Of a stretch of 64,000 bases of DNA, positions 1 through 64,000 are shown piece by piece; position 1 is the stretch's first letter; every line of letters begins with the position of its first letter. The notes beneath the pieces are model-generated. The model was not told the DNA's origin and did not search any database. It saw nothing but the letters and a program-made list of their open reading frames with translations. Source of the stretch: a virus. Its lineage: Duplodnaviria; Caudoviricetes. The DNA is taken from IMG/VR virus record IMGVR_UViG_3300033273_000282, positions 64,001 through 128,000 of that record; one strand, written 5' to 3'. Both the position numbers and the translations under genes were made by a program.

Positions 1-156
1 CTGATCAAGACCTATGAAAAGAATGGTATCCTTGACTTCCAGAAGATCATTGATAACATGGAAGAGTTTGCCAGCATTGAGTTTGGCGTACAGGACATTG
101 TTCGTTCTGGTCTAGTGAAGTCCTATCTTATTAGTAAAATCAATCTTGGCATTTAA
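1..156 (+). CDS. phoH: PhoH-like ATPase, C-terminal end (partial)
   Basis: Frame 1 reads LIKTYEKNGILDFQKIIDNMEEFASIEFGVQDIVRSGLVKSYLISKINLGI*; EFGxxDIVRSGLVKxY is the typical PhoH C-terminus; usual position upstream of the exonuclease in cyanomyoviruses. Confidence 0.8.
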   Translation: MIKTYEKNGILDFQKIIDNMEEFASIEFGVQDIVRSGLVKSYLISKINLGI

Positions 157-814
157 TCACGTTGACATACACAATTTCGTTGATCTGGTAGCAGAAACGA
201 CTGAGAAGGGTAGGACCTATTCCGTTGGGGACAAGTCCTACCCCTCTGTCACCACTGTGATTGGTGAGATGAAAAAGAAGTCCATCATGGAGTGGCGACA
301 GAGAGTTGGTCCTGAAGAAGCCAACCGTGTCAGTAAGCGGGCAACAACTCGTGGTAACAAAGTACACAAACTTGCTGAGGATTATCTCAACAACTTAGAC
401 TTGTCTAAGTACAGGGATGATCCTCTTTCCCTTGGACTCTTCCATACTGTCAAGCCTTATCTTGACAGGATAAATAATATACATGCGCTTGAAGCGCCGT
501 TGTATTCGCACTTGCTCAAACTCGCTGGACGAGTTGACTGTATTGCCGAGTACAATGGAGAGTTATCCATCATTGATTTCAAGACCAGCAGCAAGCCCAA
601 AAGAGAGGAGTGGATTCAAGACTACTTCTCACAGGAAACTGCTTATGCTATAATGTTTCAAGAATTGACTGGTTTACAGGTCAAGAAACTTGTCACCATC
701 ATTGCTGTTGAAAAGAGTGAACCTCAAGTCTTTGTGATCACTGATATTAAAAAGTATGTTCACAAGTTGAAAGAGTTCATCGATTATTACAGGAGTGTTC
801 ATGGGGACTGGTAA
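146..814 (+). CDS. PD-(D/E)XK exonuclease (Cas4-like/lambda-exo-like, conserved in T4-like cyanophages)
   Basis: YPSVTTV, RGNKVH, AGRVDCIAEY..LSIIDFKTS, Q..AYA motifs; exact start (TTG) uncertain. Confidence 0.85.
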   Translation: MAFNHVDIHNFVDLVAETTEKGRTYSVGDKSYPSVTTVIGEMKKKSIMEWRQRVGPEEANRVSKRATTRGNKVHKLAEDYLNNLDLSKYRDDPLSLGLFHTVKPYLDRINNIHALEAPLYSHLLKLAGRVDCIAEYNGELSIIDFKTSSKPKREEWIQDYFSQETAYAIMFQELTGLQVKKLVTIIAVEKSEPQVFVITDIKKYVHKLKEFIDYYRSVHGDW

Positions 815-1058
815 AATAAATGATGTACTTGAGGAAAACTTTATGACCGCTGCTAAATTTTCTCTAGAGATAGAGAAGATTGTGAAAGAATCTGAACTAA
901 ACTATATCGAAGCAGTTGTGATGTTCTGTGAAGACAAGAACATTGAGATCGAAACGGTTGGTAAACTTATCAACAAGCCACTCAAGGAAAAGATCAAGTA
1001 CGAAGCACAACGGTTAAACTTTATCAAGAGAGGATCGAGAGGTTTCTTATCACTGTGA
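801..1058 (+). CDS. gp33: Late-promoter transcription coactivator gp33
   Basis: KFSLEIEKIV..NYIEAVVMFCE..IEIETVGKLINKPLKEKIKYEA..LNF; precedes gp59. Confidence 0.85.
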   Translation: MGTGKINDVLEENFMTAAKFSLEIEKIVKESELNYIEAVVMFCEDKNIEIETVGKLINKPLKEKIKYEAQRLNFIKRGSRGFLSL

Positions 1059-1624
1059 CAGGCATTGACGCTTTTAGAATGTACCTCGCAATGAGGAATC
1101 ATTTTAATTCTAAATCATACAATTTTCTGAAAAGTCCTTACAGCAAAGCTAAACCAGAGACATATGATAAGAGGAAGGATAAGTATTTCTTTGTTAAACT
1201 TTCTCGTAAGTATGATGAGCAGCAACTAGCACAGTTCTACCTGGCTAATTTTGTTGCCGATAACTGTGAGTGGATAGGCGCGATGTCTGCTCATGGAGAA
1301 AAGAATTACATCTCATACCAGAAGAAGATTCAGTCCCTGTCATACACCTTCAGGGAGGATGCTTCTATAATGAGAGAGGTCTGCGATGACTTCGATTGCC
1401 TCTTCAGAGGATCTCCTCACCCTACCCTGATTAAACTTTGGTTGGGTAATAAGATTTCTTTGGAGAGCGTTGTTATTATGGAGAAGTTGTTCGGTTTTGT
1501 GAACAATGTCTCATCTTCCGATCCCGTATGGGAGACAGTGAAGAAAAAAATCCTCAAGTACGAGCCATTGTTGTCAGTGGACACCACGAAACAGAAGAAC
1601 ATCTTACGGGAACTATTCCTATGA
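1055..1624 (+). CDS. gp59: Helicase loader gp59-like
   Basis: AFRMYLAMRNHF..Y, Y.KRKDKYFF.KLSRKY, IS.ESVVIME..FGFV; synteny gp33-gp59-gp32. Confidence 0.8.
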   Translation: MTGIDAFRMYLAMRNHFNSKSYNFLKSPYSKAKPETYDKRKDKYFFVKLSRKYDEQQLAQFYLANFVADNCEWIGAMSAHGEKNYISYQKKIQSLSYTFREDASIMREVCDDFDCLFRGSPHPTLIKLWLGNKISLESVVIMEKLFGFVNNVSSSDPVWETVKKKILKYEPLLSVDTTKQKNILRELFL

Positions 1625-1950
1625 CCAAATTTTTCGAGTCGGACGTAGTACAAAACGAACTGCGTGAAATGCAAGAGTTGTACATCGATATCAACCGAAT
1701 GGGTCTTGTCCTCTCAGTTGAAGCCAAGATCGAACAACTCACTAAACTGCTGCGACTCATCGAGATCCAGCAGACCATGTTCATGCGAGTCACCCTGTCC
1801 GACCAAGAGGATGCTCAGCAGCTCTTGTCACAGGTCAGGGAAGCTGCTACAATGATTGGTATGAAAGCCGAGGACGTGAACCCTCAGTTTTATGAGGCAC
1901 TGAAGTCGGATGTTCATAAAATGATCGACGAGCTTGAACGATCTAAATAA
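1621..1950 (+). CDS. Conserved cyanophage hypothetical protein (DUF1825-like)
   Basis: ATG 1621 overlaps the gp59 stop; MTKFFESDVVQNELREMQELY...QQTMFMRVTLSD. Confidence 0.65.
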   Translation: MTKFFESDVVQNELREMQELYIDINRMGLVLSVEAKIEQLTKLLRLIEIQQTMFMRVTLSDQEDAQQLLSQVREAATMIGMKAEDVNPQFYEALKSDVHKMIDELERSK

Positions 1951-1962
1951 GTATGCTATGAT
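1934..1962 (+). promoter_or_regulatory. Sigma70-type promoter overlapping a late TAAATA box upstream of gp32
   Basis: TTGAAC(1934-39)-17-TATGAT(1957-62) with extended TG; TAAATA at 1944-49. Confidence 0.55.
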
Positions 1963-2007
1963 TCCACATAGCACTCAAGCCAAATACAAAACACACGGAG
2001 AATACGA

Positions 2008-2901
2008 ATGTCCTTTGCTTCCCTCAAAAAGTCCAACTTCACTGACCTGCTTGCTAAGGCAGAGAATCTGAACAAGACTGAAACCAAAGGTGGTGCTGAT
2101 GAGCGCCTCTGGAAGCCAGAAGTAGATAAAGCAGGCAACGGTTACGCGGTCATCCGCTTCCTCCCTGCTCCCGAGGGCGAAGACCTGCCCTGGGCACAAG
2201 TTTGGAGTCATGCCTTCCAAGGTCCTGGTGGATGGTATATCGAAAACTCCTTGACCACTTTGGGCAAGAAAGATCCTGTCTCTGACCTGAACAGGCAGCT
2301 TTGGAACAGCGGTGCTGACAGCGACAAAGAGATTGCCCGTAAGCAGAAGCGTAAGCTCTCTTACTACAGCAACATCTACGTTGTCAAGGATCCTGCTAAT
2401 CCTCAGAACGAAGGTAAAGTCTTCCTGTACAAGTTCGGTAAGAAGATCTTTGATAAGATTACCGAAGCAATGCAGCCCGCCTTTGCTGATGAGACTCCCA
2501 TCAACCCCTTCGATTTCTGGAAGGGTGCTGACTTCAAAGTGAAGATCCGTAAGGTTGAAGGTTACTGGAACTACGACAAGTCGGAGTTCGATGCCCCCAG
2601 CACTCTCGGTTCCTTTGATGATAGTGATCTTGAAGCCATCTGGAAGAAGCAGTATAGTTTGACTGCTTTCACCTCTGATGATCAGTTCAAGACCTATGAG
2701 CAGCTCAAAGAGCGTCTCGACACCGTGCTGAACTCTTCTTACCAGAAGCGTGACGCCGAGACCGAAGAGGCAGAATATGAAGCAGCACCTGCTGCTCCCG
2801 AGCCTTCTTTCGCTCCTTCCTTCCGCAGTGCTCCTGCTCCTGCCGCCGAGGAAGACAACGATGCTCTCTCTTATTTCGCAAAGCTTGCTGCTGAAGACTG
2901 A
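2008..2901 (+). CDS. gp32: Single-stranded DNA-binding protein gp32
   Basis: DERLWKP..DKAGNGYAVIRFLPAP, HAFQGPGGWYIENSLTTLG, GKVFLYKFGKKIFDKI, NYDKSEF, acidic C-terminal tail. Confidence 0.97.
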   Translation: MSFASLKKSNFTDLLAKAENLNKTETKGGADERLWKPEVDKAGNGYAVIRFLPAPEGEDLPWAQVWSHAFQGPGGWYIENSLTTLGKKDPVSDLNRQLWNSGADSDKEIARKQKRKLSYYSNIYVVKDPANPQNEGKVFLYKFGKKIFDKITEAMQPAFADETPINPFDFWKGADFKVKIRKVEGYWNYDKSEFDAPSTLGSFDDSDLEAIWKKQYSLTAFTSDDQFKTYEQLKERLDTVLNSSYQKRDAETEEAEYEAAPAAPEPSFAPSFRSAPAPAAEEDNDALSYFAKLAAED

Positions 2902-3572
2902 TGTTCAAGATTTTCCTTGATACGGCGGACGTTACCGACATCCGCCGTCGGACCTTCACTGGTCTCATTGACGGGGTTACTACTAACCCCACCTTGATTA
3001 AGAAAAGCGGTAAAGATCCTCTTGATGTTTATCGTGAGATCCAAGATCTCGGTGTCAAAGACATCAGTATGGAGATCGCTGGAGTTGAGGACCACAAGGA
3101 CATGATCATTGAGGCTCTCAAACTCCATACTGAGTTTGGTAACCGAGCAACCATCAAGTTGCCTATGGGTTACCAAGGATTGCTTGCCTGCTCCGAGTTG
3201 AGTAAGCAGAGAATCCGCACCAACATCACGCTGATTTTCAACGCAGCACAAGCCATTCTCGCCGCTAAGGCAGGTGCTACCTACGTTTCTCCTTTCGTGG
3301 GTCGCTGTGACGATAACTCTGTCGCAGGTGTTGAGGTAGTACGCTCTATTGCTGAGGTCTACCGTGTACACGGAGCAAAGACACAAGTTCTTGCTGCTTC
3401 AATCCGAGACGTGTACAAAGTCACCCGTGCTTTCTATAACGGTGCTGACATTGTGACCATGCCACCCGCTGTCTTTGACAAGATGTACGGTCACGTTCTT
3501 ACCCGAGAGGGACTCGCTATCTTTGAAAAGGATTGGGCAGACGTATGTGGAGAATCTGGGCAAAAGCCCTAG
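2901..3572 (+). CDS. talC: Transaldolase TalC (auxiliary metabolic gene)
   Basis: KIFLDTA, GVTTNPTLI, TIKLP (Schiff-base Lys), NITLIF, YVSPFVGR, VLAASIR, T.EGL..F..DW. Confidence 0.95.
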   Translation: MFKIFLDTADVTDIRRRTFTGLIDGVTTNPTLIKKSGKDPLDVYREIQDLGVKDISMEIAGVEDHKDMIIEALKLHTEFGNRATIKLPMGYQGLLACSELSKQRIRTNITLIFNAAQAILAAKAGATYVSPFVGRCDDNSVAGVEVVRSIAEVYRVHGAKTQVLAASIRDVYKVTRAFYNGADIVTMPPAVFDKMYGHVLTREGLAIFEKDWADVCGESGQKP

Positions 3573-3745
3573 GGGCAAAGGAGGGGAATAATGACCGAGA
3601 GGCAGATTGTATTGCTGGTATACGGACTATTATACTTCTCACTTATCTTGTCACTAATGTGGCCATTGTTGCTAACGCAGTAAGGCACTGGAATGATATG
3701 GAACCTGAACCGTATCCATCTCCACCAGCAAAAACGACTTTTTAG
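3545..3745 (+). CDS. Small conserved cyanophage membrane protein
   Basis: MWRIWAKALG...IRTIILLTYLVTNVAIVANAVRHWN; one hydrophobic segment. Confidence 0.65.
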   Translation: MWRIWAKALGAKEGNNDREADCIAGIRTIILLTYLVTNVAIVANAVRHWNDMEPEPYPSPPAKTTF

Positions 3746-3750
3746 TTACC

Positions 3751-3784
3751 AAATACCCCGAAAAATTTTTCGGGGTATTTTTTT
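3751..3784. terminator. Bidirectional intrinsic terminator (perfect 30-bp palindrome)
   Basis: AAATACCCCGAAAAA|TTTTTCGGGGTATTT then TTTT, between convergent gene blocks. Confidence 0.8.
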
Positions 3785-3795
3785 GTCTGTAGGGT

Positions 3796-4422
3796 TTACT
3801 CCATTTTGACGCTTTGGGGTTCATATCCAACAGCGTACTCACCAGCGTTTTTGAGAGTGCGAACATATTCTTCAGCAAACTCTCTAACGTAACTTGGACG
3901 AATTAGTTTGATTTTCTCTTTTGCTTCATTTAGCCTATACTCGTAATCACGGTAAGATATCGAATTTACGGGATTGACGGTGACACCAGCAGATGCCGTA
4001 CCGTCATAATAGGTGATCTGGAAGTTTGAGGGAACAACTGTCCCAGAGTTTACAATTACTCTACCCAGAGCATCTTTGACTTCGTAGGTTTCGTAATGCT
4101 TGGTGTCATCGGGGTTTTCATACTTACCATTGACATAATCTACCAATGACGCTGAACTCTTTGGCCAATCAGCGTGGAAGTTGGTAATGTCGTTCACTAC
4201 AAGGATAGTCCAGCCAAAGAATGGATCTTCATATTGGTTGAATGAGATCGTTTCTGGCGTTTCTCCTTCTTTGATGATATACTCGTCAAAGAGAGTGACT
4301 GAAGTGAGGTACTTTTCAAGAACCTCATTTCTTCTCCAGATGTTTTTCATCACAACAAACTCTGGATCTGCCAGAGAGTCTGTGTAGTTGTATACTACTG
4401 TCGGTGCGTTTTTGAATAACAT
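3796..4422 (-). CDS. gp53: Baseplate wedge subunit gp53
   Basis: KNIWRR, YIIKEGETPETIS...Y.DP.FGWTILVVNDI...WP, YE..LNEAKEKIKLIRPSYV. Confidence 0.9.
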   Translation of the reverse strand: MLFKNAPTVVYNYTDSLADPEFVVMKNIWRRNEVLEKYLTSVTLFDEYIIKEGETPETISFNQYEDPFFGWTILVVNDITNFHADWPKSSASLVDYVNGKYENPDDTKHYETYEVKDALGRVIVNSGTVVPSNFQITYYDGTASAGVTVNPVNSISYRDYEYRLNEAKEKIKLIRPSYVREFAEEYVRTLKNAGEYAVGYEPQSVKME

Positions 4423-5636
4423 TAGAAGACTCCTGACTTCATGTCGCTCTGAGTCAGAGCAGTGATTTCATTGAATGACAAGGTAATTGTTTGAAGTGGA
4501 AGAGCACCAGTGTAAGTGGTTTGGAACGAGTTGGAAGGTGATGTATTTACTGTAACTCTAGTCAAAGCACAAGTCTTGGATCTTGGCATTTGTGGGTGAT
4601 CTTCAATGTTAGCCGTTACCTGTGAACCGACTCTATCTGTTACATTGACAAATTTTGGTTTTAACTCAAAGACATCGGGGAATCCTAGTACACCACCAAC
4701 TCCTTGAGGTGAACTATAAGGATGCATTCCGACTTTTAGGAACTGAACGATAGCGTCAATATCTCTTGCTTCGTCAGCATTTCTAGCAAACAGTTCAAAC
4801 GAAAGATCAAAGGTTCTCATCTCCATCTTGGAGAAGAACATGATTGCGTTTTCGTTAGGAGCCAGACCACCTAGACCCAAGAGGTTTGTTGGTGTCAGTT
4901 CGCTATTGACTCCCAGTGGATTAAATGCTCCTTTACCAGCAGCACCTGCCGCACTTCCAACACTCAAAGGAATACCAGCACCTTGACTCAATGCTTCGGA
5001 GAATGTACCTTCCAACCCACTTAAGAGTTGACCAGCAACGTTACCAGCAAGACTTAATGTACCAGTTGCCAATGCTTGACCACCAAAGGAAAAAGGGTTC
5101 TCTAGGATACGAGCCATCGTACCCAATTTGAACTCATTGGACCATGCTGCGCCATATGAGTATTGAAACTCATTTGGCATTGGTAAGATTACAGAGTTTC
5201 TCTGACTACCACCATATTTACTTCCAGCAGCCTTGATTGCTTTTAATTGATCGGCATTTTCAATTACTTGACCATTCTGAAGAGTGATTGGGAAGTTTAC
5301 ATTACTGTAATCATTATTTGGAGTGCCGTTTTGTTTTCTAGTTGTTTGGATTCTAGTTCTTTTGGTTGCCTTAGCAACGGCTTCATTCAATTTACTTTCA
5401 TCATATGAGTCATTGAACAGAAACAATCCAGCGCCACGAATAGTATTTACTGCTGCTTCTCCAATACCAGATCTGGTAAGAGCAGAAAACACATCATTTC
5501 TATCGCTGTCATTCTTAGCGCGTTCTAGACCTGCTTTATAACTGTACTTCGTGATCTCCATACACGAAGCAAAGGGAACCGTATTGATTCCCTTTGGATA
5601 AATCAGGGTGTTTCCCGCTAGATTACCTGGAGCCAT
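4422..5636 (-). CDS. gp48: Baseplate tail-tube cap gp48-like
   Basis: ILPMPNEFQYSYGAAW, PN...FFSKMEMRTFDLSFELFARNADEA..I..IVQFLKVGMHP, L.FPDVF, SFNEITALT. Confidence 0.8.
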   Translation of the reverse strand: MAPGNLAGNTLIYPKGINTVPFASCMEITKYSYKAGLERAKNDSDRNDVFSALTRSGIGEAAVNTIRGAGLFLFNDSYDESKLNEAVAKATKRTRIQTTRKQNGTPNNDYSNVNFPITLQNGQVIENADQLKAIKAAGSKYGGSQRNSVILPMPNEFQYSYGAAWSNEFKLGTMARILENPFSFGGQALATGTLSLAGNVAGQLLSGLEGTFSEALSQGAGIPLSVGSAAGAAGKGAFNPLGVNSELTPTNLLGLGGLAPNENAIMFFSKMEMRTFDLSFELFARNADEARDIDAIVQFLKVGMHPYSSPQGVGGVLGFPDVFELKPKFVNVTDRVGSQVTANIEDHPQMPRSKTCALTRVTVNTSPSNSFQTTYTGALPLQTITLSFNEITALTQSDMKSGVF

Positions 5637-6147
5637 TTGTTACTCGGTTTCTGTTGTGGAACTTTTCTAAGGGTAGTTGACTTAGAAGTTGTGCGTCGGA
5701 TTCGGTGACCTCAAAGAAAAGATTGTCAGCTCTTTTGGGGATGTAATAATGTAAAGTAGGTGTAGGCATCCTATTATTATTTAGAGCAGATAATCTCTCC
5801 TTGGGACTAATATAATGTAAATTAGCCCCTAAATACTGACCACCCTTCTTTTCTAGTAACTGAATCAGAGGGTATTGGTCCCATCGAGACAGTATATCTC
5901 TGAATTTTGGGTCATACTCGAAGAAGTAGAACTTGCCTTCTTCTGGATTATCTGTTACACTATCAAAAAGAACATCCATAACTCTGGATCTCAAATCAGA
6001 GTTACTGATGCCCTTTCCTCTTAAATCTTTCAGCAAGTCTTCAAATTTTGAGATCTGCTTCGGTGATGATTTTGAATTCCCAAAGCCTGTCCCTGCAGTA
6101 TTCTCTCGCTGCTTCCCATTTCGCTTGATTTTTGGCATAAGTCGCAA
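5623..6147 (-). CDS. gp2: DNA end protector gp2-like (start uncertain)
   Basis: GKFYFFEYDPK...WDQYPLI...YLGANLHYI..LP.EKF; lies between gp4 and gp48. Confidence 0.6.
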   Translation of the reverse strand: MRLMPKIKRNGKQRENTAGTGFGNSKSSPKQISKFEDLLKDLRGKGISNSDLRSRVMDVLFDSVTDNPEEGKFYFFEYDPKFRDILSRWDQYPLIQLLEKKGGQYLGANLHYISPKERLSALNNNRMPTPTLHYYIPKRADNLFFEVTESDAQLLSQLPLEKFHNRNRVTNGSR

Positions 6148-6478
6148 CCTCCGTTATGTAACGCTTGGTCTTGCGTTGCTGAGGTTTGGGACCCTCGACT
6201 TGTGCCTTAGGCTTTACCTCAACAAGATAGGACTGTGTACTTCCATTCGTGTTCTTTACTTTCATGTAAAAGTCGGGAAAATAGAGATGATACTTACCAT
6301 CAGTGGGGCATTTGTATGGTATAGTAATCTCTTCAGATGACCACTCGATCACATTAGCATTATTATCACAGTAGTACATAAACTTGCGCTCCCAGAGGGA
6401 ACGGTATATGATATTAGTGGGATCGCCTTTGTACTTCCTGTAATTTGAAGGACGGTATTTTCCCTTATATGACGGCAT
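6041..6478 (-). CDS. gp4: Head completion nuclease gp4
   Basis: MPSYKGKYRP.N..KYKGDPTNIIYRSLWERKFM, WSSEE, YFPDF, VEVKP, NQAKWEAA..YC..R.WEFKIITE. Confidence 0.95.
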   Translation of the reverse strand: MPSYKGKYRPSNYRKYKGDPTNIIYRSLWERKFMYYCDNNANVIEWSSEEITIPYKCPTDGKYHLYFPDFYMKVKNTNGSTQSYLVEVKPKAQVEGPKPQQRKTKRYITEVATYAKNQAKWEAAREYCRDRLWEFKIITEADLKI

Positions 6479-6512
6479 AAATAAATATGGTTCACCCCAT
6501 AGGGTATTTATG
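6476..6512. promoter_or_regulatory. Divergent pair of T4-type late promoters
   Basis: CATAAATA at 6476-83 (+), with ATAAATA also at 6481-87; CATAAATA on - strand at 6512-6505. Confidence 0.65.
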
Positions 6513-7226
6513 GCTCCCCTTAAGACCGTATCCCAATTTATCTCAACAATTATTGGTGATGGCGGTCCTTCATCGTCCACTCATTATGACATTTACTTTG
6601 GGTTAAATTTACAACTTTCTCAGTATCTGAGAAAGCACTGTCAGATAGATTCTGCTCAGGGAACTGGTCCCAACAGTCTTGACAAAGTGACGATGCTTGC
6701 CAATGAGGTCCAGATTCCTGGCGTCTCTATGACAAGTCAAGACGTTAGGAGCGTCAATAAGGGTATTAACATGAAGCCAGCGATGGCGAAAGTATATAAT
6801 GAGATGGATATGTCATTCATCCTTGACGTTGACTCCATGCCATATAGATTCTGGAGAGGGTGGCAGGATTATATCCTTGGAGGATATGATTTCAAAGCAT
6901 ATGGTGGCAGTGATGCCTTTGACAACTCCAATACAAATACCGTGAGAAAGGCTTTCGCTACTCAATGGTATGATGACTACACTTGTGACATTTACGTTCA
7001 CAAGTATGAGAAAGAAATTGGTGCGTTAGGTAAACAAGGAAATAGAGGACTGTTAGTTCCAGACGCTAACAGAATCTATGAACCATTCCGAATCAAACTT
7101 GTCAACGCATATCCATATATGCTATCATCTATTCCATATAGTTCAGCCGCTTCTCAAGCCGTAAAACTTAGTGTTGGCGTTTACTACGAGTACGCTCAAT
7201 TCATTGATGTAAGACAGTTTATCTAA
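6510..7226 (+). CDS. Tail tube initiator / tube-like protein (gp54/gp19 family)
   Basis: EVQIPGVSM, Y.EMDMSFILD...YRFWRGWQDYI, YDDYTCDI...K, IKLVNAYP..LSSIPYS, KLSV.VYYE. Confidence 0.7.
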   Translation: MAPLKTVSQFISTIIGDGGPSSSTHYDIYFGLNLQLSQYLRKHCQIDSAQGTGPNSLDKVTMLANEVQIPGVSMTSQDVRSVNKGINMKPAMAKVYNEMDMSFILDVDSMPYRFWRGWQDYILGGYDFKAYGGSDAFDNSNTNTVRKAFATQWYDDYTCDIYVHKYEKEIGALGKQGNRGLLVPDANRIYEPFRIKLVNAYPYMLSSIPYSSAASQAVKLSVGVYYEYAQFIDVRQFI

Positions 7227-7924
7227 TGCCTTTACCTAAAATTACTACTCCAGTCTATGAACTGGAGGTGCCTTCGTCAAAAAAGAAATTTAAGTATCGT
7301 CCCTTCCTAGTGAAGGAGCAAAAGGTTCTCATCATTGCCATGGAATCTGGCGATGAGAAGCAGATCGTAGAAGCAATCAAGACCATCTTCAAGAACTGTA
7401 TCCAGACGCGATTCAGGATGGAGGACTTGGCTATCTTTGATGTGGAGTATATTTTCCTCCAACTTCGCGGGCGCTCTGTGATGGAAATCATCGAACTGGA
7501 GATTCCATGTGATGATGACGAGAATACTAAGGTTCCTGTCACTATTCCAGTGGATGCTGTCAAGGTTCACTTCCCTGAAGGTCATGAAAGAATTCTCAAG
7601 TTGACTGATAGTATTATTGTTGAGATGAAGTATCCCAACCTGGAATACTTCGCTAAGGTCAACTTTGGTGATGAAGAACCAGATCCCTATGATCTTGTCG
7701 CTGAGTGTGTTGACAAGGTATATAATGATGGTGAGGATTGTGGTTCGTTCACTGTTGATGAGGTGAAGGAGTGGTTGGAGAGCCTTACGAACGATCAGTT
7801 TGAAAAGGTACAGGACTTCTTTAATACTATGCCTGTTCTTAAGCATGAGATCACTGTAACCAATCCAAACACAGGAGTTAAGACTACTTCTGTTCTGGAA
7901 GGTCTGGTTAATTTTTTCGGATAG
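7226..7924 (+). CDS. gp26: Baseplate hub subunit / assembly chaperone gp26
   Basis: MPLPKITTPVYELEVPSSKKKFKYRPFLVKEQKVLIIAMES, FDVEYIFLQLRGRSV, MKYP, FFNTMPVLKH, LEGL.NFF. Confidence 0.95.
   Translation: MPLPKITTPVYELEVPSSKKKFKYRPFLVKEQKVLIIAMESGDEKQIVEAIKTIFKNCIQTRFRMEDLAIFDVEYIFLQLRGRSVMEIIELEIPCDDDENTKVPVTIPVDAVKVHFPEGHERILKLTDSIIVEMKYPNLEYFAKVNFGDEEPDPYDLVAECVDKVYNDGEDCGSFTVDEVKEWLESLTNDQFEKVQDFFNTMPVLKHEITVTNPNTGVKTTSVLEGLVNFFG
7912..7918 (+). other. Candidate -1 ribosomal slippery heptamer T TTT TTC
   Basis: gp26 ends AAT TTT TTC GGA TAG; the -1 frame continues FFRIALFHEGIERFYSTNFALLQHHKY. Confidence 0.7.
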
Positions 7925-8112
7925 CCCTCTTTCATGAGGGCATTGAGAGGTTTTACAGTACCAACTTTGCTCTACTACAACACCATAAATATACATTAGC
8001 TGATATTGAAGGTATGATCCCGTGGGAACGGGATGTTTACGTTAACATGCTTGCTAAGTGGCTCAAGGAAGAAAGAGAACGCATAGAAGAACAAAGACGT
8101 AAACGTAAATGA
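7912..8112 (+). CDS. gp51: Baseplate hub assembly protein gp51 (no canonical start; probably reached by frameshift)
   Basis: Not in the ORF track; reads ...FYSTNFALLQHHKYTLADIEGMIPWERDVYVNMLAKWLKEERERIEEQRRKRK*. Confidence 0.85.
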   Translation, partial: FFRIALFHEGIERFYSTNFALLQHHKYTLADIEGMIPWERDVYVNMLAKWLKEERERIEEQRRKRK

Positions 8113-10700
8113 ACAAAGCACGCTTATCTAGATTCTTTGGTGCCAAACTGACGAAGCCGTCGGTCGGGACACTGAAGGCTGCCGATAAGATGCTTCAGAC
8201 TGAGCATGAGTATCTGACATTCCTGAGGAATAGGAAGAAGTTCTTCTTCATGACTCAGATTCAGCAAACTCGTGTTCAGGTTGCGAAGAAGGGCAAATAT
8301 AAACAGGGCGATGCCCCCAGAGGGCGCGGTTTAGGATTACCACGCCTACCCCGTGTAAGGAGACCTAGAGGTAAGAAAGGTAGATGGGGAAGTAGGGGTA
8401 AGAATACCCGAGTCGGACGCTTCATGCGTAATGTCCGAGCCAAAGGACTTCGTATAGGTAGAGGACTTAAAAGAGGACCACTCGGTAGAGGTGTTAACTT
8501 CCTTAAGGGAAAGGGAACCCAGATTGGTCGTAATGCGAAAGCATTTGGTCTAAAAAGTGCCCGAAAAGCAGGGGGGATGCTTCCTAGGGGTGGTATAAAA
8601 CCACCATCAACGACTAAACTGCCTACACAAGCAGGTAAAGGGGTAAATCTTTTAAGTAAGGGTAGGGGAATGTTTGGCGCTGTAGCCAAATCTCCCTTAG
8701 GAAAAACTGTTGGTAGATTTCTACCTGGAGCAAACATTGCGATTGGTGGTGCTCTCACAGCATCTAGACTAGCATCGGGCGATTACGGCGGCGCTTTACT
8801 GGCTGCTGGTAGCATGATCCCTGGTCCACTCGGCTGGGCGTTCTTGGGTGCCGAGATGATCGGTCCAGTGTTGTCCAAGATTGGCAAAGCCAAGATGGAC
8901 AATGTAATTGCTACTGATAATACAAAACGCCAAGCAATTTCTGAAGCACCTAGTACAGCAGGATTGTCTGCTGGTGAACGTGAAGCTTTAGTTCAGGGTG
9001 CTCGTATTCGAGATGCTGGTGGTTCTGGTTCTCTCAATGGTCTGGGTGATCAGTTTAATAATCCACTAGGACTTTCTGCGGGTGGGGTTGTTAGTTCTCC
9101 CACTCGTGCCCTGGTCGGTGAAGGTGGTGAGCCTGAGATAGTCGTTCCCCAGTCTAAACTGGGCGAAATGTTCCAGAATCTCATCAAACAAGTTGGTGGG
9201 ATGTTGGGTGGTGTCACCCGTGGATTTGTAATGAGTCTGCCCACACCAGACAGTGCTCTGAGTGGAGTTAAATCTAGTCTTGCTAAGATTGGAAATAAGT
9301 TTGGTGGTCTTGGTGGATTCCCAGTCATCAAGATGTTCACTGGTGGTACAGTTCCTAACCTGATGGTTGACATCGGGAACAAAATTAAGGGTCTTGTCGG
9401 TGGAGCAATCAACACTGTTCTTGGTGGACCTGCCTATGCTGGCGGCATGGGTATAAGCCCACAGGGATACCCCACTGCTAGCAGTGCTCCCATTCCTGTT
9501 GGTGGTCTCACCCCTGGAAAGTGGGGTCCTCTGCTGGACCTGATTGCTGGCAAGGAGTCGGGTGGTAACTATGAGGCGATGTATCCCTCAACCACACTGC
9601 CTGGCGCTACAAAAATGACTATCGCTGAGGTAGCGAGAGTTGCTACTGGTGCGGTTGGTAAGTATCAACAACTCCCCAGGTTCTTGGTTGCTAGAGCCAA
9701 GGCAGCAGGTCTCAATCCTGATAAAGATCTGTACAGTCCAAAGAATCAGGATCTTATCGTAACTAAGGTCAATATCGGACAGAACCGTAGAGGTGATAAA
9801 TGGCTTCGTGGTGAGATTTCTGACGAAGCATTTATGGATGGACTCGCATATGAGTTCGCTTCGTTGCCTGATGCCTACGGTAGATTTAAGTATCCTAATC
9901 AAAGCAGTGCCATGACTCCTGGTAAGATCAGGCAGGCACTTCAAAAAGTGAAGGGTGGCGGTTACTCTCAGAAAGAGATGGAGTCGTCTGGTAACGCCCA
10001 TACTAATATGGAAGCGTCAACTTCAAGTGCTGGTCAGAATGTTGCTGGTAGTGGTAAAACTGGAAGTGGTAAGGTATCTGGATTCCCAATTACCAGTTAT
10101 TATGGTCCACGTTGGGGGAGACTCCATGGTGGTGTGGACGTTGGAACTCCTGTAGGAACAGCGCTGTCACTTGCTGAGGATGGTGAAATTGTTGCTGCTG
10201 GTAAGTTTGGTGGATATGGTTATATGATTGACGCCTGGCTACCAGGATCAAAAGTACAAATCCGTTTGGCACACTTGTCTCAGTTTGCTAAGAGAAGTGG
10301 TAAGTTCAAAGCAAGAGAACTTCTGGGTAAGACGGGTGGTGCTAAAGGTCATCCTGGTGCTGGTAGTTCTACTGGTCCACACCTTCACTTTGAAGCAGAT
10401 ACATCTAAGGGTTCTACAAGGTATGGTGGTTCTGGCAACCCACTTCCATACGCAAGTAAGATTGTGCTTGGAAGTGCTCAACCAGCAAACAAAAAAGGTG
10501 AAGAGGGTAAGGGTGGTACTGGAGCACCATTGGCACCAAATAGAAAGCCCACTAGTGGAGCACCACAAGTTGTTATGGTTCCAATGCCAGTCGCACAACC
10601 AGTACCTGTACAAGTAAGGGTTCCTGTACCAGCTGGTGCTAAAAAACAGCCTAAATTATATGGTATAGACCCATTCTCAGGTCGATACGGAGCTATCTAA
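8109..10700 (+). CDS. Tape-measure-like tail protein with lambda-R/GH24-like muralytic and M23 peptidase domains
   Basis: R/G/K-rich N-terminus; AGGVVSSPTRALVGEGGEPEIVVP tape-measure motif; LLDLIAGKESGGNY..AVGKYQ..NQD..LAYEFASLP; HGGVDVG..HLS..GSSTGPHLHFE. Confidence 0.75.
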   Translation: MNKARLSRFFGAKLTKPSVGTLKAADKMLQTEHEYLTFLRNRKKFFFMTQIQQTRVQVAKKGKYKQGDAPRGRGLGLPRLPRVRRPRGKKGRWGSRGKNTRVGRFMRNVRAKGLRIGRGLKRGPLGRGVNFLKGKGTQIGRNAKAFGLKSARKAGGMLPRGGIKPPSTTKLPTQAGKGVNLLSKGRGMFGAVAKSPLGKTVGRFLPGANIAIGGALTASRLASGDYGGALLAAGSMIPGPLGWAFLGAEMIGPVLSKIGKAKMDNVIATDNTKRQAISEAPSTAGLSAGEREALVQGARIRDAGGSGSLNGLGDQFNNPLGLSAGGVVSSPTRALVGEGGEPEIVVPQSKLGEMFQNLIKQVGGMLGGVTRGFVMSLPTPDSALSGVKSSLAKIGNKFGGLGGFPVIKMFTGGTVPNLMVDIGNKIKGLVGGAINTVLGGPAYAGGMGISPQGYPTASSAPIPVGGLTPGKWGPLLDLIAGKESGGNYEAMYPSTTLPGATKMTIAEVARVATGAVGKYQQLPRFLVARAKAAGLNPDKDLYSPKNQDLIVTKVNIGQNRRGDKWLRGEISDEAFMDGLAYEFASLPDAYGRFKYPNQSSAMTPGKIRQALQKVKGGGYSQKEMESSGNAHTNMEASTSSAGQNVAGSGKTGSGKVSGFPITSYYGPRWGRLHGGVDVGTPVGTALSLAEDGEIVAAGKFGGYGYMIDAWLPGSKVQIRLAHLSQFAKRSGKFKARELLGKTGGAKGHPGAGSSTGPHLHFEADTSKGSTRYGGSGNPLPYASKIVLGSAQPANKKGEEGKGGTGAPLAPNRKPTSGAPQVVMVPMPVAQPVPVQVRVPVPAGAKKQPKLYGIDPFSGRYGAI

Positions 10701-10704
10701 CTAA

Positions 10705-12264
10705 ATGGCAGACAATAATTTTCCCAGTATAGAAACAGTACATGAGGTTCTACAGAGCCTCGAAAAACTGTTTGAGGATAGAAATAATATACTTAACCTC
10801 ATGTTCCGTGAGGATAAGTATAAAGAATTCCTCCTGGCAGAAAATATACAGTCTCTGGTTGAGGCTGACAAGCGTGATGATGCCACTAACAACAGGATCA
10901 AAGCCGATCTTGCTGATGGTTATGAAGTTCTGAAGGCAAGAACTTCCCTTAAGAAGTTTTCTAACTTTATTAGTCCTGCTTCTCTTCCACCTCTGGACCT
11001 GGAAGAACCTGTTGATGAGCAGGATCTCCCCACTCAGGTAGAATCTCAGGCAGCAGAAGAACCTGAGGTAAAAGAGGAAGAGAAGGAGGAAAGAGAACCT
11101 GCTAAGCCACAACCACCTAGCAGACCTGCCCCACCAGTAATACCACCACCAGGATTTAATCCTCCTGCTGCGTCTCAAACAACTCCAACTAAACTTGCCG
11201 AAGGTGGTGTTGTTCCAGCATCACCTATGATGAACTCCCTTACTGGGAGACCTAAAACTGATGCGACTGGAGTTACTCCTACTAAGAAGTCTTCTGTAAG
11301 ATCTCTTGAGAAGAGTGGTCTTGTAGGTGATAAGAATCCAGTTCAAAAACTTGTAGACGATCTTGGGCTTTCTAAGTATCAGAAGGCACTTGCTGAAGCA
11401 ATGGGACTGCCACTCAAGGCAGTTGCTGCTGGTCTTAGTGGACTCCTTGGTAGAATGGCTCTACCTGGAATCCCAGCGTTTGATTCTGTCCAGAAAAATC
11501 TGGGCAATATCATGCGTGTTTTTGGTTTGCCTACTATCAAGGCACCTGAGATCCCTGGTGTCAGCAATCTCTTTAATAGTGTAAGTAATTTCTTCAGCAA
11601 CATTGGTAATAATGTAAGGAACTTCTTTACTGGTGGTGGCAATACCCCAGATTTAAGTCCTCCTTCTGGTGGAGATGATACTGGCAGCGGTGATACTGGT
11701 AGTGGTGGTGGAGATAATAAGACAACAACATCATCGTCACCATCTACAAGAAGAAGAAAGCGTAGAAATCGTGCTAGTGCTGCTCCTACAGCTGCTGGTG
11801 GTCAGGGTGGACCAGAGATGGATCTGGAGAATCCAACAGCAGGATCCACTACTATCAACACCAGTTTCTCCAATCTTCAGAACTCTCTTTTGAATGTTGG
11901 TAAGAGTACACCACCTTCCACTAACTACAGCAGCAGTCTGGTTGGTTCCAACTTGGCTAACATCTTTAGTGCTAGTGAGGGTAGTGTTAATAACATGCAG
12001 GATATCAACTTCCTGACTAATCAGGTGTTGATGGAAAATGAGCAGATGTTGTACTCCAACACAGAGAATCATACGAGTGTACAGCAAAGCGTCATCGCAG
12101 CGGCTTCTAAGAAAGCGCAGGCAGTCGCAGCTGCTGGAATGAATAAAACCAAACCTATCTCTGATGCTAATGCTCTCGCACCCACTGAACTTCATGTAAG
12201 TCCATACTTACTTTCTGCTATTACTATTACTAGGGGCGGGGAGACTCCACTGGACGTTCTATGA
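10705..12264 (+). CDS. Second tape-measure/gp29-like hub protein
   Basis: KLAEGGVVP motif; Pro/Gly/Ser-rich low-complexity linkers; position between the tape-measure-like and hub genes. Confidence 0.45.
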   Translation: MADNNFPSIETVHEVLQSLEKLFEDRNNILNLMFREDKYKEFLLAENIQSLVEADKRDDATNNRIKADLADGYEVLKARTSLKKFSNFISPASLPPLDLEEPVDEQDLPTQVESQAAEEPEVKEEEKEEREPAKPQPPSRPAPPVIPPPGFNPPAASQTTPTKLAEGGVVPASPMMNSLTGRPKTDATGVTPTKKSSVRSLEKSGLVGDKNPVQKLVDDLGLSKYQKALAEAMGLPLKAVAAGLSGLLGRMALPGIPAFDSVQKNLGNIMRVFGLPTIKAPEIPGVSNLFNSVSNFFSNIGNNVRNFFTGGGNTPDLSPPSGGDDTGSGDTGSGGGDNKTTTSSSPSTRRRKRRNRASAAPTAAGGQGGPEMDLENPTAGSTTINTSFSNLQNSLLNVGKSTPPSTNYSSSLVGSNLANIFSASEGSVNNMQDINFLTNQVLMENEQMLYSNTENHTSVQQSVIAAASKKAQAVAAAGMNKTKPISDANALAPTELHVSPYLLSAITITRGGETPLDVL

Positions 12265-13502
12265 AACAGCAAAGTACCGTCAATTTTTCATTACAGGAGT
12301 TTGAGATTACGGTTTCGGGTCAACCATTTAACCTTACCCCGAATCATCTCTTAGAACTTCACTACATTGAAGATATTACTAAGACTAACAATGTCATGAT
12401 CGTCAAGATCAATGACACTGAGAGTGGATTGGTGTCTGAGATATTTGGTCTTGAGCCTATTAGAATTAGGTTCGTTGATCATGAGGGCAATGCTATCGTC
12501 GCTGACATGGTTGTCTATGAAGTCAGAGACAGGATGATCGTTAGTGGTAAGAAAATGCAGGCGACTCTCTATTGTGTGAGTAGAGATGCTGTCAACAATG
12601 CTGCTGCTAAGATATCCCAGAGATTTGGTAAAGGTGATGGTGAGAAAATCTCCACTATCACTAACAATCTCATCAAAAAAATTCTTGGGTCGAAAAAACC
12701 ACTGGAAGTTGATACGACTGCCACTAAGATCTCTTTTGTAAGTCCATACTGGGATCCATTTACTATCATTCAGTGGATGGCGTGGAGAGCCATTCCTGAG
12801 AAGGGTAGTGGATCAAACGTCAGTGCTGGATACCTGTTCTATGAGACACCAGAGAAGTATTACTTCAAGTCCATGGATGAACTGGTCAAAGGTGAAGTCA
12901 CTAAGACTGTTAGGGTGAACTTTCAGTCGGAGGAAGAAGATACTGATAATCTATTCATTGACATTGAGTCACTCTCCATGCCTGGTACCAGTGATGTGTT
13001 CCGTGGATTTAACTTGGGATCGTATAGTAGTGTCATGATGACACTGGATATTAAAGACTTTACCTATACTGAATTACCTTTTAATGTGAATGAATATTAT
13101 TCACAGATGGAAAAATTAAATCCAGAAATGGAACTTCCTGAGTTTTACAGTATTTTTGGGGAAACCAGTCAAAATAGCCAACCCACAAGAATCATGAGTT
13201 CGGTTATTGACCTCGCCATGTACACCGAGGGAACCTACACCGAAGACTTGACAAAGCAACTTTCTCAGTCTATGCTGAGGAATCAGTTCTTCTTTAATCA
13301 ATCTTGTACCTTTGAGTATGAGGGTACAAACGATCTAAGAATCGGTGACGTTGTAGCAGTTGAGACTTACAAAGGTAAGGCACTCGACAAAGATGAGAGT
13401 CAAAGTGGTAAATATATAGTAGGTAAAATTTACCGTCAATTCCTCACCGACAGAGACATGATGTCTACAAGGGTGACACTCTATAGGGACAGTTTGGGAT
13501 GA
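12261..13502 (+). CDS. Baseplate hub protein (gp27/gpD-like)
   Basis: YIEDI, GLEPIRI.F, FVSPYWDPFTIIQWMA, GYLFYET..KYYFKSMDEL, G..DLRIGDVV, SGKYIV..I, L.RDSLG; directly before gp5. Confidence 0.7.
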   Translation: MKQQSTVNFSLQEFEITVSGQPFNLTPNHLLELHYIEDITKTNNVMIVKINDTESGLVSEIFGLEPIRIRFVDHEGNAIVADMVVYEVRDRMIVSGKKMQATLYCVSRDAVNNAAAKISQRFGKGDGEKISTITNNLIKKILGSKKPLEVDTTATKISFVSPYWDPFTIIQWMAWRAIPEKGSGSNVSAGYLFYETPEKYYFKSMDELVKGEVTKTVRVNFQSEEEDTDNLFIDIESLSMPGTSDVFRGFNLGSYSSVMMTLDIKDFTYTELPFNVNEYYSQMEKLNPEMELPEFYSIFGETSQNSQPTRIMSSVIDLAMYTEGTYTEDLTKQLSQSMLRNQFFFNQSCTFEYEGTNDLRIGDVVAVETYKGKALDKDESQSGKYIVGKIYRQFLTDRDMMSTRVTLYRDSLG

Positions 13503-16018
13503 GCGCGAATCTAGAATCCTCAGCACATTTTATTGGTAAGGAAGGACTCAACTGGTGGATCGGTCAGATTGAAAATGATGGATCGGCACCAGATGATTAC
13601 GACTATACTGGTAAAGTAAAAGTCCGCATCGTAGGATACCACAATCCATCCAAGGCAATCCTTCCAACAAAGGATCTTCCCTGGGCTACTTGTATCATGC
13701 CTGTCACTGAGGCTCAGCGTGGTGGTATTGGTTCTATTCATCAACTTCAGATTAGTTCTTGGGTTGTTGGATTCTTTATGGATGGCTCTTCGGCACAGAT
13801 TCCTGTTATCATGGGTACCATCTCTGATGAGAATCCCAAGGGTAAGTATGTAAAGGAGGGAGATAACACTAAGGGTTATCAACCACTTCTGCCTCCCGAT
13901 TACAAGCCAGCGAAGCATGGTACAGGTGGTGGATCTACCGTTGCTGGTACTGCTTCGACCGTAAGCACTACTTCCACTGGTGGTAAGACTCAACCTCCTC
14001 CTGTGGATGGTTCTACCGCTGGTCAAACGAAGTCGGGATCAAAGAATCCTCGTGGTGAAGGATCTGGACAATCTGATGTACAGAAGCAGGCGGATAAGGA
14101 TAGATGCTATACCATTGATGTTGCCAATGGTAAGTGTGGCACTCCCCCAGACAAAAAGATGGAGGGTGCTCTCGCTGAGTTCATGAAGTTCGCTCGTGGT
14201 ATCGAGAAGAACGAGATTGGTCAGTTCATCAACAAAACCACAGGAAAGGTTGAGGATCTCGCTGGTGAGATTGAAGCCATGGCTGGTAGAATCCAAGCAA
14301 TGCAGAAAGGTTTGCTTGGTAACATCAAGGGTACCGTTCTCAAAGAGGTTGAGAAGTTCATCCAGAAACAACTGGAGGCTATTCAGATTCCAGATCCAGA
14401 CGCCTTGGATCCAGTTAGAGAACAACTGAAGACTTTTAGTGATCTGATTAACTGCCTGTTTAAGCAGATTCTGGAGGAACTTCTTAGTGTCATCACAGGC
14501 ATGTTGATGGATCTACTGGAGCAGGCTCTAGATGTTACTCTATGCCTGGTCCAAGATCTCGTCATGGATATGTTGGGTCAGATGATGGACAAAATCATGG
14601 AGGGTGTTCAGAACATCCTTGGTATTGTCAGTGGCGTTCTCAGCGCTATCAAGGGTGCTGCTGCCATGATTCAGGGTCTTGCTTCTAAGGTCCTTGCTCT
14701 GATCGACATGGTTTGTGACGGCGATCTCTCCTGTTCCTTGGGTCTGTCTACCTTTGAGACCTGCCATGGTGCGAAGGAAAGTGAGGATGATAAAAACAAG
14801 AAGCAGCAGTCTCAGTATGGAGATGTTGCCAAGGAGAAGATTAAGAACACCAAGGCAAGAGTTATTGGTACAGGTAAGCCTAACTCTCGTGGATATGTTC
14901 CTGTTGAAATCTTTAACAAAGAAACTGGTCTATACGAGAAGAAGGGTCTTAATACCAAGACTGGTGAGATAACGGAGGTAGGGGCTTCTGGTACTGGTAT
15001 TAGTTCTGGTAGTTTTGAGAAGGGCAAATCCCTGATTGAAAAGTTTGATTCTGTCTATCCTATCCGTGACTCGGATGGTAACATCAATCAAGCAAGTCTC
15101 AACTGTAGTCCTGGTAACCTCAATAAGAAGCCATGCTTCCCTGAACTTATCTTTGATAATGCTCAGTCAACGTCTCTTATTAGAGCATTGCCCATCATCG
15201 ATGACATTGGATCTATCGTTGGTGTCTACATGAAGAACAAAGGTTCTGAGATTAACACCTCTGCTACTGTTCGTGCTATGTTCACTTGTAACGAGCCAGA
15301 GGGTACAGGTGCTAGAATGACACCTATCATTAAGAATGGTTCTATTGATAGAATCCGAGTTGACTCTCCTGGTGTTGGATATGGACTGGATCCAGACAAT
15401 ACTTACTGCCCAACTGAGCAGAGAATCTATCTGGTTGACAATCTAGAGATTCAGGATTATGTTGAAGAGGGTGGATTCCTGTATGTTGATGAGACAGTAC
15501 AGTCAGATCCTAACAAACCCTTCATGCAAGTCATGGAGTTTAACTATAACAACACTAATCTAGTTGGCATTGCTACCTTGGATAAGGATCAATTTGTTCC
15601 TGCTGGTGTTACCCTGTACACCGCAGGCAATGCCTATAAGTTTATTCTCAATCCTAAGGAGGTGTTCTATGATCTGGCTATCCCAGCAAATGCTGTGGCA
15701 CTCTATGCTGGATGCCCTGATCTGATTCCTATCTTGGATCAGATTGATGTGACTAACGTTGGTTCTGGATATACAGATCCTAAGATTGTAGTTGGTGATG
15801 AGGAGATTGGTACCATTGGTACAGATAAGAAGGGTAGACTACTTGAACCTGTCATCAATGTGAAGGCAGTTGGTAACGTTAGACCTACTATTAAAGATCC
15901 TACAGGATTTGGTGCGGAGATCGTACCTACATATAGTTACGTTGGACCTACCAAGTTCAAGGAAGTGTACAGCGTTAATGAATATGTTGACTGTGTTGGT
16001 CACCCAGGAGTTAAATAA
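13499..16018 (+). CDS. gp5: Baseplate hub/spike gp5 N-terminal part (OB fold; no lysozyme domain recognised)
   Basis: FIGKEGLNWWIGQIE, GKVKVRIVGYH, LPWA.CIMPVT, SWVVGFFMDG..AQIPVIMGTI. Confidence 0.85.
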   Translation: MSANLESSAHFIGKEGLNWWIGQIENDGSAPDDYDYTGKVKVRIVGYHNPSKAILPTKDLPWATCIMPVTEAQRGGIGSIHQLQISSWVVGFFMDGSSAQIPVIMGTISDENPKGKYVKEGDNTKGYQPLLPPDYKPAKHGTGGGSTVAGTASTVSTTSTGGKTQPPPVDGSTAGQTKSGSKNPRGEGSGQSDVQKQADKDRCYTIDVANGKCGTPPDKKMEGALAEFMKFARGIEKNEIGQFINKTTGKVEDLAGEIEAMAGRIQAMQKGLLGNIKGTVLKEVEKFIQKQLEAIQIPDPDALDPVREQLKTFSDLINCLFKQILEELLSVITGMLMDLLEQALDVTLCLVQDLVMDMLGQMMDKIMEGVQNILGIVSGVLSAIKGAAAMIQGLASKVLALIDMVCDGDLSCSLGLSTFETCHGAKESEDDKNKKQQSQYGDVAKEKIKNTKARVIGTGKPNSRGYVPVEIFNKETGLYEKKGLNTKTGEITEVGASGTGISSGSFEKGKSLIEKFDSVYPIRDSDGNINQASLNCSPGNLNKKPCFPELIFDNAQSTSLIRALPIIDDIGSIVGVYMKNKGSEINTSATVRAMFTCNEPEGTGARMTPIIKNGSIDRIRVDSPGVGYGLDPDNTYCPTEQRIYLVDNLEIQDYVEEGGFLYVDETVQSDPNKPFMQVMEFNYNNTNLVGIATLDKDQFVPAGVTLYTAGNAYKFILNPKEVFYDLAIPANAVALYAGCPDLIPILDQIDVTNVGSGYTDPKIVVGDEEIGTIGTDKKGRLLEPVINVKAVGNVRPTIKDPTGFGAEIVPTYSYVGPTKFKEVYSVNEYVDCVGHPGVK

Positions 16019-17016
16019 TGGCACATAATGATCTCCATGCTAAGACCGAGGCGAGAGCCAAAGCAGCACAAACTCCAAGACCAGACACTTCGGTGGTTGA
16101 TCTTCAGATGGGTGGGGGTACAGAAACTCCCAATACCAATCCACAATCAATCACAGAGTATCCCAAGAACTTTGTAAAGACCACATCTGCTGGTCATGTC
16201 TTGGAACTGAACAACTCTGGCGGTGGTGAGCGAGTACGCTTTATCAATGGTGCTACTGGCTCTTTCTTTGACATGGGTCATGATGGTAAAACGTTTATTC
16301 AATCTAAGAATGAACTACATCTTAAGTCGGATCATTCCACAACTATCACTGTTGGGAAGGATCTCAAGAAAGACAAACTTATTATCAAGGTTGTAGGTGA
16401 TGCTCACCTCATGGTTGAGGGTGACCTACATACTGAGGTCAATGGAAACAAGTATGACCACATCTCTGGTGAGTGGAGAGTAGAATCGAAAGGCTCTACG
16501 TTCATTTCATCTAGAGAGAACATTGGTGTTGAGGCGGATAGCGAACTCCGTGTCATCGCTAATGAAGTTAACCAGAAAATGACATTCGCCAAAGTCGATA
16601 TGAAGGCTGGCGGACAGGTTGTCGAAGAAATTAACGGCAACCGTGTGATTAGAATGAGTAAAGAAGGTGGTACCTTTGCTATCGAGAGCGAGGGTGACCT
16701 TCGATTTAATGTCAAGGGTTGTCGTTACGACAAGATTGGAAGAAATTACTTTACTGAAGTTCAGGGCAAAATCAAGATCAATGCGATTGGAGATGATGTC
16801 GATTGTATCGAAGGTGGTGCCCCTCCTGGAATGGATGTTGAAAAACCAGAAGATTCTCCCTATGGCAATCCAACTGGTTGGGAACTAACAACAGGTGAAA
16901 CTTCAGTACGCATTACAGCCGAAGACTTCTACATGGCTGCGAATGGATCAGCCAAGATGGAAGCAGGCGGTGACGAGTTTAAGATTGTCTGCGACAACGG
17001 TATCTACCTTAATTGA
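16018..17016 (+). CDS. gp5 C-terminal beta-helix spike protein encoded as a separate gene
   Basis: YPKNFVKTTSAGHVLELNNSGGGERVRFI...GSFFDMGHDG resembles the start of the T4 gp5 C-terminal region; V.GD.H..V.G repeats; ends IYLN. Confidence 0.75.
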   Translation: MAHNDLHAKTEARAKAAQTPRPDTSVVDLQMGGGTETPNTNPQSITEYPKNFVKTTSAGHVLELNNSGGGERVRFINGATGSFFDMGHDGKTFIQSKNELHLKSDHSTTITVGKDLKKDKLIIKVVGDAHLMVEGDLHTEVNGNKYDHISGEWRVESKGSTFISSRENIGVEADSELRVIANEVNQKMTFAKVDMKAGGQVVEEINGNRVIRMSKEGGTFAIESEGDLRFNVKGCRYDKIGRNYFTEVQGKIKINAIGDDVDCIEGGAPPGMDVEKPEDSPYGNPTGWELTTGETSVRITAEDFYMAANGSAKMEAGGDEFKIVCDNGIYLN

Positions 17017-17041
17017 CATTCACCCGTGAATGTTGTATAGT
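17013..17041 (+). promoter_or_regulatory. Sigma70-type (early) promoter
   Basis: TTGACA(17013-18)-17-TATAGT(17036-41). Confidence 0.8.
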
Positions 17042-17055
17042 AAAAAGCGTAACTA

Positions 17056-17346
17056 ATGTACGGTATGCCTTTAACATTACATCAGGCACACGTTCTTTCT
17101 TCATTCATCGAAGAGAAGTGTGATGAGTACGTGGAGGAACTGATGAAAGAAAAGTTTTCATCACCCCACGCAGACCAAACCCAAGCAGGGGCTTACTTCA
17201 TGACCACAAGGAGGGCGCTCTTGGCAACGAAGGAATACGCCGACAAGGTGATCCAACATGCCAAACTCCAAAGTGGCACAGCCACTAACGCAGGTTTCAT
17301 GTGGGTGCCCTATGATGTGGGGGAAGACAACGCCGAATCATCATGA
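17056..17346 (+). CDS. Hypothetical protein
   Basis: 96-aa ORF directly downstream of the early promoter; phage-like codon usage. Confidence 0.6.
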   Translation: MYGMPLTLHQAHVLSSFIEEKCDEYVEELMKEKFSSPHADQTQAGAYFMTTRRALLATKEYADKVIQHAKLQSGTATNAGFMWVPYDVGEDNAESS

Positions 17347-17522
17347 CGAAAGAAACCTGCCTCTCCAAGTGTGTCGTGAACATCCCCACCCGCACTTTCA
17401 CTCTGTTCTCTGATGATGCCCAAGTCAAGGAGCTGGTGTGTGACTCCTCTGAGCAGTTTGAGCGTGTGCTCGATGTAGTCCGTTCCTCTTGTAACCACGA
17501 CGAAGTTCAATACATTTACTGA
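17343..17522 (+). CDS. Small conserved cyanophage hypothetical protein
   Basis: [59 protein letters not shown]; ATGA overlap with the previous gene. Confidence 0.65.
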
Positions 17523-17524
17523 TT

Positions 17525-18025
17525 ATGTCACAAGTAGTTGCCCTTGCGGAGATCCGTGAGGTTCTGAAGAACTCGAAGCGGGTCACCGATAAGGTACTGC
17601 TTCAAGTAGCCACCATTGCTATCAAAGAAACCCTAGGTGATCGTCTGACCGCAGAGATCACCATGGAGTCCAAGTTCGTAGACGATCTGGAAGCAGACTC
17701 TCTTGACCTTGTGGAACTGGTTATGTTCCTTGAGGAAGCCTTTGGTATCGAGATTCCTGATGAGTATTCGATGGAGATTGTCACCGTTGGTGATGCTATC
17801 AAAGTCATCAAGGAATGTAAGAGGAACAAAGGCAAGAAGCGTAAGATCGACAAGTCTAAGTATCTTAAGAAGCCTAACCCAGAAGGTCCTATTGGACAGA
17901 CTCCCAAGCAGTTCCGTGGTGACGCTACTGCCAAGAAAACCCAAGAAATCGCAGATGAAATCGAAAAGTTTTTATCAGAACCTGACCCTTACGAAGGTGG
18001 AGACGACTCCAAAGCTGGTGGATGA
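17525..18025 (+). CDS. acpP: Acyl carrier protein with N- and C-terminal extensions
   Basis: [36 protein letters not shown]...TVGDAI; intact DSL phosphopantetheine-attachment serine. Confidence 0.92.
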
Positions 18026-18185
18026 ATCCAATCAAGCTTTGTATCGTGCTACAATGAACGTACCTAACGCTGCTGCTCATTGTGGCATGACAAAGCGTGA
18101 GATGAAGATGACGTTTAGAGAGTTTCTCAAGCACCATCCACCAGACTATAAGAACATGGAACAGTTGGAATTGGTAATGAAATGA
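18018..18185 (+). CDS. Small conserved cyanophage hypothetical protein
   Basis: GTG start; [26 protein letters not shown]. Confidence 0.6.
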
Positions 18186-18919
18186 AGACTAAGAAGGTAT
18201 ATTATAACTATGTCCTGGCAGGGTCTGAGGAGTCTTTCCTCGACCCTAAGGAGATTGACTTCTTCGCAGAAGATTACTTTGAGCCTCCTAGTCCTGCTCT
18301 CAAAGGATATGACATGGGGTATCGCCATGCTAAATGTCCAGCATGGAAAGAGTATTATAAGAATACCTTCGCGCTTCATCAAACTTTTCCTTTAGGTATA
18401 AAATATAGATCTGCCGATAAATATCTTGAGTCTAACTTATCCCAAGACTGTTTCGACCAATACTTTATGTTGGGCGATGGTTGGCTCGACGGGGAACACC
18501 CCGAGATACAATTCAAACAAGGTTATTGTTTCTGGACAGAAGATAAGGATGTATGGATTGAACAGTTCCAACACCCTGAAATGACTAGACTCGGATTAGA
18601 CGTTGTATGTGGTACATTTCCTATTTCAGTATGGCAACGTCCGATCAACCTTGGATTCAAAATCACAAAGTATGACCAAAACATCTGGCTCCCAAAAGGA
18701 GCGCCTCTCTGCTATGTACGCTTTAGTTCAGCAAGAACTAGAGATGTCAAAATCATCCTTGAAAAACGACCAGTCCCTGAAAGAGTGGCTAAGCGACAGC
18801 TACAGGATCTCTGGCTCAAGGACTGGCACAACAACTACTCATGGGACTTAATTAAGCAGAGACTTAAAAAAGAGGAGGAGAGCAGCAAGTGCCCCTTCTC
18901 ATCACTTTGGAGAAAGTAA
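18182..18919 (+). CDS. Conserved cyanophage hypothetical protein (beta-rich)
   Basis: 245 aa; KCPAWKEYYKNTF, GTFPISVWQRPINLGF, GAPLCYVRF. Confidence 0.7.
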   Translation: MKTKKVYYNYVLAGSEESFLDPKEIDFFAEDYFEPPSPALKGYDMGYRHAKCPAWKEYYKNTFALHQTFPLGIKYRSADKYLESNLSQDCFDQYFMLGDGWLDGEHPEIQFKQGYCFWTEDKDVWIEQFQHPEMTRLGLDVVCGTFPISVWQRPINLGFKITKYDQNIWLPKGAPLCYVRFSSARTRDVKIILEKRPVPERVAKRQLQDLWLKDWHNNYSWDLIKQRLKKEEESSKCPFSSLWRK

Positions 18920-19191
18920 TGTCAGAAACCCTCTTTAAGTTACACTGGGACTATAGGAATCTTGAAGGTGTAGGCACCGTCAAGATGTTCTATCTTAACG
19001 GTATGCCATTCACCTTTGATGATGAGGACATTCCCGTCATTGACGAGGTGGCAAAGTTGCTGGCAGAACAGAAACCAATTATCACACATGAGGAAATCTA
19101 TAAGGGTTCCTCATATCTCATTGAAGAGGGTTTACACCCTCTCCTCGATGCTGTAGACTTGGATAACTGTTCAGAGTTGCCCTTGGAATGA
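18919..19191 (+). CDS. Hypothetical protein
   Basis: MSETLFKLHWDYRNL...; stop/start overlap with both neighbours. Confidence 0.6.
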   Translation: MSETLFKLHWDYRNLEGVGTVKMFYLNGMPFTFDDEDIPVIDEVAKLLAEQKPIITHEEIYKGSSYLIEEGLHPLLDAVDLDNCSELPLE

Positions 19192-19337
19192 AAGCCACAC
19201 TAACTGTTGATGACGATGGTATCCTGACATTTCCCCCTGAGATGCTCGAAGAGCTTGGGTGGAAAGAGGGTGATATGCTAGAGTGGATTGACAACAACGA
19301 TGGTTCTTTCACACTGAAGAAGCATGAAAGAGTTTGA
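19188..19337 (+). CDS. AbrB/MazE/SpoVT-like small DNA-binding protein
   Basis: MKATLTVDDDGILTFPPEMLEELGWKEGDMLEWIDNNDGSFTLKK matches the swapped-hairpin pattern. Confidence 0.65.
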   Translation: MKATLTVDDDGILTFPPEMLEELGWKEGDMLEWIDNNDGSFTLKKHERV

Positions 19338-19785
19338 TTATGACCTCGACTATAAGTCACTTGACTTTACAAATCCAGAAACTCGCAAACTTTATCGTAT
19401 TGGAAGGGGAGAGCAAGGAGTTCTACTGGTACGCCCTTATACAGACGACATTTGTACTCACTGGAGGTTTGTAGATGAGGTTACGGCTCACAAATCTGCT
19501 AATAAAATATACTCCATGTTCTGTGACTACAAGTCCAGACAAGATTTCATTGGCATGGACATGGCTAGGAAGTTCCTTGAAATGGGATTTACTCGCGCCC
19601 GACGATATGCTAATCATAGTTCGGGGAAAAAGTATGACTCCAAGGGTAATATCCGTCCCCAAGAGTCAGACTGGGCAACAAGTGAAAAGGCTAAATCCGC
19701 CAAAGTCTTTAAGCAAAAGAGAGACTTGGCAGCTAAAGATCCGATTTATTTGGAGATGAGACAAAAGTGGCGCAAAGCAGAGTGA
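19324..19785 (+). CDS. DUF4385-family protein
   Basis: YRIGRGEQGVLLVRPY..DIC.HWRF, DFIGMDMARKFLEMGFTRARRYANH.SGKKY. Confidence 0.8.
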   Translation: MKEFDYDLDYKSLDFTNPETRKLYRIGRGEQGVLLVRPYTDDICTHWRFVDEVTAHKSANKIYSMFCDYKSRQDFIGMDMARKFLEMGFTRARRYANHSSGKKYDSKGNIRPQESDWATSEKAKSAKVFKQKRDLAAKDPIYLEMRQKWRKAE

Positions 19786-20345
19786 CAGTGGTTAAGCAAC
19801 TCCCCGATGAGTTGTTTTCGGAATTGAAAGAGACATGTGCTAAGCGTCGCTTAGATGAAGAGTGGAACTTGGCTGACCGTTTGGTTGGTGCTATGCTTCA
19901 GCAGTCTAGTCTTGAGGTGTCGTCAGCACTTCAAGACTGGATTGTTGACCAAACGTCAAATCTATGGTACGATATTAAGGCAACGTGTCCATGGAACCCA
20001 AATTATTTTTTCCGAGATTATTTGAGACTCAGGGATTTGTGGGTGAACTACCAACGACCTGGAGAGTTTAACCCAGTACACTGTCACAATGGTGTTGTAA
20101 GTTTTGTCATCTTTGTAGACATTCCTTACGGTGCTAGCGAACGTCAGTATCATCGGGCAAGCGGCAACTTCCAACTGGAAGATCAGATACTCGATGTAGA
20201 TGCTAAATGGAATGGAACACTACTCATGTTCCCTTCTTACACTCAGCACGCAGTATATCCTTATCAATCCACCGATAAAGAACGCATTACTGTTGCTGGT
20301 AATATCTATTGGAATGTCGATGAAGTGGAGGATCAATGGTGGTAA
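19782..20345 (+). CDS. 2OG-Fe(II) oxygenase-like protein
   Basis: WVNYQRPGEFNPVHCH, SFVIFVDIP, LMFPSYTQHAVYP, RITVAGNI. Confidence 0.8.
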   Translation: MTVVKQLPDELFSELKETCAKRRLDEEWNLADRLVGAMLQQSSLEVSSALQDWIVDQTSNLWYDIKATCPWNPNYFFRDYLRLRDLWVNYQRPGEFNPVHCHNGVVSFVIFVDIPYGASERQYHRASGNFQLEDQILDVDAKWNGTLLMFPSYTQHAVYPYQSTDKERITVAGNIYWNVDEVEDQWW

Positions 20346-20360
20346 TAAATACTGAGGTGC

Positions 20361-20432
20361 GCCAGTTTAGCTCAGTGGTAGAGCAGCTGTCTTGTAAACA
20401 GCAGGTCACTGGTTCAAGTCCTGTAACTGGCT
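20361..20432 (+). tRNA. trnT: tRNA-Thr(UGU)
   Basis: Acceptor GCCAGTT/AACTGGC, D arm GCTC/GAGC, anticodon arm GCTGT-CTTGTAA-ACAGC, TTCAAGT T loop; CCA not encoded; ATAAATA at 20345-51. Confidence 0.95.
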
Positions 20433-20446
20433 CTGATATTTCTCCT

Positions 20447-20617
20447 ATGAATGTCAATCTCTGGTACTGTGAGTCTATGAAGCAATGGCGTTGGTCATTG
20501 ACTGATGAAAAAGACTGTATGCGCCAAGAGACTGGACAACGACCATTTCTTAGAGATGCTATGAATGATGTTGCTAACACTGTTGAGTATCTACTAAAAA
20601 CTAAGCAGGAAGAGTGA
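20447..20617 (+). CDS. Small conserved cyanophage hypothetical protein
   Basis: MNVNLWYCESMKQWRWSLTD...GQRPFLRDAMNDVANTVEYL. Confidence 0.65.
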   Translation: MNVNLWYCESMKQWRWSLTDEKDCMRQETGQRPFLRDAMNDVANTVEYLLKTKQEE

Positions 20618-20696
20618 TAGACGAAAATACCCCAGAAAAACTAAGAGTGATTATTATGGACACATGGCCAAATCTGTTTAGACCACCTAAACTTCC

Positions 20697-21038
20697 ATGG
20701 GATACTACGACACCATCTTCTCCTCATACGATCTCGGACCAGGATTCTGGAACCGAACACTCAAAACCGACAACTTAGATAACATATTCAGTGAGTATTG
20801 GATCGATCCTAAAGGAAGACTCTGGAGCATCGATTATACTGGCACATATGATTTTGAGGACAATGGCAACTTTAAGGTTGTCAAGTCTACAAACAACGGT
20901 AGGGTCTTACCATTCAATCTCACCAAACAAATTGAGGTTTATCCTGCTGTGTGGGCGTCTTGGTACTCTCCAACGCCCAGAGCCATAGTTAATTTTGAGT
21001 ATGGTATTGTCACAAACTGTTTCTATGCGGGTAACTAA
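20697..21038 (+). CDS. Conserved cyanophage hypothetical protein
   Basis: MGYYDTIFSSYDLG..YWIDPKGRLW.IDY.GT.DF. Confidence 0.7.
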   Translation: MGYYDTIFSSYDLGPGFWNRTLKTDNLDNIFSEYWIDPKGRLWSIDYTGTYDFEDNGNFKVVKSTNNGRVLPFNLTKQIEVYPAVWASWYSPTPRAIVNFEYGIVTNCFYAGN

Positions 21039-21060
21039 ATAAATCGTGTGAAGGAAGTGC

Positions 21061-21092
21061 GAAAGGGGGTCTTGACGACCCCCTTTCTTTTT
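21061..21092 (+). terminator. Intrinsic terminator
   Basis: GAAAGGGGGTC-TTGAC-GACCCCCTTTC-TTTTT (11-bp stem). Confidence 0.8.
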
Positions 21093-21100
21093 GCTATGAT
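21072..21100 (+). promoter_or_regulatory. Sigma70-type promoter embedded in the terminator
   Basis: TTGACG(21072-77)-17-TATGAT(21095-100). Confidence 0.7.
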
Positions 21101-21122
21101 GGGTTGGTAAGCGATAAATGAC

Positions 21123-21392
21123 ATGACTATCGAAGAACGCCCTGCTTTCGCAAGTATCAATAAAACTTATGCGGCTCAGCGTAGAGATCGCATGAGTGAC
21201 TGTATCGGTGATTATTTGAACGATGAGGAAGTGGATCCCAGGCAGTGTTATGAGGAGATGCTGGCAGATATTCAGTCTTGGATTGATTATCATGAAAATA
21301 ACCTGAGGCGAGCAACGACTCTCAAATCCCTGATGATGGGTAATCGTGAGATTGATCTCGATACATACAAAGAGATTCCTGAGCGATTCTAA
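21123..21392 (+). CDS. Conserved cyanophage hypothetical protein
   Basis: 89 aa; RRDRMSDCIGDYL.DE. Confidence 0.65.
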   Translation: MTIEERPAFASINKTYAAQRRDRMSDCIGDYLNDEEVDPRQCYEEMLADIQSWIDYHENNLRRATTLKSLMMGNREIDLDTYKEIPERF

Positions 21393-21571
21393 TGGGTAAG
21401 TACGAAGATCTGGACCAGTATGAGCTAGCCATCGTTCACTTTGGAAACCGAGTAGAAGTTATCTGTGCCATGGAAATGGCAGGCAAGTTGGAATTTAATT
21501 CTGCGTTTGACTTAATTAAGGCAGAATATAAAGAACTGAAGAAAATCAGAAAAAAGTATGAATCTGATTAA
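21392..21571 (+). CDS. Small hypothetical protein
   Basis: MGKYEDLDQYELAIVHFGNRVEVICAMEMAGKL...AFDLIKAEYKELKKIRKK; TAATG overlap with the previous gene. Confidence 0.6.
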   Translation: MGKYEDLDQYELAIVHFGNRVEVICAMEMAGKLEFNSAFDLIKAEYKELKKIRKKYESD

Positions 21572-22136
21572 CTTATTCCCCACACCAATAATCCATACTG
21601 AAATTGCTCCCAGGGAAAAGTTGCTCTGGTTTGCCCGCGAGTATTCCAAGGAAGGTGCCCACGATCCTAACTCTAGCAGCGCAGGATGGCACTCACAATA
21701 TGATCTCCATCTTAAGCCAGAGTTTGGTGTATTTTGGGATGATATTTGGTATGAGATTACACACGCTGCCTATCATTTGGTAAGCGATGAGCATGAGATT
21801 GTTCCTGCTTCAATGTGGTTGAATAAGAATGATCCTGGGGATTATAATGTATCCCACAAGCATTATAAAGTAGATCTATCTGGTGTATTGTGGCTTCAAA
21901 CACCACCAAAGTCAGGTAGAATTGTTTTTGAAAATCATAACGACATTACTCGTTACAACCTAATTGATAAATCTGATAGGGATTATCAAAACGCAGCATC
22001 ATTTCACCATACCGTATGGTTTGAACCAGTAGAGTGGAACATGATAATTTTTCCTGCTGATCTGCGTCACAGTGTTGAGCGTAACATGTCAAATGAATCT
22101 AGACTATCTCTTGGATTTAACCTGAACGTTATATGA
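21558..22136 (+). CDS. 2OG-Fe(II) oxygenase (TIGR02466-like)
   Basis: LFPTPI, MWLNKNDPGDYNVSHKH, LSGVLWLQTP..SGRIVF, IIFPADLRHSV..N.S...RLSLGFN. Confidence 0.85.
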   Translation: MNLINLFPTPIIHTEIAPREKLLWFAREYSKEGAHDPNSSSAGWHSQYDLHLKPEFGVFWDDIWYEITHAAYHLVSDEHEIVPASMWLNKNDPGDYNVSHKHYKVDLSGVLWLQTPPKSGRIVFENHNDITRYNLIDKSDRDYQNAASFHHTVWFEPVEWNMIIFPADLRHSVERNMSNESRLSLGFNLNVI

Positions 22137-22327
22137 AGCCAGATATTCAACAATACTTCTCCTATCAATATGACCCCTGTGGTCATTTACATGTTAGAAT
22201 ACATAAAGACTTTATTGATGAACTTGGTTGGTCAAATAAAGACTTAGAGTTATCCTTCGGTGGTATTCGTAAGATGAACGACTGGGGGAGTGATGCTACC
22301 CTAACCTTACACAAGAAAAATGCTTGA
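22133..22327 (+). CDS. Small AbrB-like/hypothetical protein
   Basis: VRIHKDFIDELGWSNKDLEL. Confidence 0.45.
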   Translation: MKPDIQQYFSYQYDPCGHLHVRIHKDFIDELGWSNKDLELSFGGIRKMNDWGSDATLTLHKKNA

Positions 22328-22754
22328 CGAGTTTATAGAGTGGTTTGAAGGTAACTACAACAACTGGAAGCAAGCGTCCAGTTGGCCGAGTCACTATGCT
22401 CACATTTTACTCAAACATGAACGAATTGATGATAATACGTTCTATTGTGAGCAAAAGTTCAAACACGACGGGCAAATCTACCGTAAGAAAGAGATCAAAC
22501 TAGAGTGGGTGGGTGATGAGATCATTGCCTGCAACCCAGTTTGTGACATTCATTTTCACAGAGTTCCTTCACCTGAAGGATGGGCATATGTTGGTAGAAA
22601 TATCAAGAGTCCATTTGTGAATGGTGGGTATCTTCGCAGTGAAGCCATCCTCCAATACAACAAATATATTGTTATTGACAGGGGTTACGATGAGAAGGGA
22701 AAGCAGGTATGGGGAAGTGAATATGGTCCATTCGTCTTTGATAAAAAGGTATAA
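22320..22754 (+). CDS. cpeT: CpeT/CpcT-like phycobilin lyase
   Basis: F.GNYNNWKQA.S.P..YAHI.L.H, Y.V.DRGYD..GKQVWGS..GPF.FDK. Confidence 0.88.
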   Translation: MLDEFIEWFEGNYNNWKQASSWPSHYAHILLKHERIDDNTFYCEQKFKHDGQIYRKKEIKLEWVGDEIIACNPVCDIHFHRVPSPEGWAYVGRNIKSPFVNGGYLRSEAILQYNKYIVIDRGYDEKGKQVWGSEYGPFVFDKKV

Positions 22755-22757
22755 ATA
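22750..22757 (+). promoter_or_regulatory. T4-type late promoter TATAAATA
   Basis: Perfect consensus upstream of the fibre operon. Confidence 0.85.
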
Positions 22758-22785
22758 ACACAGAAGATCTTCATGTAGGGACAGC

Positions 22786-24546
22786 GTGGCAACTCGCAAA
22801 ATATCAGACCTAACCCTACTGACTGATGTTTCAAGCTCAGATACTCTGCTGCTGCTTGATAATTCAGATCCAGTAGATACTAATAAAAAGTCATTAGTTG
22901 GCTCAATCTTCAAAGCTGTACCTGGAGGCACTCAAAACGCCCCTGGTCTTTCCATTGAGCTGAAGACTGCTACTGGTGTCTATTCCGAAACCCAAGGATC
23001 CATTGGATTCTCTATGGGTGATGCGAAACTTCAACTTGAAAAGCAATCCACCTCACTGATTATCTCTGCTAGAGATAGTGCGGATGCTAACCTGGACCTT
23101 TCTTTCCAGGCTCTTGGTACTGGTACTATTAGATTCAACTCACCTATCGCCATTGACGATAGTGTGTTCCAGTTGCCTAATAGTTCTGACCAAACAAAAG
23201 TTGTTAAGTTCTCTGCTGCTCAGATTCCTACTGGAGTAACTAGAACCTTTGTTCTTCCTGATCCTGGTGCTACTGACACTATTGTCACACTCACCACGAC
23301 TCAGACACTTACCAACAAAACCCTGACTTCGCCTATTATTACAGGCAGTCTTCAGGGTGAGAGCCTAACCCTCACTGGTAATCTTCAGGTAGATAACAAC
23401 ACAACCCTTGGTTCTTCTCCTGTTGATACTCTGGCTGTTACTGCTACATCTACATTTAACAGTAACACAACTTTCAACCAAGTGATGACTGTGAACGCAG
23501 TCTCCACTCACGCTGAGAATATCAGATTCAACGTCAATAGTGATACACAATTATATAAATCTCTTGAGTGGTTTGACGCAGCACAAGCAACTAACGCAGG
23601 TAAAGTAGTTCTTGATGCTCAGGTACAGTCTAGTGAAGCAACTCGCTACGCTGACTTTACCTACTATGATAGAGACACAGACTATACTTCCACAGATACA
23701 TCTTACGGACTGAGAATTGCCAGCATTGGCTATACTCTCCCCCAGGCAACTGTCGTACTTAATGGTGACGCAGTTGATAGTTTTGTTATTAACGATCCTG
23801 GATCTGGTCTGTTGGGAACAGTAACCGCTACTATTTCAGGTGATGGAACTAACGCCCAGGTTACACCAGTTATTATCAACGGTCAACTCAGCAGCATCAC
23901 AGTTGATGCTGGCGGCGCTAACTACACTACTGCTACTATTAGTTTCAGTGCTAGCGGTGGTGCTCTTGAGTATCGTACTTATGACTACACTGGTACCGCA
24001 GAATCTAAGCATACTCTTATTCACACTGGTAACCTAGAACTGATCAGTCAGATTGGCTCTATTACTAATCTGGTTACTACTGGTGATGTCAACTTTGACG
24101 GGGGTACATTCCGACTCGATTCTGCTAACAATCGTATTGGTATTAACCGTGCTCCTGCTGCTTACGACCTTGAAGTTGCTGGAGATATATACTTTGAGGG
24201 TACAAGCCTCATTGGTGGTGACAACACAAGTTTCGTCATTAAGAAGAGACTTCAGTCGATTCCTCTCACCTTCGCTGACTATTCTGGCGCAACCGAGATG
24301 ATCATCGATACCAGCGGAGACGTTGGTATTGGTAAGCTTCCAACTGCTAAACTCGACGTTGCTGGTAGTGCTGCGATTCAAGGTGATCTGTCAGTTAATG
24401 AAACTGATCCAGTTAATAAACTTGGTGGCGGTATTACCGCTAAGAGAATTAACCTGATTGACCTCAACAATCAGACTCAAACTATTACATCGGAACAGAT
24501 TGCTGCTTCTAGCAGACTCAAGACCTACTTCCACGCATATTCTTAA
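22786..24546 (+). CDS. Virion structural / tail-fibre-like protein
   Basis: GTG start MATRKISDLT.L; GT..APGL; RIGIN, VGIG..PTAKLDV.G fibre-type repeats. Confidence 0.7.
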   Translation: MATRKISDLTLLTDVSSSDTLLLLDNSDPVDTNKKSLVGSIFKAVPGGTQNAPGLSIELKTATGVYSETQGSIGFSMGDAKLQLEKQSTSLIISARDSADANLDLSFQALGTGTIRFNSPIAIDDSVFQLPNSSDQTKVVKFSAAQIPTGVTRTFVLPDPGATDTIVTLTTTQTLTNKTLTSPIITGSLQGESLTLTGNLQVDNNTTLGSSPVDTLAVTATSTFNSNTTFNQVMTVNAVSTHAENIRFNVNSDTQLYKSLEWFDAAQATNAGKVVLDAQVQSSEATRYADFTYYDRDTDYTSTDTSYGLRIASIGYTLPQATVVLNGDAVDSFVINDPGSGLLGTVTATISGDGTNAQVTPVIINGQLSSITVDAGGANYTTATISFSASGGALEYRTYDYTGTAESKHTLIHTGNLELISQIGSITNLVTTGDVNFDGGTFRLDSANNRIGINRAPAAYDLEVAGDIYFEGTSLIGGDNTSFVIKKRLQSIPLTFADYSGATEMIIDTSGDVGIGKLPTAKLDVAGSAAIQGDLSVNETDPVNKLGGGITAKRINLIDLNNQTQTITSEQIAASSRLKTYFHAYS

Positions 24547-24552
24547 TTACTC

Positions 24553-25560
24553 ATGGCAAACGGAGTTCTCGCTAGTTTCCACTCAGCGACATCAAAATAC
24601 GCAAACCAATTTCTAGATAGGGCGGTAAGTCCTAATGGATTGGTTCGTGCGGATTTCCCTATGTACACCTGCCCTGGTGCTAGAATTGCTAGTGGCTCGT
24701 TGAGAATCATGAACACCACTGGTGCTAGTCTAACCGTAGATGTGGGTATTCAGGATTACAGTGATGCGATTCAGTTTGCTGCTCCTGCTTCGCAGGTCCC
24801 TGTAGTTAGTAACTTTGAAGCGTTTAGTTTCCCTGTCGGTACATACACCACCAGTTCCTACATTGTCATCAACGCACATAACGGAACTGCTTTCCAAGAT
24901 GGTGAGACAGTAACGATTACTGAACCTTCCTCTACTCTCACTGGTACACAAACTGCTGTAGTTTGTAAGTGGGATCAATCCAACCTTAAGATTTGGCTCA
25001 AGGACTTCGTTGGTAACTGGCCAACAACAGTTCTTGCTAACATGACCGTAACTGGTGATAACTCTGGTGCTACTGGTACTATTACTGATAGTGCTGTAGG
25101 TACATGGGGTCGTGTTATTTACTATGATTTCAACACTGGTACTCTGCTGCTCCAGAATAGCACCCTGAAGAATAATATCTTCAACACTGCTGCTACATAC
25201 GGTGATCAAAACACCATGTATGTGTCTGCTATTGGTGGTGCTGGTCAGCTCAGTGTACAATCTCGTGCTATTGAATGGCTCCCATCTTTGTCAACGGTAA
25301 CCCTCTACAATTCTGCCAACCTTAACGGTACGGCAGTAACTGCTGAGTGGGTATCTGAAAACCTTGCTGAAGTTGTTGTAGCATCAGTAAGTTACTCCGA
25401 GTCTGCTAATCAGATTCTAAAATCATACACCGTTCCTAACGGTTCTGAAGTGAGTTTGACTGGTCTGGTACTTGAACAGTATCAGAATCTCTACGTCAAT
25501 GCGTCTTCTGGCGCAGTGTTTAATTTCATTGGCTTTGAAGAAGCAACCTCTATTTACTAA
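24553..25560 (+). CDS. Virion structural protein
   Basis: 335 aa, Thr/Gly-rich and beta-rich; within the late fibre operon. Confidence 0.55.
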   Translation: MANGVLASFHSATSKYANQFLDRAVSPNGLVRADFPMYTCPGARIASGSLRIMNTTGASLTVDVGIQDYSDAIQFAAPASQVPVVSNFEAFSFPVGTYTTSSYIVINAHNGTAFQDGETVTITEPSSTLTGTQTAVVCKWDQSNLKIWLKDFVGNWPTTVLANMTVTGDNSGATGTITDSAVGTWGRVIYYDFNTGTLLLQNSTLKNNIFNTAATYGDQNTMYVSAIGGAGQLSVQSRAIEWLPSLSTVTLYNSANLNGTAVTAEWVSENLAEVVVASVSYSESANQILKSYTVPNGSEVSLTGLVLEQYQNLYVNASSGAVFNFIGFEEATSIY

Positions 25561-25570
25561 TATAATCTAG

Positions 25571-28500
25571 ATGGCACTTACTAGACTCAAGAACGTTTTC
25601 ACATCGAAGACGGGACGTTGTTTGTATGTCAACCCAGACGACTTCGACGCATCGGATTCGTTTGAGAATAGGGGTAACTCGCCCAATCGTCCGTTCAAAA
25701 CGATTCAGAGGGCGCTGCTTGAGTCAGCCAGATTCTCCTACAGAACTGGTCAGTTTAACGATGCGTTTGAAGCATTTACCATCGTACTGTATCCTTCTGA
25801 GTATGTAATCGATAACCGTCCTGGTCAGAATACTGCTGGACAGGCTTTCATCGATGATGATATTCCTATCCTGAACAGTAGTTCTAACCTGGAACTACAG
25901 AACTCTGACGGTACACCTAACCCTAATAACCTGCTGTATAGGTTTAACTCTACTGAGGGTGGTGTTATCGTACCCAGAGGTACATCTCTGGTTGGTATGG
26001 ATCTTAGAAAGACTAAGATTCGTCCTTTGTATGTTCCCGATCCTGCCTCTGGTAGTATCGAACGTGCTGCTATCTTCCGTGTAACTGGTGGTTGCTACTT
26101 CTGGCAGTTCTCCTTCTTTGATGGTCCTCCTGCTGGTGTCTATAAAGACCCTGCTCAGCCATCTGCTAGTTCCCCACCATCATTCTCCCACCACAAACTC
26201 ACTTGCTTTGAGTATGCTGATGGTAGAAATGTTCAGAGTTCCAAAAACGATACCACTGGTAACCCTCTGACAATTACTGACCTTGACCTGTATTATCAGA
26301 AGGTCGCTAAGGCTTTTGATGATATTCCTGACACCACTGGTGTTATCTCTGCTGACGAGTTCCAGAAGAGAGTTGAAGAAAACAGAATTGTTGGTCCTAA
26401 CACCTCAGGTCCGATCACAATTTCCAGTATTGTTACTGACTTTGTGAACCAGGGTGTTTATACCACAACCGCTGAGGTTACAACTACAACTCCTCACGGA
26501 TTCTCAAATGGTACGCCTGTACAAATCGAAGGTGTATCTGGTGCTGTCGCTGATAGATTCAATGGATCTTACTTTATTACAGAAGTTCCCACAACAACGA
26601 CATTTAGATATGTCATTAAGGATCCAAATGCTGCGGCTCCTGCTAATAACCCTGTTGCCACTGGATCTACTGTTAAAGTTGAAATCGATAACGTAGATTC
26701 TGCTTCTCCATACATCTTCAACATCTCGTTGAGATCTACATGGGGTACCTGTGGTATGCATGCTGACGGTGCTAAATCGACTGGTTTCAAGTCGATGGTT
26801 GTGGCACAGTTCACGGGTGTTTCTCTCCAGAAGGACGACAACGCATTTATTAAGTGGGATGGATCAGCATATATTGCTGGTAATCACACAGATGGTGACT
26901 CTATCTATAAGCCAACCTATAGAAATTTCCACGTTAAATGTTCTAATGACGCCGTTATTCAGGCGGTGTCTGTGTTCGCTGTGGGTTTTGCGGATCACTT
27001 CGTTGCTCTCAACGGTGGTGACCAATCTATCACCAACTCGAACTCTAACTTCGGTTCTTGTGCTCTGAGAGCAAAAGGATTTAAGACTCTGCCATTTACT
27101 CAGGATAAAGCAGGTACAGTCACCCACATTATCCCACCGAAGAAACTCTCAAGATCATATGATCTGATCAACAACTATACCTGGACACTCACCCAGAACA
27201 ACAGAACTGTAACTCCAACCCCACTGAATAATAATCATGGGTTGGAAGTTAATCAGTATATTCGTGTAGGTGCTATTGATGCTACCGAATCTTATCAGAT
27301 TGAGACAGTCAACACTGATGGCTCACTGATACTGAATCGTGGTTATCGTGGTACTAGTGGTAGTGGTCAGAGTGTATATGCTGGTAGTATTGATGAGATC
27401 GCTGTTGGTTACATTGCTCTTGATGTACAGAAGATCAAGAATAATTCTTCCCAACAAAACCAGACTTGGACATCTTCTACTAACTTTGCTGCTGGTAGTT
27501 CCTGTATCTACAACGGCAACTCATACTATACTGCTGCTGGTGGTACAACTGGTGCTATTCCTCCCACATGGACAACAACACCATTCGCAAGATCTGATGG
27601 TGGTGTAACATGGTCCTACATTGGTGCGGTCAATACTAGACTGTACATTTATGGATATAATAGTGAAGCAACCAAGCCACCATATAAACTTCAGGGTTTC
27701 AACCTTGGTGCTAGAATCAATGAAGTTCTATATGTTTCGCTGATTGATTCCAGCGGTGGTAGTTCTGTTCCAAAAACATATAGTGCTGCTCTGACTCCAA
27801 CTGGTAGCGCTACAGTCGCTGATGATGACTTCACCAGCATTACTACACAGGCTTTTGTACCTGGAGATCCAGAACATCCCCTTCAGTTTGACACTGAACT
27901 GAGTACATGGTATATTAGAGTTACTGCTGCTACTTCTAGCAACAGTACAACTGGTATCCACTATCATCTTGGTCAGGACACTTTCTATACCAACTCTTTG
28001 TTCACTGGTGCTTCGTTCCTGAAGCGTATTGCTGACAACAGATCTTCTAGAGACAGAACATATCGTCTGCGTTATGTTGTTGACTCTTCGGTTCTTTCCA
28101 GAGATCCTATCAATGGTTACATTCTCCAACAGAGAAACGTACCATCTGGTCAAGGATACACTGGTGTGTACTACATCTATGACATTCAGAAGGTACAAGA
28201 ACTCAAGGCTGGTGCTCAGAATGGTATCTACTATCTGACTGTATTGGATGGTAGAATTACACCAACTGACCTCAACCTGACTGGATTCTCGTTCTCTCAG
28301 AACGTCAACAATCTCTATCCTACCTTAGATAAGGATAACCCAACTGAAGATCCAGCCGCTGCGGTATCATCTGCTTCTAATGTTGTTATTGGTCTTGTTA
28401 CTACCACTGATGGTGGTGGTAACGCTGACGATTCTAGATCCATCACCAAAGAGGTAATGGGTCGTTGGATTCTTGAGAGCAAGAACAACTATACTAACTT

Positions 28501-30100
28501 TAGTTCTGCTGATCCTGCTACAGCAAACTACATCACTCTTGAAGCAAGAGATGGTGATGCTGAGGAATTGGATCTGGCTCTCAGAATGATCCCCCTGAAC
28601 GGTTCAGGTGGTACTAATCTTGAACTTAGAAGACCATCGATCCTTAGATCTGGTAACCACACATTTGAATATGTTGGTTTCGGTCCTGGTAACTACTCTA
28701 CTGGTCTTCCTTCTGTACAAAATAGAGTTCTCACTGAAGAAGAAGTTCTTCTGGCTCAGTCACAGAAAGAAGAAGGAGGTATTGCTTTCTACTCTGGTCT
28801 GAACTCTAACGGTGACCTGTTCATTGGTAACACTAAGATTAGTTCGGTTACTGGTGAAGAAGAATCACTGGATACACCAGTTCTGAGTGTTGTTGGTGAA
28901 ACTGCTAACCTTCGTCCTACATTTGATGAAATCATCGTCAGGGACAAGATTACAGTTGAATCTAACACTCTGACCACTGAGTTCAAAGGTAAGTTGCTTG
29001 TTCAGAATGAATCTCTGATCAACAATAAACTTACCGTTGCTGACATCACGATCGGTATTACTGGTGAGTCTGCTAAGAACATTGACGTTATCTCTACTCA
29101 GCCAGGTGTATCATCTGCTAATGATGGTGACTGGAAACTGCTCGAACTGCCTGTTCGTGGTGAATATCAGGGTTGGTATTGGACTGGTGGTAACTGGACT
29201 AAGTTCGGTCTGAGTGATACTGGTAACCTCAAGATTACTGGTGGCTCGGGTAACTCTGACGCTACAGGTGATCTCCAGTTTAAGAATGGTTTAGGCATCG
29301 ACATTCAGTCTACTGGTACACTGAATGTCAACAGTGGTGCTACTACTCTTGGTGGTACACTTGCTGTTACTGGTAATGTTACTCTGACCGCTGACCTTGC
29401 TGTCAATGGTGGTGACATTACAACCAATCAGACCACATTTAATCTACTTGACACTACAGTTACCACACTGAGATTAGCACGCGCTGCTACATCTGTGACA
29501 ATCGGTGCTACATCTGGTACTACAACTATCAGAAATAACCTCAACATTAGTGGTGACCTTGATGTTCAGGGTAACCAGATTAAGGTTGGTGGTCAGCAGG
29601 TTCTGTCTGACAATGGCAGTGGTACTACCACACTCCAGAGAATTGATGCTCTGGATGCTACAACTGAGGCAACGATTGAAGCCGCTATCGATACTCTCGG
29701 TAACCTGACTTCTGCCTCATCTTTGAACACTGTTGGTACAATCTCCAGTGGTACATGGGCAGCAACGATCATCAATCGTGCCTATGGTGGTACTGGCATC
29801 AACACATCATCCTTGTCTAATGGTCAACTGCTCATTGGTTCTTCCTCTGGATTTGCCAAAGCAACACTGACACAGGGTAGTGGTATTACTATTACTAACG
29901 CTGCTAATAGTATTACTATTGCTAACGCTGGTGTCAGATCACTTGCTGTTAGCAACTCTGGTAGCAGTATCAGTCTTAACTCTAGCACTGGTGCTCTTAC
30001 ACTCACCATTGGATCTAGTTCTAATGCTTATGGTAACAGAACTATATCTACTTCCTCACCATCTGGCGGTAGCAATGGTGATGTCTGGTATAGATACTAA
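25571..30100 (+). CDS. Large tail fibre / structural protein
   Basis: MALTRLKN..LYVNPDDFDASD...RGNSPNRPFKTIQRALLESARFSY (cyanophage fibre N-terminus); fibre repeats; ends PSGG.NGDVWYRY. Confidence 0.8.
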   Translation: MALTRLKNVFTSKTGRCLYVNPDDFDASDSFENRGNSPNRPFKTIQRALLESARFSYRTGQFNDAFEAFTIVLYPSEYVIDNRPGQNTAGQAFIDDDIPILNSSSNLELQNSDGTPNPNNLLYRFNSTEGGVIVPRGTSLVGMDLRKTKIRPLYVPDPASGSIERAAIFRVTGGCYFWQFSFFDGPPAGVYKDPAQPSASSPPSFSHHKLTCFEYADGRNVQSSKNDTTGNPLTITDLDLYYQKVAKAFDDIPDTTGVISADEFQKRVEENRIVGPNTSGPITISSIVTDFVNQGVYTTTAEVTTTTPHGFSNGTPVQIEGVSGAVADRFNGSYFITEVPTTTTFRYVIKDPNAAAPANNPVATGSTVKVEIDNVDSASPYIFNISLRSTWGTCGMHADGAKSTGFKSMVVAQFTGVSLQKDDNAFIKWDGSAYIAGNHTDGDSIYKPTYRNFHVKCSNDAVIQAVSVFAVGFADHFVALNGGDQSITNSNSNFGSCALRAKGFKTLPFTQDKAGTVTHIIPPKKLSRSYDLINNYTWTLTQNNRTVTPTPLNNNHGLEVNQYIRVGAIDATESYQIETVNTDGSLILNRGYRGTSGSGQSVYAGSIDEIAVGYIALDVQKIKNNSSQQNQTWTSSTNFAAGSSCIYNGNSYYTAAGGTTGAIPPTWTTTPFARSDGGVTWSYIGAVNTRLYIYGYNSEATKPPYKLQGFNLGARINEVLYVSLIDSSGGSSVPKTYSAALTPTGSATVADDDFTSITTQAFVPGDPEHPLQFDTELSTWYIRVTAATSSNSTTGIHYHLGQDTFYTNSLFTGASFLKRIADNRSSRDRTYRLRYVVDSSVLSRDPINGYILQQRNVPSGQGYTGVYYIYDIQKVQELKAGAQNGIYYLTVLDGRITPTDLNLTGFSFSQNVNNLYPTLDKDNPTEDPAAAVSSASNVVIGLVTTTDGGGNADDSRSITKEVMGRWILESKNNYTNFSSADPATANYITLEARDGDAEELDLALRMIPLNGSGGTNLELRRPSILRSGNHTFEYVGFGPGNYSTGLPSVQNRVLTEEEVLLAQSQKEEGGIAFYSGLNSNGDLFIGNTKISSVTGEEESLDTPVLSVVGETANLRPTFDEIIVRDKITVESNTLTTEFKGKLLVQNESLINNKLTVADITIGITGESAKNIDVISTQPGVSSANDGDWKLLELPVRGEYQGWYWTGGNWTKFGLSDTGNLKITGGSGNSDATGDLQFKNGLGIDIQSTGTLNVNSGATTLGGTLAVTGNVTLTADLAVNGGDITTNQTTFNLLDTTVTTLRLARAATSVTIGATSGTTTIRNNLNISGDLDVQGNQIKVGGQQVLSDNGSGTTTLQRIDALDATTEATIEAAIDTLGNLTSASSLNTVGTISSGTWAATIINRAYGGTGINTSSLSNGQLLIGSSSGFAKATLTQGSGITITNAANSITIANAGVRSLAVSNSGSSISLNSSTGALTLTIGSSSNAYGNRTISTSSPSGGSNGDVWYRY

Positions 30101-30116
30101 TAGGTTGAATTAAATC

Positions 30117-31040
30117 ATGTCGATTCCATATGATGCCGCTGCTGCGGCATACTTAAGTAGAGGATTCCATGCTAACGTTAAGAGCGGTGGTTCTTGGCGT
30201 TACGTTGATAAATTATCTGTGCGTTCTGGTGGATCCTGGCGCACAGTTAAACAGGCTTATGTTAAATCTGGTGGGACCTGGCGAAAGTTTTATGATCAGG
30301 AGAATGTATTTACTTTTACTGTAAGTACAGGCGGTGGTACTCAAACCGATGGATTCAACCTTGGTACCTGGCTCACAACCAGTAACTATGTCTCACCTAC
30401 ACTAGGTAGAACATATAATAGTGGTGACAGAATCCGTGGATTGATTACAGTCAATGGCAAGCGTGGTGGCAATCCTGGTATCTACATTGGAGCATATCCA
30501 GCTGGATCTGCTGTTTATATCAGAGTTAATTCTAGTGCTAGAGTGGCAGGATTCGGTGGCAATGGTGGTAATGTAAATAACTCTGGTCAGACTGGTGGCA
30601 CTGCTCTATACACTCGCACAGGTGTATGGATAGAGAACAACGGTCAAGTCTGGGGTGGCGGCGGTGGTGGTCGCGGTGGTAATAATGGTCAGTGCGTTGG
30701 TACTTACTACTACAATTACAACTGCGGTAAGAACTGCTATCGTCAAGGTTCAGGCAATAACTATAACTCTGCCCAAGGTGGCGGAGGTGGCGGTGGCGGT
30801 GGTATTCCTGCTGGAAATGCTGGTAACCGTGCTTCTGCTGGTAGTTACAATTCTGGTGGAAATGGTGGCGGTGGATCAGGATGTGGATCCAATGGTGGTG
30901 GTCGCGGTGGTGACCCAGGAGCCGCAGGATCTGGTGGTAACAGAGGATCAAATGGCAATAGTGGATTCTATGTTGATGGTAACAGCTACATATATTCGTG
31001 GATCGCAACTGGAGACCGTAGAGGTAGGACAACTAACTAA
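30117..31040 (+). CDS. Glycine-rich receptor-binding adhesin (T2/T6 gp38-like)
   Basis: Three V(K/R)SGG(S/T)WR repeats at the N-terminus; poly-Gly motifs; C-terminal G..I.SW...GDRRG. Confidence 0.7.
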   Translation: MSIPYDAAAAAYLSRGFHANVKSGGSWRYVDKLSVRSGGSWRTVKQAYVKSGGTWRKFYDQENVFTFTVSTGGGTQTDGFNLGTWLTTSNYVSPTLGRTYNSGDRIRGLITVNGKRGGNPGIYIGAYPAGSAVYIRVNSSARVAGFGGNGGNVNNSGQTGGTALYTRTGVWIENNGQVWGGGGGGRGGNNGQCVGTYYYNYNCGKNCYRQGSGNNYNSAQGGGGGGGGGIPAGNAGNRASAGSYNSGGNGGGGSGCGSNGGGRGGDPGAAGSGGNRGSNGNSGFYVDGNSYIYSWIATGDRRGRTTN

Positions 31041-31516
31041 TGGCACAATCAGAAGTAAAACAAGAAGCTCAGTTCAAAGTTTATGGAGCTGACTGTGTAA
31101 AGTTCACCGTCGATCGTGTTGACAGTGAAACTGGCAGAGTATATGTCACAATGAAATGTGATGAACTGAAAGAAGAAAGTTATGCGATGGAGGTAGACGC
31201 CTGCTCATTCAATGATGATGAGCCCGTTCGTCTCCAACTCGCTAATGATGTATTCAACTATGTAAAACAGTTGAAGGATCAAGAAAGAGATTTAACTCAG
31301 ACATTGAATGGTTTCAACAATCTGAGAGGACAAGAACAAACAGTAACTGCTAGTGAACTTGAAGTACACCAGTGCGAGATGCATAAACTTCAAGCCAATC
31401 ATTTTGATCCACTCTTGACACAAACGCAGATTACTACCATCTTCCACGAAGATGATTTTGATTTCCAATTTGAACAACTTCAGCAACAACTTGCTGAGAT
31501 GGATGAAGCAGAGTAA
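31040..31516 (+). CDS. Hypothetical protein (possible fibre-tip accessory)
   Basis: 158 aa; translationally coupled to the adhesin. Confidence 0.55.
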   Translation: MAQSEVKQEAQFKVYGADCVKFTVDRVDSETGRVYVTMKCDELKEESYAMEVDACSFNDDEPVRLQLANDVFNYVKQLKDQERDLTQTLNGFNNLRGQEQTVTASELEVHQCEMHKLQANHFDPLLTQTQITTIFHEDDFDFQFEQLQQQLAEMDEAE

Positions 31517-32244
31517 TGTACGATCTTTCCGAAACACAGAGCTACCAAATCGCACAGTATGGATTTGGTAAGGTAATTGAACAGCACGGATTTTCGGTGC
31601 TGAGTTGTGAGAACGCTCGACTTCATAAAAAGATTTTCGGGCATGATCCTGACATACAACAAATCCAACCAGACTTCGATGTCTTGACTGACTGGATTGA
31701 GAAGAATCCAGACGGTAAGGTGGCTGCTGATGAGGAAGTCATGCGGAAGTATTATCATGAAAACCACAGAATGACTGTCCACCACAGGTCACTGGTCTTT
31801 ACAAGTGAGTGGAGATCTGATAGTATTAACGTGCCGTGGTATAGTATTATCTACAAGAAAGGTGCTAGCACTCACATCAAACTTCCTGGTGTAACTCGTC
31901 TAATTTCACAAGAAGCAGGCGGTTCTAGTTTTTGTGCTGGTCCTGATGACTTTACTCAATATGAACGATTTGTACACAAATATGAGACTAATGGTAAGTT
32001 CAGACCAAAAACTTTAGGCTCAATTATTATTCCCAGTGAGGACTGTTTCATTCAGGGAACCCTGATGAAAAAACATTTCGCTTTCAAATGTACAGTGGAC
32101 AGGGAGCAATCCTTGGTTGTAACTAAACCCACCTACATTCTTGAGTTTACAACAAACCCAGTCAATACTCTTCAACTGTGTAGAGATTGGTTCCAACAAT
32201 ACGAAGACGGACTAATTAAAATCGTTGACAGATCTACTTTATGA
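31516..32244 (+). CDS. Hypothetical protein, paralogue A
   Basis: 242 aa; YKKGASTHIKLPGVTRL..FCAGPD. Confidence 0.6.
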   Translation: MYDLSETQSYQIAQYGFGKVIEQHGFSVLSCENARLHKKIFGHDPDIQQIQPDFDVLTDWIEKNPDGKVAADEEVMRKYYHENHRMTVHHRSLVFTSEWRSDSINVPWYSIIYKKGASTHIKLPGVTRLISQEAGGSSFCAGPDDFTQYERFVHKYETNGKFRPKTLGSIIIPSEDCFIQGTLMKKHFAFKCTVDREQSLVVTKPTYILEFTTNPVNTLQLCRDWFQQYEDGLIKIVDRSTL

Positions 32245-32933
32245 TTGAGGCTGGAGTAGCAATTCGTGATTTTGGACATAAATTAACCACACTATTCTAC
32301 AGTGATTGTCCAAAAGGTTTTAAGTTTATTGGTGACGACCCAGAGAATCAAGTAATCAAGATTCCACCAGAGGTTATTCAATACGGTTTAGACATTCGTG
32401 GTCTTACAGGTGATGAGCCTAAGAGACCTGTTAATCAATACTTACATCAATTCTATCTACACAATAGATGTTTGGTGTTCACAAAAGGCATTTGGATGTC
32501 AGAGACAGCAGGCGTTCCTCATGCTTTGGTGTACAAACCAGGCACACATCTCAGTTTTAAGATGGCTGGTATGACACGATTGACCTGCCTAACTGATGGT
32601 GGGGAGTGTATGTGCGTTGGTCCAGATCCTGCTGATCCTGAACTTGGATATTATGACCGCAAGGTACATAAGGTTGATAGTAAGATCGAACTCAACCCAG
32701 AGTCTGATAAGATCGATGTAATCATCGCCACACAACATATGAGGTATGGTGATAAAGAGATCGGTCCTGGTACACCATTTCGTGTCACGAAACCAGATAC
32801 ATTGAGGTTGTTAAAACCTGGATATGTGGTAGAATATTGGCTGGCAGACGTGGATTTCTATCGCACGATGCATGAATACTTTGAGATGTGGGAAAGTGAC
32901 CGCATTACTTTTGTGGAGCGTAGACCAAAATGA
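32241..32933 (+). CDS. Hypothetical protein, paralogue B
   Basis: 230 aa; YKPGTHLSFKMAGMTRL..MCVGPD. Confidence 0.6.
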   Translation: MIEAGVAIRDFGHKLTTLFYSDCPKGFKFIGDDPENQVIKIPPEVIQYGLDIRGLTGDEPKRPVNQYLHQFYLHNRCLVFTKGIWMSETAGVPHALVYKPGTHLSFKMAGMTRLTCLTDGGECMCVGPDPADPELGYYDRKVHKVDSKIELNPESDKIDVIIATQHMRYGDKEIGPGTPFRVTKPDTLRLLKPGYVVEYWLADVDFYRTMHEYFEMWESDRITFVERRPK

Positions 32934-33205
32934 TTCCTCACAAGCACCTGAAAAGAGAACAACTGGAAGAGTTGTATTCTATTCTGGATGATTATGATAG
33001 TGAGCATGAGCTTACTGAATGGTTTAGATATGTTCTGTGTATGAATGATGGAGACTCCACAATTCATGCGTGTTCTGCTCAAGGACTCCACGTTATTCAG
33101 TGGCATCTAGATGAATGGGATGAAGAAGATGAGGAAAACTATAGATTATGGTGGACCGATGACGATGAGCCTGAGTGGGACTTCGACGATGACGAAGAAG
33201 AGTGA
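32930..33205 (+). CDS. Acidic hypothetical protein
   Basis: 91 aa; D/E/W-rich C-terminus. Confidence 0.5.
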   Translation: MIPHKHLKREQLEELYSILDDYDSEHELTEWFRYVLCMNDGDSTIHACSAQGLHVIQWHLDEWDEEDEENYRLWWTDDDEPEWDFDDDEEE

Positions 33206-33258
33206 CAGTTCTCAAACTGGCTGGCATTGTGGCATGAGGTACCAGAATCCGCTATACT
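33201..33258 (+). promoter_or_regulatory. Palindrome + -10 promoter module upstream of the endonuclease/MTase pair
   Basis: GTGACAGTT-CTCA-AACTGGCTG, 29 nt, TATACT(33253-58). Confidence 0.6.
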
Positions 33259-33273
33259 ATGAATGTCAACGAA

Positions 33274-33822
33274 ATGACCCACTGTCCAATGAAAGCATTT
33301 TTCGAGGACGTTCTGACCCTCCCATTCAAGACCAACAGTCAGGACAATCCGCTTCACGAGTTACAGGTGAAGGACCTGCTCGATAAGCATAACATTAAGT
33401 ACGAATGGCAGCCCAATGGTAGCCAGAACTTCCCTGATTTCCGTGTTCATCTTGCTAACGGGAAGACCCTTGATCTAGAATGTAAGTCCTCTCAGCAGGC
33501 ACATCCTACTTACAATGGTGGTCTCCCTCATGAAGGTGCTGTGTATATTTTCAGCAGCAAGAAGTACAATGAGACTACAGTATTCTTTGCGGACGATGTA
33601 GTCTCTCAGTCTAAGCGCAATATGTACAACTCCCTGGTGGCAGATCTTCGCGCTGTTCTCAAGACTTATCAGATGGATGATGAGTGGCAGAATGATGAGC
33701 GTGGATTTGACTTCTACGTTCGTAACATGTACACTCAGTCTGGTGGTAAAGAAAAGACTGACTATTTCACCCACGCTGCCCGCTCTCTCTGCGAATCCAA
33801 TGTTCTCAATCATAACTGGTGA
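33274..33822 (+). CDS. PD-(D/E)XK restriction-endonuclease-like protein
   Basis: QPNGSQNFPDF-x12-ECKSS..YNGGLP; overlaps the MTase; start at 33274 or 33289. Confidence 0.65.
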   Translation: MTHCPMKAFFEDVLTLPFKTNSQDNPLHELQVKDLLDKHNIKYEWQPNGSQNFPDFRVHLANGKTLDLECKSSQQAHPTYNGGLPHEGAVYIFSSKKYNETTVFFADDVVSQSKRNMYNSLVADLRAVLKTYQMDDEWQNDERGFDFYVRNMYTQSGGKEKTDYFTHAARSLCESNVLNHNW

Positions 33823-34678
33823 TTGCCAGGAAAAGTTGAAAGCCTTTGATGACAACTCTTTCCAGTCATGTATCACTGATCCACCATACGGTATGGGTAT
33901 GGAACACTGGGATCATTCTGTCCCCAATGTAGACGTTTGGCGTGAAGTATTTCGTGTGCTTCGCCCTGGTGCGTTCTGTCTTGCCTTCTGTTCTCCTGAG
34001 TTGTATCACCGTCTCGCATGTAATGTTGAGGACGCTGGTTTCAACATCAAAGATCAGATTATGTGGATGACCACCACAAAGATGCCCAAGCCCAATAGAC
34101 TCAAGCCAGCACATGAGCCTATTGTTGTAGCACAGAAGCCCTACACAGGTAGTATCAAATCCTGTATGGAAAAGTGGGGATGTGGTATGATTGACACTGA
34201 GACCACTCGTATCCCATGGGATAAGTTACCTCCGAAAGGTTGGGTAAAGGGTGGTGGTAAGCGTCGTACATTTGGTAAAGATGGAAACACTAAAGGTTCT
34301 GGTGCTGAGTATGGCACTGTGGATGCTAATCCTGCTGGTCGCTATCCCTCAAACATTATTGGGGAAGTAGAGAGTGAGCATCAGAAGTATTTCTATGCTC
34401 CTCGTGCTACTCGTAAAGAGAAAGGTGAGGACAATAATCACCCTACGGTCAAGCCAGTCTCACTGATGGAGTATCTCATTCGTGTCTATTCTCCTGCTGG
34501 TAGTATTGTTCTGGATCCTTTCTGTGGTTCTGGGAGTACAGGTGTCGCGGCACTCAATGTAAATCGTGATTTCTATGGGATCGAGATTGATTCCAATTAT
34601 GCTGCCATCGCTGAGCGGCGGTGTGCGGATGTTAAAGTGGACGATGTGATCATGGTCGCCACGATCCCTGGTGTATAG
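33800..34678 (+). CDS. DNA N4-cytosine/N6-adenine methyltransferase (beta class)
   Basis: GDC..L....SFQSCITDPPYG (motif IV) near the N-terminus; HPTVKP..LM.YLI and VLDPFCGSGSTG (motif I) near the C-terminus. Confidence 0.92.
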   Translation: MFSIITGDCQEKLKAFDDNSFQSCITDPPYGMGMEHWDHSVPNVDVWREVFRVLRPGAFCLAFCSPELYHRLACNVEDAGFNIKDQIMWMTTTKMPKPNRLKPAHEPIVVAQKPYTGSIKSCMEKWGCGMIDTETTRIPWDKLPPKGWVKGGGKRRTFGKDGNTKGSGAEYGTVDANPAGRYPSNIIGEVESEHQKYFYAPRATRKEKGEDNNHPTVKPVSLMEYLIRVYSPAGSIVLDPFCGSGSTGVAALNVNRDFYGIEIDSNYAAIAERRCADVKVDDVIMVATIPGV

Positions 34679-34699
34679 TATTTCTGTTGAGGCAATCCA

Positions 34700-34849
34700 A
34701 TGAATCTCACTAAAGTCGAAGTTCAGGCAATCATCACTGCTCTCCAGTTGATGAACATTCGTGACCAGAACAATCAGGAGAGGATTCATGGTGTAGACTA
34801 CAGCGACATCGCTAAGAAGATGGAAGACTATCTCTATCGCATGTCGTGA
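34700..34849 (+). CDS. Small hypothetical protein
   Basis: MNLTKVEVQAIITALQLM...; TATAGT at 34674-79 upstream. Confidence 0.5.
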   Translation: MNLTKVEVQAIITALQLMNIRDQNNQERIHGVDYSDIAKKMEDYLYRMS

Positions 34850-34892
34850 AGTTACTCTTTGTCGTGAGCGGAGTCTGGACACTCCATAACCT

Positions 34893-35333
34893 ATGTCAGT
34901 TGCCATCTCTTTTTCAGGCTATAATCAGCAGCGGAGACTCACCCGCACTGTCATTGATTGGTTTTGCCCCAGATTTATTGGGAAGCATAACATTGCCATT
35001 GATGTAGTAACTCGTGGCATGTTGCGTGAGGGTAACTATGGATCATGTGCTATCATGGATTCATGCTCACGCCCCCGAGAGTTTGAGATTGAGTTACATG
35101 CTCGTCTCAACAAGTTTGACTATCTCACGACGCTGATTCATGAGTTGATTCATGTCAAGCAGCGTGTAAAGCGTGAGCATGTCACAAAATACGATAAGAA
35201 CTATTGGTTCTCTCGTATGATCCCCGATGAGACATCATATGATGATGAGCCATGGGAGATCGAAGCACATAGAGATGAATCATGGATCACAAAGATCTGT
35301 ATTCACGAACTGGGGCTTGACATCCCCGCCTAA
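34893..35333 (+). CDS. SprT-like zinc metalloprotease-family protein
   Basis: TLIHELIHVKQ (HExxH) and PWEIEA motifs. Confidence 0.7.
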   Translation: MSVAISFSGYNQQRRLTRTVIDWFCPRFIGKHNIAIDVVTRGMLREGNYGSCAIMDSCSRPREFEIELHARLNKFDYLTTLIHELIHVKQRVKREHVTKYDKNYWFSRMIPDETSYDDEPWEIEAHRDESWITKICIHELGLDIPA

Positions 35334-35345
35334 TACTGGTAAAGT
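35317..35345 (+). promoter_or_regulatory. Sigma70-type promoter
   Basis: TTGACA(35317-22)-17-TAAAGT(35340-45). Confidence 0.65.
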
Positions 35346-35405
35346 AGTTAAGTTGCTCAGGCAAGTCTGCCCCCAGCAACACCAAAGCAAATCTGCTAAA
35401 TTAAC

Positions 35406-36410
35406 ATGCCTAACAAAGCACATTTTGTCAACATCTCCAAGATCTCTGGTCCTTCAGTTAATGACTGTCAGGCTCCGATGATTGATGGTCGTAGTTATAG
35501 CGTCCTGCGTCGTGAGTCTCGTACGCTCAGTAGCATCATCACCGAGAATGAGAGTGGACAGACTTACAATGTCTTCCGCGCTACTGGTACTGACCAAGAG
35601 AATCTGAAGCGCATCCGTAATGCCCTTCGCGTCTTTGGTTATAAAGTCGATGAGGACATTCCCTACATCTTTGATGATGGTCAGTTGATCGATGGTTACA
35701 CTCGTTTCGAGGCTATCGAGCAAGAGGGTTATTCTTCCTGGATCTTTAACGTGGTCCAAGCCAAAGAAGGATTCAACCGTGAAGATGTAGCACGAGAGAT
35801 CGGTCTCGGTAAGAACAACCACTGGAACGCATTTAAGGCAGCCACTCTTAACGACTGGCAGAAAGTGATCGCCGCTCGTATTGAAGAGTTGTGTGATAAT
35901 GATGCTGCCAATATGCCCACCGTGGGTCAGATTGTGGATTTCATTAACACCATCGATCACTCCTTTACTCAGAAGAAGGTAGCCACTCTCGCTGAAGAGT
36001 GTATTGCCAAGAAGATGAGTTCTCTCACCATGGAGAGTTTCAGCACTCGTTCTGCTCGTAAGAAAGCAGTATCTATGCTCGCTGAAGAAGGACGTGCCAG
36101 CAAGAATCTTGTGGTGCTGAATGGATCTGGTGACCGTACTTACATCTACCGTACTATCGTAGAGATCATGGAGAAGTTCTACGCTACTGGTGAAGTTCCT
36201 GATCTAGTCTCCTTCCTCCAAGATGTTCCCGCAGAGGAAGCCGAAGACATGCGCCGTGAGATTCGTCAGAAGATGGATCATTTCAACAACATCATCGATG
36301 CTGTTGTTGCTGCTCGCATGGAGCAAGGCGCATCCTTTAAGCTCTTTGATCTTAAGGGATTCCTGCCCCAGGTGATCGGAGTTGAGAAGAACAGCATCAT
36401 CTCGGTGTGA
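35406..36410 (+). CDS. Hypothetical protein with a ParB-N-like domain
   Basis: P.I..DGQLIDGYTRFEAI...Y..W..NVV resembles the ParB/Srx IDG..R core. Confidence 0.5.
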   Translation: MPNKAHFVNISKISGPSVNDCQAPMIDGRSYSVLRRESRTLSSIITENESGQTYNVFRATGTDQENLKRIRNALRVFGYKVDEDIPYIFDDGQLIDGYTRFEAIEQEGYSSWIFNVVQAKEGFNREDVAREIGLGKNNHWNAFKAATLNDWQKVIAARIEELCDNDAANMPTVGQIVDFINTIDHSFTQKKVATLAEECIAKKMSSLTMESFSTRSARKKAVSMLAEEGRASKNLVVLNGSGDRTYIYRTIVEIMEKFYATGEVPDLVSFLQDVPAEEAEDMRREIRQKMDHFNNIIDAVVAARMEQGASFKLFDLKGFLPQVIGVEKNSIISV

Positions 36411-36432
36411 CACTCACCTGAACCGTCCACTG

Positions 36433-36455
36433 ACCCCGCTTCGGCGGGGTTTTTT
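36433..36455 (+). terminator. Intrinsic terminator (UUCG loop)
   Basis: ACCCCGC-TTCG-GCGGGGT-TTTTT. Confidence 0.85.
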
Positions 36456-36487
36456 AGTTTATACTGATTTCATCAACGCAAGACACG

Positions 36488-37738
36488 ATGTTCACCCTCC
36501 GTCCTCACCAACAGCGTACCGTCAATGCTCTCGCTGCTGCTGACCGTGGCACTGTCTACATCCCCACTGGTGGCGGCAAGACTCTCTGTATCATGGAAGA
36601 CCTCGCTCGCTTCCTCAGCAGCGCCCAGGGACCCTCTGTGACCGTTGTGGTTGCCCCGCGCATCATGCTGGCTCTTCAGCTGTGTGAAGAGTTCCGTGAG
36701 CATCCTGGTGTGATGCGTTCTGACGTGTTCATGGGGCATGTTCACAGCGGCGAGACTCCCCATTTCCGTACAACTAACAGCGACAAGATCGGTCTGTTTG
36801 TTGATATGTGTAAGTCTGCTCAGGCTCACGCTATCATCTTCACCACCTACAACTCTCTGAACAAGATTGTTGACGCTGGTATTCAGATCGACAATCTGTA
36901 TTGTGATGAGGCACACAACAGCGTACAGCGTAACTTCTTCCCTGTTGTTGCTCTCGCTGCTATAGACGCTGCTCGCGCATATTTCTTCACTGCGACTCCT
37001 AAGTATGCTAAGAATGGCAAGCGTGGCATGAACAATGGTCAGATCTACGGCACCAATCTTATCACTGTTGCTGCTCAAGAGTTGATTGAGTGTGGTAGCA
37101 TTGTTGCTCCCACCATCATTACTCACAAGACTGAGGCAATTCGCAACAAAGAGACGATTGCTTTCGTCGATGCTGACACTGTGACTGGTGTGATTGACAC
37201 TCTCGATGAGGATCAAGCCACCAAAGTTCTGGTTGCTGCTCCTTCTGCGCGGAACATCATGAACATGTTTGTCAAGACTGGTCTCAAGCAAGATCTTATT
37301 GAGCGTGGTTATTCTTGGATGATGATTACATCCAAGCATGGCGCAATCATTGACGGTAAGAAGGTCACTCGTGACCAATTCTTTGACACTCTCCACGCTT
37401 GGGGACTCGATGAGGACAAGAAGTTTGTTCTCTTCCACTATTCTATTCTCTCTGAAGGTATCAACGTGCCTGGTCTTACGCACGTTATTCTCCTTCGCCA
37501 GTTGCCAATTATCGAGATGGCGCAGACTATTGGTCGTGTGATTCGTCTTGATCGTGATGACGCGCAAGCAATCTCTAGTGGTGCGCTCACCCCTGGTAAC
37601 TGGGCTAACTATAAGAAAGGCACTGGCTTTGTTACTGTTCCTATCTACAGCAACCACGGTGCTCAGATTGCTTCACGTCTACAGCGTGTGGTAGATTGTA
37701 TCTTCACTAAGGGTAACCCTGCTGCGGCATGGGTCTGA
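36488..37738 (+). CDS. Superfamily 2 DEAH-box helicase (ResIII-like)
   Basis: PTGGGKT (Walker A), CDEAH, FFTATP, ILSEGINVPGL, QTIGRVIR. Confidence 0.9.
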   Translation: MFTLRPHQQRTVNALAAADRGTVYIPTGGGKTLCIMEDLARFLSSAQGPSVTVVVAPRIMLALQLCEEFREHPGVMRSDVFMGHVHSGETPHFRTTNSDKIGLFVDMCKSAQAHAIIFTTYNSLNKIVDAGIQIDNLYCDEAHNSVQRNFFPVVALAAIDAARAYFFTATPKYAKNGKRGMNNGQIYGTNLITVAAQELIECGSIVAPTIITHKTEAIRNKETIAFVDADTVTGVIDTLDEDQATKVLVAAPSARNIMNMFVKTGLKQDLIERGYSWMMITSKHGAIIDGKKVTRDQFFDTLHAWGLDEDKKFVLFHYSILSEGINVPGLTHVILLRQLPIIEMAQTIGRVIRLDRDDAQAISSGALTPGNWANYKKGTGFVTVPIYSNHGAQIASRLQRVVDCIFTKGNPAAAWV

Positions 37739-37771
37739 CCCCTTACAGGCGATTCTAGGAGGGTCTCACGA

Positions 37772-38380
37772 GTGATTAACACGATGTTCTCTATACCTCT
37801 GGTGAGGTACAGTTTGAGTGATTGGAGCAGCAAAAAGCAGTTCCTAATGTCTACTTTGGAATCTAGGCAGCTCACGATGGGTAGCGAGAGGGTATGGTCA
37901 GACTACGCGGAGAAAAGCTCAGAAAATCTATTGTTGAGCACTATCACAGGTACATTGCGCGATGAGTTAGATCAATTCGCGCAAGACTTCAGGTGTGATC
38001 CATCAATAGTGCATGCTTGGTTCGAGAAAGCATATCAAACCAACCATCACCCAGTACATAATCATGGGCATGGTGGTTGGAGTGCGGTATTGTACCTAGA
38101 TTACGATCCTGATGAGCACACACCCACCATATTTGTCAGTCCGTTTGATCATTTCATCACAGGTGAGCAGTTGACATATTTTCCCGACGTGAAAGAAGGG
38201 GATCTTATTCTATTTCCTAGTTTCCTCCACCATTACACACAGCCAAATGAGAGTCAGATCCCTCGTGCTGTGTTGTCATTCAACCTGACAGTGGATGAGC
38301 ACAATACACCATTGGCATGGGAGAGCAAGGTGGACAGTCAGAGAGCTGGACTACCACGCGACCTTTTGCCCTACTGGTGA
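37772..38380 (+). CDS. 2OG-Fe(II) oxygenase (TIGR02466-like)
   Basis: MFSIPL, W......HPVHNH...WSAVLYLDY, EGDLILFPSFLHH, RAVLSFNL. Confidence 0.85.
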   Translation: MINTMFSIPLVRYSLSDWSSKKQFLMSTLESRQLTMGSERVWSDYAEKSSENLLLSTITGTLRDELDQFAQDFRCDPSIVHAWFEKAYQTNHHPVHNHGHGGWSAVLYLDYDPDEHTPTIFVSPFDHFITGEQLTYFPDVKEGDLILFPSFLHHYTQPNESQIPRAVLSFNLTVDEHNTPLAWESKVDSQRAGLPRDLLPYW

Positions 38381-38413
38381 CTCTATAATAACTACATCAG
38401 CAAACAACCCCAG

Positions 38414-38584
38414 ATGACTCGCATCGAGATCAACCGTGAGCTCACCCGACTCCGCTTCGAGCGTGAGAAAGCCCAGCGTGAGGTTGACAACATCCAAGCC
38501 TGTATGAACGCTCTCATCCAGAAGCGTAACGACATGGATTTCGAGGCTAAGCACGGCGATCTGTACACCGCAATGTTCTCCTGA
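38414..38584 (+). CDS. Small coiled-coil hypothetical protein
   Basis: MTRIEINRELTRLRFEREKAQREVDNIQ...; follows a promoter module. Confidence 0.6.
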   Translation: MTRIEINRELTRLRFEREKAQREVDNIQACMNALIQKRNDMDFEAKHGDLYTAMFS

Positions 38585-38586
38585 TC

Positions 38587-38799
38587 ATGCTTTTCCAAGT
38601 TACTGACATTCAATTCGACTGCTATCTTGACGACGAAGATTGGAATGAATCCGATCAAGTCTGTACCGAAGAAAAGCTCAGTGAAGAATACACTGGTTCG
38701 ATCTGGGAAGCAGATGATGGTGATGATCTAATCGAAGAGATCACTGCTGCTTCAGGTTGGTGTATTAAGTCCATTGATTATCGCAACGTTCTAAAATGA
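38587..38799 (+). CDS. Small acidic hypothetical protein
   Basis: 70 aa; WEADDGDDLIEEITAASGWCIKSIDY. Confidence 0.6.
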   Translation: MLFQVTDIQFDCYLDDEDWNESDQVCTEEKLSEEYTGSIWEADDGDDLIEEITAASGWCIKSIDYRNVLK

Positions 38800-38916
38800 C
38801 ACCCGAAGAGTTTGAAGAAAACGCACGCATTGTCAGTGGTAATCCACTCTGGACACTTGACAATCGCATTGAAGATGTAACTGACTCCCCTGAAGATTGG
38901 GAAGACTTCTGGCACA

Positions 38917-39141
38917 ATGAAGCCAAGTGATTTAATGCACTATCGCATCCAAGCAGCGATGCGAGAGAATACTTTTCCTCCTGAGGAGTTAGAGTATCTT
39001 GGTAAGCGTGGTGATGAGCACTGGTATAGAATTGCTGGTGAGCATGACGTACCAGTGAGCCATATTACCATGTTTGAAGACTGTGACGATCCTGGAACTG
39101 ACCCAGGTGACCTCCATGACCTTTTCGATCCATTAGACTAA
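38917..39141 (+). CDS. Small hypothetical protein
   Basis: YRIQAAMRE..F..EEL.YLG...HWYRIAG.H.VP. Confidence 0.55.
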   Translation: MKPSDLMHYRIQAAMRENTFPPEELEYLGKRGDEHWYRIAGEHDVPVSHITMFEDCDDPGTDPGDLHDLFDPLD

Positions 39142-39145
39142 CAGC

Positions 39146-39355
39146 ATGAACAACGCATCCACCATGCCCATCATTGACCGCGACGCTCTCCAGCAAGCCT
39201 ACATCGATCGTATCCTGGATGGTATGGACATCAAAGATATGATGACCATTATTGCTGAGCAATTCGATGAGAATCTCGACAAGTATAGTGTCGATGAGCT
39301 GATTGAAGAGGTTGAGCAATACTATCCTGATCTGCTGGAGGACTCGGCTATCTGA
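39146..39355 (+). CDS. Small hypothetical protein
   Basis: LQQAYIDRILDGMDIKDM..YYPDLLE. Confidence 0.6.
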   Translation: MNNASTMPIIDRDALQQAYIDRILDGMDIKDMMTIIAEQFDENLDKYSVDELIEEVEQYYPDLLEDSAI

Positions 39356-39434
39356 CCAGTTCAAGAACTGGTCCACTGCTCCTCCAGTCAGCACTGACCT
39401 GGCTCTATACTAAGTTCATCAACGCAAGAGACCA

Positions 39435-39614
39435 ATGCCTCTGATCAGCGACGACACCATCGATCTCCAGCTGCGCCGCACCATCATCAAGAGTATTGAG
39501 AGTTACGACATCGGCACTCTAAAGCGTATTGCCTATGAGGTACGATGTGAAGAGATGGGATTGTTTCCCGACAACACTTACATTGAGTACGGTATCACTG
39601 ACATGGAGTATTGA
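39435..39614 (+). CDS. Small hypothetical protein
   Basis: MPLISDDTIDLQLRRTIIKSIE...; follows the promoter module at 39352-39411. Confidence 0.55.
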   Translation: MPLISDDTIDLQLRRTIIKSIESYDIGTLKRIAYEVRCEEMGLFPDNTYIEYGITDMEY

Positions 39615-39781
39615 TGATTACTTCCAAAGCACAGATGCTCAAGGTGATTGCTACTACTTCTAAAGAGTACAATCTCACCCGAGAGGAAAAGTTTCAAGTC
39701 TTCTGTAACGTGTGTGACAACATGTTGAAGGAAGGACGCATCTCCAAGGTACAGCACGAACGCTGGACTGAGATCTTCTGA
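39614..39781 (+). CDS. Small conserved cyanophage hypothetical protein
   Basis: MITSKAQMLKVI...REEKFQVFCNVCDNMLKEGRISK.QH.RW. Confidence 0.6.
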   Translation: MITSKAQMLKVIATTSKEYNLTREEKFQVFCNVCDNMLKEGRISKVQHERWTEIF

Positions 39782-39864
39782 GGACATTTGCGGAAGTGGC
39801 ACACCACCGCTTCCGCTGCTCACCATCTACCCTATAATACAAAGGTAATCAAGGGAACCACTCC

Positions 39865-40233
39865 ATGACCACCATCAACACTGCTGATTCCTTCTTCGAT
39901 TTCATTCAGACTGCTGATGCTCGCAACACGATTCAGCTCAACATTGTCAAGTATTGCCTGATGCTGTGTGATGCTCTAGAGCAAGGTGCGCCGAAGGATT
40001 ATACCTTCCGTCTTGATAGTTCTGGGCGTAAGTATCACAGAATCCACATGTGGATTGGTGAGCGTCGTGATAGTATTCATGCGTTCATTGATAAGAAGAC
40101 TGGTGAAGTGTACAAGCCCGCATCAATCAAGGGACCAGCCAAAGGAGTGCGCTTTAACCTGTGTATCATCTCCGATCGTGAGAAGTGCCTGGAGTGTGCC
40201 GATTGGGCAGGTGGCTACCTTTACGCTCGCTGA
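39865..40233 (+). CDS. Conserved cyanophage early hypothetical protein
   Basis: GRKYHRI..SIHAFIDKKTGEVYKPAS.K.PAKGVRFNL..ADWAGGYLY. Confidence 0.75.
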   Translation: MTTINTADSFFDFIQTADARNTIQLNIVKYCLMLCDALEQGAPKDYTFRLDSSGRKYHRIHMWIGERRDSIHAFIDKKTGEVYKPASIKGPAKGVRFNLCIISDREKCLECADWAGGYLYAR

Positions 40234-40278
40234 GTGTTCAGCCACCCTATAATAAGCACATCGACAAGGGAACCACCC

Positions 40279-40506
40279 ATGGGCAACACCAACGTCTTCT
40301 ACAGGGTTGAGATCGACTTCTACGAGTCTCCCGAGCATCCCATCATCTACTTCCGCAAGGCAAAGCGTTGTAAGACTGCTAAGGGTGCCGACCGTCAAGC
40401 CAATCGCATGGTGAACGAGGCAGTGGAGGCATGGCGTCCATTCTCTCAGCAGATCATGCGCTACACCGTCTCCCGTGTGCCAGCGAGCGAAGTGGTGGAG
40501 GCATGA
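40279..40506 (+). CDS. Small hypothetical protein
   Basis: MGNTNVFYRVEIDF..IIYFRKAKRCKTAKG. Confidence 0.6.
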   Translation: MGNTNVFYRVEIDFYESPEHPIIYFRKAKRCKTAKGADRQANRMVNEAVEAWRPFSQQIMRYTVSRVPASEVVEA

Positions 40507-40555
40507 CCCACAGACCACCATTTCACCCTATACTAAGCACATCAGCAAACGACCC

Positions 40556-40795
40556 ATGCGACTCCACACCTCCGCCACCCAGATCGACTTCTATCCCATT
40601 GGCACTGGCAAGCGTTTCGTCAAGCGTGTCATCTGGCATCCTGGTGATGAGCAGACTGAGATGACTTCATTCTCCACCCGTAACAAGACCGACATGGTGT
40701 ATGATGTGAACTGCTACCTTGCTAATGGTGCTACTATCAGTGACTTCAACCTCAACGAATACACTGGCACTGACTACACTCCCATGTATGTCTAA
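40556..40795 (+). CDS. Small conserved hypothetical protein
   Basis: MRLHTSATQIDFYP...RFVKRVIWHPG. Confidence 0.6.
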   Translation: MRLHTSATQIDFYPIGTGKRFVKRVIWHPGDEQTEMTSFSTRNKTDMVYDVNCYLANGATISDFNLNEYTGTDYTPMYV

Positions 40796-40801
40796 GCCAC
40801 T

Positions 40802-40993
40802 ATGGATGACCGTAAGTATTCCCCATTTGACAAAGGTGACCGAGTTACCTATAATAACCTAACTGGAGTCGTTAATTTCATTTGTGACCGCTACATTACT
40901 ATCACCACTCGCAATGGAGAGCACAAATCCCAAGACACCAATCTCGTTGTGTTCAATGATGACTGGTGCGATGTACAGCCAGTATGTAAATAA
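40802..40993 (+). CDS. Small SH3-like hypothetical protein
   Basis: F.KGDRVTY....GVVNFIC..YITI. Confidence 0.5.
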   Translation: MDDRKYSPFDKGDRVTYNNLTGVVNFICDRYITITTRNGEHKSQDTNLVVFNDDWCDVQPVCK

Positions 40994-41164
40994 TAAGGAG
41001 CTGTACAATGAGGTATGCCGTTATTTTGAAGAGACAGAAGAAGAGAAAGGTATCTACTGTAAAGATACCATTTCTGTCTATCACGGACGCAATACACTAC
41101 GAAAGTAATATAAGACTCCACGACCCCAAAGTAACACACACCGAAGTTATTCCTCTATTTTCTG

Positions 41165-41362
41165 ATGAAGCACCAGTTTGAAGTCAACAACACTCAGATC
41201 GTCATTGATCTCAAGCAAAAGCGTAAAGGTGTGTATTGGTCTTATCAAGACACCCCATATAACTATGGACCATTCAAGAGTGACCAACAAGCCCTGAATG
41301 ATGCTAAACTCTACTCCCAGTATGGAACAACAAATAAACTCCTCATTCCTGAATCCAAGTAA
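41165..41362 (+). CDS. Small hypothetical protein
   Basis: 65 aa; YWSY....YGPFKSDQQALNDA. Confidence 0.5.
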   Translation: MKHQFEVNNTQIVIDLKQKRKGVYWSYQDTPYNYGPFKSDQQALNDAKLYSQYGTTNKLLIPESK

Positions 41363-41942
41363 AGTAGAGCCACGCTTACTTGTACTCAAACGGTTCAATG
41401 ATCAGATCAGAAAGGAGTTTGACAAAGCATTACCTAATCTAGAGTTTAGAGACTTTGCTTCCTATCAAGAGAACTATATCTCTAAAGAAGGCAAGGGATT
41501 TCCTATACTAGAGAAAGAGTACTATCAGGCACCACAAAGAACAACAACGAATCCTAGTTGGTGTATTGCTCCGATCCTATACAACAGCCAACGCTATAAA
41601 CGTAATAGCGTACTGATGCCTAAACTAACCAAGATGATTGAGTTCATTGGTCATACCACATATGCTGGTATTACTGTACTCGATCCTGGCTATGGATTAG
41701 ATTGGCACTATGATGATGACCCATGTGAAGGAGTCATCCAATTCAGATCTTTCTATAATATCTCTACTGACAATGGTACATTCCTAGAAGTACAAGAGAC
41801 AGAGAAGAGAGTCGTAAGAAAGTATTTCATGGAGTCAGAGTATATGATCTTCAGAGCAAAGAAGAAACATAGAGTGTACAATGAGGGTAAGGCTCCGCGT
41901 TATTCTGTGGTGATAGATGTACTCAAACAACAGTTAATCTAA
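41322..41942 (+). CDS. Aspartyl/asparaginyl beta-hydroxylase-family 2OG-Fe(II) oxygenase
   Basis: W.IAPI.Y, GITVLDPG..LDWHYD (HxD), IF....KHRVYN.G..PR..VVIDV. Confidence 0.75.
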   Translation: MEQQINSSFLNPSKVEPRLLVLKRFNDQIRKEFDKALPNLEFRDFASYQENYISKEGKGFPILEKEYYQAPQRTTTNPSWCIAPILYNSQRYKRNSVLMPKLTKMIEFIGHTTYAGITVLDPGYGLDWHYDDDPCEGVIQFRSFYNISTDNGTFLEVQETEKRVVRKYFMESEYMIFRAKKKHRVYNEGKAPRYSVVIDVLKQQLI

Positions 41943-41949
41943 ACAACCC

Positions 41950-42003
41950 TGTGGAAAACCCTGTGGAATCTGTGGAAAAACCTGTGGAAAACTCTGTGGA
42001 AAA
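41950..42003 (-). repeat. Cluster of DnaA-box-like 9-mers (TTTTCCACA)
   Basis: On + strand: TGTGGAAAA at 41950, 41971, 41983 and 41995; TGTGGAATC at 41962. Confidence 0.8.
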
Positions 42004-42050
42004 AAATGTATTAAAAAATGTGTTTGTGTGAGCTAGTCGGCGGAAAGGGA

Positions 42051-42083
42051 TGGGAATGTCTGGGAATGTCTAGGATTGTCTAG
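42051..42083 (+). repeat. 10-bp tandem repeats next to an AT-rich tract
   Basis: GGGAATGTCT GGGAATGTCT AGGATTGTCT AGG, after an A/T run at 41999-42025. Confidence 0.6.
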
Positions 42084-42215
42084 GTGCCTTTGGGGCTTAG
42101 CACGCAACCTATCGAAAGTCAACCACTCGAAGTACACTTTGAGAACTGTCACAGAACCCTCCGAAACCCTCCGAATTGGCTGTATAATTACAGAGTAATC
42201 AAAAGGGATCAAACC

Positions 42216-42503
42216 TTGGCACCACGAAAGAAAAAAGCAACTCCGCCGAAAGCTGCCACAATTGTGAGTCCTGTTACTTTTGATGTAAAAGAGTACAGCA
42301 CAGCTATTGACACCATTTCGGTAGACTCTGAGAAAGTTAGTGTAACCTTCGCAAGTCAAGAGAAAGTGTATGATTATACTTTCTCAGGGGATTTGAAAGA
42401 ATTTGTTGAAACCCTTGAAAAGTATACAAAAGAGCAGCATTTGTCTCTTGGTAAGTATTTCAATGGTTTGGTGAAAGATGGTAGTCTTTCTCAAAAAGTA
42501 TAA
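42216..42503 (+). CDS. KTSC-like hypothetical protein
   Basis: TTG start after a promoter module; STAIDTISVD..VSVTF..KVYDY..SLGKYFN. Confidence 0.5.
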   Translation: MAPRKKKATPPKAATIVSPVTFDVKEYSTAIDTISVDSEKVSVTFASQEKVYDYTFSGDLKEFVETLEKYTKEQHLSLGKYFNGLVKDGSLSQKV

Positions 42504-42543
42504 CTATTAGTGAAACCTTTGAGTTTAGACAAAAGTAACACAA

Positions 42544-42735
42544 ATGGCTAAAACCTGGAACAATAGAGGTAGTAATCGCAATTCCTCTTTTAGTAAGAAG
42601 AAGAGAGAATATGCTGAGTATCTTGATCTTGAGAGCAGTGGCTATCTTGATCAGATTGCCAATGCTAAGAGGATCAAGAACTATAGCAAAGACATCACCA
42701 ACTACGATGACATCGATGACTACTACTCTGAATGA
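42544..42735 (+). CDS. Small hypothetical protein
   Basis: 63 aa; basic N-terminus, acidic C-terminus. Confidence 0.5.
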   Translation: MAKTWNNRGSNRNSSFSKKKREYAEYLDLESSGYLDQIANAKRIKNYSKDITNYDDIDDYYSE

Positions 42736-43030
42736 GTTTGTAACACCAACTGATCAGGTAGATTATGTTCAGTATCTGTTGGACACTGATTTGATCAACG
42801 ATCATCCTGAATATCGGAAGATTGCTGACTACTACCTGATGGAGGGTTTGTGTTACGAAGTGTTTGTGGGAGACGATTACAACAACTCTCAGTGAGTTTG
42901 TGTTAGTAACTGTGTCCGACTAATTGACACTATGCGATGAGCCGCCCGATCGCAAGGGGTTGTGTGCCACTTTAATGAACTGTCCACCTAACCCCCCAGA
43001 TCGCGGGTGCCTGTGCCTATACTAGTCACA

Positions 43031-43197
43031 TGAACAAAACCACCAACCCCTACGCTCAGCAGATCCTCGCTAAGGGACGCGACCTGCCCACGACCCCCGC
43101 ACCTAAGCGGGAGTTCCCCTGTACTATCCACGGTCGCCGCTTCGAGACTCAAGAAGAGTATAACGAAGCACTCGCAGATTTCCTGAACGGTAACTGA
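43031..43197 (+). CDS. Small hypothetical protein (ends approximate)
   Basis: MNKTTNPYAQQILAKGRDLP...FPCTIHGRRFETQEEYNEALADFLNGN; follows the module at 42964. Confidence 0.5.
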
Positions 43198-43497
43198 AAC
43201 TATGTCTGACATGTTTAACTCTGTTCTCGAATCTCTGCCTCAATTCATCTCTGAAATGGAGGCAGATTGGTGTATGGTTTATGACTTCATGGAAGCACAG
43301 ATTGGTGTGCTTACTGAAGATCAATGGGATCAAGTTGAGATGGTATACTGGCAGCATGGTCTAGAAGATCAGCGCTTCTGAGTATACCTTACTCACTCCT
43401 GAGTTCTTTATACTTAGGGCGGCTCGCATGGGGTGCCAGCTGGCATACTGTCCACCAAACACCCCAAAGCAGCATCCCCTGGCTCTATACTCATTCC

Positions 43498-43698
43498 ATG
43501 ATCAACATCAACTGCAGCACGTCCACCTCAGTCTGGACTCTCAAGGTCAATCCCCTGACTGGCACATGTAAGGTACGCTGGTTCAAAGGGTGCCTGACTG
43601 AGTATACGTTCAAAGCATCCAAGCGTGCCATCCTAGCGCTGCTGATCGCCCACGACCGTTCCTTGGGACAGTGGGTGAACTGGCACTGCTTCGCTTGA
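43498..43698 (+). CDS. Small KTSC-like hypothetical protein
   Basis: STSV..LKVNPLTG..KVRWFKG..EYTF..SLGQWVN. Confidence 0.5.
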   Translation: MININCSTSTSVWTLKVNPLTGTCKVRWFKGCLTEYTFKASKRAILALLIAHDRSLGQWVNWHCFA

Positions 43699-43750
43699 TC
43701 TGCCAGCTCCTGGCTCTATACTAAGCACAGTTCAAACAACCACCGCAACC

Positions 43751-44077
43751 ATGCGTAAGATCGAACGCCTGATGAACGACGCCATTTCCGAGGGTCGCAA
43801 CTGGACCAGCGGTAACACTAGCGTTACTCACACCGACGAGGTGGCAGAGGTTCGCCTTCACGGAAACCTGATCGCTGAGGTGGGAGACACCTTTATCCGT
43901 CTCTTTGATGGCGGTTGGCAGTCGAATACCACGAAGTCACGCCTTAACGCGATCCTGCGGGAGCATGGCGAGCAGGGCGACGGCGTGTTCCAGAAGGACT
44001 GGGCATGGTTCGTCACCATGAACACCGCCCAGGGACTGACGACCGTCCCATTCTTCTCTTCCATGCGTCTCGGGTGA
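43751..44077 (+). CDS. Conserved cyanophage early hypothetical protein
   Basis: MRKIE..M..AI...NW...NT.V, V.LHGNLIA, DGGWQSNTTKSRLNA. Confidence 0.75.
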   Translation: MRKIERLMNDAISEGRNWTSGNTSVTHTDEVAEVRLHGNLIAEVGDTFIRLFDGGWQSNTTKSRLNAILREHGEQGDGVFQKDWAWFVTMNTAQGLTTVPFFSSMRLG

Positions 44078-44136
44078 GACATTACAGAGTGTAACAACAG
44101 GGTGCCACCAGGCACCCTTTCCTATAGAATGAACCC

Positions 44137-44358
44137 ATGAAACAAATCAAGATGAGGCAGGCACGCAAGATGCTCGCCAAGGTGCCAGGCGTTCAGATCC
44201 GCAGGGGTCGCTCAGGTCATGACAAGATCTCGCACCCTAACCTCAGTGAGACATTCCCCCTCCCTATCCATGGATCAGGCAGCAGCCACGAGCTTTCCCC
44301 TGGGGTAACGAAGAACTTCATGAAGTTCTACGATCGCCTGGTGGCAGCAGCCAATTGA
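44137..44358 (+). CDS. HicA-like (dsRBD-fold) toxin-family protein, no adjacent antitoxin
   Basis: ARKML..G...RRGRSGHDKISHP...FPLPIHG...ELSPGV matches the HicA G.H...HP..P.H..EL..G pattern. Confidence 0.6.
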   Translation: MKQIKMRQARKMLAKVPGVQIRRGRSGHDKISHPNLSETFPLPIHGSGSSHELSPGVTKNFMKFYDRLVAAAN

Positions 44359-44410
44359 GGCACTGTCCACCATTTCCCCCAAAGCACCCCAGGACCTGCC
44401 ATACTAAGAG

Positions 44411-44594
44411 CATGACAAACGAAACCAACTTCGACCGCTTCACCTTCGCCGCTCTCGCTGGTCGGGCAGGTCAGACCCCCGCCAACTACGCCAACGACAT
44501 GGGCGACGGCGACTTCGACGACTACTTCACCGCTGAGGATTACGACCGACGCCGCTACGAGACCGAGCGACGCCGCCAGCGTTACGGGTACTGA
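44411..44594 (+). CDS. Small hypothetical protein (ends approximate)
   Basis: MTNETNFDRFTFAALAG...DYDRRRYETERRRQRYGY; follows the module at 44347. Confidence 0.45.
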
Positions 44595-44841
44595 TCATGT
44601 GGGCAGCACTGACTAAACCCCGCTCTCCATCCTACCACCGACGCGCCATGCTTAAGGTTGCCCTGATCGCCCTTGTCCTCTATGTTGCCTGGGAGCCAAT
44701 CCGTCCCCTTCGGGTGATCACCGCTGATATCATCCTGGCAGCACAGCACGAGCTCAGGAAGTAGGGCAGTCGGCAAGGTGTCCCCTCTGCCGCTGGATTG
44801 GCAGGGGGAGCGCCTAGGATACATACAACAAAGCAAAGCAC

Positions 44842-45063
44842 ATGAACCACACCTTCGCAGTCCAACCCGCAGCATGGGGCAAGTTCGATCCTCACGGGTG
44901 CGACTGGGCAACGGACATCAACCACGCCTACCGCATCGCTAAGCAATGGGGCGAATCCTGCATGATCTGGATGTGCCCCCCTTCTGGTGATCCGATCCGT
45001 TGGTGCCGCGCCGATGCCAACACGAACGCCATCGCTGATCTGGTCTTTGGGGTTGACCGCTGA
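44842..45063 (+). CDS. Small conserved hypothetical protein
   Basis: FAVQPAAWG.FDPHG.DWA.....AYRIAK.WG. Confidence 0.6.
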   Translation: MNHTFAVQPAAWGKFDPHGCDWATDINHAYRIAKQWGESCMIWMCPPSGDPIRWCRADANTNAIADLVFGVDR

Positions 45064-45081
45064 CCCCAGACCCTGTACAAT
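45053..45081 (+). promoter_or_regulatory. Sigma70-type promoter
   Basis: TTGACC(45053-58)-17-TACAAT(45076-81). Confidence 0.65.
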
Positions 45082-45106
45082 ACACACAACACACACAAAC
45101 GACACG

Positions 45107-45355
45107 ATGAACGGTTGGGCAAATTACGAGACCTGGAACGCTGCCCTCTGGGTTGGCAACGACGAGTTCCTCTACAACACCGCCAAGGCGTGCGTGGAGT
45201 TCGCCGCTGAGGGTGAGAGTCCCTGGGCGAAGTTCGTCCGCTGTATGACCGACGGGCAGATCGGACGCCACCTCGTCACCACTGGCGACGGCGTGCGTTG
45301 GGATGACCCCGCCATCAACGTGGCAGAGATGGAAGACATGATGACCGACCTCTGA
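45107..45355 (+). CDS. Conserved phage early hypothetical protein
   Basis: MNGWANYETWNAALWVGNDEFLY..T.DGVRW.D. Confidence 0.75.
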   Translation: MNGWANYETWNAALWVGNDEFLYNTAKACVEFAAEGESPWAKFVRCMTDGQIGRHLVTTGDGVRWDDPAINVAEMEDMMTDL

Positions 45356-45469
45356 TCCTACCACTGACAGAGGCACTGGGGGGTTGGTCGCCCCCCGCCC
45401 CCCCTAGCTAAAAGGGACCCGCAAGCCTAATCTATAAAGTCTTGCTCTCGCCCACCCGATAGAACGTCA

Positions 45470-45931
45470 ATGCTTTTTCATAGGATCCCTATTTTCAAAA
45501 TTTTTTCCGAGAAAAAATTCCGAGTATACCTTTTTGATAACCCCAAGGAGAGTCATTCCGAGATTATCCGACTGTGTATCGCAGACTGGCTGGATGGTCG
45601 GTTAGACTGTTTTGCGCCCGCCCATGTCCATTGGAGTAAGTCCGACACAGGCACATGGCTTGCTGTTGCGGTGAGTTCCAAGCGTATTGGGGTAGACATT
45701 GAAACAATGCGAGAGCGCAACTATGAAAAAATTTCAAAAAGATTCTTTGACCCATCCGAGGTTACCGACGATATAGAAAAGTTCTACATAGAATGGGTAA
45801 GGAAAGAAGCGTACTGGAAGAAAGCTAAAAAAGGTATCGGAGGGCGCTTAGGGGTTGCTATTCCAAAAGGTCACGGTATAATTACATTAGAGGGATTACC
45901 CGACAACCTTGCTGGAGCAGTTTCACTATGA
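45470..45931 (+). CDS. 4'-phosphopantetheinyl transferase (Sfp/EntD-type)
   Basis: HWSKSDT (SxSH-like), IGVDIE, RFF...E, FY..WVRKEAYWK..K.GIG signature; start uncertain. Confidence 0.85.
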   Translation: MLFHRIPIFKIFSEKKFRVYLFDNPKESHSEIIRLCIADWLDGRLDCFAPAHVHWSKSDTGTWLAVAVSSKRIGVDIETMRERNYEKISKRFFDPSEVTDDIEKFYIEWVRKEAYWKKAKKGIGGRLGVAIPKGHGIITLEGLPDNLAGAVSL

Positions 45932-46128
45932 TCAACCTGGACGACCGCTTTCACTCATACCTCGCAGGTACAAAGCAGTTCTGTATCGACGGTATATGCG
46001 AGAGAGTGAGAACGTACGGCTTCCATTCTTCTGATGATCAAAACGTAGACGGCTTTTATGTTGTCACTGACAATCACAAGCTGATTTACAATCTACAAGA
46101 GCAGTGTATTTCCTGTGAGACTCTATGA
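45928..46128 (+). CDS. Small conserved hypothetical protein
   Basis: MINLDDRFHSYL..K.F.IDG..ERV..YG. Confidence 0.6.
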   Translation: MINLDDRFHSYLAGTKQFCIDGICERVRTYGFHSSDDQNVDGFYVVTDNHKLIYNLQEQCISCETL

Positions 46129-46292
46129 ATGAACTCGAAATGATTCTTCTACTAAAGAGTCAGGTAGAAGCACTTGAAAAGCGTTTGAATGATATGACAC
46201 TCCTCATGAAGCGCCCAGGCTCAGAGGAATATGAAAAACTCGTTGATGTCGTTTGTGACCATGAAAATCGGTTAAATAAACTTGAGGCTTAA
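46125..46292 (+). CDS. Small coiled-coil hypothetical protein
   Basis: LKSQVEALEKRL..RPGSEEYEKLVDVVCDHENRLNKLE. Confidence 0.55.
   Translation: MNELEMILLLKSQVEALEKRLNDMTLLMKRPGSEEYEKLVDVVCDHENRLNKLEA
46273..46278 (+). promoter_or_regulatory. Late promoter core TAAATA
   Basis: About 48 nt upstream of the structural gene at 46326. Confidence 0.5.
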
Positions 46293-46325
46293 AAATCGCG
46301 TAAAAACCCGCGAACTCTAAGGGTC

Positions 46326-46973
46326 ATGGCAACGTTATCAAAATCATCATTCAATGACGCCACGATAGGTGTACCATTCAGTGATTCCATTACTATTATT
46401 CCAGAAATCTGTACTGGTACCACTCTAGAGGTGTTTGTGTCAGTATCGATGACTTCGGTATCACCATCAATACCTACTGGGATCGAGCCTGGGTTGTGCC
46501 CAGGTTTTCCTGTAGGTGGATTAACATACGTACCTACAGAAACTCCTCTTAGTACCAGTCCAATATTGACCATCAATGGGACGTTTAATGAAACGTACTT
46601 TGATGAGCGTGAGTGGGAGTACAGGGACGATACAACAGGTAAGAGTATCCATACCCCTATCATTGAGTTAGAGTCTACTGAGAGCGACGGTGGACGTATC
46701 TACAACGTCACTAAGAACAGTGCTGCCAATCCATACAGTACAGGTGGTCAATTTGAAGATGAGATTCCAGATCCTTGCGACACTCTGATCAGATACAAGC
46801 CTGACTTCAGGTCACAGAGGGTTGTGACATATACATATACAGTGAACCTGCTCTGTGCGGGTGCTCCATTTACCCAAGTATTCAATATTCCTCATACTAT
46901 CCTGAATAATTGGGATCTAGGGCGCGATAAAATGAAAGATATCCTAGCAAACAAGATTAGGTACGGTACGTAA
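46326..46973 (+). CDS. Baseplate-associated structural protein
   Basis: 215 aa; precedes PAAR; G.F...F..REW.Y and Y.PD.R..V..TYTV pattern. Confidence 0.55.
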   Translation: MATLSKSSFNDATIGVPFSDSITIIPEICTGTTLEVFVSVSMTSVSPSIPTGIEPGLCPGFPVGGLTYVPTETPLSTSPILTINGTFNETYFDEREWEYRDDTTGKSIHTPIIELESTESDGGRIYNVTKNSAANPYSTGGQFEDEIPDPCDTLIRYKPDFRSQRVVTYTYTVNLLCAGAPFTQVFNIPHTILNNWDLGRDKMKDILANKIRYGT

Positions 46974-47287
46974 TGGCATCAACTCCAGCAGTACAAGGTG
47001 GTTATTCCACTGGTCATGGGTGTTTCCCCCCAACAGCCTGTATAGAAGGGTCTCCAAACGTCTTTGCGGGCGGTCAGAACGTCGCTAGAGTGGGTGACAG
47101 GTACGCTGCTCACAGTTGTGGCAACACTACACACCCTACAAGTAGCAGAAATATCACCAATGGGTCCACTACTGTCTACGTAAACGGCATTTTGTGCGGC
47201 AGATTGGGCTCAGATCACGGTTGTGGAGACGCAACAGGCAACCATGGACTGTCAGAGGGTGCTAAAAAGGTGTACATCGGGGACTGA
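46973..47287 (+). CDS. gp5.4: PAAR spike-tip protein (gp5.4-like)
   Basis: GHGCFPP, GSPNVF..G..VARVGD....HSC...H, GS.TVYVNG....R.G..CG. Confidence 0.92.
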   Translation: MASTPAVQGGYSTGHGCFPPTACIEGSPNVFAGGQNVARVGDRYAAHSCGNTTHPTSSRNITNGSTTVYVNGILCGRLGSDHGCGDATGNHGLSEGAKKVYIGD

Positions 47288-47288
47288 G

Positions 47289-47317
47289 TTGACAAAAAAC
47301 CCTTTTGGCTCTATCAT
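47289..47317 (+). promoter_or_regulatory. Sigma70-type promoter
   Basis: TTGACA(47289-94)-17-TATCAT(47312-17). Confidence 0.7.
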
Positions 47318-47345
47318 TTCTAGGTAAAACACACGAAAAACGACC

Positions 47346-47489
47346 ATGGCAAAGCGTCCTTCCCTGACTGGTGGTAAGAAAATCGAGACTAAGCCCAAGA
47401 CTACTCGCCAGGGAGACTCTAAAAACACCAAATACTCTGCTACTGCTCGTAACAAAGCGAAGAAAAAGTACCGTGGACAGGGTAAGTAG
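47346..47489 (+). CDS. Small basic conserved cyanophage protein
   Basis: MAKRPSLTGGKKIETKPKTTRQGDSKNTKYSATARNKAKKKYRGQGK. Confidence 0.7.
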   Translation: MAKRPSLTGGKKIETKPKTTRQGDSKNTKYSATARNKAKKKYRGQGK

Positions 47490-47518
47490 GTCTAAATAAC
47501 TACTCACGGAGATAGCAA

Positions 47519-47561
47519 CCTCCTAAAAAGTTCTCTTTTGAGACTTTTAGGAGGATTTTTT
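47519..47561 (+). terminator. Long hairpin plus T-run whose 3' arm contains the next gene's Shine-Dalgarno sequence
   Basis: CCTCCTAAAAAGTTCTC-TTTT-GAGACTTTTAGGAGG-ATTTTTTT; late TAAATA at 47493-98. Confidence 0.6.
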
Positions 47562-47750
47562 ATGGCTAATTCACCTGTAGACTTGGGAAAAGAGTTTATC
47601 GAGAGCGGAATGACGCTAATTACGTCTCCAGCTGCCGATAAATACCTCAATAGGGTTCGGAAAAAGCGTAATGATCCCCCACAAGACCGCCTGTCGCGTC
47701 AATGTGGTGGTAAAGACGGGTTCGACGACTATGTTGAACGCTGGGAATGA
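47562..47750 (+). CDS. Small conserved hypothetical protein
   Basis: MANSPVDLGKEFIESGMTLIT... Confidence 0.6.
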   Translation: MANSPVDLGKEFIESGMTLITSPAADKYLNRVRKKRNDPPQDRLSRQCGGKDGFDDYVERWE

Positions 47751-47797
47751 GGCACCTTTCTGAAACCTGCTAAATACATCAGGTCGAATTGTGGCAA

Positions 47798-48187
47798 ATG
47801 GCATCCACCAGCCGTTCGTTTAAGGATTTTGATCTTTCCTTTAGGAAAAATCCTGTAACGAAGGACGTTAACACCCTAAAAAACGAAGCGGCGATCAAAG
47901 AGGCTGTAAAGAACATCGTTCGTTACAACTTCTATGAGAAGCCATTTTTGCCAGCCTTTGGTGGAAACTTATATACGCCTCTTTTTGAGCTTTGGACTTC
48001 AGGTAACAAAATCCAGTTTGAGGAAAGAGTAAAAACTCTTATCAATGCTTATGAACCTCGCGTCGTATGTTATGACGTTAAAGTGAACTTCACTGAAGAC
48101 CAAAATGATCTTAACGTTGAGATCTATTATCTGATCACTGGTCTACCAAACGTTATTGACAACATCGCAGTCATCCTCAAGAAGTAA
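47798..48187 (+). CDS. gp25: Baseplate wedge subunit gp25
   Basis: FKDFDLSF..NPVT.DV..LKNE.AIKEAVKNIV...YEKPF...FG, I...EPRV; TAAATA at 47771-76. Confidence 0.93.
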   Translation: MASTSRSFKDFDLSFRKNPVTKDVNTLKNEAAIKEAVKNIVRYNFYEKPFLPAFGGNLYTPLFELWTSGNKIQFEERVKTLINAYEPRVVCYDVKVNFTEDQNDLNVEIYYLITGLPNVIDNIAVILKK

Positions 48188-50040
48188 TGGCACTTACCCA
48201 GGTAAACTCGTTAGAATTTAACGAGATCAAAGCCCAATTAAAAGCATATCTCTCTGGTCAGGATGAATTTTCTGATTATGACTTTGAAGGATCGTCCATG
48301 TCGGTCCTTTTGGACGTTCTTGCTTACAATACTTACTATTCGGCGGTCAGTTCCAACCTGATTGTCAATGAAAACTTCCTCGACAGCGCAATTTTACGCG
48401 AAAATGTCGTAAAACTGGCTAAACTGATCGGTTACACGCCCAGAAGCTACAGATCGGCGCGTGCTAACTTCACAGTTCAAGTCCAAACGCCTTATCCATA
48501 CCCACAATCGGTCCAAATCAACGCTGGAATCTTCGCAAGTTTCGTTGGCGAAGAAAATAGCAACTATATTTTCTCAATTCCCAAAGATTTGGTCGTTTCC
48601 GTGAACACTTTGAACGGAATTGCGACTTTTAATGATGTCGTTGCCTATGAGGGCATCTTCATTAAGGATACTTTTGTAAAAAACACCTCTGATCGCCAAA
48701 GATTTATTCTTGGTAACGAAAAAGCCGATACAACGACTCTAAAAGTTGAAGTTACTCGCGGTACCATAACTGACGCCTATCTTTTGGCGACTGATATTAC
48801 CAGAGTTGACAAAACTAGCAAAAACTTCTTTTTGGAAGAATCTGAGTATAGAAGATTTGAACTTATCTTCGGTGATGGCATCATCGGAGAGGCACTTTTG
48901 AATGGAGACGTGATTGAAGCGACATATTCGCTATCTAGCGGTTCTGGTGCTAACGGATTGGACGATTTTACGTTCGCTGGCACAATTAAGGACTCGGCTA
49001 ACAACCCAATCACCTCTGGAATCACTCTAACGCTCGATACACCTCCTGACGGCGGTTCTGAAGCGGAAACAGTGACTTCTATCAAGTATTCTGCTCCAAA
49101 ATTCTACTCTAGTTTCGGTAGAGCAGTAACTACGAAAGATTATGAGTCGATTATTCCTCAAATCTATCCAAACGTTCAATCTATTGTCGCATTTGGTGGA
49201 GAACAAGCAGAACCTCCAGAATACGGCAAAGTTATGATTGCCATTAAGCCTAAAAACGCAGATAAACTCTCTATCTCGGAAAAAGAGGCAGTTCTTAAGA
49301 AAATCCGTGATTATTCTGTAGGTGCGGTCGAGCCAAAGATCATAGATCCATCCGTTGTCTATATTGATCTTACCTCTTTTGTATATTTCAATCCAAACCT
49401 CACCAGACGCTCCCAGGAGGAGCTGAAACAGGTTATTTTCACAACTCTGACCTCTTTGAACCAGACGAAAGAGTTTAATAAGTTTGGAGGCAAATTTAAG
49501 TATTCCAAACTACAGAAAATTATCGATGATGCTGAAAAGTCAATTACGTCGAACATTACTCGCATCAGAATGCGTAAGAATGTCAACGTAACACTCAACC
49601 AGCGTTTTAACTACACCATTTGCTATGGTAATAGAATTAACGCTCAACTTGAATCGCCAAGTTTCCTCTCTAATGGATTTAAGAGAGTAGACGGCGGTAA
49701 TTTCATATATTATTTGAATGACGACGGTCTTGGCACCGTTAGGCTTTTTTACATCACCGATGCGGGTGCCACACAATATATTGGTGGCAACTGGGGGACT
49801 GTTGACTACGAAAGAGGCGAAATTACCATTAACGACTTGATCATTGATGAAGTTGTTGGTAGCAGCCAAAATACCCTCCAGTTCTCGGTCGTACCTGAGT
49901 CAAATGATCTCGTAGCACTCCGAGAAACCTATTTGACATTGGGTATAGATAACCTAGTGGTAAATGTAATAGATGATGAGATTGCGAGCGGTTCTAATAC
50001 CGCAGGTACAGGTATTATCCCAGAATCCAGCTATAGTTAA
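48187..50040 (+). CDS. gp6: Baseplate wedge subunit gp6
   Basis: LEFNEIKAQLKAYL..QDEFSDYDFEGS.MSVLLDVLAYNTYY, LAKLIGYTPRS, FEL.FGDG, RAVT..DY, YGKV.I.IKP. Confidence 0.97.
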   Translation: MALTQVNSLEFNEIKAQLKAYLSGQDEFSDYDFEGSSMSVLLDVLAYNTYYSAVSSNLIVNENFLDSAILRENVVKLAKLIGYTPRSYRSARANFTVQVQTPYPYPQSVQINAGIFASFVGEENSNYIFSIPKDLVVSVNTLNGIATFNDVVAYEGIFIKDTFVKNTSDRQRFILGNEKADTTTLKVEVTRGTITDAYLLATDITRVDKTSKNFFLEESEYRRFELIFGDGIIGEALLNGDVIEATYSLSSGSGANGLDDFTFAGTIKDSANNPITSGITLTLDTPPDGGSEAETVTSIKYSAPKFYSSFGRAVTTKDYESIIPQIYPNVQSIVAFGGEQAEPPEYGKVMIAIKPKNADKLSISEKEAVLKKIRDYSVGAVEPKIIDPSVVYIDLTSFVYFNPNLTRRSQEELKQVIFTTLTSLNQTKEFNKFGGKFKYSKLQKIIDDAEKSITSNITRIRMRKNVNVTLNQRFNYTICYGNRINAQLESPSFLSNGFKRVDGGNFIYYLNDDGLGTVRLFYITDAGATQYIGGNWGTVDYERGEITINDLIIDEVVGSSQNTLQFSVVPESNDLVALRETYLTLGIDNLVVNVIDDEIASGSNTAGTGIIPESSYS

Positions 50041-50046
50041 ACCCTA

Positions 50047-53000
50047 ATGGCAGTTGAAAGGTCATCTTGGCGCGTAGCGTCTTGGCAGACTCCCTCCACC
50101 CAGGTGGGAGTCTCTCCAATTGATGCTACAGTCTCACCTGAGGTTAAAGACAGGATATCTGATAGAGTTGAGGAATTCTTACCCCAATTCATCAGAGAGG
50201 ATTATCCTGATTTCATTCAGTTCCTGAAGTATTACTACAGGAGTCAGGAACTGAAGGGTAACCCCCTGGACATCATTGGGAACTTTGATGACTACTATAA
50301 TATCGACAATCTTAATGATCTTGTCGAATCTACCGTCACCTCTGGTTCCGTAAGCATTGATGCGTCTATTATTGACGTACAGAACACTAAGGACTTCCCA
50401 TCTGAGGGTTTGATCCTTATTGACGAAGAAATTATATACTACAGAGAAAAAACTAACACTCAGTTTAGAGGGTGTGTTCGTGGCTTCCATGCGACCACGA
50501 ATATTGGTCTAATTAAGGAATATACGTTTGCTGAGTCTGAACCAGCAGAACATACGTTCCAATCTGAGGTAATTAACCTCAATAACTTCTTTGCGCTGTT
50601 TATTCTCGAAAGATTCAGAACTCAGTTCTCAGAATCGTTCCCTAACAAGTTTGCCGACGGTATTAGAGATTCTTCGGTCACAAAACGACTGAAAGACTTC
50701 TATGCGGCTAAAGGAACCTCCAGATCTTTCAAATATCTGATGAGGGTTCTCTTTGGTGTAGAATCTACCATTCTATATCCAAAAGATAGAATTTTCAAGC
50801 CATCTGATGCTTACTATAGCACCAGAGAGATTATTCGCGCTAAAGCCATCTCTGGTAACCCTGTAGAACTTACAGGGGAAGTTTTGTACCAAGATGCTGA
50901 CCCAAATGATCCAAATGTAGGCAATGCCCGCATTTACGTTAAAACTGTTGTAGAGGTTTTCACCGAAGACGGTAAAATCTACGAATTGGATGTAGATACC
51001 GAAAATGGCACTGGATCCTTCACCACACCTTACAAAACTATTCTTGCTGAAGATACCAGCTCAAACTTAAGTCAAGATTTCATTACTGTTGACTCCACAC
51101 TTGGTTGGCCAGAGACTAAAGGAAGTTTCCGAATCAATAATGAAGTCTTTGAGTATGACGAGAAAACTGTTACACAATTCCTTGGTGTAACCCGTGCTAG
51201 ACAAGATACTCTAGCAGCTAACCATCTTGCTGGTTCTGAGGTTATCTCTGCCTTTGGTATTTACGGTTATTCCAATGTAGATGGCAGTAGAATTGATATT
51301 GCTGTATTTGGCGGCACTAGAGGTGTCAATCTGACCAATGGAGGCAAATATTACGTACAAGACTCTAAAGTCACTACTCCTGCCGCTCCTGGCTTCGATT
51401 CACTCGATCCTATCTGGAGTTCCTTCATTTACAACGTTAGAAAGCTTCTGACGGGTACGAAGATCGAACTTTCTTCTCCAGACTCCCAAGGAAGAGTAGA
51501 AGCACTGATCACAACCTCCAAACCCCATGGTTTGAGACGTGATGACAAAGTGGTCGTTCTTAATGCTCCAGAAGACGTTTACAACAGAGAGTTTATTGTT
51601 GTTGGTACAGCAAACGATACTCAGTTTACTGTGCGTCTCCCAGTCATTCCTATTGCTGGTGTAAACGTTGATTTCTTAGTAACTAGAGAATTTGCGAAAT
51701 CTAGTTCTACAGACACAAGTATTAACCTGAATATTAAGGATGTTCCCGCAGACATCCAGAATACTTATAGATCAGATACCCACGCTATCGTAGCGTCTTC
51801 TGGTTTGCCAAGCCATCAAATTGGTCCATTCGCCCAAGGTATTGACCTTGATCCTGGCAACCAACGCTATCTGAAGCGTATCCCACTGACTACACTTACA
51901 AAATCGACAAAAACCCCAACTCCAGTTGGTCAAGTCGGTATTGGTGTTAATGGTGTACCATTTTTCTCATATAAGTCGGAAGACTTCCGACTTTATGGTG
52001 GTGTTAAAGAAATTAGCGTAATTAACGCTGGTGATGGTTACGACATCACCAATCCCCCTATTGTGGAGTTTGAGCAACTTTGGAAACCAGGAACTAACTA
52101 TTTCCTCAACCAAAGAGTCCGCAATAGCGTAGGTAACAGATATAAAAACCTTGGCAGTGGTAAATCCGCAGAACGTGGAACTGAACCCACTGCTACTGAC
52201 GGTAGCCTTACTGTAGACGGTTCCTGCCTTTGGGAACTTGAGGGTGTCTCTGCCGAGGCAACTGTTTCGGTTTCGGGTCGAGTTTTTGCGATTAACGTAA
52301 CAAATGGTGGTCAAAATTATACCACTGCTCCTACTGTCTCTATTAGTGGTGGTAACCCTACGGTTCAGGCAGCTGCTACTGCCACTATTACTTCTGGCGT
52401 GGTCACTGCTATTAGTGTCACTGCTGAGGGTTCTGGATACACTAGCGTCCCAGTTGTCACTCTAAGTGGTGGCGGCGGTAGTGGTGCTACAGCAGAAGCC
52501 GTTGTTCGTGGCGGTCTGGAAGCAGATGGCATTACTATTACAAACCCAGGTTCTAACTATTCAGAAAGACCTTCTATCACTCTGATTTCTGGTACAGGTG
52601 CTGTAGCATATCCTTCCATTGTTAATGGGAAGATTGCTTCTATCATTCTGACATATGGTGGTAAAAACTACTATGGTCCTCCTGACGTTATCATTACTGG
52701 TGATGGTGTAGGTGCTGTGGCATTTGCTGAGATTGATTCTAATACACAGCAAGTTACTTCTATTAGAGTTACAAACGGTGGTATTGGATATACCGCTGGT
52801 AAAACATTTGTAGATATTGTATATCCTGGTACTGGCGCTTCTTTCCAAGTAGAACTGCCCATCCTCAACTATAACAAAGCCGCAACTCCAGAAGAGTTTG
52901 GATTGACAAGTGCTCAGATGACTGCGTACAAGATTGCTGATGCTGCCAGTGGCGTTTCCATTAAAGGTGCCAACTTTGCCGTATATGGCGGTGAATATGG

Positions 53001-56000
53001 ATACATGTACAATCCCAAGAAGCTTCGCTTCTTACTGAAGGATAACGTCAGCGACGGAAACAACTCAGAACTCAATCCAACTAGACACTCACCTATTATT
53101 GGTTGGGCTTTTGATGGTCATCCCATCTATGGTCCTTACGGATACGCTGATAAAGAGAATAAAAACCCATTCAACCAATACAAGCAGATGGTTTCCAGCT
53201 ATAGGCTGAGAACCAACAGAGATGCGCTTGTACAAGGTTTAACTGACCGTATGGGTACGTATATTGAAGATTACGAATATGTTGAAGGGTCTGGTGACTT
53301 GGACCGATACAACGGGCGTTATTGCGTAACACCAGAATTTCCTAATGGCGTATACGCATACTTCTGTGCCATTGATGGTACAACTGGTAATCCCAAGTTC
53401 CCATACTTTATTGGTCCAGAATTCTACTCACAAGCAGACAGCATTAACTGGACAGGTAATGGTCTTCAGCGCCTCTTCACTGAAGACGCTGTACGTTACA
53501 AGGCTCCATATATTGCCGTTGATGAAGCCGTTGTTAGAAGAAAATATCTTGGGGAAGGAACTGAGTTCCTGTTGGCAATGGAAGATGCCACAACTCCCAT
53601 TGTTCTTGAAAACTACGCCAACAATAACACGGAACCTGTATATATTGTATTTGACGATGTTGGTATTGGATACTATGATTACTTCCCAACAATCAAGGGT
53701 GGTAAGACTGATTCTCTGTATGTTTCGGCTACAAACAGATACTTCTCCGAAGGTATTGACCAGTACCTGATCGAAGGTGCTGGATTTGGATATAAAGTCA
53801 ATGATAGACTTATATTTGACGAGACTGGCACTGGAGGCAGTGGCATTTCTGCTCGTGTTGGTAGAATTACTGGCGAAACTGTAAGTGGCATGACTTACTC
53901 CGTCAATCCCGACACTGATGTAATCACAGCAACCATTACAACTGAAAGTGACCACTTTATCAAGCCAGATGAATTTATTGATGTCACTATCACAGACAAT
54001 TATGTCAATGAAGACATCAAGGTCAAGATCATCAACGATAAGTACCACTTTAGCTATTTTGACGCTACTGACTATCGCCAAAGCAGCCCAGGTAGACTTC
54101 AGCAAGGTGATCTAACTATTACTGGCGGTCAAGATTATCTAAACGGCACTTATAACAATATTCGCCTCAGTGGTGGATCTGGCGAAGGTGCTATTGCTAA
54201 TATCATCGTTACTGGCGGAGCAGTCACCAATGTAACTATTACCGACCAAGGTAAGAACTATCTGGACAATGATGTCCTGACAGTTAACGATGCTCAACTC
54301 GGCGGGGGCGGTGGATCTGGCTTTAGTATTGATGTTGGTGAAGTTCTTAAGACTGGAGAACTGATCGATCAGAACTGGACCATTTTTGCTGGTAGTGGAT
54401 ACACTACAGGTGTATACTATAACGTTCCACTGTTCAATGGTCAGTCTTCTGGTGAAGGTGCTGAGTTTACTATTACAGTTAACAACAACCAAGAAGTTTC
54501 TAGTGTTGTTCTAACTAAGGCGGGTTCTGGATACAGAGCTGGAGAACCATTGACTGCCAACAATCTTGATATCGGTAATGGCAATGGTTTCACTCTTACA
54601 CCAACACAAGTTTCGATTGAATATACCCTAAGAGCCAGTGCTGCTCACAATCTTAAGGTTGGCGATACTGTTGTTATCACAAACAGCAATCCCGCTGAGT
54701 ATGATGGTACTTTTGTTGTTACAGGTACTTCTACTCAGAGAAGATTCCAATTTAAGAATCCAACAAGCCAGTTTGTTCCCAACGAAGCAATTCCAACAAC
54801 TACAGTCATTTACTGTAGGGAACCTAACCTTAATCTGATCAACGGACACGCTTACACCTTTGATACTTCTGATACCTCTAATACAGATAGAAGACTGGAG
54901 TTCACCTTCGATAAGGAGAATACCAATATCTTCACCTACAAGAATATCACCGATGTAGATAATGACCCTGTAACTGGACAACAACTGTCCACTCAGGTTC
55001 TCATTAAGGACATTCCTGGCACACTGTTCTATTTTGATATCAACGGCAACGTTGACGGTAGCTTCTTCAGCGTAATCCAAGATCCTTACATCGGATCGAA
55101 TACGGTCACATCTGTAACTGCTACAACTGTATCATTTGTACTTCCAAATGAGCCTGACTCTGGATATGCTAAGAGCAATGGTGTAATCTACTCTACAAGT
55201 TCCATTTACCCAAGCGGCGGTATCGCTTCTATCAATATTGGTGACAAAGGTAGAAACTATTCCACTCTTCCCAAATTCACCAGTGTTACTAGATCTGGTA
55301 ACGGTGCTACTGCTACATGTACTATTTCTGGTTTTGTAGAAGACGTTGCTGTTATTGAAAATGGAACTGGTTACGAATCTAGCCAACCACCCTCTGTATA
55401 CTGCTCACTTCCAGATTTTGTAGATCTTACCCTCGATAAAGTCTTTGGTACTTTCTCCACAGGTGATGTTGTCACCTCGGAGCAAGTCCTCACTGGAGAT
55501 AGTGCTCGTGGTAAGGTAATTAGCTGGGATGCTAACACATCGACTCTCAGAGTTCAACCCCTGAGAAATAATATTACTGGTGCTACAGATCGTGGCTTCC
55601 TGATGTTCAACCAAGGAATTGCTGCTCGTAAGAACGTCTTTAGTGGTCCAAACCAAGCAGAAATTACTAACGTTGTTGGTACACAGGCAACTGTTGCTGC
55701 TATTGTTCCTGCTTCTGGTCCTGAACTTGGTACTATCTCTAACATTGCTATTAACAATAGCGGTAGTCATTATAGAAAGGCACCTACAATTTACATTGAT
55801 GATCCTTACTATGGTGGCGTCAAAGCAGTTACTATCACCAATCAGAACACTTCTGCCAATTTCCAAGCTGGCACATACACTGGAGTAACTCAAAAATCCG
55901 TCGCACCTACTGGTGGTATTGGCGTTGAGTTTACAGTAGTAGTTGACGCTGCTACATTTGACATCACTTCGGTGACGGTGGAGAGTGGCGATGAGGGTAG

Positions 56001-59000
56001 TACATATTCTCTTGGTGACCTGATCACAATCTCTGGTGCCCAAATCACTGGTGGTGTTGATGGTACTGATGACTTTGTTGTGTCAGTTAGCGAACTGAAG
56101 TTTGTAAGACCTGCTCAAACTTCTACTACAATTAACGCATCTATTGATGAAGTTAAGCTGACCAGTGCTGGTTCTGGTTATTTGTCTGCTCCAGATGTCA
56201 CTATCTCTGGCGGTACTGGTATCGATGCAGTATTGAGAGCCGAAATTGTAGATGAATCTGTAACTAAAATTATTATTGAGAATGCTGGTTCTAAGTTCCA
56301 GAATGCTCCAATTATTGCTATTAGACAAGAAATAGGTAGAGGTGCTTCTATCTTGCTGAAATCTAGTAACCTCGGTAAGATCATCAACCTCGGTGGTGAC
56401 AACATCACCTACAACTATTCCCACGATAGAACCCTTAAACCAGAGGTTAATACCACCTACAACCTTCAATTGGTTAGAACTCAGATTGTTGACTTCTTCA
56501 CTGTAACTAACGGTGGATATTCCTTTGTTTCCACACCAACTATTGAGTTTGTTGGTGGTGGTGGATCTGGCTTTGAAGCAAAGGTAAATGTAGATAACGA
56601 AGTTATCCAAAGCATTGACGTAGTAAACCCAGGTAAGGGTTTCTCATCCACACCCGATGTTCTGGCTAGAGTTACTCACCAGTTTACACCACTAACTTCC
56701 AATAGCACTCTCAACTTCCCATACAATACTAAAATTCCTACAGGAACTAAAGTTACTTTGGTGGAAGTTGATGGAACTCTTCCAGCTCCACTTCTGACTG
56801 ATACTACTTACTACGCAATTGCTCCAACTACAGCAAACGGACTTGGTTCTAACCAGATGCTGCTTGCTACCACTTTGGCTAACGCAGTTAGTGGCAGTGC
56901 GATCACATTGACAGGCGTAGCTTCCGTTGGTAATGGAGGCACTGCTACTTTCCAACTTACAACTACGGACCTGGGAGACAATATCAGTGTCACATTGACA
57001 CCAGCATCTTTTGCTGTTGGTGAAAAAGTTTACCAAGGTGTTTCTACTGCTTCCTTCAATGCTGTCGGTATTGTTAAGGCATGGGATCCATTTGGTAGAA
57101 TTCTTTCGGTCGAAGTTCAGTCTGGCGAATTTGAACTCAACCAACCAGTCTTCGGTCTTGAAACTAAGGCATTTGGTGAGATTCACGACTTCGATAAAGC
57201 AGACGCTACTTTCCAAGTTTCTCCAATCGCTACTGCTACGGCTCAATTCAAGAGAACCACTGGTATTCTTGATCTTAATGAGCAGCGTTTGTATGACTCG
57301 GATAGATTCCAAGAATTCTCTTATGTTGTAAGTTCCCCCATCAACGTAAAAGAATGGAAGAACCAATTTAAGAAAACAGCACACCCTGCTGGATTTAAGG
57401 TTCTTGGTACTCAGATTATCTCTCAAACAGCGTTTAAGAGATACAACGCATCCTCCTTCTACAACCCAGCAAACCCAGATCCAAACAACTGGTGGGTACA
57501 AAGAACTGGAAATGAGTACCAATCCTTTAATGGAACCACGTTCTTTACTCCTAAGCCTTCTGCTTCTAACGCTGGTAAACTTTCTACCATCCAGAACTAC
57601 TTCATGGGCAAGCCAGACTATACAGCGTCTGTCCCAACCAATGTTCTAGTCGAAGGTAAGCAACTTCTGGATATCCAGAGAATCCTTAGCGCAATCGTCA
57701 ATAAGCTTGACAAGATTGAAAGCAGAACTATCACATTTGACGGTTCCGACAGCAATGTCGTTGTTACTGCTAGCGATCAACTTGCTGTAACTAACCACGG
57801 TTTCATTACTGGTCAAAAGGCAAATTACTCTGCTCCTGCTGACAGATATCAGGATGCTAGAGAACTGATCCTTCAGAACATCGACTATATTATTGACCAA
57901 TCTGTTCAGTATCTGGAAGCACAGTATCCTGCCCTGACGGATGGTACTAAGCCAGATTATGATAGAACTATCTGTGCTCGTGACTTGAGACTGGTAGTTG
58001 TTGCTTGGTGTAATGACCTCCGCTTTGGTGGCAACGCTTTTACTTGGGATGCTGTACAAGAATATATTGGTGGAGTCGGTACTATTGGTAACCGATATGC
58101 CAACGCTAGACAGAGCATCCTGGATAACAAGAAACTGATTGCTGAGGAAGCAGTCGGTAGAATGCTTGCTGATCCAAATAACATCGCATTTACGGTTCCC
58201 ACGGGAAACAATCAAGATTGTATTGATGACGTTATTGACGTTCTGGAAGCACTCGCTTATAACCTGTCATTTGGCGGAAACAGCGAGGTATACGATGCTG
58301 CTAACCTGTACATCACAGGAGCACACGTATCTGGTGAAGAAACTCAGACAGTTGAGGTATTCAACTACGCTAGAGACATGGCAATCCAAGCCATGCAGAA
58401 CTACCCAATCAATCCAACCTATACAGGAGAATCTCAAGTATTTGACCTTACTATCACTAAGGATCCTGCTGGTTACATTAGTGACAGACATGCTGATGCT
58501 AGAGATCTAATTCTCGCAAATAAGACTCAGATTGCGGTTACTGCTGTTGACAGAATGCTGGCTAACTTCCCAGTATTCTCTGTTCCAACTGGCAGAACTA
58601 ACTGTGAGGATGACATTGTAGATATCCTTGAAGCAGTTGCCGAGAACATGTCTCGCGGTGGCAACGACGAAGTTTGGGATGCCGCAAACTACTATGTCAC
58701 AGGAACACACATCCTGGGTGAAGAAGTAGAGTCCGTCTATGCTGTAGAGCAAGCAAGAGACATTGCTGTTTTGGTAATCCAAAACAAGGTTGTTAGTGAC
58801 ATGGCGGGTCAGGTATTTGATCTGACAATTACCGACGACACTGCTCCTCCTGACCAACCAGGCTATGTTAAGTGTGCTACTCAGGTAGCTGCCATCAATA
58901 CTTTGATGGATATGGTTACTGCTGCCATTCAGGCACCTCTGTCGCATCTTATTTCTAACAGAACTGAAAAGACTGGTGGTTATGTCGCATCCTGCCAGAA

Positions 59001-62000
59001 CGTTGCTAGCAGCATCACATCTCTGATGTCTATCGTAACCGATGCTGTTGCTTCTGGCGCTAACGGTCCATTCGCTAACATCACAAGAACTGTTCCTAAC
59101 AACAGCATCTACCATATCGGTGGAGAGGAAGAAGAGACTATCGTTGCTATTCAATATGCTAGAGATCTGGCTAAGCAAGCAGTTGTCAATCAACTCCCAT
59201 ACACTGATATTACGATTACCCTTGACATTGGTGGTTGTGCCGACGTTAAGTCCACGATTGATACCTTAGCTCAAGTTGTTTGGGGTGGTATTGATAATCC
59301 TTCCAGTATTCCCGATAGAAACCCAGGTTACTATCCAGAGGTTGCCAATTCTACTCCTATCGGCGGTCTAAACGCTGGTGAAGACTACTACATCATCAGA
59401 GTCGATGATGACAACCTTAAATTGGCAACAACTAAAGCTAATGCTCTTGCTGGTACCGCAGTTCCTCTGACTGGACTTTCAACTGGCGAGAAACACAAAC
59501 TGATTGTCGCATTCGACGATGAAACAACTGATTATCAGTTAAGATTTAGAGATGCTGCGGTAACACCACAAAACAAGAATCAGTTGATGGTTGTCATCAA
59601 CGGTATTGTTCAAAACCCCGTTTCCTACAGTGTATCTGGTAGCACGCTCACATTTACTGAGCCTCCTATCAAAAACTCTGTTTGTATCATCATGTACTAT
59701 CAACGTGCTGATATTAGCGGTAACTTCCAACTGGATGTCTTCGGTGATGTTATTACTTCGCTGAATACTACAGATGGCATCTATCAGGGCAGTGGTTATA
59801 CCGCTGGTGTTTATAATGCTGTTCCTCTGATCAATAAGCGTGGTAACACTGGTAGTGGTGCTACTGCCGACATTACAATCACCAATGTTCTCGATACGGC
59901 TACTAACGTAACCGCTGATAGATTTGGCGATGCTCGTGTACTGATCAACAACAACGCAGTTCTCATCGCAGATGTTGCTGTTGGTTTGATGAACAAGTTT
60001 GGTACTCCTGTAGCGAATCGTTTCGCTGATGCCGCTACTCTGATCACAACCAATAAGAACTTCATCGCTAACGAAGCCGTTGAGCGTATGCTGCTTGACA
60101 TTCCTTATGAGGTTCAGAGCAACAGACACTTTGACGCATACAACACAATCCTCGCTAATAAGAACCTGCTGGCACACGAAGCTTATCACCTGATGAGCAC
60201 CGTAGACTTCCCTGGTTTCACAACCCCAACAGGTGATCCTCAGGATTGTATTGATGACCTTCTGGACATCGTAGATGCTGTAGCATTTAACGTTCTCCAT
60301 GGTGCTAACAATAAAGTCTGGGATGCTGCCAATTATTACGTTGGCACAACCCACATTGATGGCGAAGAACAAGAAACTCTTGCTGCTATTGCCAGACTTG
60401 AAGAACTGATGGAACTGGCTATCGATAACCAGACAATTACCATCAGTGGTTCTCATGGATACACCCAGACGATCGATAGCGGAATCACCAACGTATCTGG
60501 CGGTTGTACAAACGTAATCGCTGGTGTCAATACTCTGATCAATATCATTGAGTTGGCAATCCAAACAGATCTGATGACTCATGCCACCAGAACTGAACCC
60601 GCTGCTTTCACTGTACCTAATGGCAATATCAACTGTATTGATGACGTTGTTGATGTTATGGAAGCGCTTTCCATCAATGTCAAGTATGGCTCTAACAGCG
60701 AGATCTATGATGCTGCTGCTTACTACGTAGGCACCTCACATCTGGATGGGGAAGAAATTCACTCTAAGTACGTTTATAGAGAAGCAACCAAAATTGCTAA
60801 GGAAGTAATCGACAATACTTCTGTTACCGTTCGCGGTAGTCATGGCATTGCTCAGGTTACAGATTCTAGCATCACTAACGTTGTTGGTGGTTGTACAAAC
60901 GTAACTGCTGCGATTGATACTCTGATGAACATCATCGAAGTTGCGATCGACACCGATTCCCTCTCTACATTTACTAGAACTGCTCCTACTGGATTTAACT
61001 CTCCTGGTATTGGTGATGCTCAGTGTAAATCTGACACTGTTGATATCCTGCGTGCTGTTGGCGTTAACGTAGCATTCGGTGGTAACCACATTCTGTGGGA
61101 TAACCTCGATATGTACTTCAATGGAGGTCATGTACAGGGTGAAGAAGCCGAGACTCAATACGTGTTTGAAGAAGCACGTCAGATGGTCAAGAAGGCAATT
61201 AACAATGAAACTTATGAGACCTATCCACAGTATAACTTCAGCACAAGAAGTCAGTATAAAGATCCTAGCATTACTTCAATTTCTGGCGGTTGTACAAATG
61301 TAATTTCTGCTATTGAAACCCTGATGGATTTTGCCTACACCGTTATCGGTCAGGGCAACTTTAATACCTTTACTAGAACTGTTGGTCAGTGTGGTGATGG
61401 TTATGAAAATTCTCCAACAATCACTCAATCTGGATACACTGCTGCTGTTGACGGTGAAGTTACTGCGGTTCTGTCTGCTGAAGGCTTCATTAAGAGCATC
61501 GCAGTTAACCAAGCAGGAGTTGGATACACCAATGCTCCAACTGTTGTAATTAAGTCTAACAGCGGTTTCAATGCCACTGCTACTGCTACAGTTTCTGGTG
61601 GTGCGGTCACTGGAATCAATGTTACTTACGGTGGATATGGTTATGATGATGTTGTTGTCGAACTGATACCAAACCCAGCAGACACAATTACAACTACCGC
61701 TCTGGCTTCTGCTACCGTCGGTAGATTTATCGAACGCCTTGAGGTTCAACTTACAGGTAAAGACTACAACCAAGCACCTACCCTGACATTCACTGGTGGC
61801 AATCCAACAACTGCTGCTACCAATCCTATTGCTAGACTCACAGGTGCCGTTACCGATATAACTCTGGTTAGCGGTGGTTCTGGTTACCTCAATACCGACA
61901 TGCTTGGCGTTGACGCTGCTGACGTTGGTGGCACTGTCGTCAACTCCTTCCAAGTTGAAGTTGGCACAGTTACCTTCGATGGCGTACAGACTGCGTTCAA

Positions 62001-63390
62001 CGCTAAAGTTGGTGGCACTGGATATAACCTGCCAGGTAACGATAGATTCCTGCTGTTCCTCAACTCTCACATTCAGGAACTGGGTGTTTCCTACTCCTAC
62101 ACAGGAACTCCTTCTGTAATCACATTTACAGAAGCTCCTCTGGGCAACATGGACTTCTACTGCTTCTACGTTGGTCAGTTGAGAGATCTGGATCCTATTG
62201 CTCCATTCTTCGATAATACTAGAAAAACGTTCATTCTCAAGAAGAACGATCAGCCATTCTCGCTGGAATCCGATTCACCTGCTGTTATCCCAGCAAACAA
62301 CTTGATCATCTTCCTGAATGGTGTGTATCAAGAACCAGAAGTCTCCTATATTCTTAACGGTTCCATCCTGGAATTCACCGAGGCACCAAGAGCAGGTTCT
62401 GAGTGTCTGATCTTTATCTTCACTGGTTCCGACACTGATATCACTGTTGAGGATACTTACAACAGCGTTGACCCAGGTGACCTGTTGAGAATCGATTCGG
62501 AAGGTCAAGATCGTATCTTGGCTCAAATCGCATCCTCCAGTTCGCTCGAAACATACGAGTACACTGGTCTCCAACCATCAGTTGCTTCTTTTGAGTCTGT
62601 AGTTGTTGGGGGTAAGGTTGTCAAGGTTAACATTATTGATCCTGGTGGCAACTATGAATACCCACCATTCCTCTCCTTCAATGGCGGTGGTGGCACTGGC
62701 GCTAGCGCTAGAACAGTTATTGAGCAAGGTAGCGGTAAGGTTATTGATGTAATCGACCTTAAGGGTGGTTCAAATTACATCAACGCCCCAACCGTACAAA
62801 CCTTCCATCCAGTTGCTGTCGAAAGAACGCAAAGAGATCGCGCCATTTCTAATGGTAGATTCCTCTATAGCGCAATTCTTTCTTCCTCGATTACAGATAT
62901 CGCAACTACCATTCCTTGCCAAGACTTTGGCTATGATGCTGGTGAAGGTTTCCCAAGTAACGGTGAAATTATGATCCCTTACTGGAATGGTAGCAATTGG
63001 AGTGTTGAAAGAATTCTTTATGGTACTGTTGATTACAATGCTAATACATTCACAGTAACTACTAATGGTAGAGGTTATAAGCGCACTGGTCCTAGCCTGG
63101 GTGTTGGTCACAATATCAGCATCGAGAATGGCACATGGAGCGCAAATGGTGTTGTAGTTTCTGTAAGCATGTCTAATGATCACCATCTCCAGACTGGTAT
63201 GGAAAGGTACATTAAGTTTACCTCTGGTGGTGCTGTACCTGGAGGTGGTGGTGCTACTTACAGTAATCTTGACGGTGTATACAAAATCACCAGAACAGGA
63301 GATCAAACCTTTACAATCACCACGACCGTGCCTCTCCAAGAGACTAGTCAAACACTCCAGATTCGTCCTATCGTCAGACTCTACGCATAA
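50047..63390 (+). CDS. gp7: Giant baseplate wedge initiator gp7-like protein (4447 aa)
   Basis: EEFLPQFIREDYPDFIQFLKYYY, IKDFYAAKGT..SFKYL.RVLFG, HPAGFK; many I.V...G.GY...P.V repeats; lies between gp6 and gp8. Confidence 0.88.
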   Translation: MAVERSSWRVASWQTPSTQVGVSPIDATVSPEVKDRISDRVEEFLPQFIREDYPDFIQFLKYYYRSQELKGNPLDIIGNFDDYYNIDNLNDLVESTVTSGSVSIDASIIDVQNTKDFPSEGLILIDEEIIYYREKTNTQFRGCVRGFHATTNIGLIKEYTFAESEPAEHTFQSEVINLNNFFALFILERFRTQFSESFPNKFADGIRDSSVTKRLKDFYAAKGTSRSFKYLMRVLFGVESTILYPKDRIFKPSDAYYSTREIIRAKAISGNPVELTGEVLYQDADPNDPNVGNARIYVKTVVEVFTEDGKIYELDVDTENGTGSFTTPYKTILAEDTSSNLSQDFITVDSTLGWPETKGSFRINNEVFEYDEKTVTQFLGVTRARQDTLAANHLAGSEVISAFGIYGYSNVDGSRIDIAVFGGTRGVNLTNGGKYYVQDSKVTTPAAPGFDSLDPIWSSFIYNVRKLLTGTKIELSSPDSQGRVEALITTSKPHGLRRDDKVVVLNAPEDVYNREFIVVGTANDTQFTVRLPVIPIAGVNVDFLVTREFAKSSSTDTSINLNIKDVPADIQNTYRSDTHAIVASSGLPSHQIGPFAQGIDLDPGNQRYLKRIPLTTLTKSTKTPTPVGQVGIGVNGVPFFSYKSEDFRLYGGVKEISVINAGDGYDITNPPIVEFEQLWKPGTNYFLNQRVRNSVGNRYKNLGSGKSAERGTEPTATDGSLTVDGSCLWELEGVSAEATVSVSGRVFAINVTNGGQNYTTAPTVSISGGNPTVQAAATATITSGVVTAISVTAEGSGYTSVPVVTLSGGGGSGATAEAVVRGGLEADGITITNPGSNYSERPSITLISGTGAVAYPSIVNGKIASIILTYGGKNYYGPPDVIITGDGVGAVAFAEIDSNTQQVTSIRVTNGGIGYTAGKTFVDIVYPGTGASFQVELPILNYNKAATPEEFGLTSAQMTAYKIADAASGVSIKGANFAVYGGEYGYMYNPKKLRFLLKDNVSDGNNSELNPTRHSPIIGWAFDGHPIYGPYGYADKENKNPFNQYKQMVSSYRLRTNRDALVQGLTDRMGTYIEDYEYVEGSGDLDRYNGRYCVTPEFPNGVYAYFCAIDGTTGNPKFPYFIGPEFYSQADSINWTGNGLQRLFTEDAVRYKAPYIAVDEAVVRRKYLGEGTEFLLAMEDATTPIVLENYANNNTEPVYIVFDDVGIGYYDYFPTIKGGKTDSLYVSATNRYFSEGIDQYLIEGAGFGYKVNDRLIFDETGTGGSGISARVGRITGETVSGMTYSVNPDTDVITATITTESDHFIKPDEFIDVTITDNYVNEDIKVKIINDKYHFSYFDATDYRQSSPGRLQQGDLTITGGQDYLNGTYNNIRLSGGSGEGAIANIIVTGGAVTNVTITDQGKNYLDNDVLTVNDAQLGGGGGSGFSIDVGEVLKTGELIDQNWTIFAGSGYTTGVYYNVPLFNGQSSGEGAEFTITVNNNQEVSSVVLTKAGSGYRAGEPLTANNLDIGNGNGFTLTPTQVSIEYTLRASAAHNLKVGDTVVITNSNPAEYDGTFVVTGTSTQRRFQFKNPTSQFVPNEAIPTTTVIYCREPNLNLINGHAYTFDTSDTSNTDRRLEFTFDKENTNIFTYKNITDVDNDPVTGQQLSTQVLIKDIPGTLFYFDINGNVDGSFFSVIQDPYIGSNTVTSVTATTVSFVLPNEPDSGYAKSNGVIYSTSSIYPSGGIASINIGDKGRNYSTLPKFTSVTRSGNGATATCTISGFVEDVAVIENGTGYESSQPPSVYCSLPDFVDLTLDKVFGTFSTGDVVTSEQVLTGDSARGKVISWDANTSTLRVQPLRNNITGATDRGFLMFNQGIAARKNVFSGPNQAEITNVVGTQATVAAIVPASGPELGTISNIAINNSGSHYRKAPTIYIDDPYYGGVKAVTITNQNTSANFQAGTYTGVTQKSVAPTGGIGVEFTVVVDAATFDITSVTVESGDEGSTYSLGDLITISGAQITGGVDGTDDFVVSVSELKFVRPAQTSTTINASIDEVKLTSAGSGYLSAPDVTISGGTGIDAVLRAEIVDESVTKIIIENAGSKFQNAPIIAIRQEIGRGASILLKSSNLGKIINLGGDNITYNYSHDRTLKPEVNTTYNLQLVRTQIVDFFTVTNGGYSFVSTPTIEFVGGGGSGFEAKVNVDNEVIQSIDVVNPGKGFSSTPDVLARVTHQFTPLTSNSTLNFPYNTKIPTGTKVTLVEVDGTLPAPLLTDTTYYAIAPTTANGLGSNQMLLATTLANAVSGSAITLTGVASVGNGGTATFQLTTTDLGDNISVTLTPASFAVGEKVYQGVSTASFNAVGIVKAWDPFGRILSVEVQSGEFELNQPVFGLETKAFGEIHDFDKADATFQVSPIATATAQFKRTTGILDLNEQRLYDSDRFQEFSYVVSSPINVKEWKNQFKKTAHPAGFKVLGTQIISQTAFKRYNASSFYNPANPDPNNWWVQRTGNEYQSFNGTTFFTPKPSASNAGKLSTIQNYFMGKPDYTASVPTNVLVEGKQLLDIQRILSAIVNKLDKIESRTITFDGSDSNVVVTASDQLAVTNHGFITGQKANYSAPADRYQDARELILQNIDYIIDQSVQYLEAQYPALTDGTKPDYDRTICARDLRLVVVAWCNDLRFGGNAFTWDAVQEYIGGVGTIGNRYANARQSILDNKKLIAEEAVGRMLADPNNIAFTVPTGNNQDCIDDVIDVLEALAYNLSFGGNSEVYDAANLYITGAHVSGEETQTVEVFNYARDMAIQAMQNYPINPTYTGESQVFDLTITKDPAGYISDRHADARDLILANKTQIAVTAVDRMLANFPVFSVPTGRTNCEDDIVDILEAVAENMSRGGNDEVWDAANYYVTGTHILGEEVESVYAVEQARDIAVLVIQNKVVSDMAGQVFDLTITDDTAPPDQPGYVKCATQVAAINTLMDMVTAAIQAPLSHLISNRTEKTGGYVASCQNVASSITSLMSIVTDAVASGANGPFANITRTVPNNSIYHIGGEEEETIVAIQYARDLAKQAVVNQLPYTDITITLDIGGCADVKSTIDTLAQVVWGGIDNPSSIPDRNPGYYPEVANSTPIGGLNAGEDYYIIRVDDDNLKLATTKANALAGTAVPLTGLSTGEKHKLIVAFDDETTDYQLRFRDAAVTPQNKNQLMVVINGIVQNPVSYSVSGSTLTFTEPPIKNSVCIIMYYQRADISGNFQLDVFGDVITSLNTTDGIYQGSGYTAGVYNAVPLINKRGNTGSGATADITITNVLDTATNVTADRFGDARVLINNNAVLIADVAVGLMNKFGTPVANRFADAATLITTNKNFIANEAVERMLLDIPYEVQSNRHFDAYNTILANKNLLAHEAYHLMSTVDFPGFTTPTGDPQDCIDDLLDIVDAVAFNVLHGANNKVWDAANYYVGTTHIDGEEQETLAAIARLEELMELAIDNQTITISGSHGYTQTIDSGITNVSGGCTNVIAGVNTLINIIELAIQTDLMTHATRTEPAAFTVPNGNINCIDDVVDVMEALSINVKYGSNSEIYDAAAYYVGTSHLDGEEIHSKYVYREATKIAKEVIDNTSVTVRGSHGIAQVTDSSITNVVGGCTNVTAAIDTLMNIIEVAIDTDSLSTFTRTAPTGFNSPGIGDAQCKSDTVDILRAVGVNVAFGGNHILWDNLDMYFNGGHVQGEEAETQYVFEEARQMVKKAINNETYETYPQYNFSTRSQYKDPSITSISGGCTNVISAIETLMDFAYTVIGQGNFNTFTRTVGQCGDGYENSPTITQSGYTAAVDGEVTAVLSAEGFIKSIAVNQAGVGYTNAPTVVIKSNSGFNATATATVSGGAVTGINVTYGGYGYDDVVVELIPNPADTITTTALASATVGRFIERLEVQLTGKDYNQAPTLTFTGGNPTTAATNPIARLTGAVTDITLVSGGSGYLNTDMLGVDAADVGGTVVNSFQVEVGTVTFDGVQTAFNAKVGGTGYNLPGNDRFLLFLNSHIQELGVSYSYTGTPSVITFTEAPLGNMDFYCFYVGQLRDLDPIAPFFDNTRKTFILKKNDQPFSLESDSPAVIPANNLIIFLNGVYQEPEVSYILNGSILEFTEAPRAGSECLIFIFTGSDTDITVEDTYNSVDPGDLLRIDSEGQDRILAQIASSSSLETYEYTGLQPSVASFESVVVGGKVVKVNIIDPGGNYEYPPFLSFNGGGGTGASARTVIEQGSGKVIDVIDLKGGSNYINAPTVQTFHPVAVERTQRDRAISNGRFLYSAILSSSITDIATTIPCQDFGYDAGEGFPSNGEIMIPYWNGSNWSVERILYGTVDYNANTFTVTTNGRGYKRTGPSLGVGHNISIENGTWSANGVVVSVSMSNDHHLQTGMERYIKFTSGGAVPGGGGATYSNLDGVYKITRTGDQTFTITTTVPLQETSQTLQIRPIVRLYA

Positions 63391-63458
63391 AGTAGCTAAA
63401 GCTCATCCTTGAACCCGCTACACTGTAGAGTCTACTCCTGAATCCCTTCTTTGTCAAG

Positions 63459-63466
63459 TATAAATA
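63459..63466 (+). promoter_or_regulatory. T4-type late promoter TATAAATA
   Basis: Perfect consensus 20 nt upstream of gp8. Confidence 0.85.
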
Positions 63467-63485
63467 CATCTAAAAGCTTTGTCTG

Positions 63486-64000
63486 ATGGCTCTTGTAACC
63501 GACAAATTTAGAATCTACGCTGCCGAGGCGTTCCGAAACACCTTGGGCAGCGCAGGCACTGATGCCAACAAAGTTTACCTCTTTGTGGGTAGACCTAAGG
63601 CATGGTCTGGCAATACAGACTCACCCCCAACGGATGAGCCTATTGATTCGTTTACATACCATCGTCAGGTATACTCTGATTCGGTAGCATACAAGCGTGT
63701 AGATATTTCTGACACTGCTCTCGTTATTCCTAGAGTTGACTGGATTGATCCAACGGAAACTACTGGTGGTACTGGTCGTACATACTCCATGTACAAACCA
63801 GATTATTCACCATCAAAGACGACAGCAAATGGCGCGACCCGTTTGTATGACTCTAACTTCTATGTGATGAACTCGGACTTTAATGTCTACAAGTGTCTGT
63901 ATAATGGTCAGACTCCAGAGTTCCCCAAAGGTCGTCCTTCGCTGGTAGAGCCAACTGGCACTTCGACCACGGTTATTGAAACAAACGATTCTGCTGACTA
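63486..64000 (+). CDS. gp8: Baseplate wedge subunit gp8 (partial, runs off the window)
   Basis: MALVTDKFRIYAAEAF..YLFVGRP..W..P, KRV......VIPRVDW, Y.MY..DY, FYVMNSDFNVYKCLYNG..S..EPTG. Confidence 0.92.
   Translation, partial: MALVTDKFRIYAAEAFRNTLGSAGTDANKVYLFVGRPKAWSGNTDSPPTDEPIDSFTYHRQVYSDSVAYKRVDISDTALVIPRVDWIDPTETTGGTGRTYSMYKPDYSPSKTTANGATRLYDSNFYVMNSDFNVYKCLYNGQTPEFPKGRPSLVEPTGTSTTVIETNDSAD

Follow-up and report, generated by a model that had tools for sequence, protein, structure and literature searches.

An extended acyl carrier protein and an accessory, trimmed Sfp-type phosphopantetheinyl transferase gene in a marine cyanophage lineage

The closest described relatives of the gene pair analyzed here are found in Prochlorococcus phages. 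For P-HM1 and P-HM2, the genome paper of Sullivan et al. 2010 mentions "an acyl carrier protein and its synthetase" (PMC3037559), and 'acyl carrier protein ACP' and '4'-P-pantetheinyl transferase' are the GenBank annotations in both phages. In P-HM1, P-HM2 and MED4-213 the corresponding families are T4-GC457 for the acyl carrier protein (ACP) and T4-GC500 for 'ACPS', here called the phosphopantetheinyl transferase (PPTase). A 2023 review table places the ACP in 2/153 cyanophages. Our search of the literature on cyanophages, ACP and PPTase returned nothing beyond the 2010 genome paper and this review table, and no functional study of a phage ACP or PPTase was found. Among cellular proteins, the carriers most useful for comparison are AcpP of bacterial type II fatty-acid synthesis (FAS II) and mycobacterial AcpM; on the side of the activating enzyme they are Bacillus subtilis Sfp and the cyanobacterial Sfp-type PPTases SPPT and APPT, which belong to the W/KEA type and of which the one in Synechocystis resisted deletion (PMC5605751).

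We examined 64,000 nucleotides of viral DNA (the window), corresponding to positions 64001-128000 of record G000 (IMGVR_UViG_3300033273_000282; 200,309 bases, rated 100% complete). The window contains one gene of each kind ( Table 1 ), 27.9 kb apart from start to start, in accord with the 28 kb given in the original prediction. That prediction had also presented the pair as a candidate for an undescribed system, a claim that falls before the 2010 listing and the GenBank annotations of P-HM1 and P-HM2: the window pair is a diverged addition to a gene pair annotated since 2010. By tblastn, the long ACP was found in exactly 3 of 50,697 phage records, those of P-HM1, P-HM2 and MED4-213, and the PPTase clade in exactly the same three; a nucleotide-level search of the phage collection with the window gave no match. 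Relative to these three phages, the window ACP is 51-56% identical and the PPTase 43-45%. What is new here is that the carrier is universal in its lineage, that the transferase is accessory, lineage-structured and of a trimmed Sfp type, and that the phages have no recognizable partner for the carrier.

Table 1. Features of the carrier and transferase loci, with positions counted from the first base of the window.
Feature	Coordinates	Strand	Details
Sigma-70-type promoter-like site, TTGACA-17-TATAGT	17013..17041	+	11/12 match; overlaps gp5b stop codon
Small ORF c3, first operon gene	17056..17346	+	96 aa; upstream of ACP in 50/64 viral-contig loci
DUF7294 protein	17343..17522	+	59 aa; PF23966 at E 9e-15
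Extended AcpP-type acyl carrier protein (ACP)	17525..18025	+	166 aa; PF00550, phrog_27464
c11, DUF6065-like	18182..18919	+	245 aa; commonest gene directly after ACP, 42/64 loci
2OG-Fe(II) oxygenase, ACP island	19767..20345	+	PF13759 at E 7e-13
Second 2OG-Fe(II) oxygenase, ACP island	21558..22136	+	PF13759 at E 1.4e-18; cluster cl28
CpeT-family protein, closes island before fibre genes	22320..22754	+	PF06206 at E 5e-17
Miniature Sfp-type (W/KEA) 4'-phosphopantetheinyl transferase (PPTase), predicted	45470..45931	+	153 aa; PF01648, phrog_23098
Small ORF c10, marker for PPTase slot	46125..46292	+	55 aa; in 50/74 PPTase loci

The surroundings of both genes are shared with P-HM1, P-HM2 and MED4-213. 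At the first site the common order is gp5 - small ORFs - DUF7294 - ACP - ... - cpeT - fibres, at the second it is PPTase - small ORFs - PAAR - gp25 - gp6, and the spacing between ACP and PPTase is 22-28 kb in the window and in the P-HM-type phages alike. The two sides differ in GC content (44.6% for the window's phage vs 38.1% on the P-HM side), in the sigma-70 promoter ahead of the operon, which the P-HM branch lacks, and in the extra genes of the window's island (c11, DUF4385 and two oxygenases); the DUF4385 protein is encoded at 19324-19785. The record from which the window comes is probably a chimeric, mis-joined or incomplete assembly. Searches of G000 for gp43, gp41, uvsX, nrdA/B, gp44/45, gp61 and psbA found none of this replication module, while a related genome, G006 (189 kb, rated 100% complete), has all of them; gp6/gp7/gp8 and neck genes occur a second time, as a more diverged set, in the first ~58 kb of G000, and the GC content of its first 64 kb is 41.1%, vs 44.6-45.1%. 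Both the ACP and the PPTase gene nevertheless lie in one block of G000 that is syntenic with P-HM2. Because the replication module is missing from the record, a partner gene of the window's phage could lie in DNA outside it.

The identities of the two genes are secure. The ACP reading frame matches PF00550 (PP-binding) in the Pfam scan at 29 bits, above the cut-off of 20.8, and phrog_27464 over its full length (E 7.6e-45); this family and phrog_23098, to which the PPTase belongs, are both labelled 'unknown function'. When the ACP family profile was compared with solved proteins, type II FAS ACPs came at the top (E 1e-20 to 1e-17 over a core of ~60 residues, as for E. coli 1ACP and H. pylori 8JFI), with mitochondrial ACPs and AcpM ranked lower. 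The protein thus belongs with the AcpP-type carriers and not with the peptidyl or aryl ones. The core of the window ACP (residues 36-98), which aligns to the solved ACPs, has a net charge of -13 and a pI of 4.05, and it shares with bacterial AcpP this acidic character, the DSL serine and the recognition motif of helix II. The intact DSL serine noticed in the original reading of the sequence is borne out: Ser59 is kept in 49/49 distinct viral-contig copies and the equivalent serine in 119/120 among the database homologues listed, and it is essentially invariant also in lineages without a PPTase. One ACP homologue, on contig IMGVR_UViG_3300006332_000635 (G016:C1:20643-21116), contains an in-frame TGA, which could be a sequencing error or mark a broken copy.

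The phage carrier is unlike bacterial AcpP in its length, which is about twice as great: 166 residues with conserved tails, vs about 75-90 for a typical ACP, the difference being an N-terminal extension of ~20 residues (~residues 1-20) and a C-terminal tail of ~68. In an alignment of 15 diverse family members, the AcpP-like core contains the invariant D58-S59-L60-D61, followed by the helix II motif VELVMFLEE, and the family profile retains the AcpP recognition sequence DSLDxVELVMxLEE; an IVTVGDA block is also invariant. The extra N-terminal segment is conserved, and the tail consists of a polybasic stretch (KNKGKKKK...), a PxPxxP motif and an acidic end, so that in the window ACP it runs from basic (residues 99-125, net charge +9) to acidic. 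A word-indexed search returned 1,442 homologues, nearly all of 141-190 residues and from marine data. An AcpP-like core with a C-terminal extension is also found in AcpM (1KLP), which aligns over profile positions 40-115, but the AcpM tail is unrelated in sequence to that of the phage protein, and AcpM serves a dedicated FAS II encoded beside it, of which there is none beside the phage ACP. The phage gene differs from bacterial AcpP in this respect as well: it is a solitary viral gene that has no fab genes in its vicinity.

The second gene encodes an enzyme for which the motifs, the family match and the best solved relative all agree with the original assignment as an Sfp-type PPTase. The reading frame matches PF01648 (ACPS) at 28.7 bits (cut-off 25) and phrog_23098 at E 1e-30, and it contains IGVDIE at residues 73-78 and WVRKEAYWK at residues 109-117, the latter conforming to WxxKEAxxK; the Mg-binding and catalytic residues D76, E78, K112, E113 and K117 are invariant in 8 family sequences. 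Among solved sequences, the PPTase family profile matched only Sfp (E 2.7e-8, Sfp residues 84-165), and no other PPTase, AcpS included, was matched at E<=1. The AlphaFold2 model (pLDDT 81, pTM 0.77) has its best fold match in the Sfp-CoA-PCP complex (4mrt; E 3e-6, TM 0.61), followed by human AASDHPPT, PcpS and PptT, all of group II, with RMSD values of 4-9 A to the group II enzymes. In the model, a beta-beta-alpha-beta-beta arrangement precedes the catalytic half, which predicts a two-lobed fold. We rejected an AcpS-type (group I) assignment: 72 residues precede GxDxE, AcpS gave no sequence match at E<=1, and AcpS folds were matched only at E 0.1-0.35 and TM 0.36-0.38.

B. subtilis Sfp is thus the best match of the phage enzyme in both sequence and fold, with GxDxE and W/KEA in common, and the W/KEA motif groups the phage enzyme with the cyanobacterial Sfp-type PPTases. 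The phage protein is much smaller than any of these, with 153 residues against about 224-240 for Sfp, SPPT and APPT; compared with characterized Sfp-type enzymes in general (about 220-240) it is ~70 residues shorter, and both of its lobes are trimmed by ~30 residues relative to Sfp. In the alignment, Sfp Ser89 pairs with an invariant S58 and the CoA-contacting His90 with an invariant D59, and the N-terminal half is unalignable to the region of Sfp that holds Lys28, Lys31 and Thr44, which we take to be CoA-binding residues. Because of the short chain, the change of His90 to Asp and the unalignable N-terminal half, activity of the enzyme is not assured. Profile, fold and motif evidence together support the designation 'Sfp-type', with the reduced architecture as a reservation, and sequence and model support the conclusion that this 153-residue protein is an Sfp-type, not an AcpS-type, PPTase. 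The clade is tight. When 1.84 billion representatives were searched exhaustively with the family profile, only 4 clusters came out below E 1e-30, after which the scores drop to those of generic PPTases (7,874 matches below E 1e-3). Short PPTases of 155-180 residues are also encoded in Bacillota genome bins.

We then asked how the two genes are distributed relative to each other. Profile-guided scans of IMG/VR yielded 133 ACP loci and 77 PPTase loci, and with positive controls working, both genes were found on G000, on G011 and in P-HM1. Direct co-occurrence on long viral contigs was mostly uninformative, because assemblies are commonly interrupted somewhere between the two genes, and a gene not seen would lie past the contig end. 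Many contigs start or stop within 1-2 kb on the upstream side of the PPTase, and contigs with both genes are very rare; the intervening 22-28 kb, with its giant fibre genes and variable small-gene array, seems to break assemblies. The complete genome G006 encodes an ACP (E 4e-45), but neither a PPTase of the window's clade nor a PF01648 match of any kind was found in it, and other small ORFs fill the syntenic PPTase slot; G007 shows the same pattern of ACP without PPTase. We then sampled each slot by a neighboring marker, gp5b for the ACP and the small ORF c10 for the PPTase, with the caveat that these markers may sample different breadths of phages. (PAAR was discarded as a marker for being too general, with 407 matches from unrelated phages.) The ACP was present in 62/62 gp5b-fetched loci with enough downstream sequence. 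The PPTase was present in 29/65 c10-fetched loci, ~200 nt upstream of c10, and absent from the other 36 despite 1.2-3 kb of upstream sequence. One contig, 3300020312_000068, contains both markers, with the ACP present and the PPTase absent.

The absences of the PPTase are not scattered. In a tree built from the 1.5 kb that follow the slot downstream, its presence requires only 2 changes vs 21 in shuffles, which indicates that PPTase presence is structured by lineage. The residue before the serine (ADSL or LDSL) showed no correlation with PPTase presence. The distribution is asymmetric: every phage in which the PPTase clade was found also has the ACP, while the ACP often occurs without the PPTase, so that the co-occurrence predicted for the pair holds in one direction only. 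The PPTase is nested inside the ACP-bearing lineage, and the ACP is independent of it. That the two-part system originally proposed is an obligate one is contradicted by these counts and by the complete genome without a PPTase; the same results indicate that the PPTase is a dispensable helper rather than one half of such a system. A functional link between the two is plausible, given the confinement of the PPTase clade to ACP-bearing phages and the co-timing of the two genes in P-HM2 described below.

The persistence of the ACP in lineages without a PPTase raises the question of whether it carries anything at all. The protein could be a mimic or decoy, whose recognition helix binds the ACP partners of the host and whose tails sequester, relocate or regulate them, altering host lipid or stress signalling with no product carried. 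The conserved recognition surface of helix II is consistent with this, as are the family-wide extra N-helix, polybasic stretch, PxPxxP motif and acidic end, which have no role in known FAS chemistry. However, the serine that would be modified is essentially invariant, and about 45% of lineages retain a dedicated PPTase, which was not found elsewhere. The near-invariant serine and the dedicated PPTase together indicate that the prosthetic group matters, and we consider a decoy unlikely.

The ACP belongs to a compact gene group. The original prediction of an operon under a strong sigma-70 promoter agrees with what we found: the promoter-like site is the best in its region, c3 and the DUF7294 gene overlap by 4 nt, and a spacer of 2 nt separates the latter from the ACP. 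A promoter-like site at the same offset, over the gp5b stop codon, is present in 20/47 distinct related loci; in these the -35 element TTGACA is invariant and the -10 element drifts (TATAGT, TACAAT, TATACT, TAGAAT, TATAAT). No such site was found in the AT-rich P-HM-like branch. The c3 product has no Pfam or PHROG match; a homologue is present in the ACP-only genome G006, and by position c3 corresponds to PHM2_027 (T4-GC456) of P-HM2, with no tblastn match to P-HM2 at E<=1e-4. Across 64 loci, the constant neighbors of the ACP are gp5a, gp5b, c3 and the DUF7294 gene upstream (the last of these immediately upstream in 47/64) and cpeT (46/64) and fibre genes downstream. The content between ACP and cpeT varies: it may be nothing, c36 (the PHM2_030 family), c11, or c11 with further oxygenases, among which cl28 recurs. 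Two other genes of the window lie outside this island, a third PF13759 2OG-Fe(II) oxygenase at 37772-38380 and, between the fibre genes and the small-gene array, a ResIII/DEAD-type helicase of 416 residues at 36488-37738, which is shared with G006 and not with P-HM2.

The island as a whole has gp5, a late baseplate-hub gene, on one side and the fibre genes on the other, and the PPTase sits just upstream of PAAR, gp25 and gp6. These positions might point to a further role, in virion construction, with the ACP acting as acyl donor to a baseplate, PAAR or fibre protein or as a component of the virion itself: in all 62 informative loci the ACP follows gp5b and precedes the fibre genes, and the PPTase adjoins structural genes on their upstream side. 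The timing of expression in P-HM2, taken from S2 Table of Thompson et al. 2016 (PMC5082946), does not fit this role. The ACP (PHM2_029), PHM2_030 and cpeT are classed as 'Mid (B)' in light, and the PPTase (PHM2_076) as 'Mid (B)' in light and dark, while the flanking baseplate and fibre genes are late (PMC5082946). The shared 'Mid (B)' class shows that the two genes are co-timed middle genes in small islands inside the structural region. In addition, neither is annotated as a virion protein in P-HM2 and no acyltransferase was found in PlsC-type searches of five phage records or in Pfam scans of 30 larger P-HM2 proteins, so that a role in virion construction appears very improbable.

What, then, might load or use the carrier? 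Each genome examined has exactly one PP-binding gene. The original prediction had recognized no ketosynthase, acyltransferase or adenylation enzyme, and this stood up to family searches. With positive controls working, no AMP-binding, ketoacyl synthase or PlsC-type acyltransferase gene was found in five records (G000, P-HM1, G006, G011 and G001), and Pfam scans of 30 larger P-HM2 proteins found no carrier-using enzyme; they returned oxygenases, a TauD-family dioxygenase, Asp/Asn beta-hydroxylase-like proteins, a glycine-cleavage P protein and several DUFs. A search by lineage profile was equally unproductive. It took those genes common to P-HM2 and the window's record whose T4-GC numbers fall in the range of the P-HM-only genes of Sullivan et al. 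2010, as judged from the numbering in GenBank notes, and almost every one of them is a baseplate gene, a fibre gene or a small ORF. The frequent downstream neighbor c11, whose connection to DUF6065 is an Atlas lead, is probably not the partner either. It has no Pfam match, and its AlphaFold2 model (pLDDT 82) gives weak but consistent matches to a dUTPase/dCTP deaminase-like fold, which is unlike ACP-using enzymes; it is unrelated to PHM2_030 (hhalign probability 0.3), and it was not found near the ACP in P-HM1 and P-HM2. The c11 model has a long C-terminal helix, and His49, Cys52 and Cys237-Pro238 are invariant.

The recurring oxygenases might point to another use of the carrier, in which the ACP would tether a substrate for phage 2OG-Fe(II) oxygenases or other tailoring enzymes, which would hydroxylate or halogenate it in the manner of SyrB2, SyrP and CytC3 to give a small molecule or modified building block. 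In P-HM2, PHM2_030 (L161:19368-19865), annotated 'hypothetical', shares 44 nt with the end of the ACP gene. It belongs to the same expression cluster as the ACP and has a borderline match to 2OG-FeII_Oxy_3 (E 1e-5, 26.8 bits vs a cut-off of 27); together with the two PF13759 oxygenases of the window's ACP island, and with the TauD-family dioxygenase and Asp/Asn beta-hydroxylase-like genes common to the ACP-bearing P-HM2 and G006, it favors tailoring. Nevertheless, an oxygenase beside the ACP is not a constant feature (many loci, that of P-HM1 included, read ACP-c11-cpeT or ACP-cpeT), ACP-bearing phages have several 2OG oxygenases per genome, and such oxygenases are common also in cyanophages without an ACP. 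Moreover, no adenylation or other loading enzyme was found in three complete or near-complete genomes, and the carrier core resembles FAS AcpP, not the peptidyl or aryl carrier proteins. We therefore regard tailoring on the carrier as improbable.

One larger P-HM2 protein may touch on carrier metabolism by a different route. PHM2_178 (L164:7660-10410) matches PF02347 at E 2e-166 and encodes the glycine-cleavage P protein in full length. The glycine-cleavage H protein, the partner of the P protein, needs lipoate, which is made from octanoyl-ACP. A link between the P protein of P-HM2 and the phage ACP is thus conceivable; G006, which has the ACP, has no glycine-cleavage P protein gene.

The explanation that we favor, with a probability of about 0.5, is that the ACP is converted to its holo form by the phage or host PPTase and is then loaded and used by host fatty-acid and lipid enzymes, the phage PPTase serving as a booster. 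Two considerations lead to it: the phages have no recognizable loading, condensing or acyl-transfer enzyme and the carrier has kept the AcpP recognition helix, which makes host enzymes the most likely users; and the PPTase is missing in more than half of the related phages, where a host Sfp-type enzyme would have to act. We infer that host enzymes load the carrier and that the phage PPTase, where present, acts on the phage ACP, and we suggest a reason for both. The ACP would be transcribed in mid-infection from a host-type promoter, and the PPTase, expressed alongside it in P-HM2, would move 4'-phosphopantetheine from CoA to Ser59. Apo-ACP is inhibitory in E. coli. As a booster, the phage enzyme may provide holo-carrier quickly and without a build-up of apo-carrier, and in lineages without it the host Sfp-type enzyme would install the prosthetic group. 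The holo-carrier could then be loaded or used by the host malonyl transacylase, type II fatty-acid synthase, acyl-ACP synthetase and acyl-ACP consumers, so that the acyl-ACP pool of the infected cell would be supplemented or redirected. The purposes put forward in the original prediction, diversion of acyl flux and membrane remodelling, are hypothetical.

Set against host use of the carrier is that the need of an infected cell for additional carrier is not obvious. The N-terminal extension and the basic, PxPxxP and acidic tail are likewise unneeded for ordinary FAS work, and they hint at a dedicated partner or location. It is possible, though we think it a long shot, that they make the protein a dedicated viral carrier with cargo beyond ordinary fatty-acid intermediates. 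Such a carrier would dock to one particular partner or surface, for which the thylakoid, the cell membrane, a phage 2OG oxygenase and some unrecognized enzyme are examples. If true, this would amount to a virus-specific carrier-protein pathway in one of the commonest phage groups of the ocean.

The uneven distribution of the PPTase is well suited to a comparison of phages with and without it on one host, and the enzyme itself, as an unusually small member of the Sfp type, may be a useful minimal scaffold, if active. For the phages, the central result is that a widespread lineage of marine cyanophages has the extended carrier as a fixed gene, with more than 1,400 homologues, 133 viral-contig loci and presence in every informative locus. 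The cargo of this carrier would tell whether these phages intervene in the lipid, lipoate or alkane metabolism of the host or run a carrier-based chemistry of their own.
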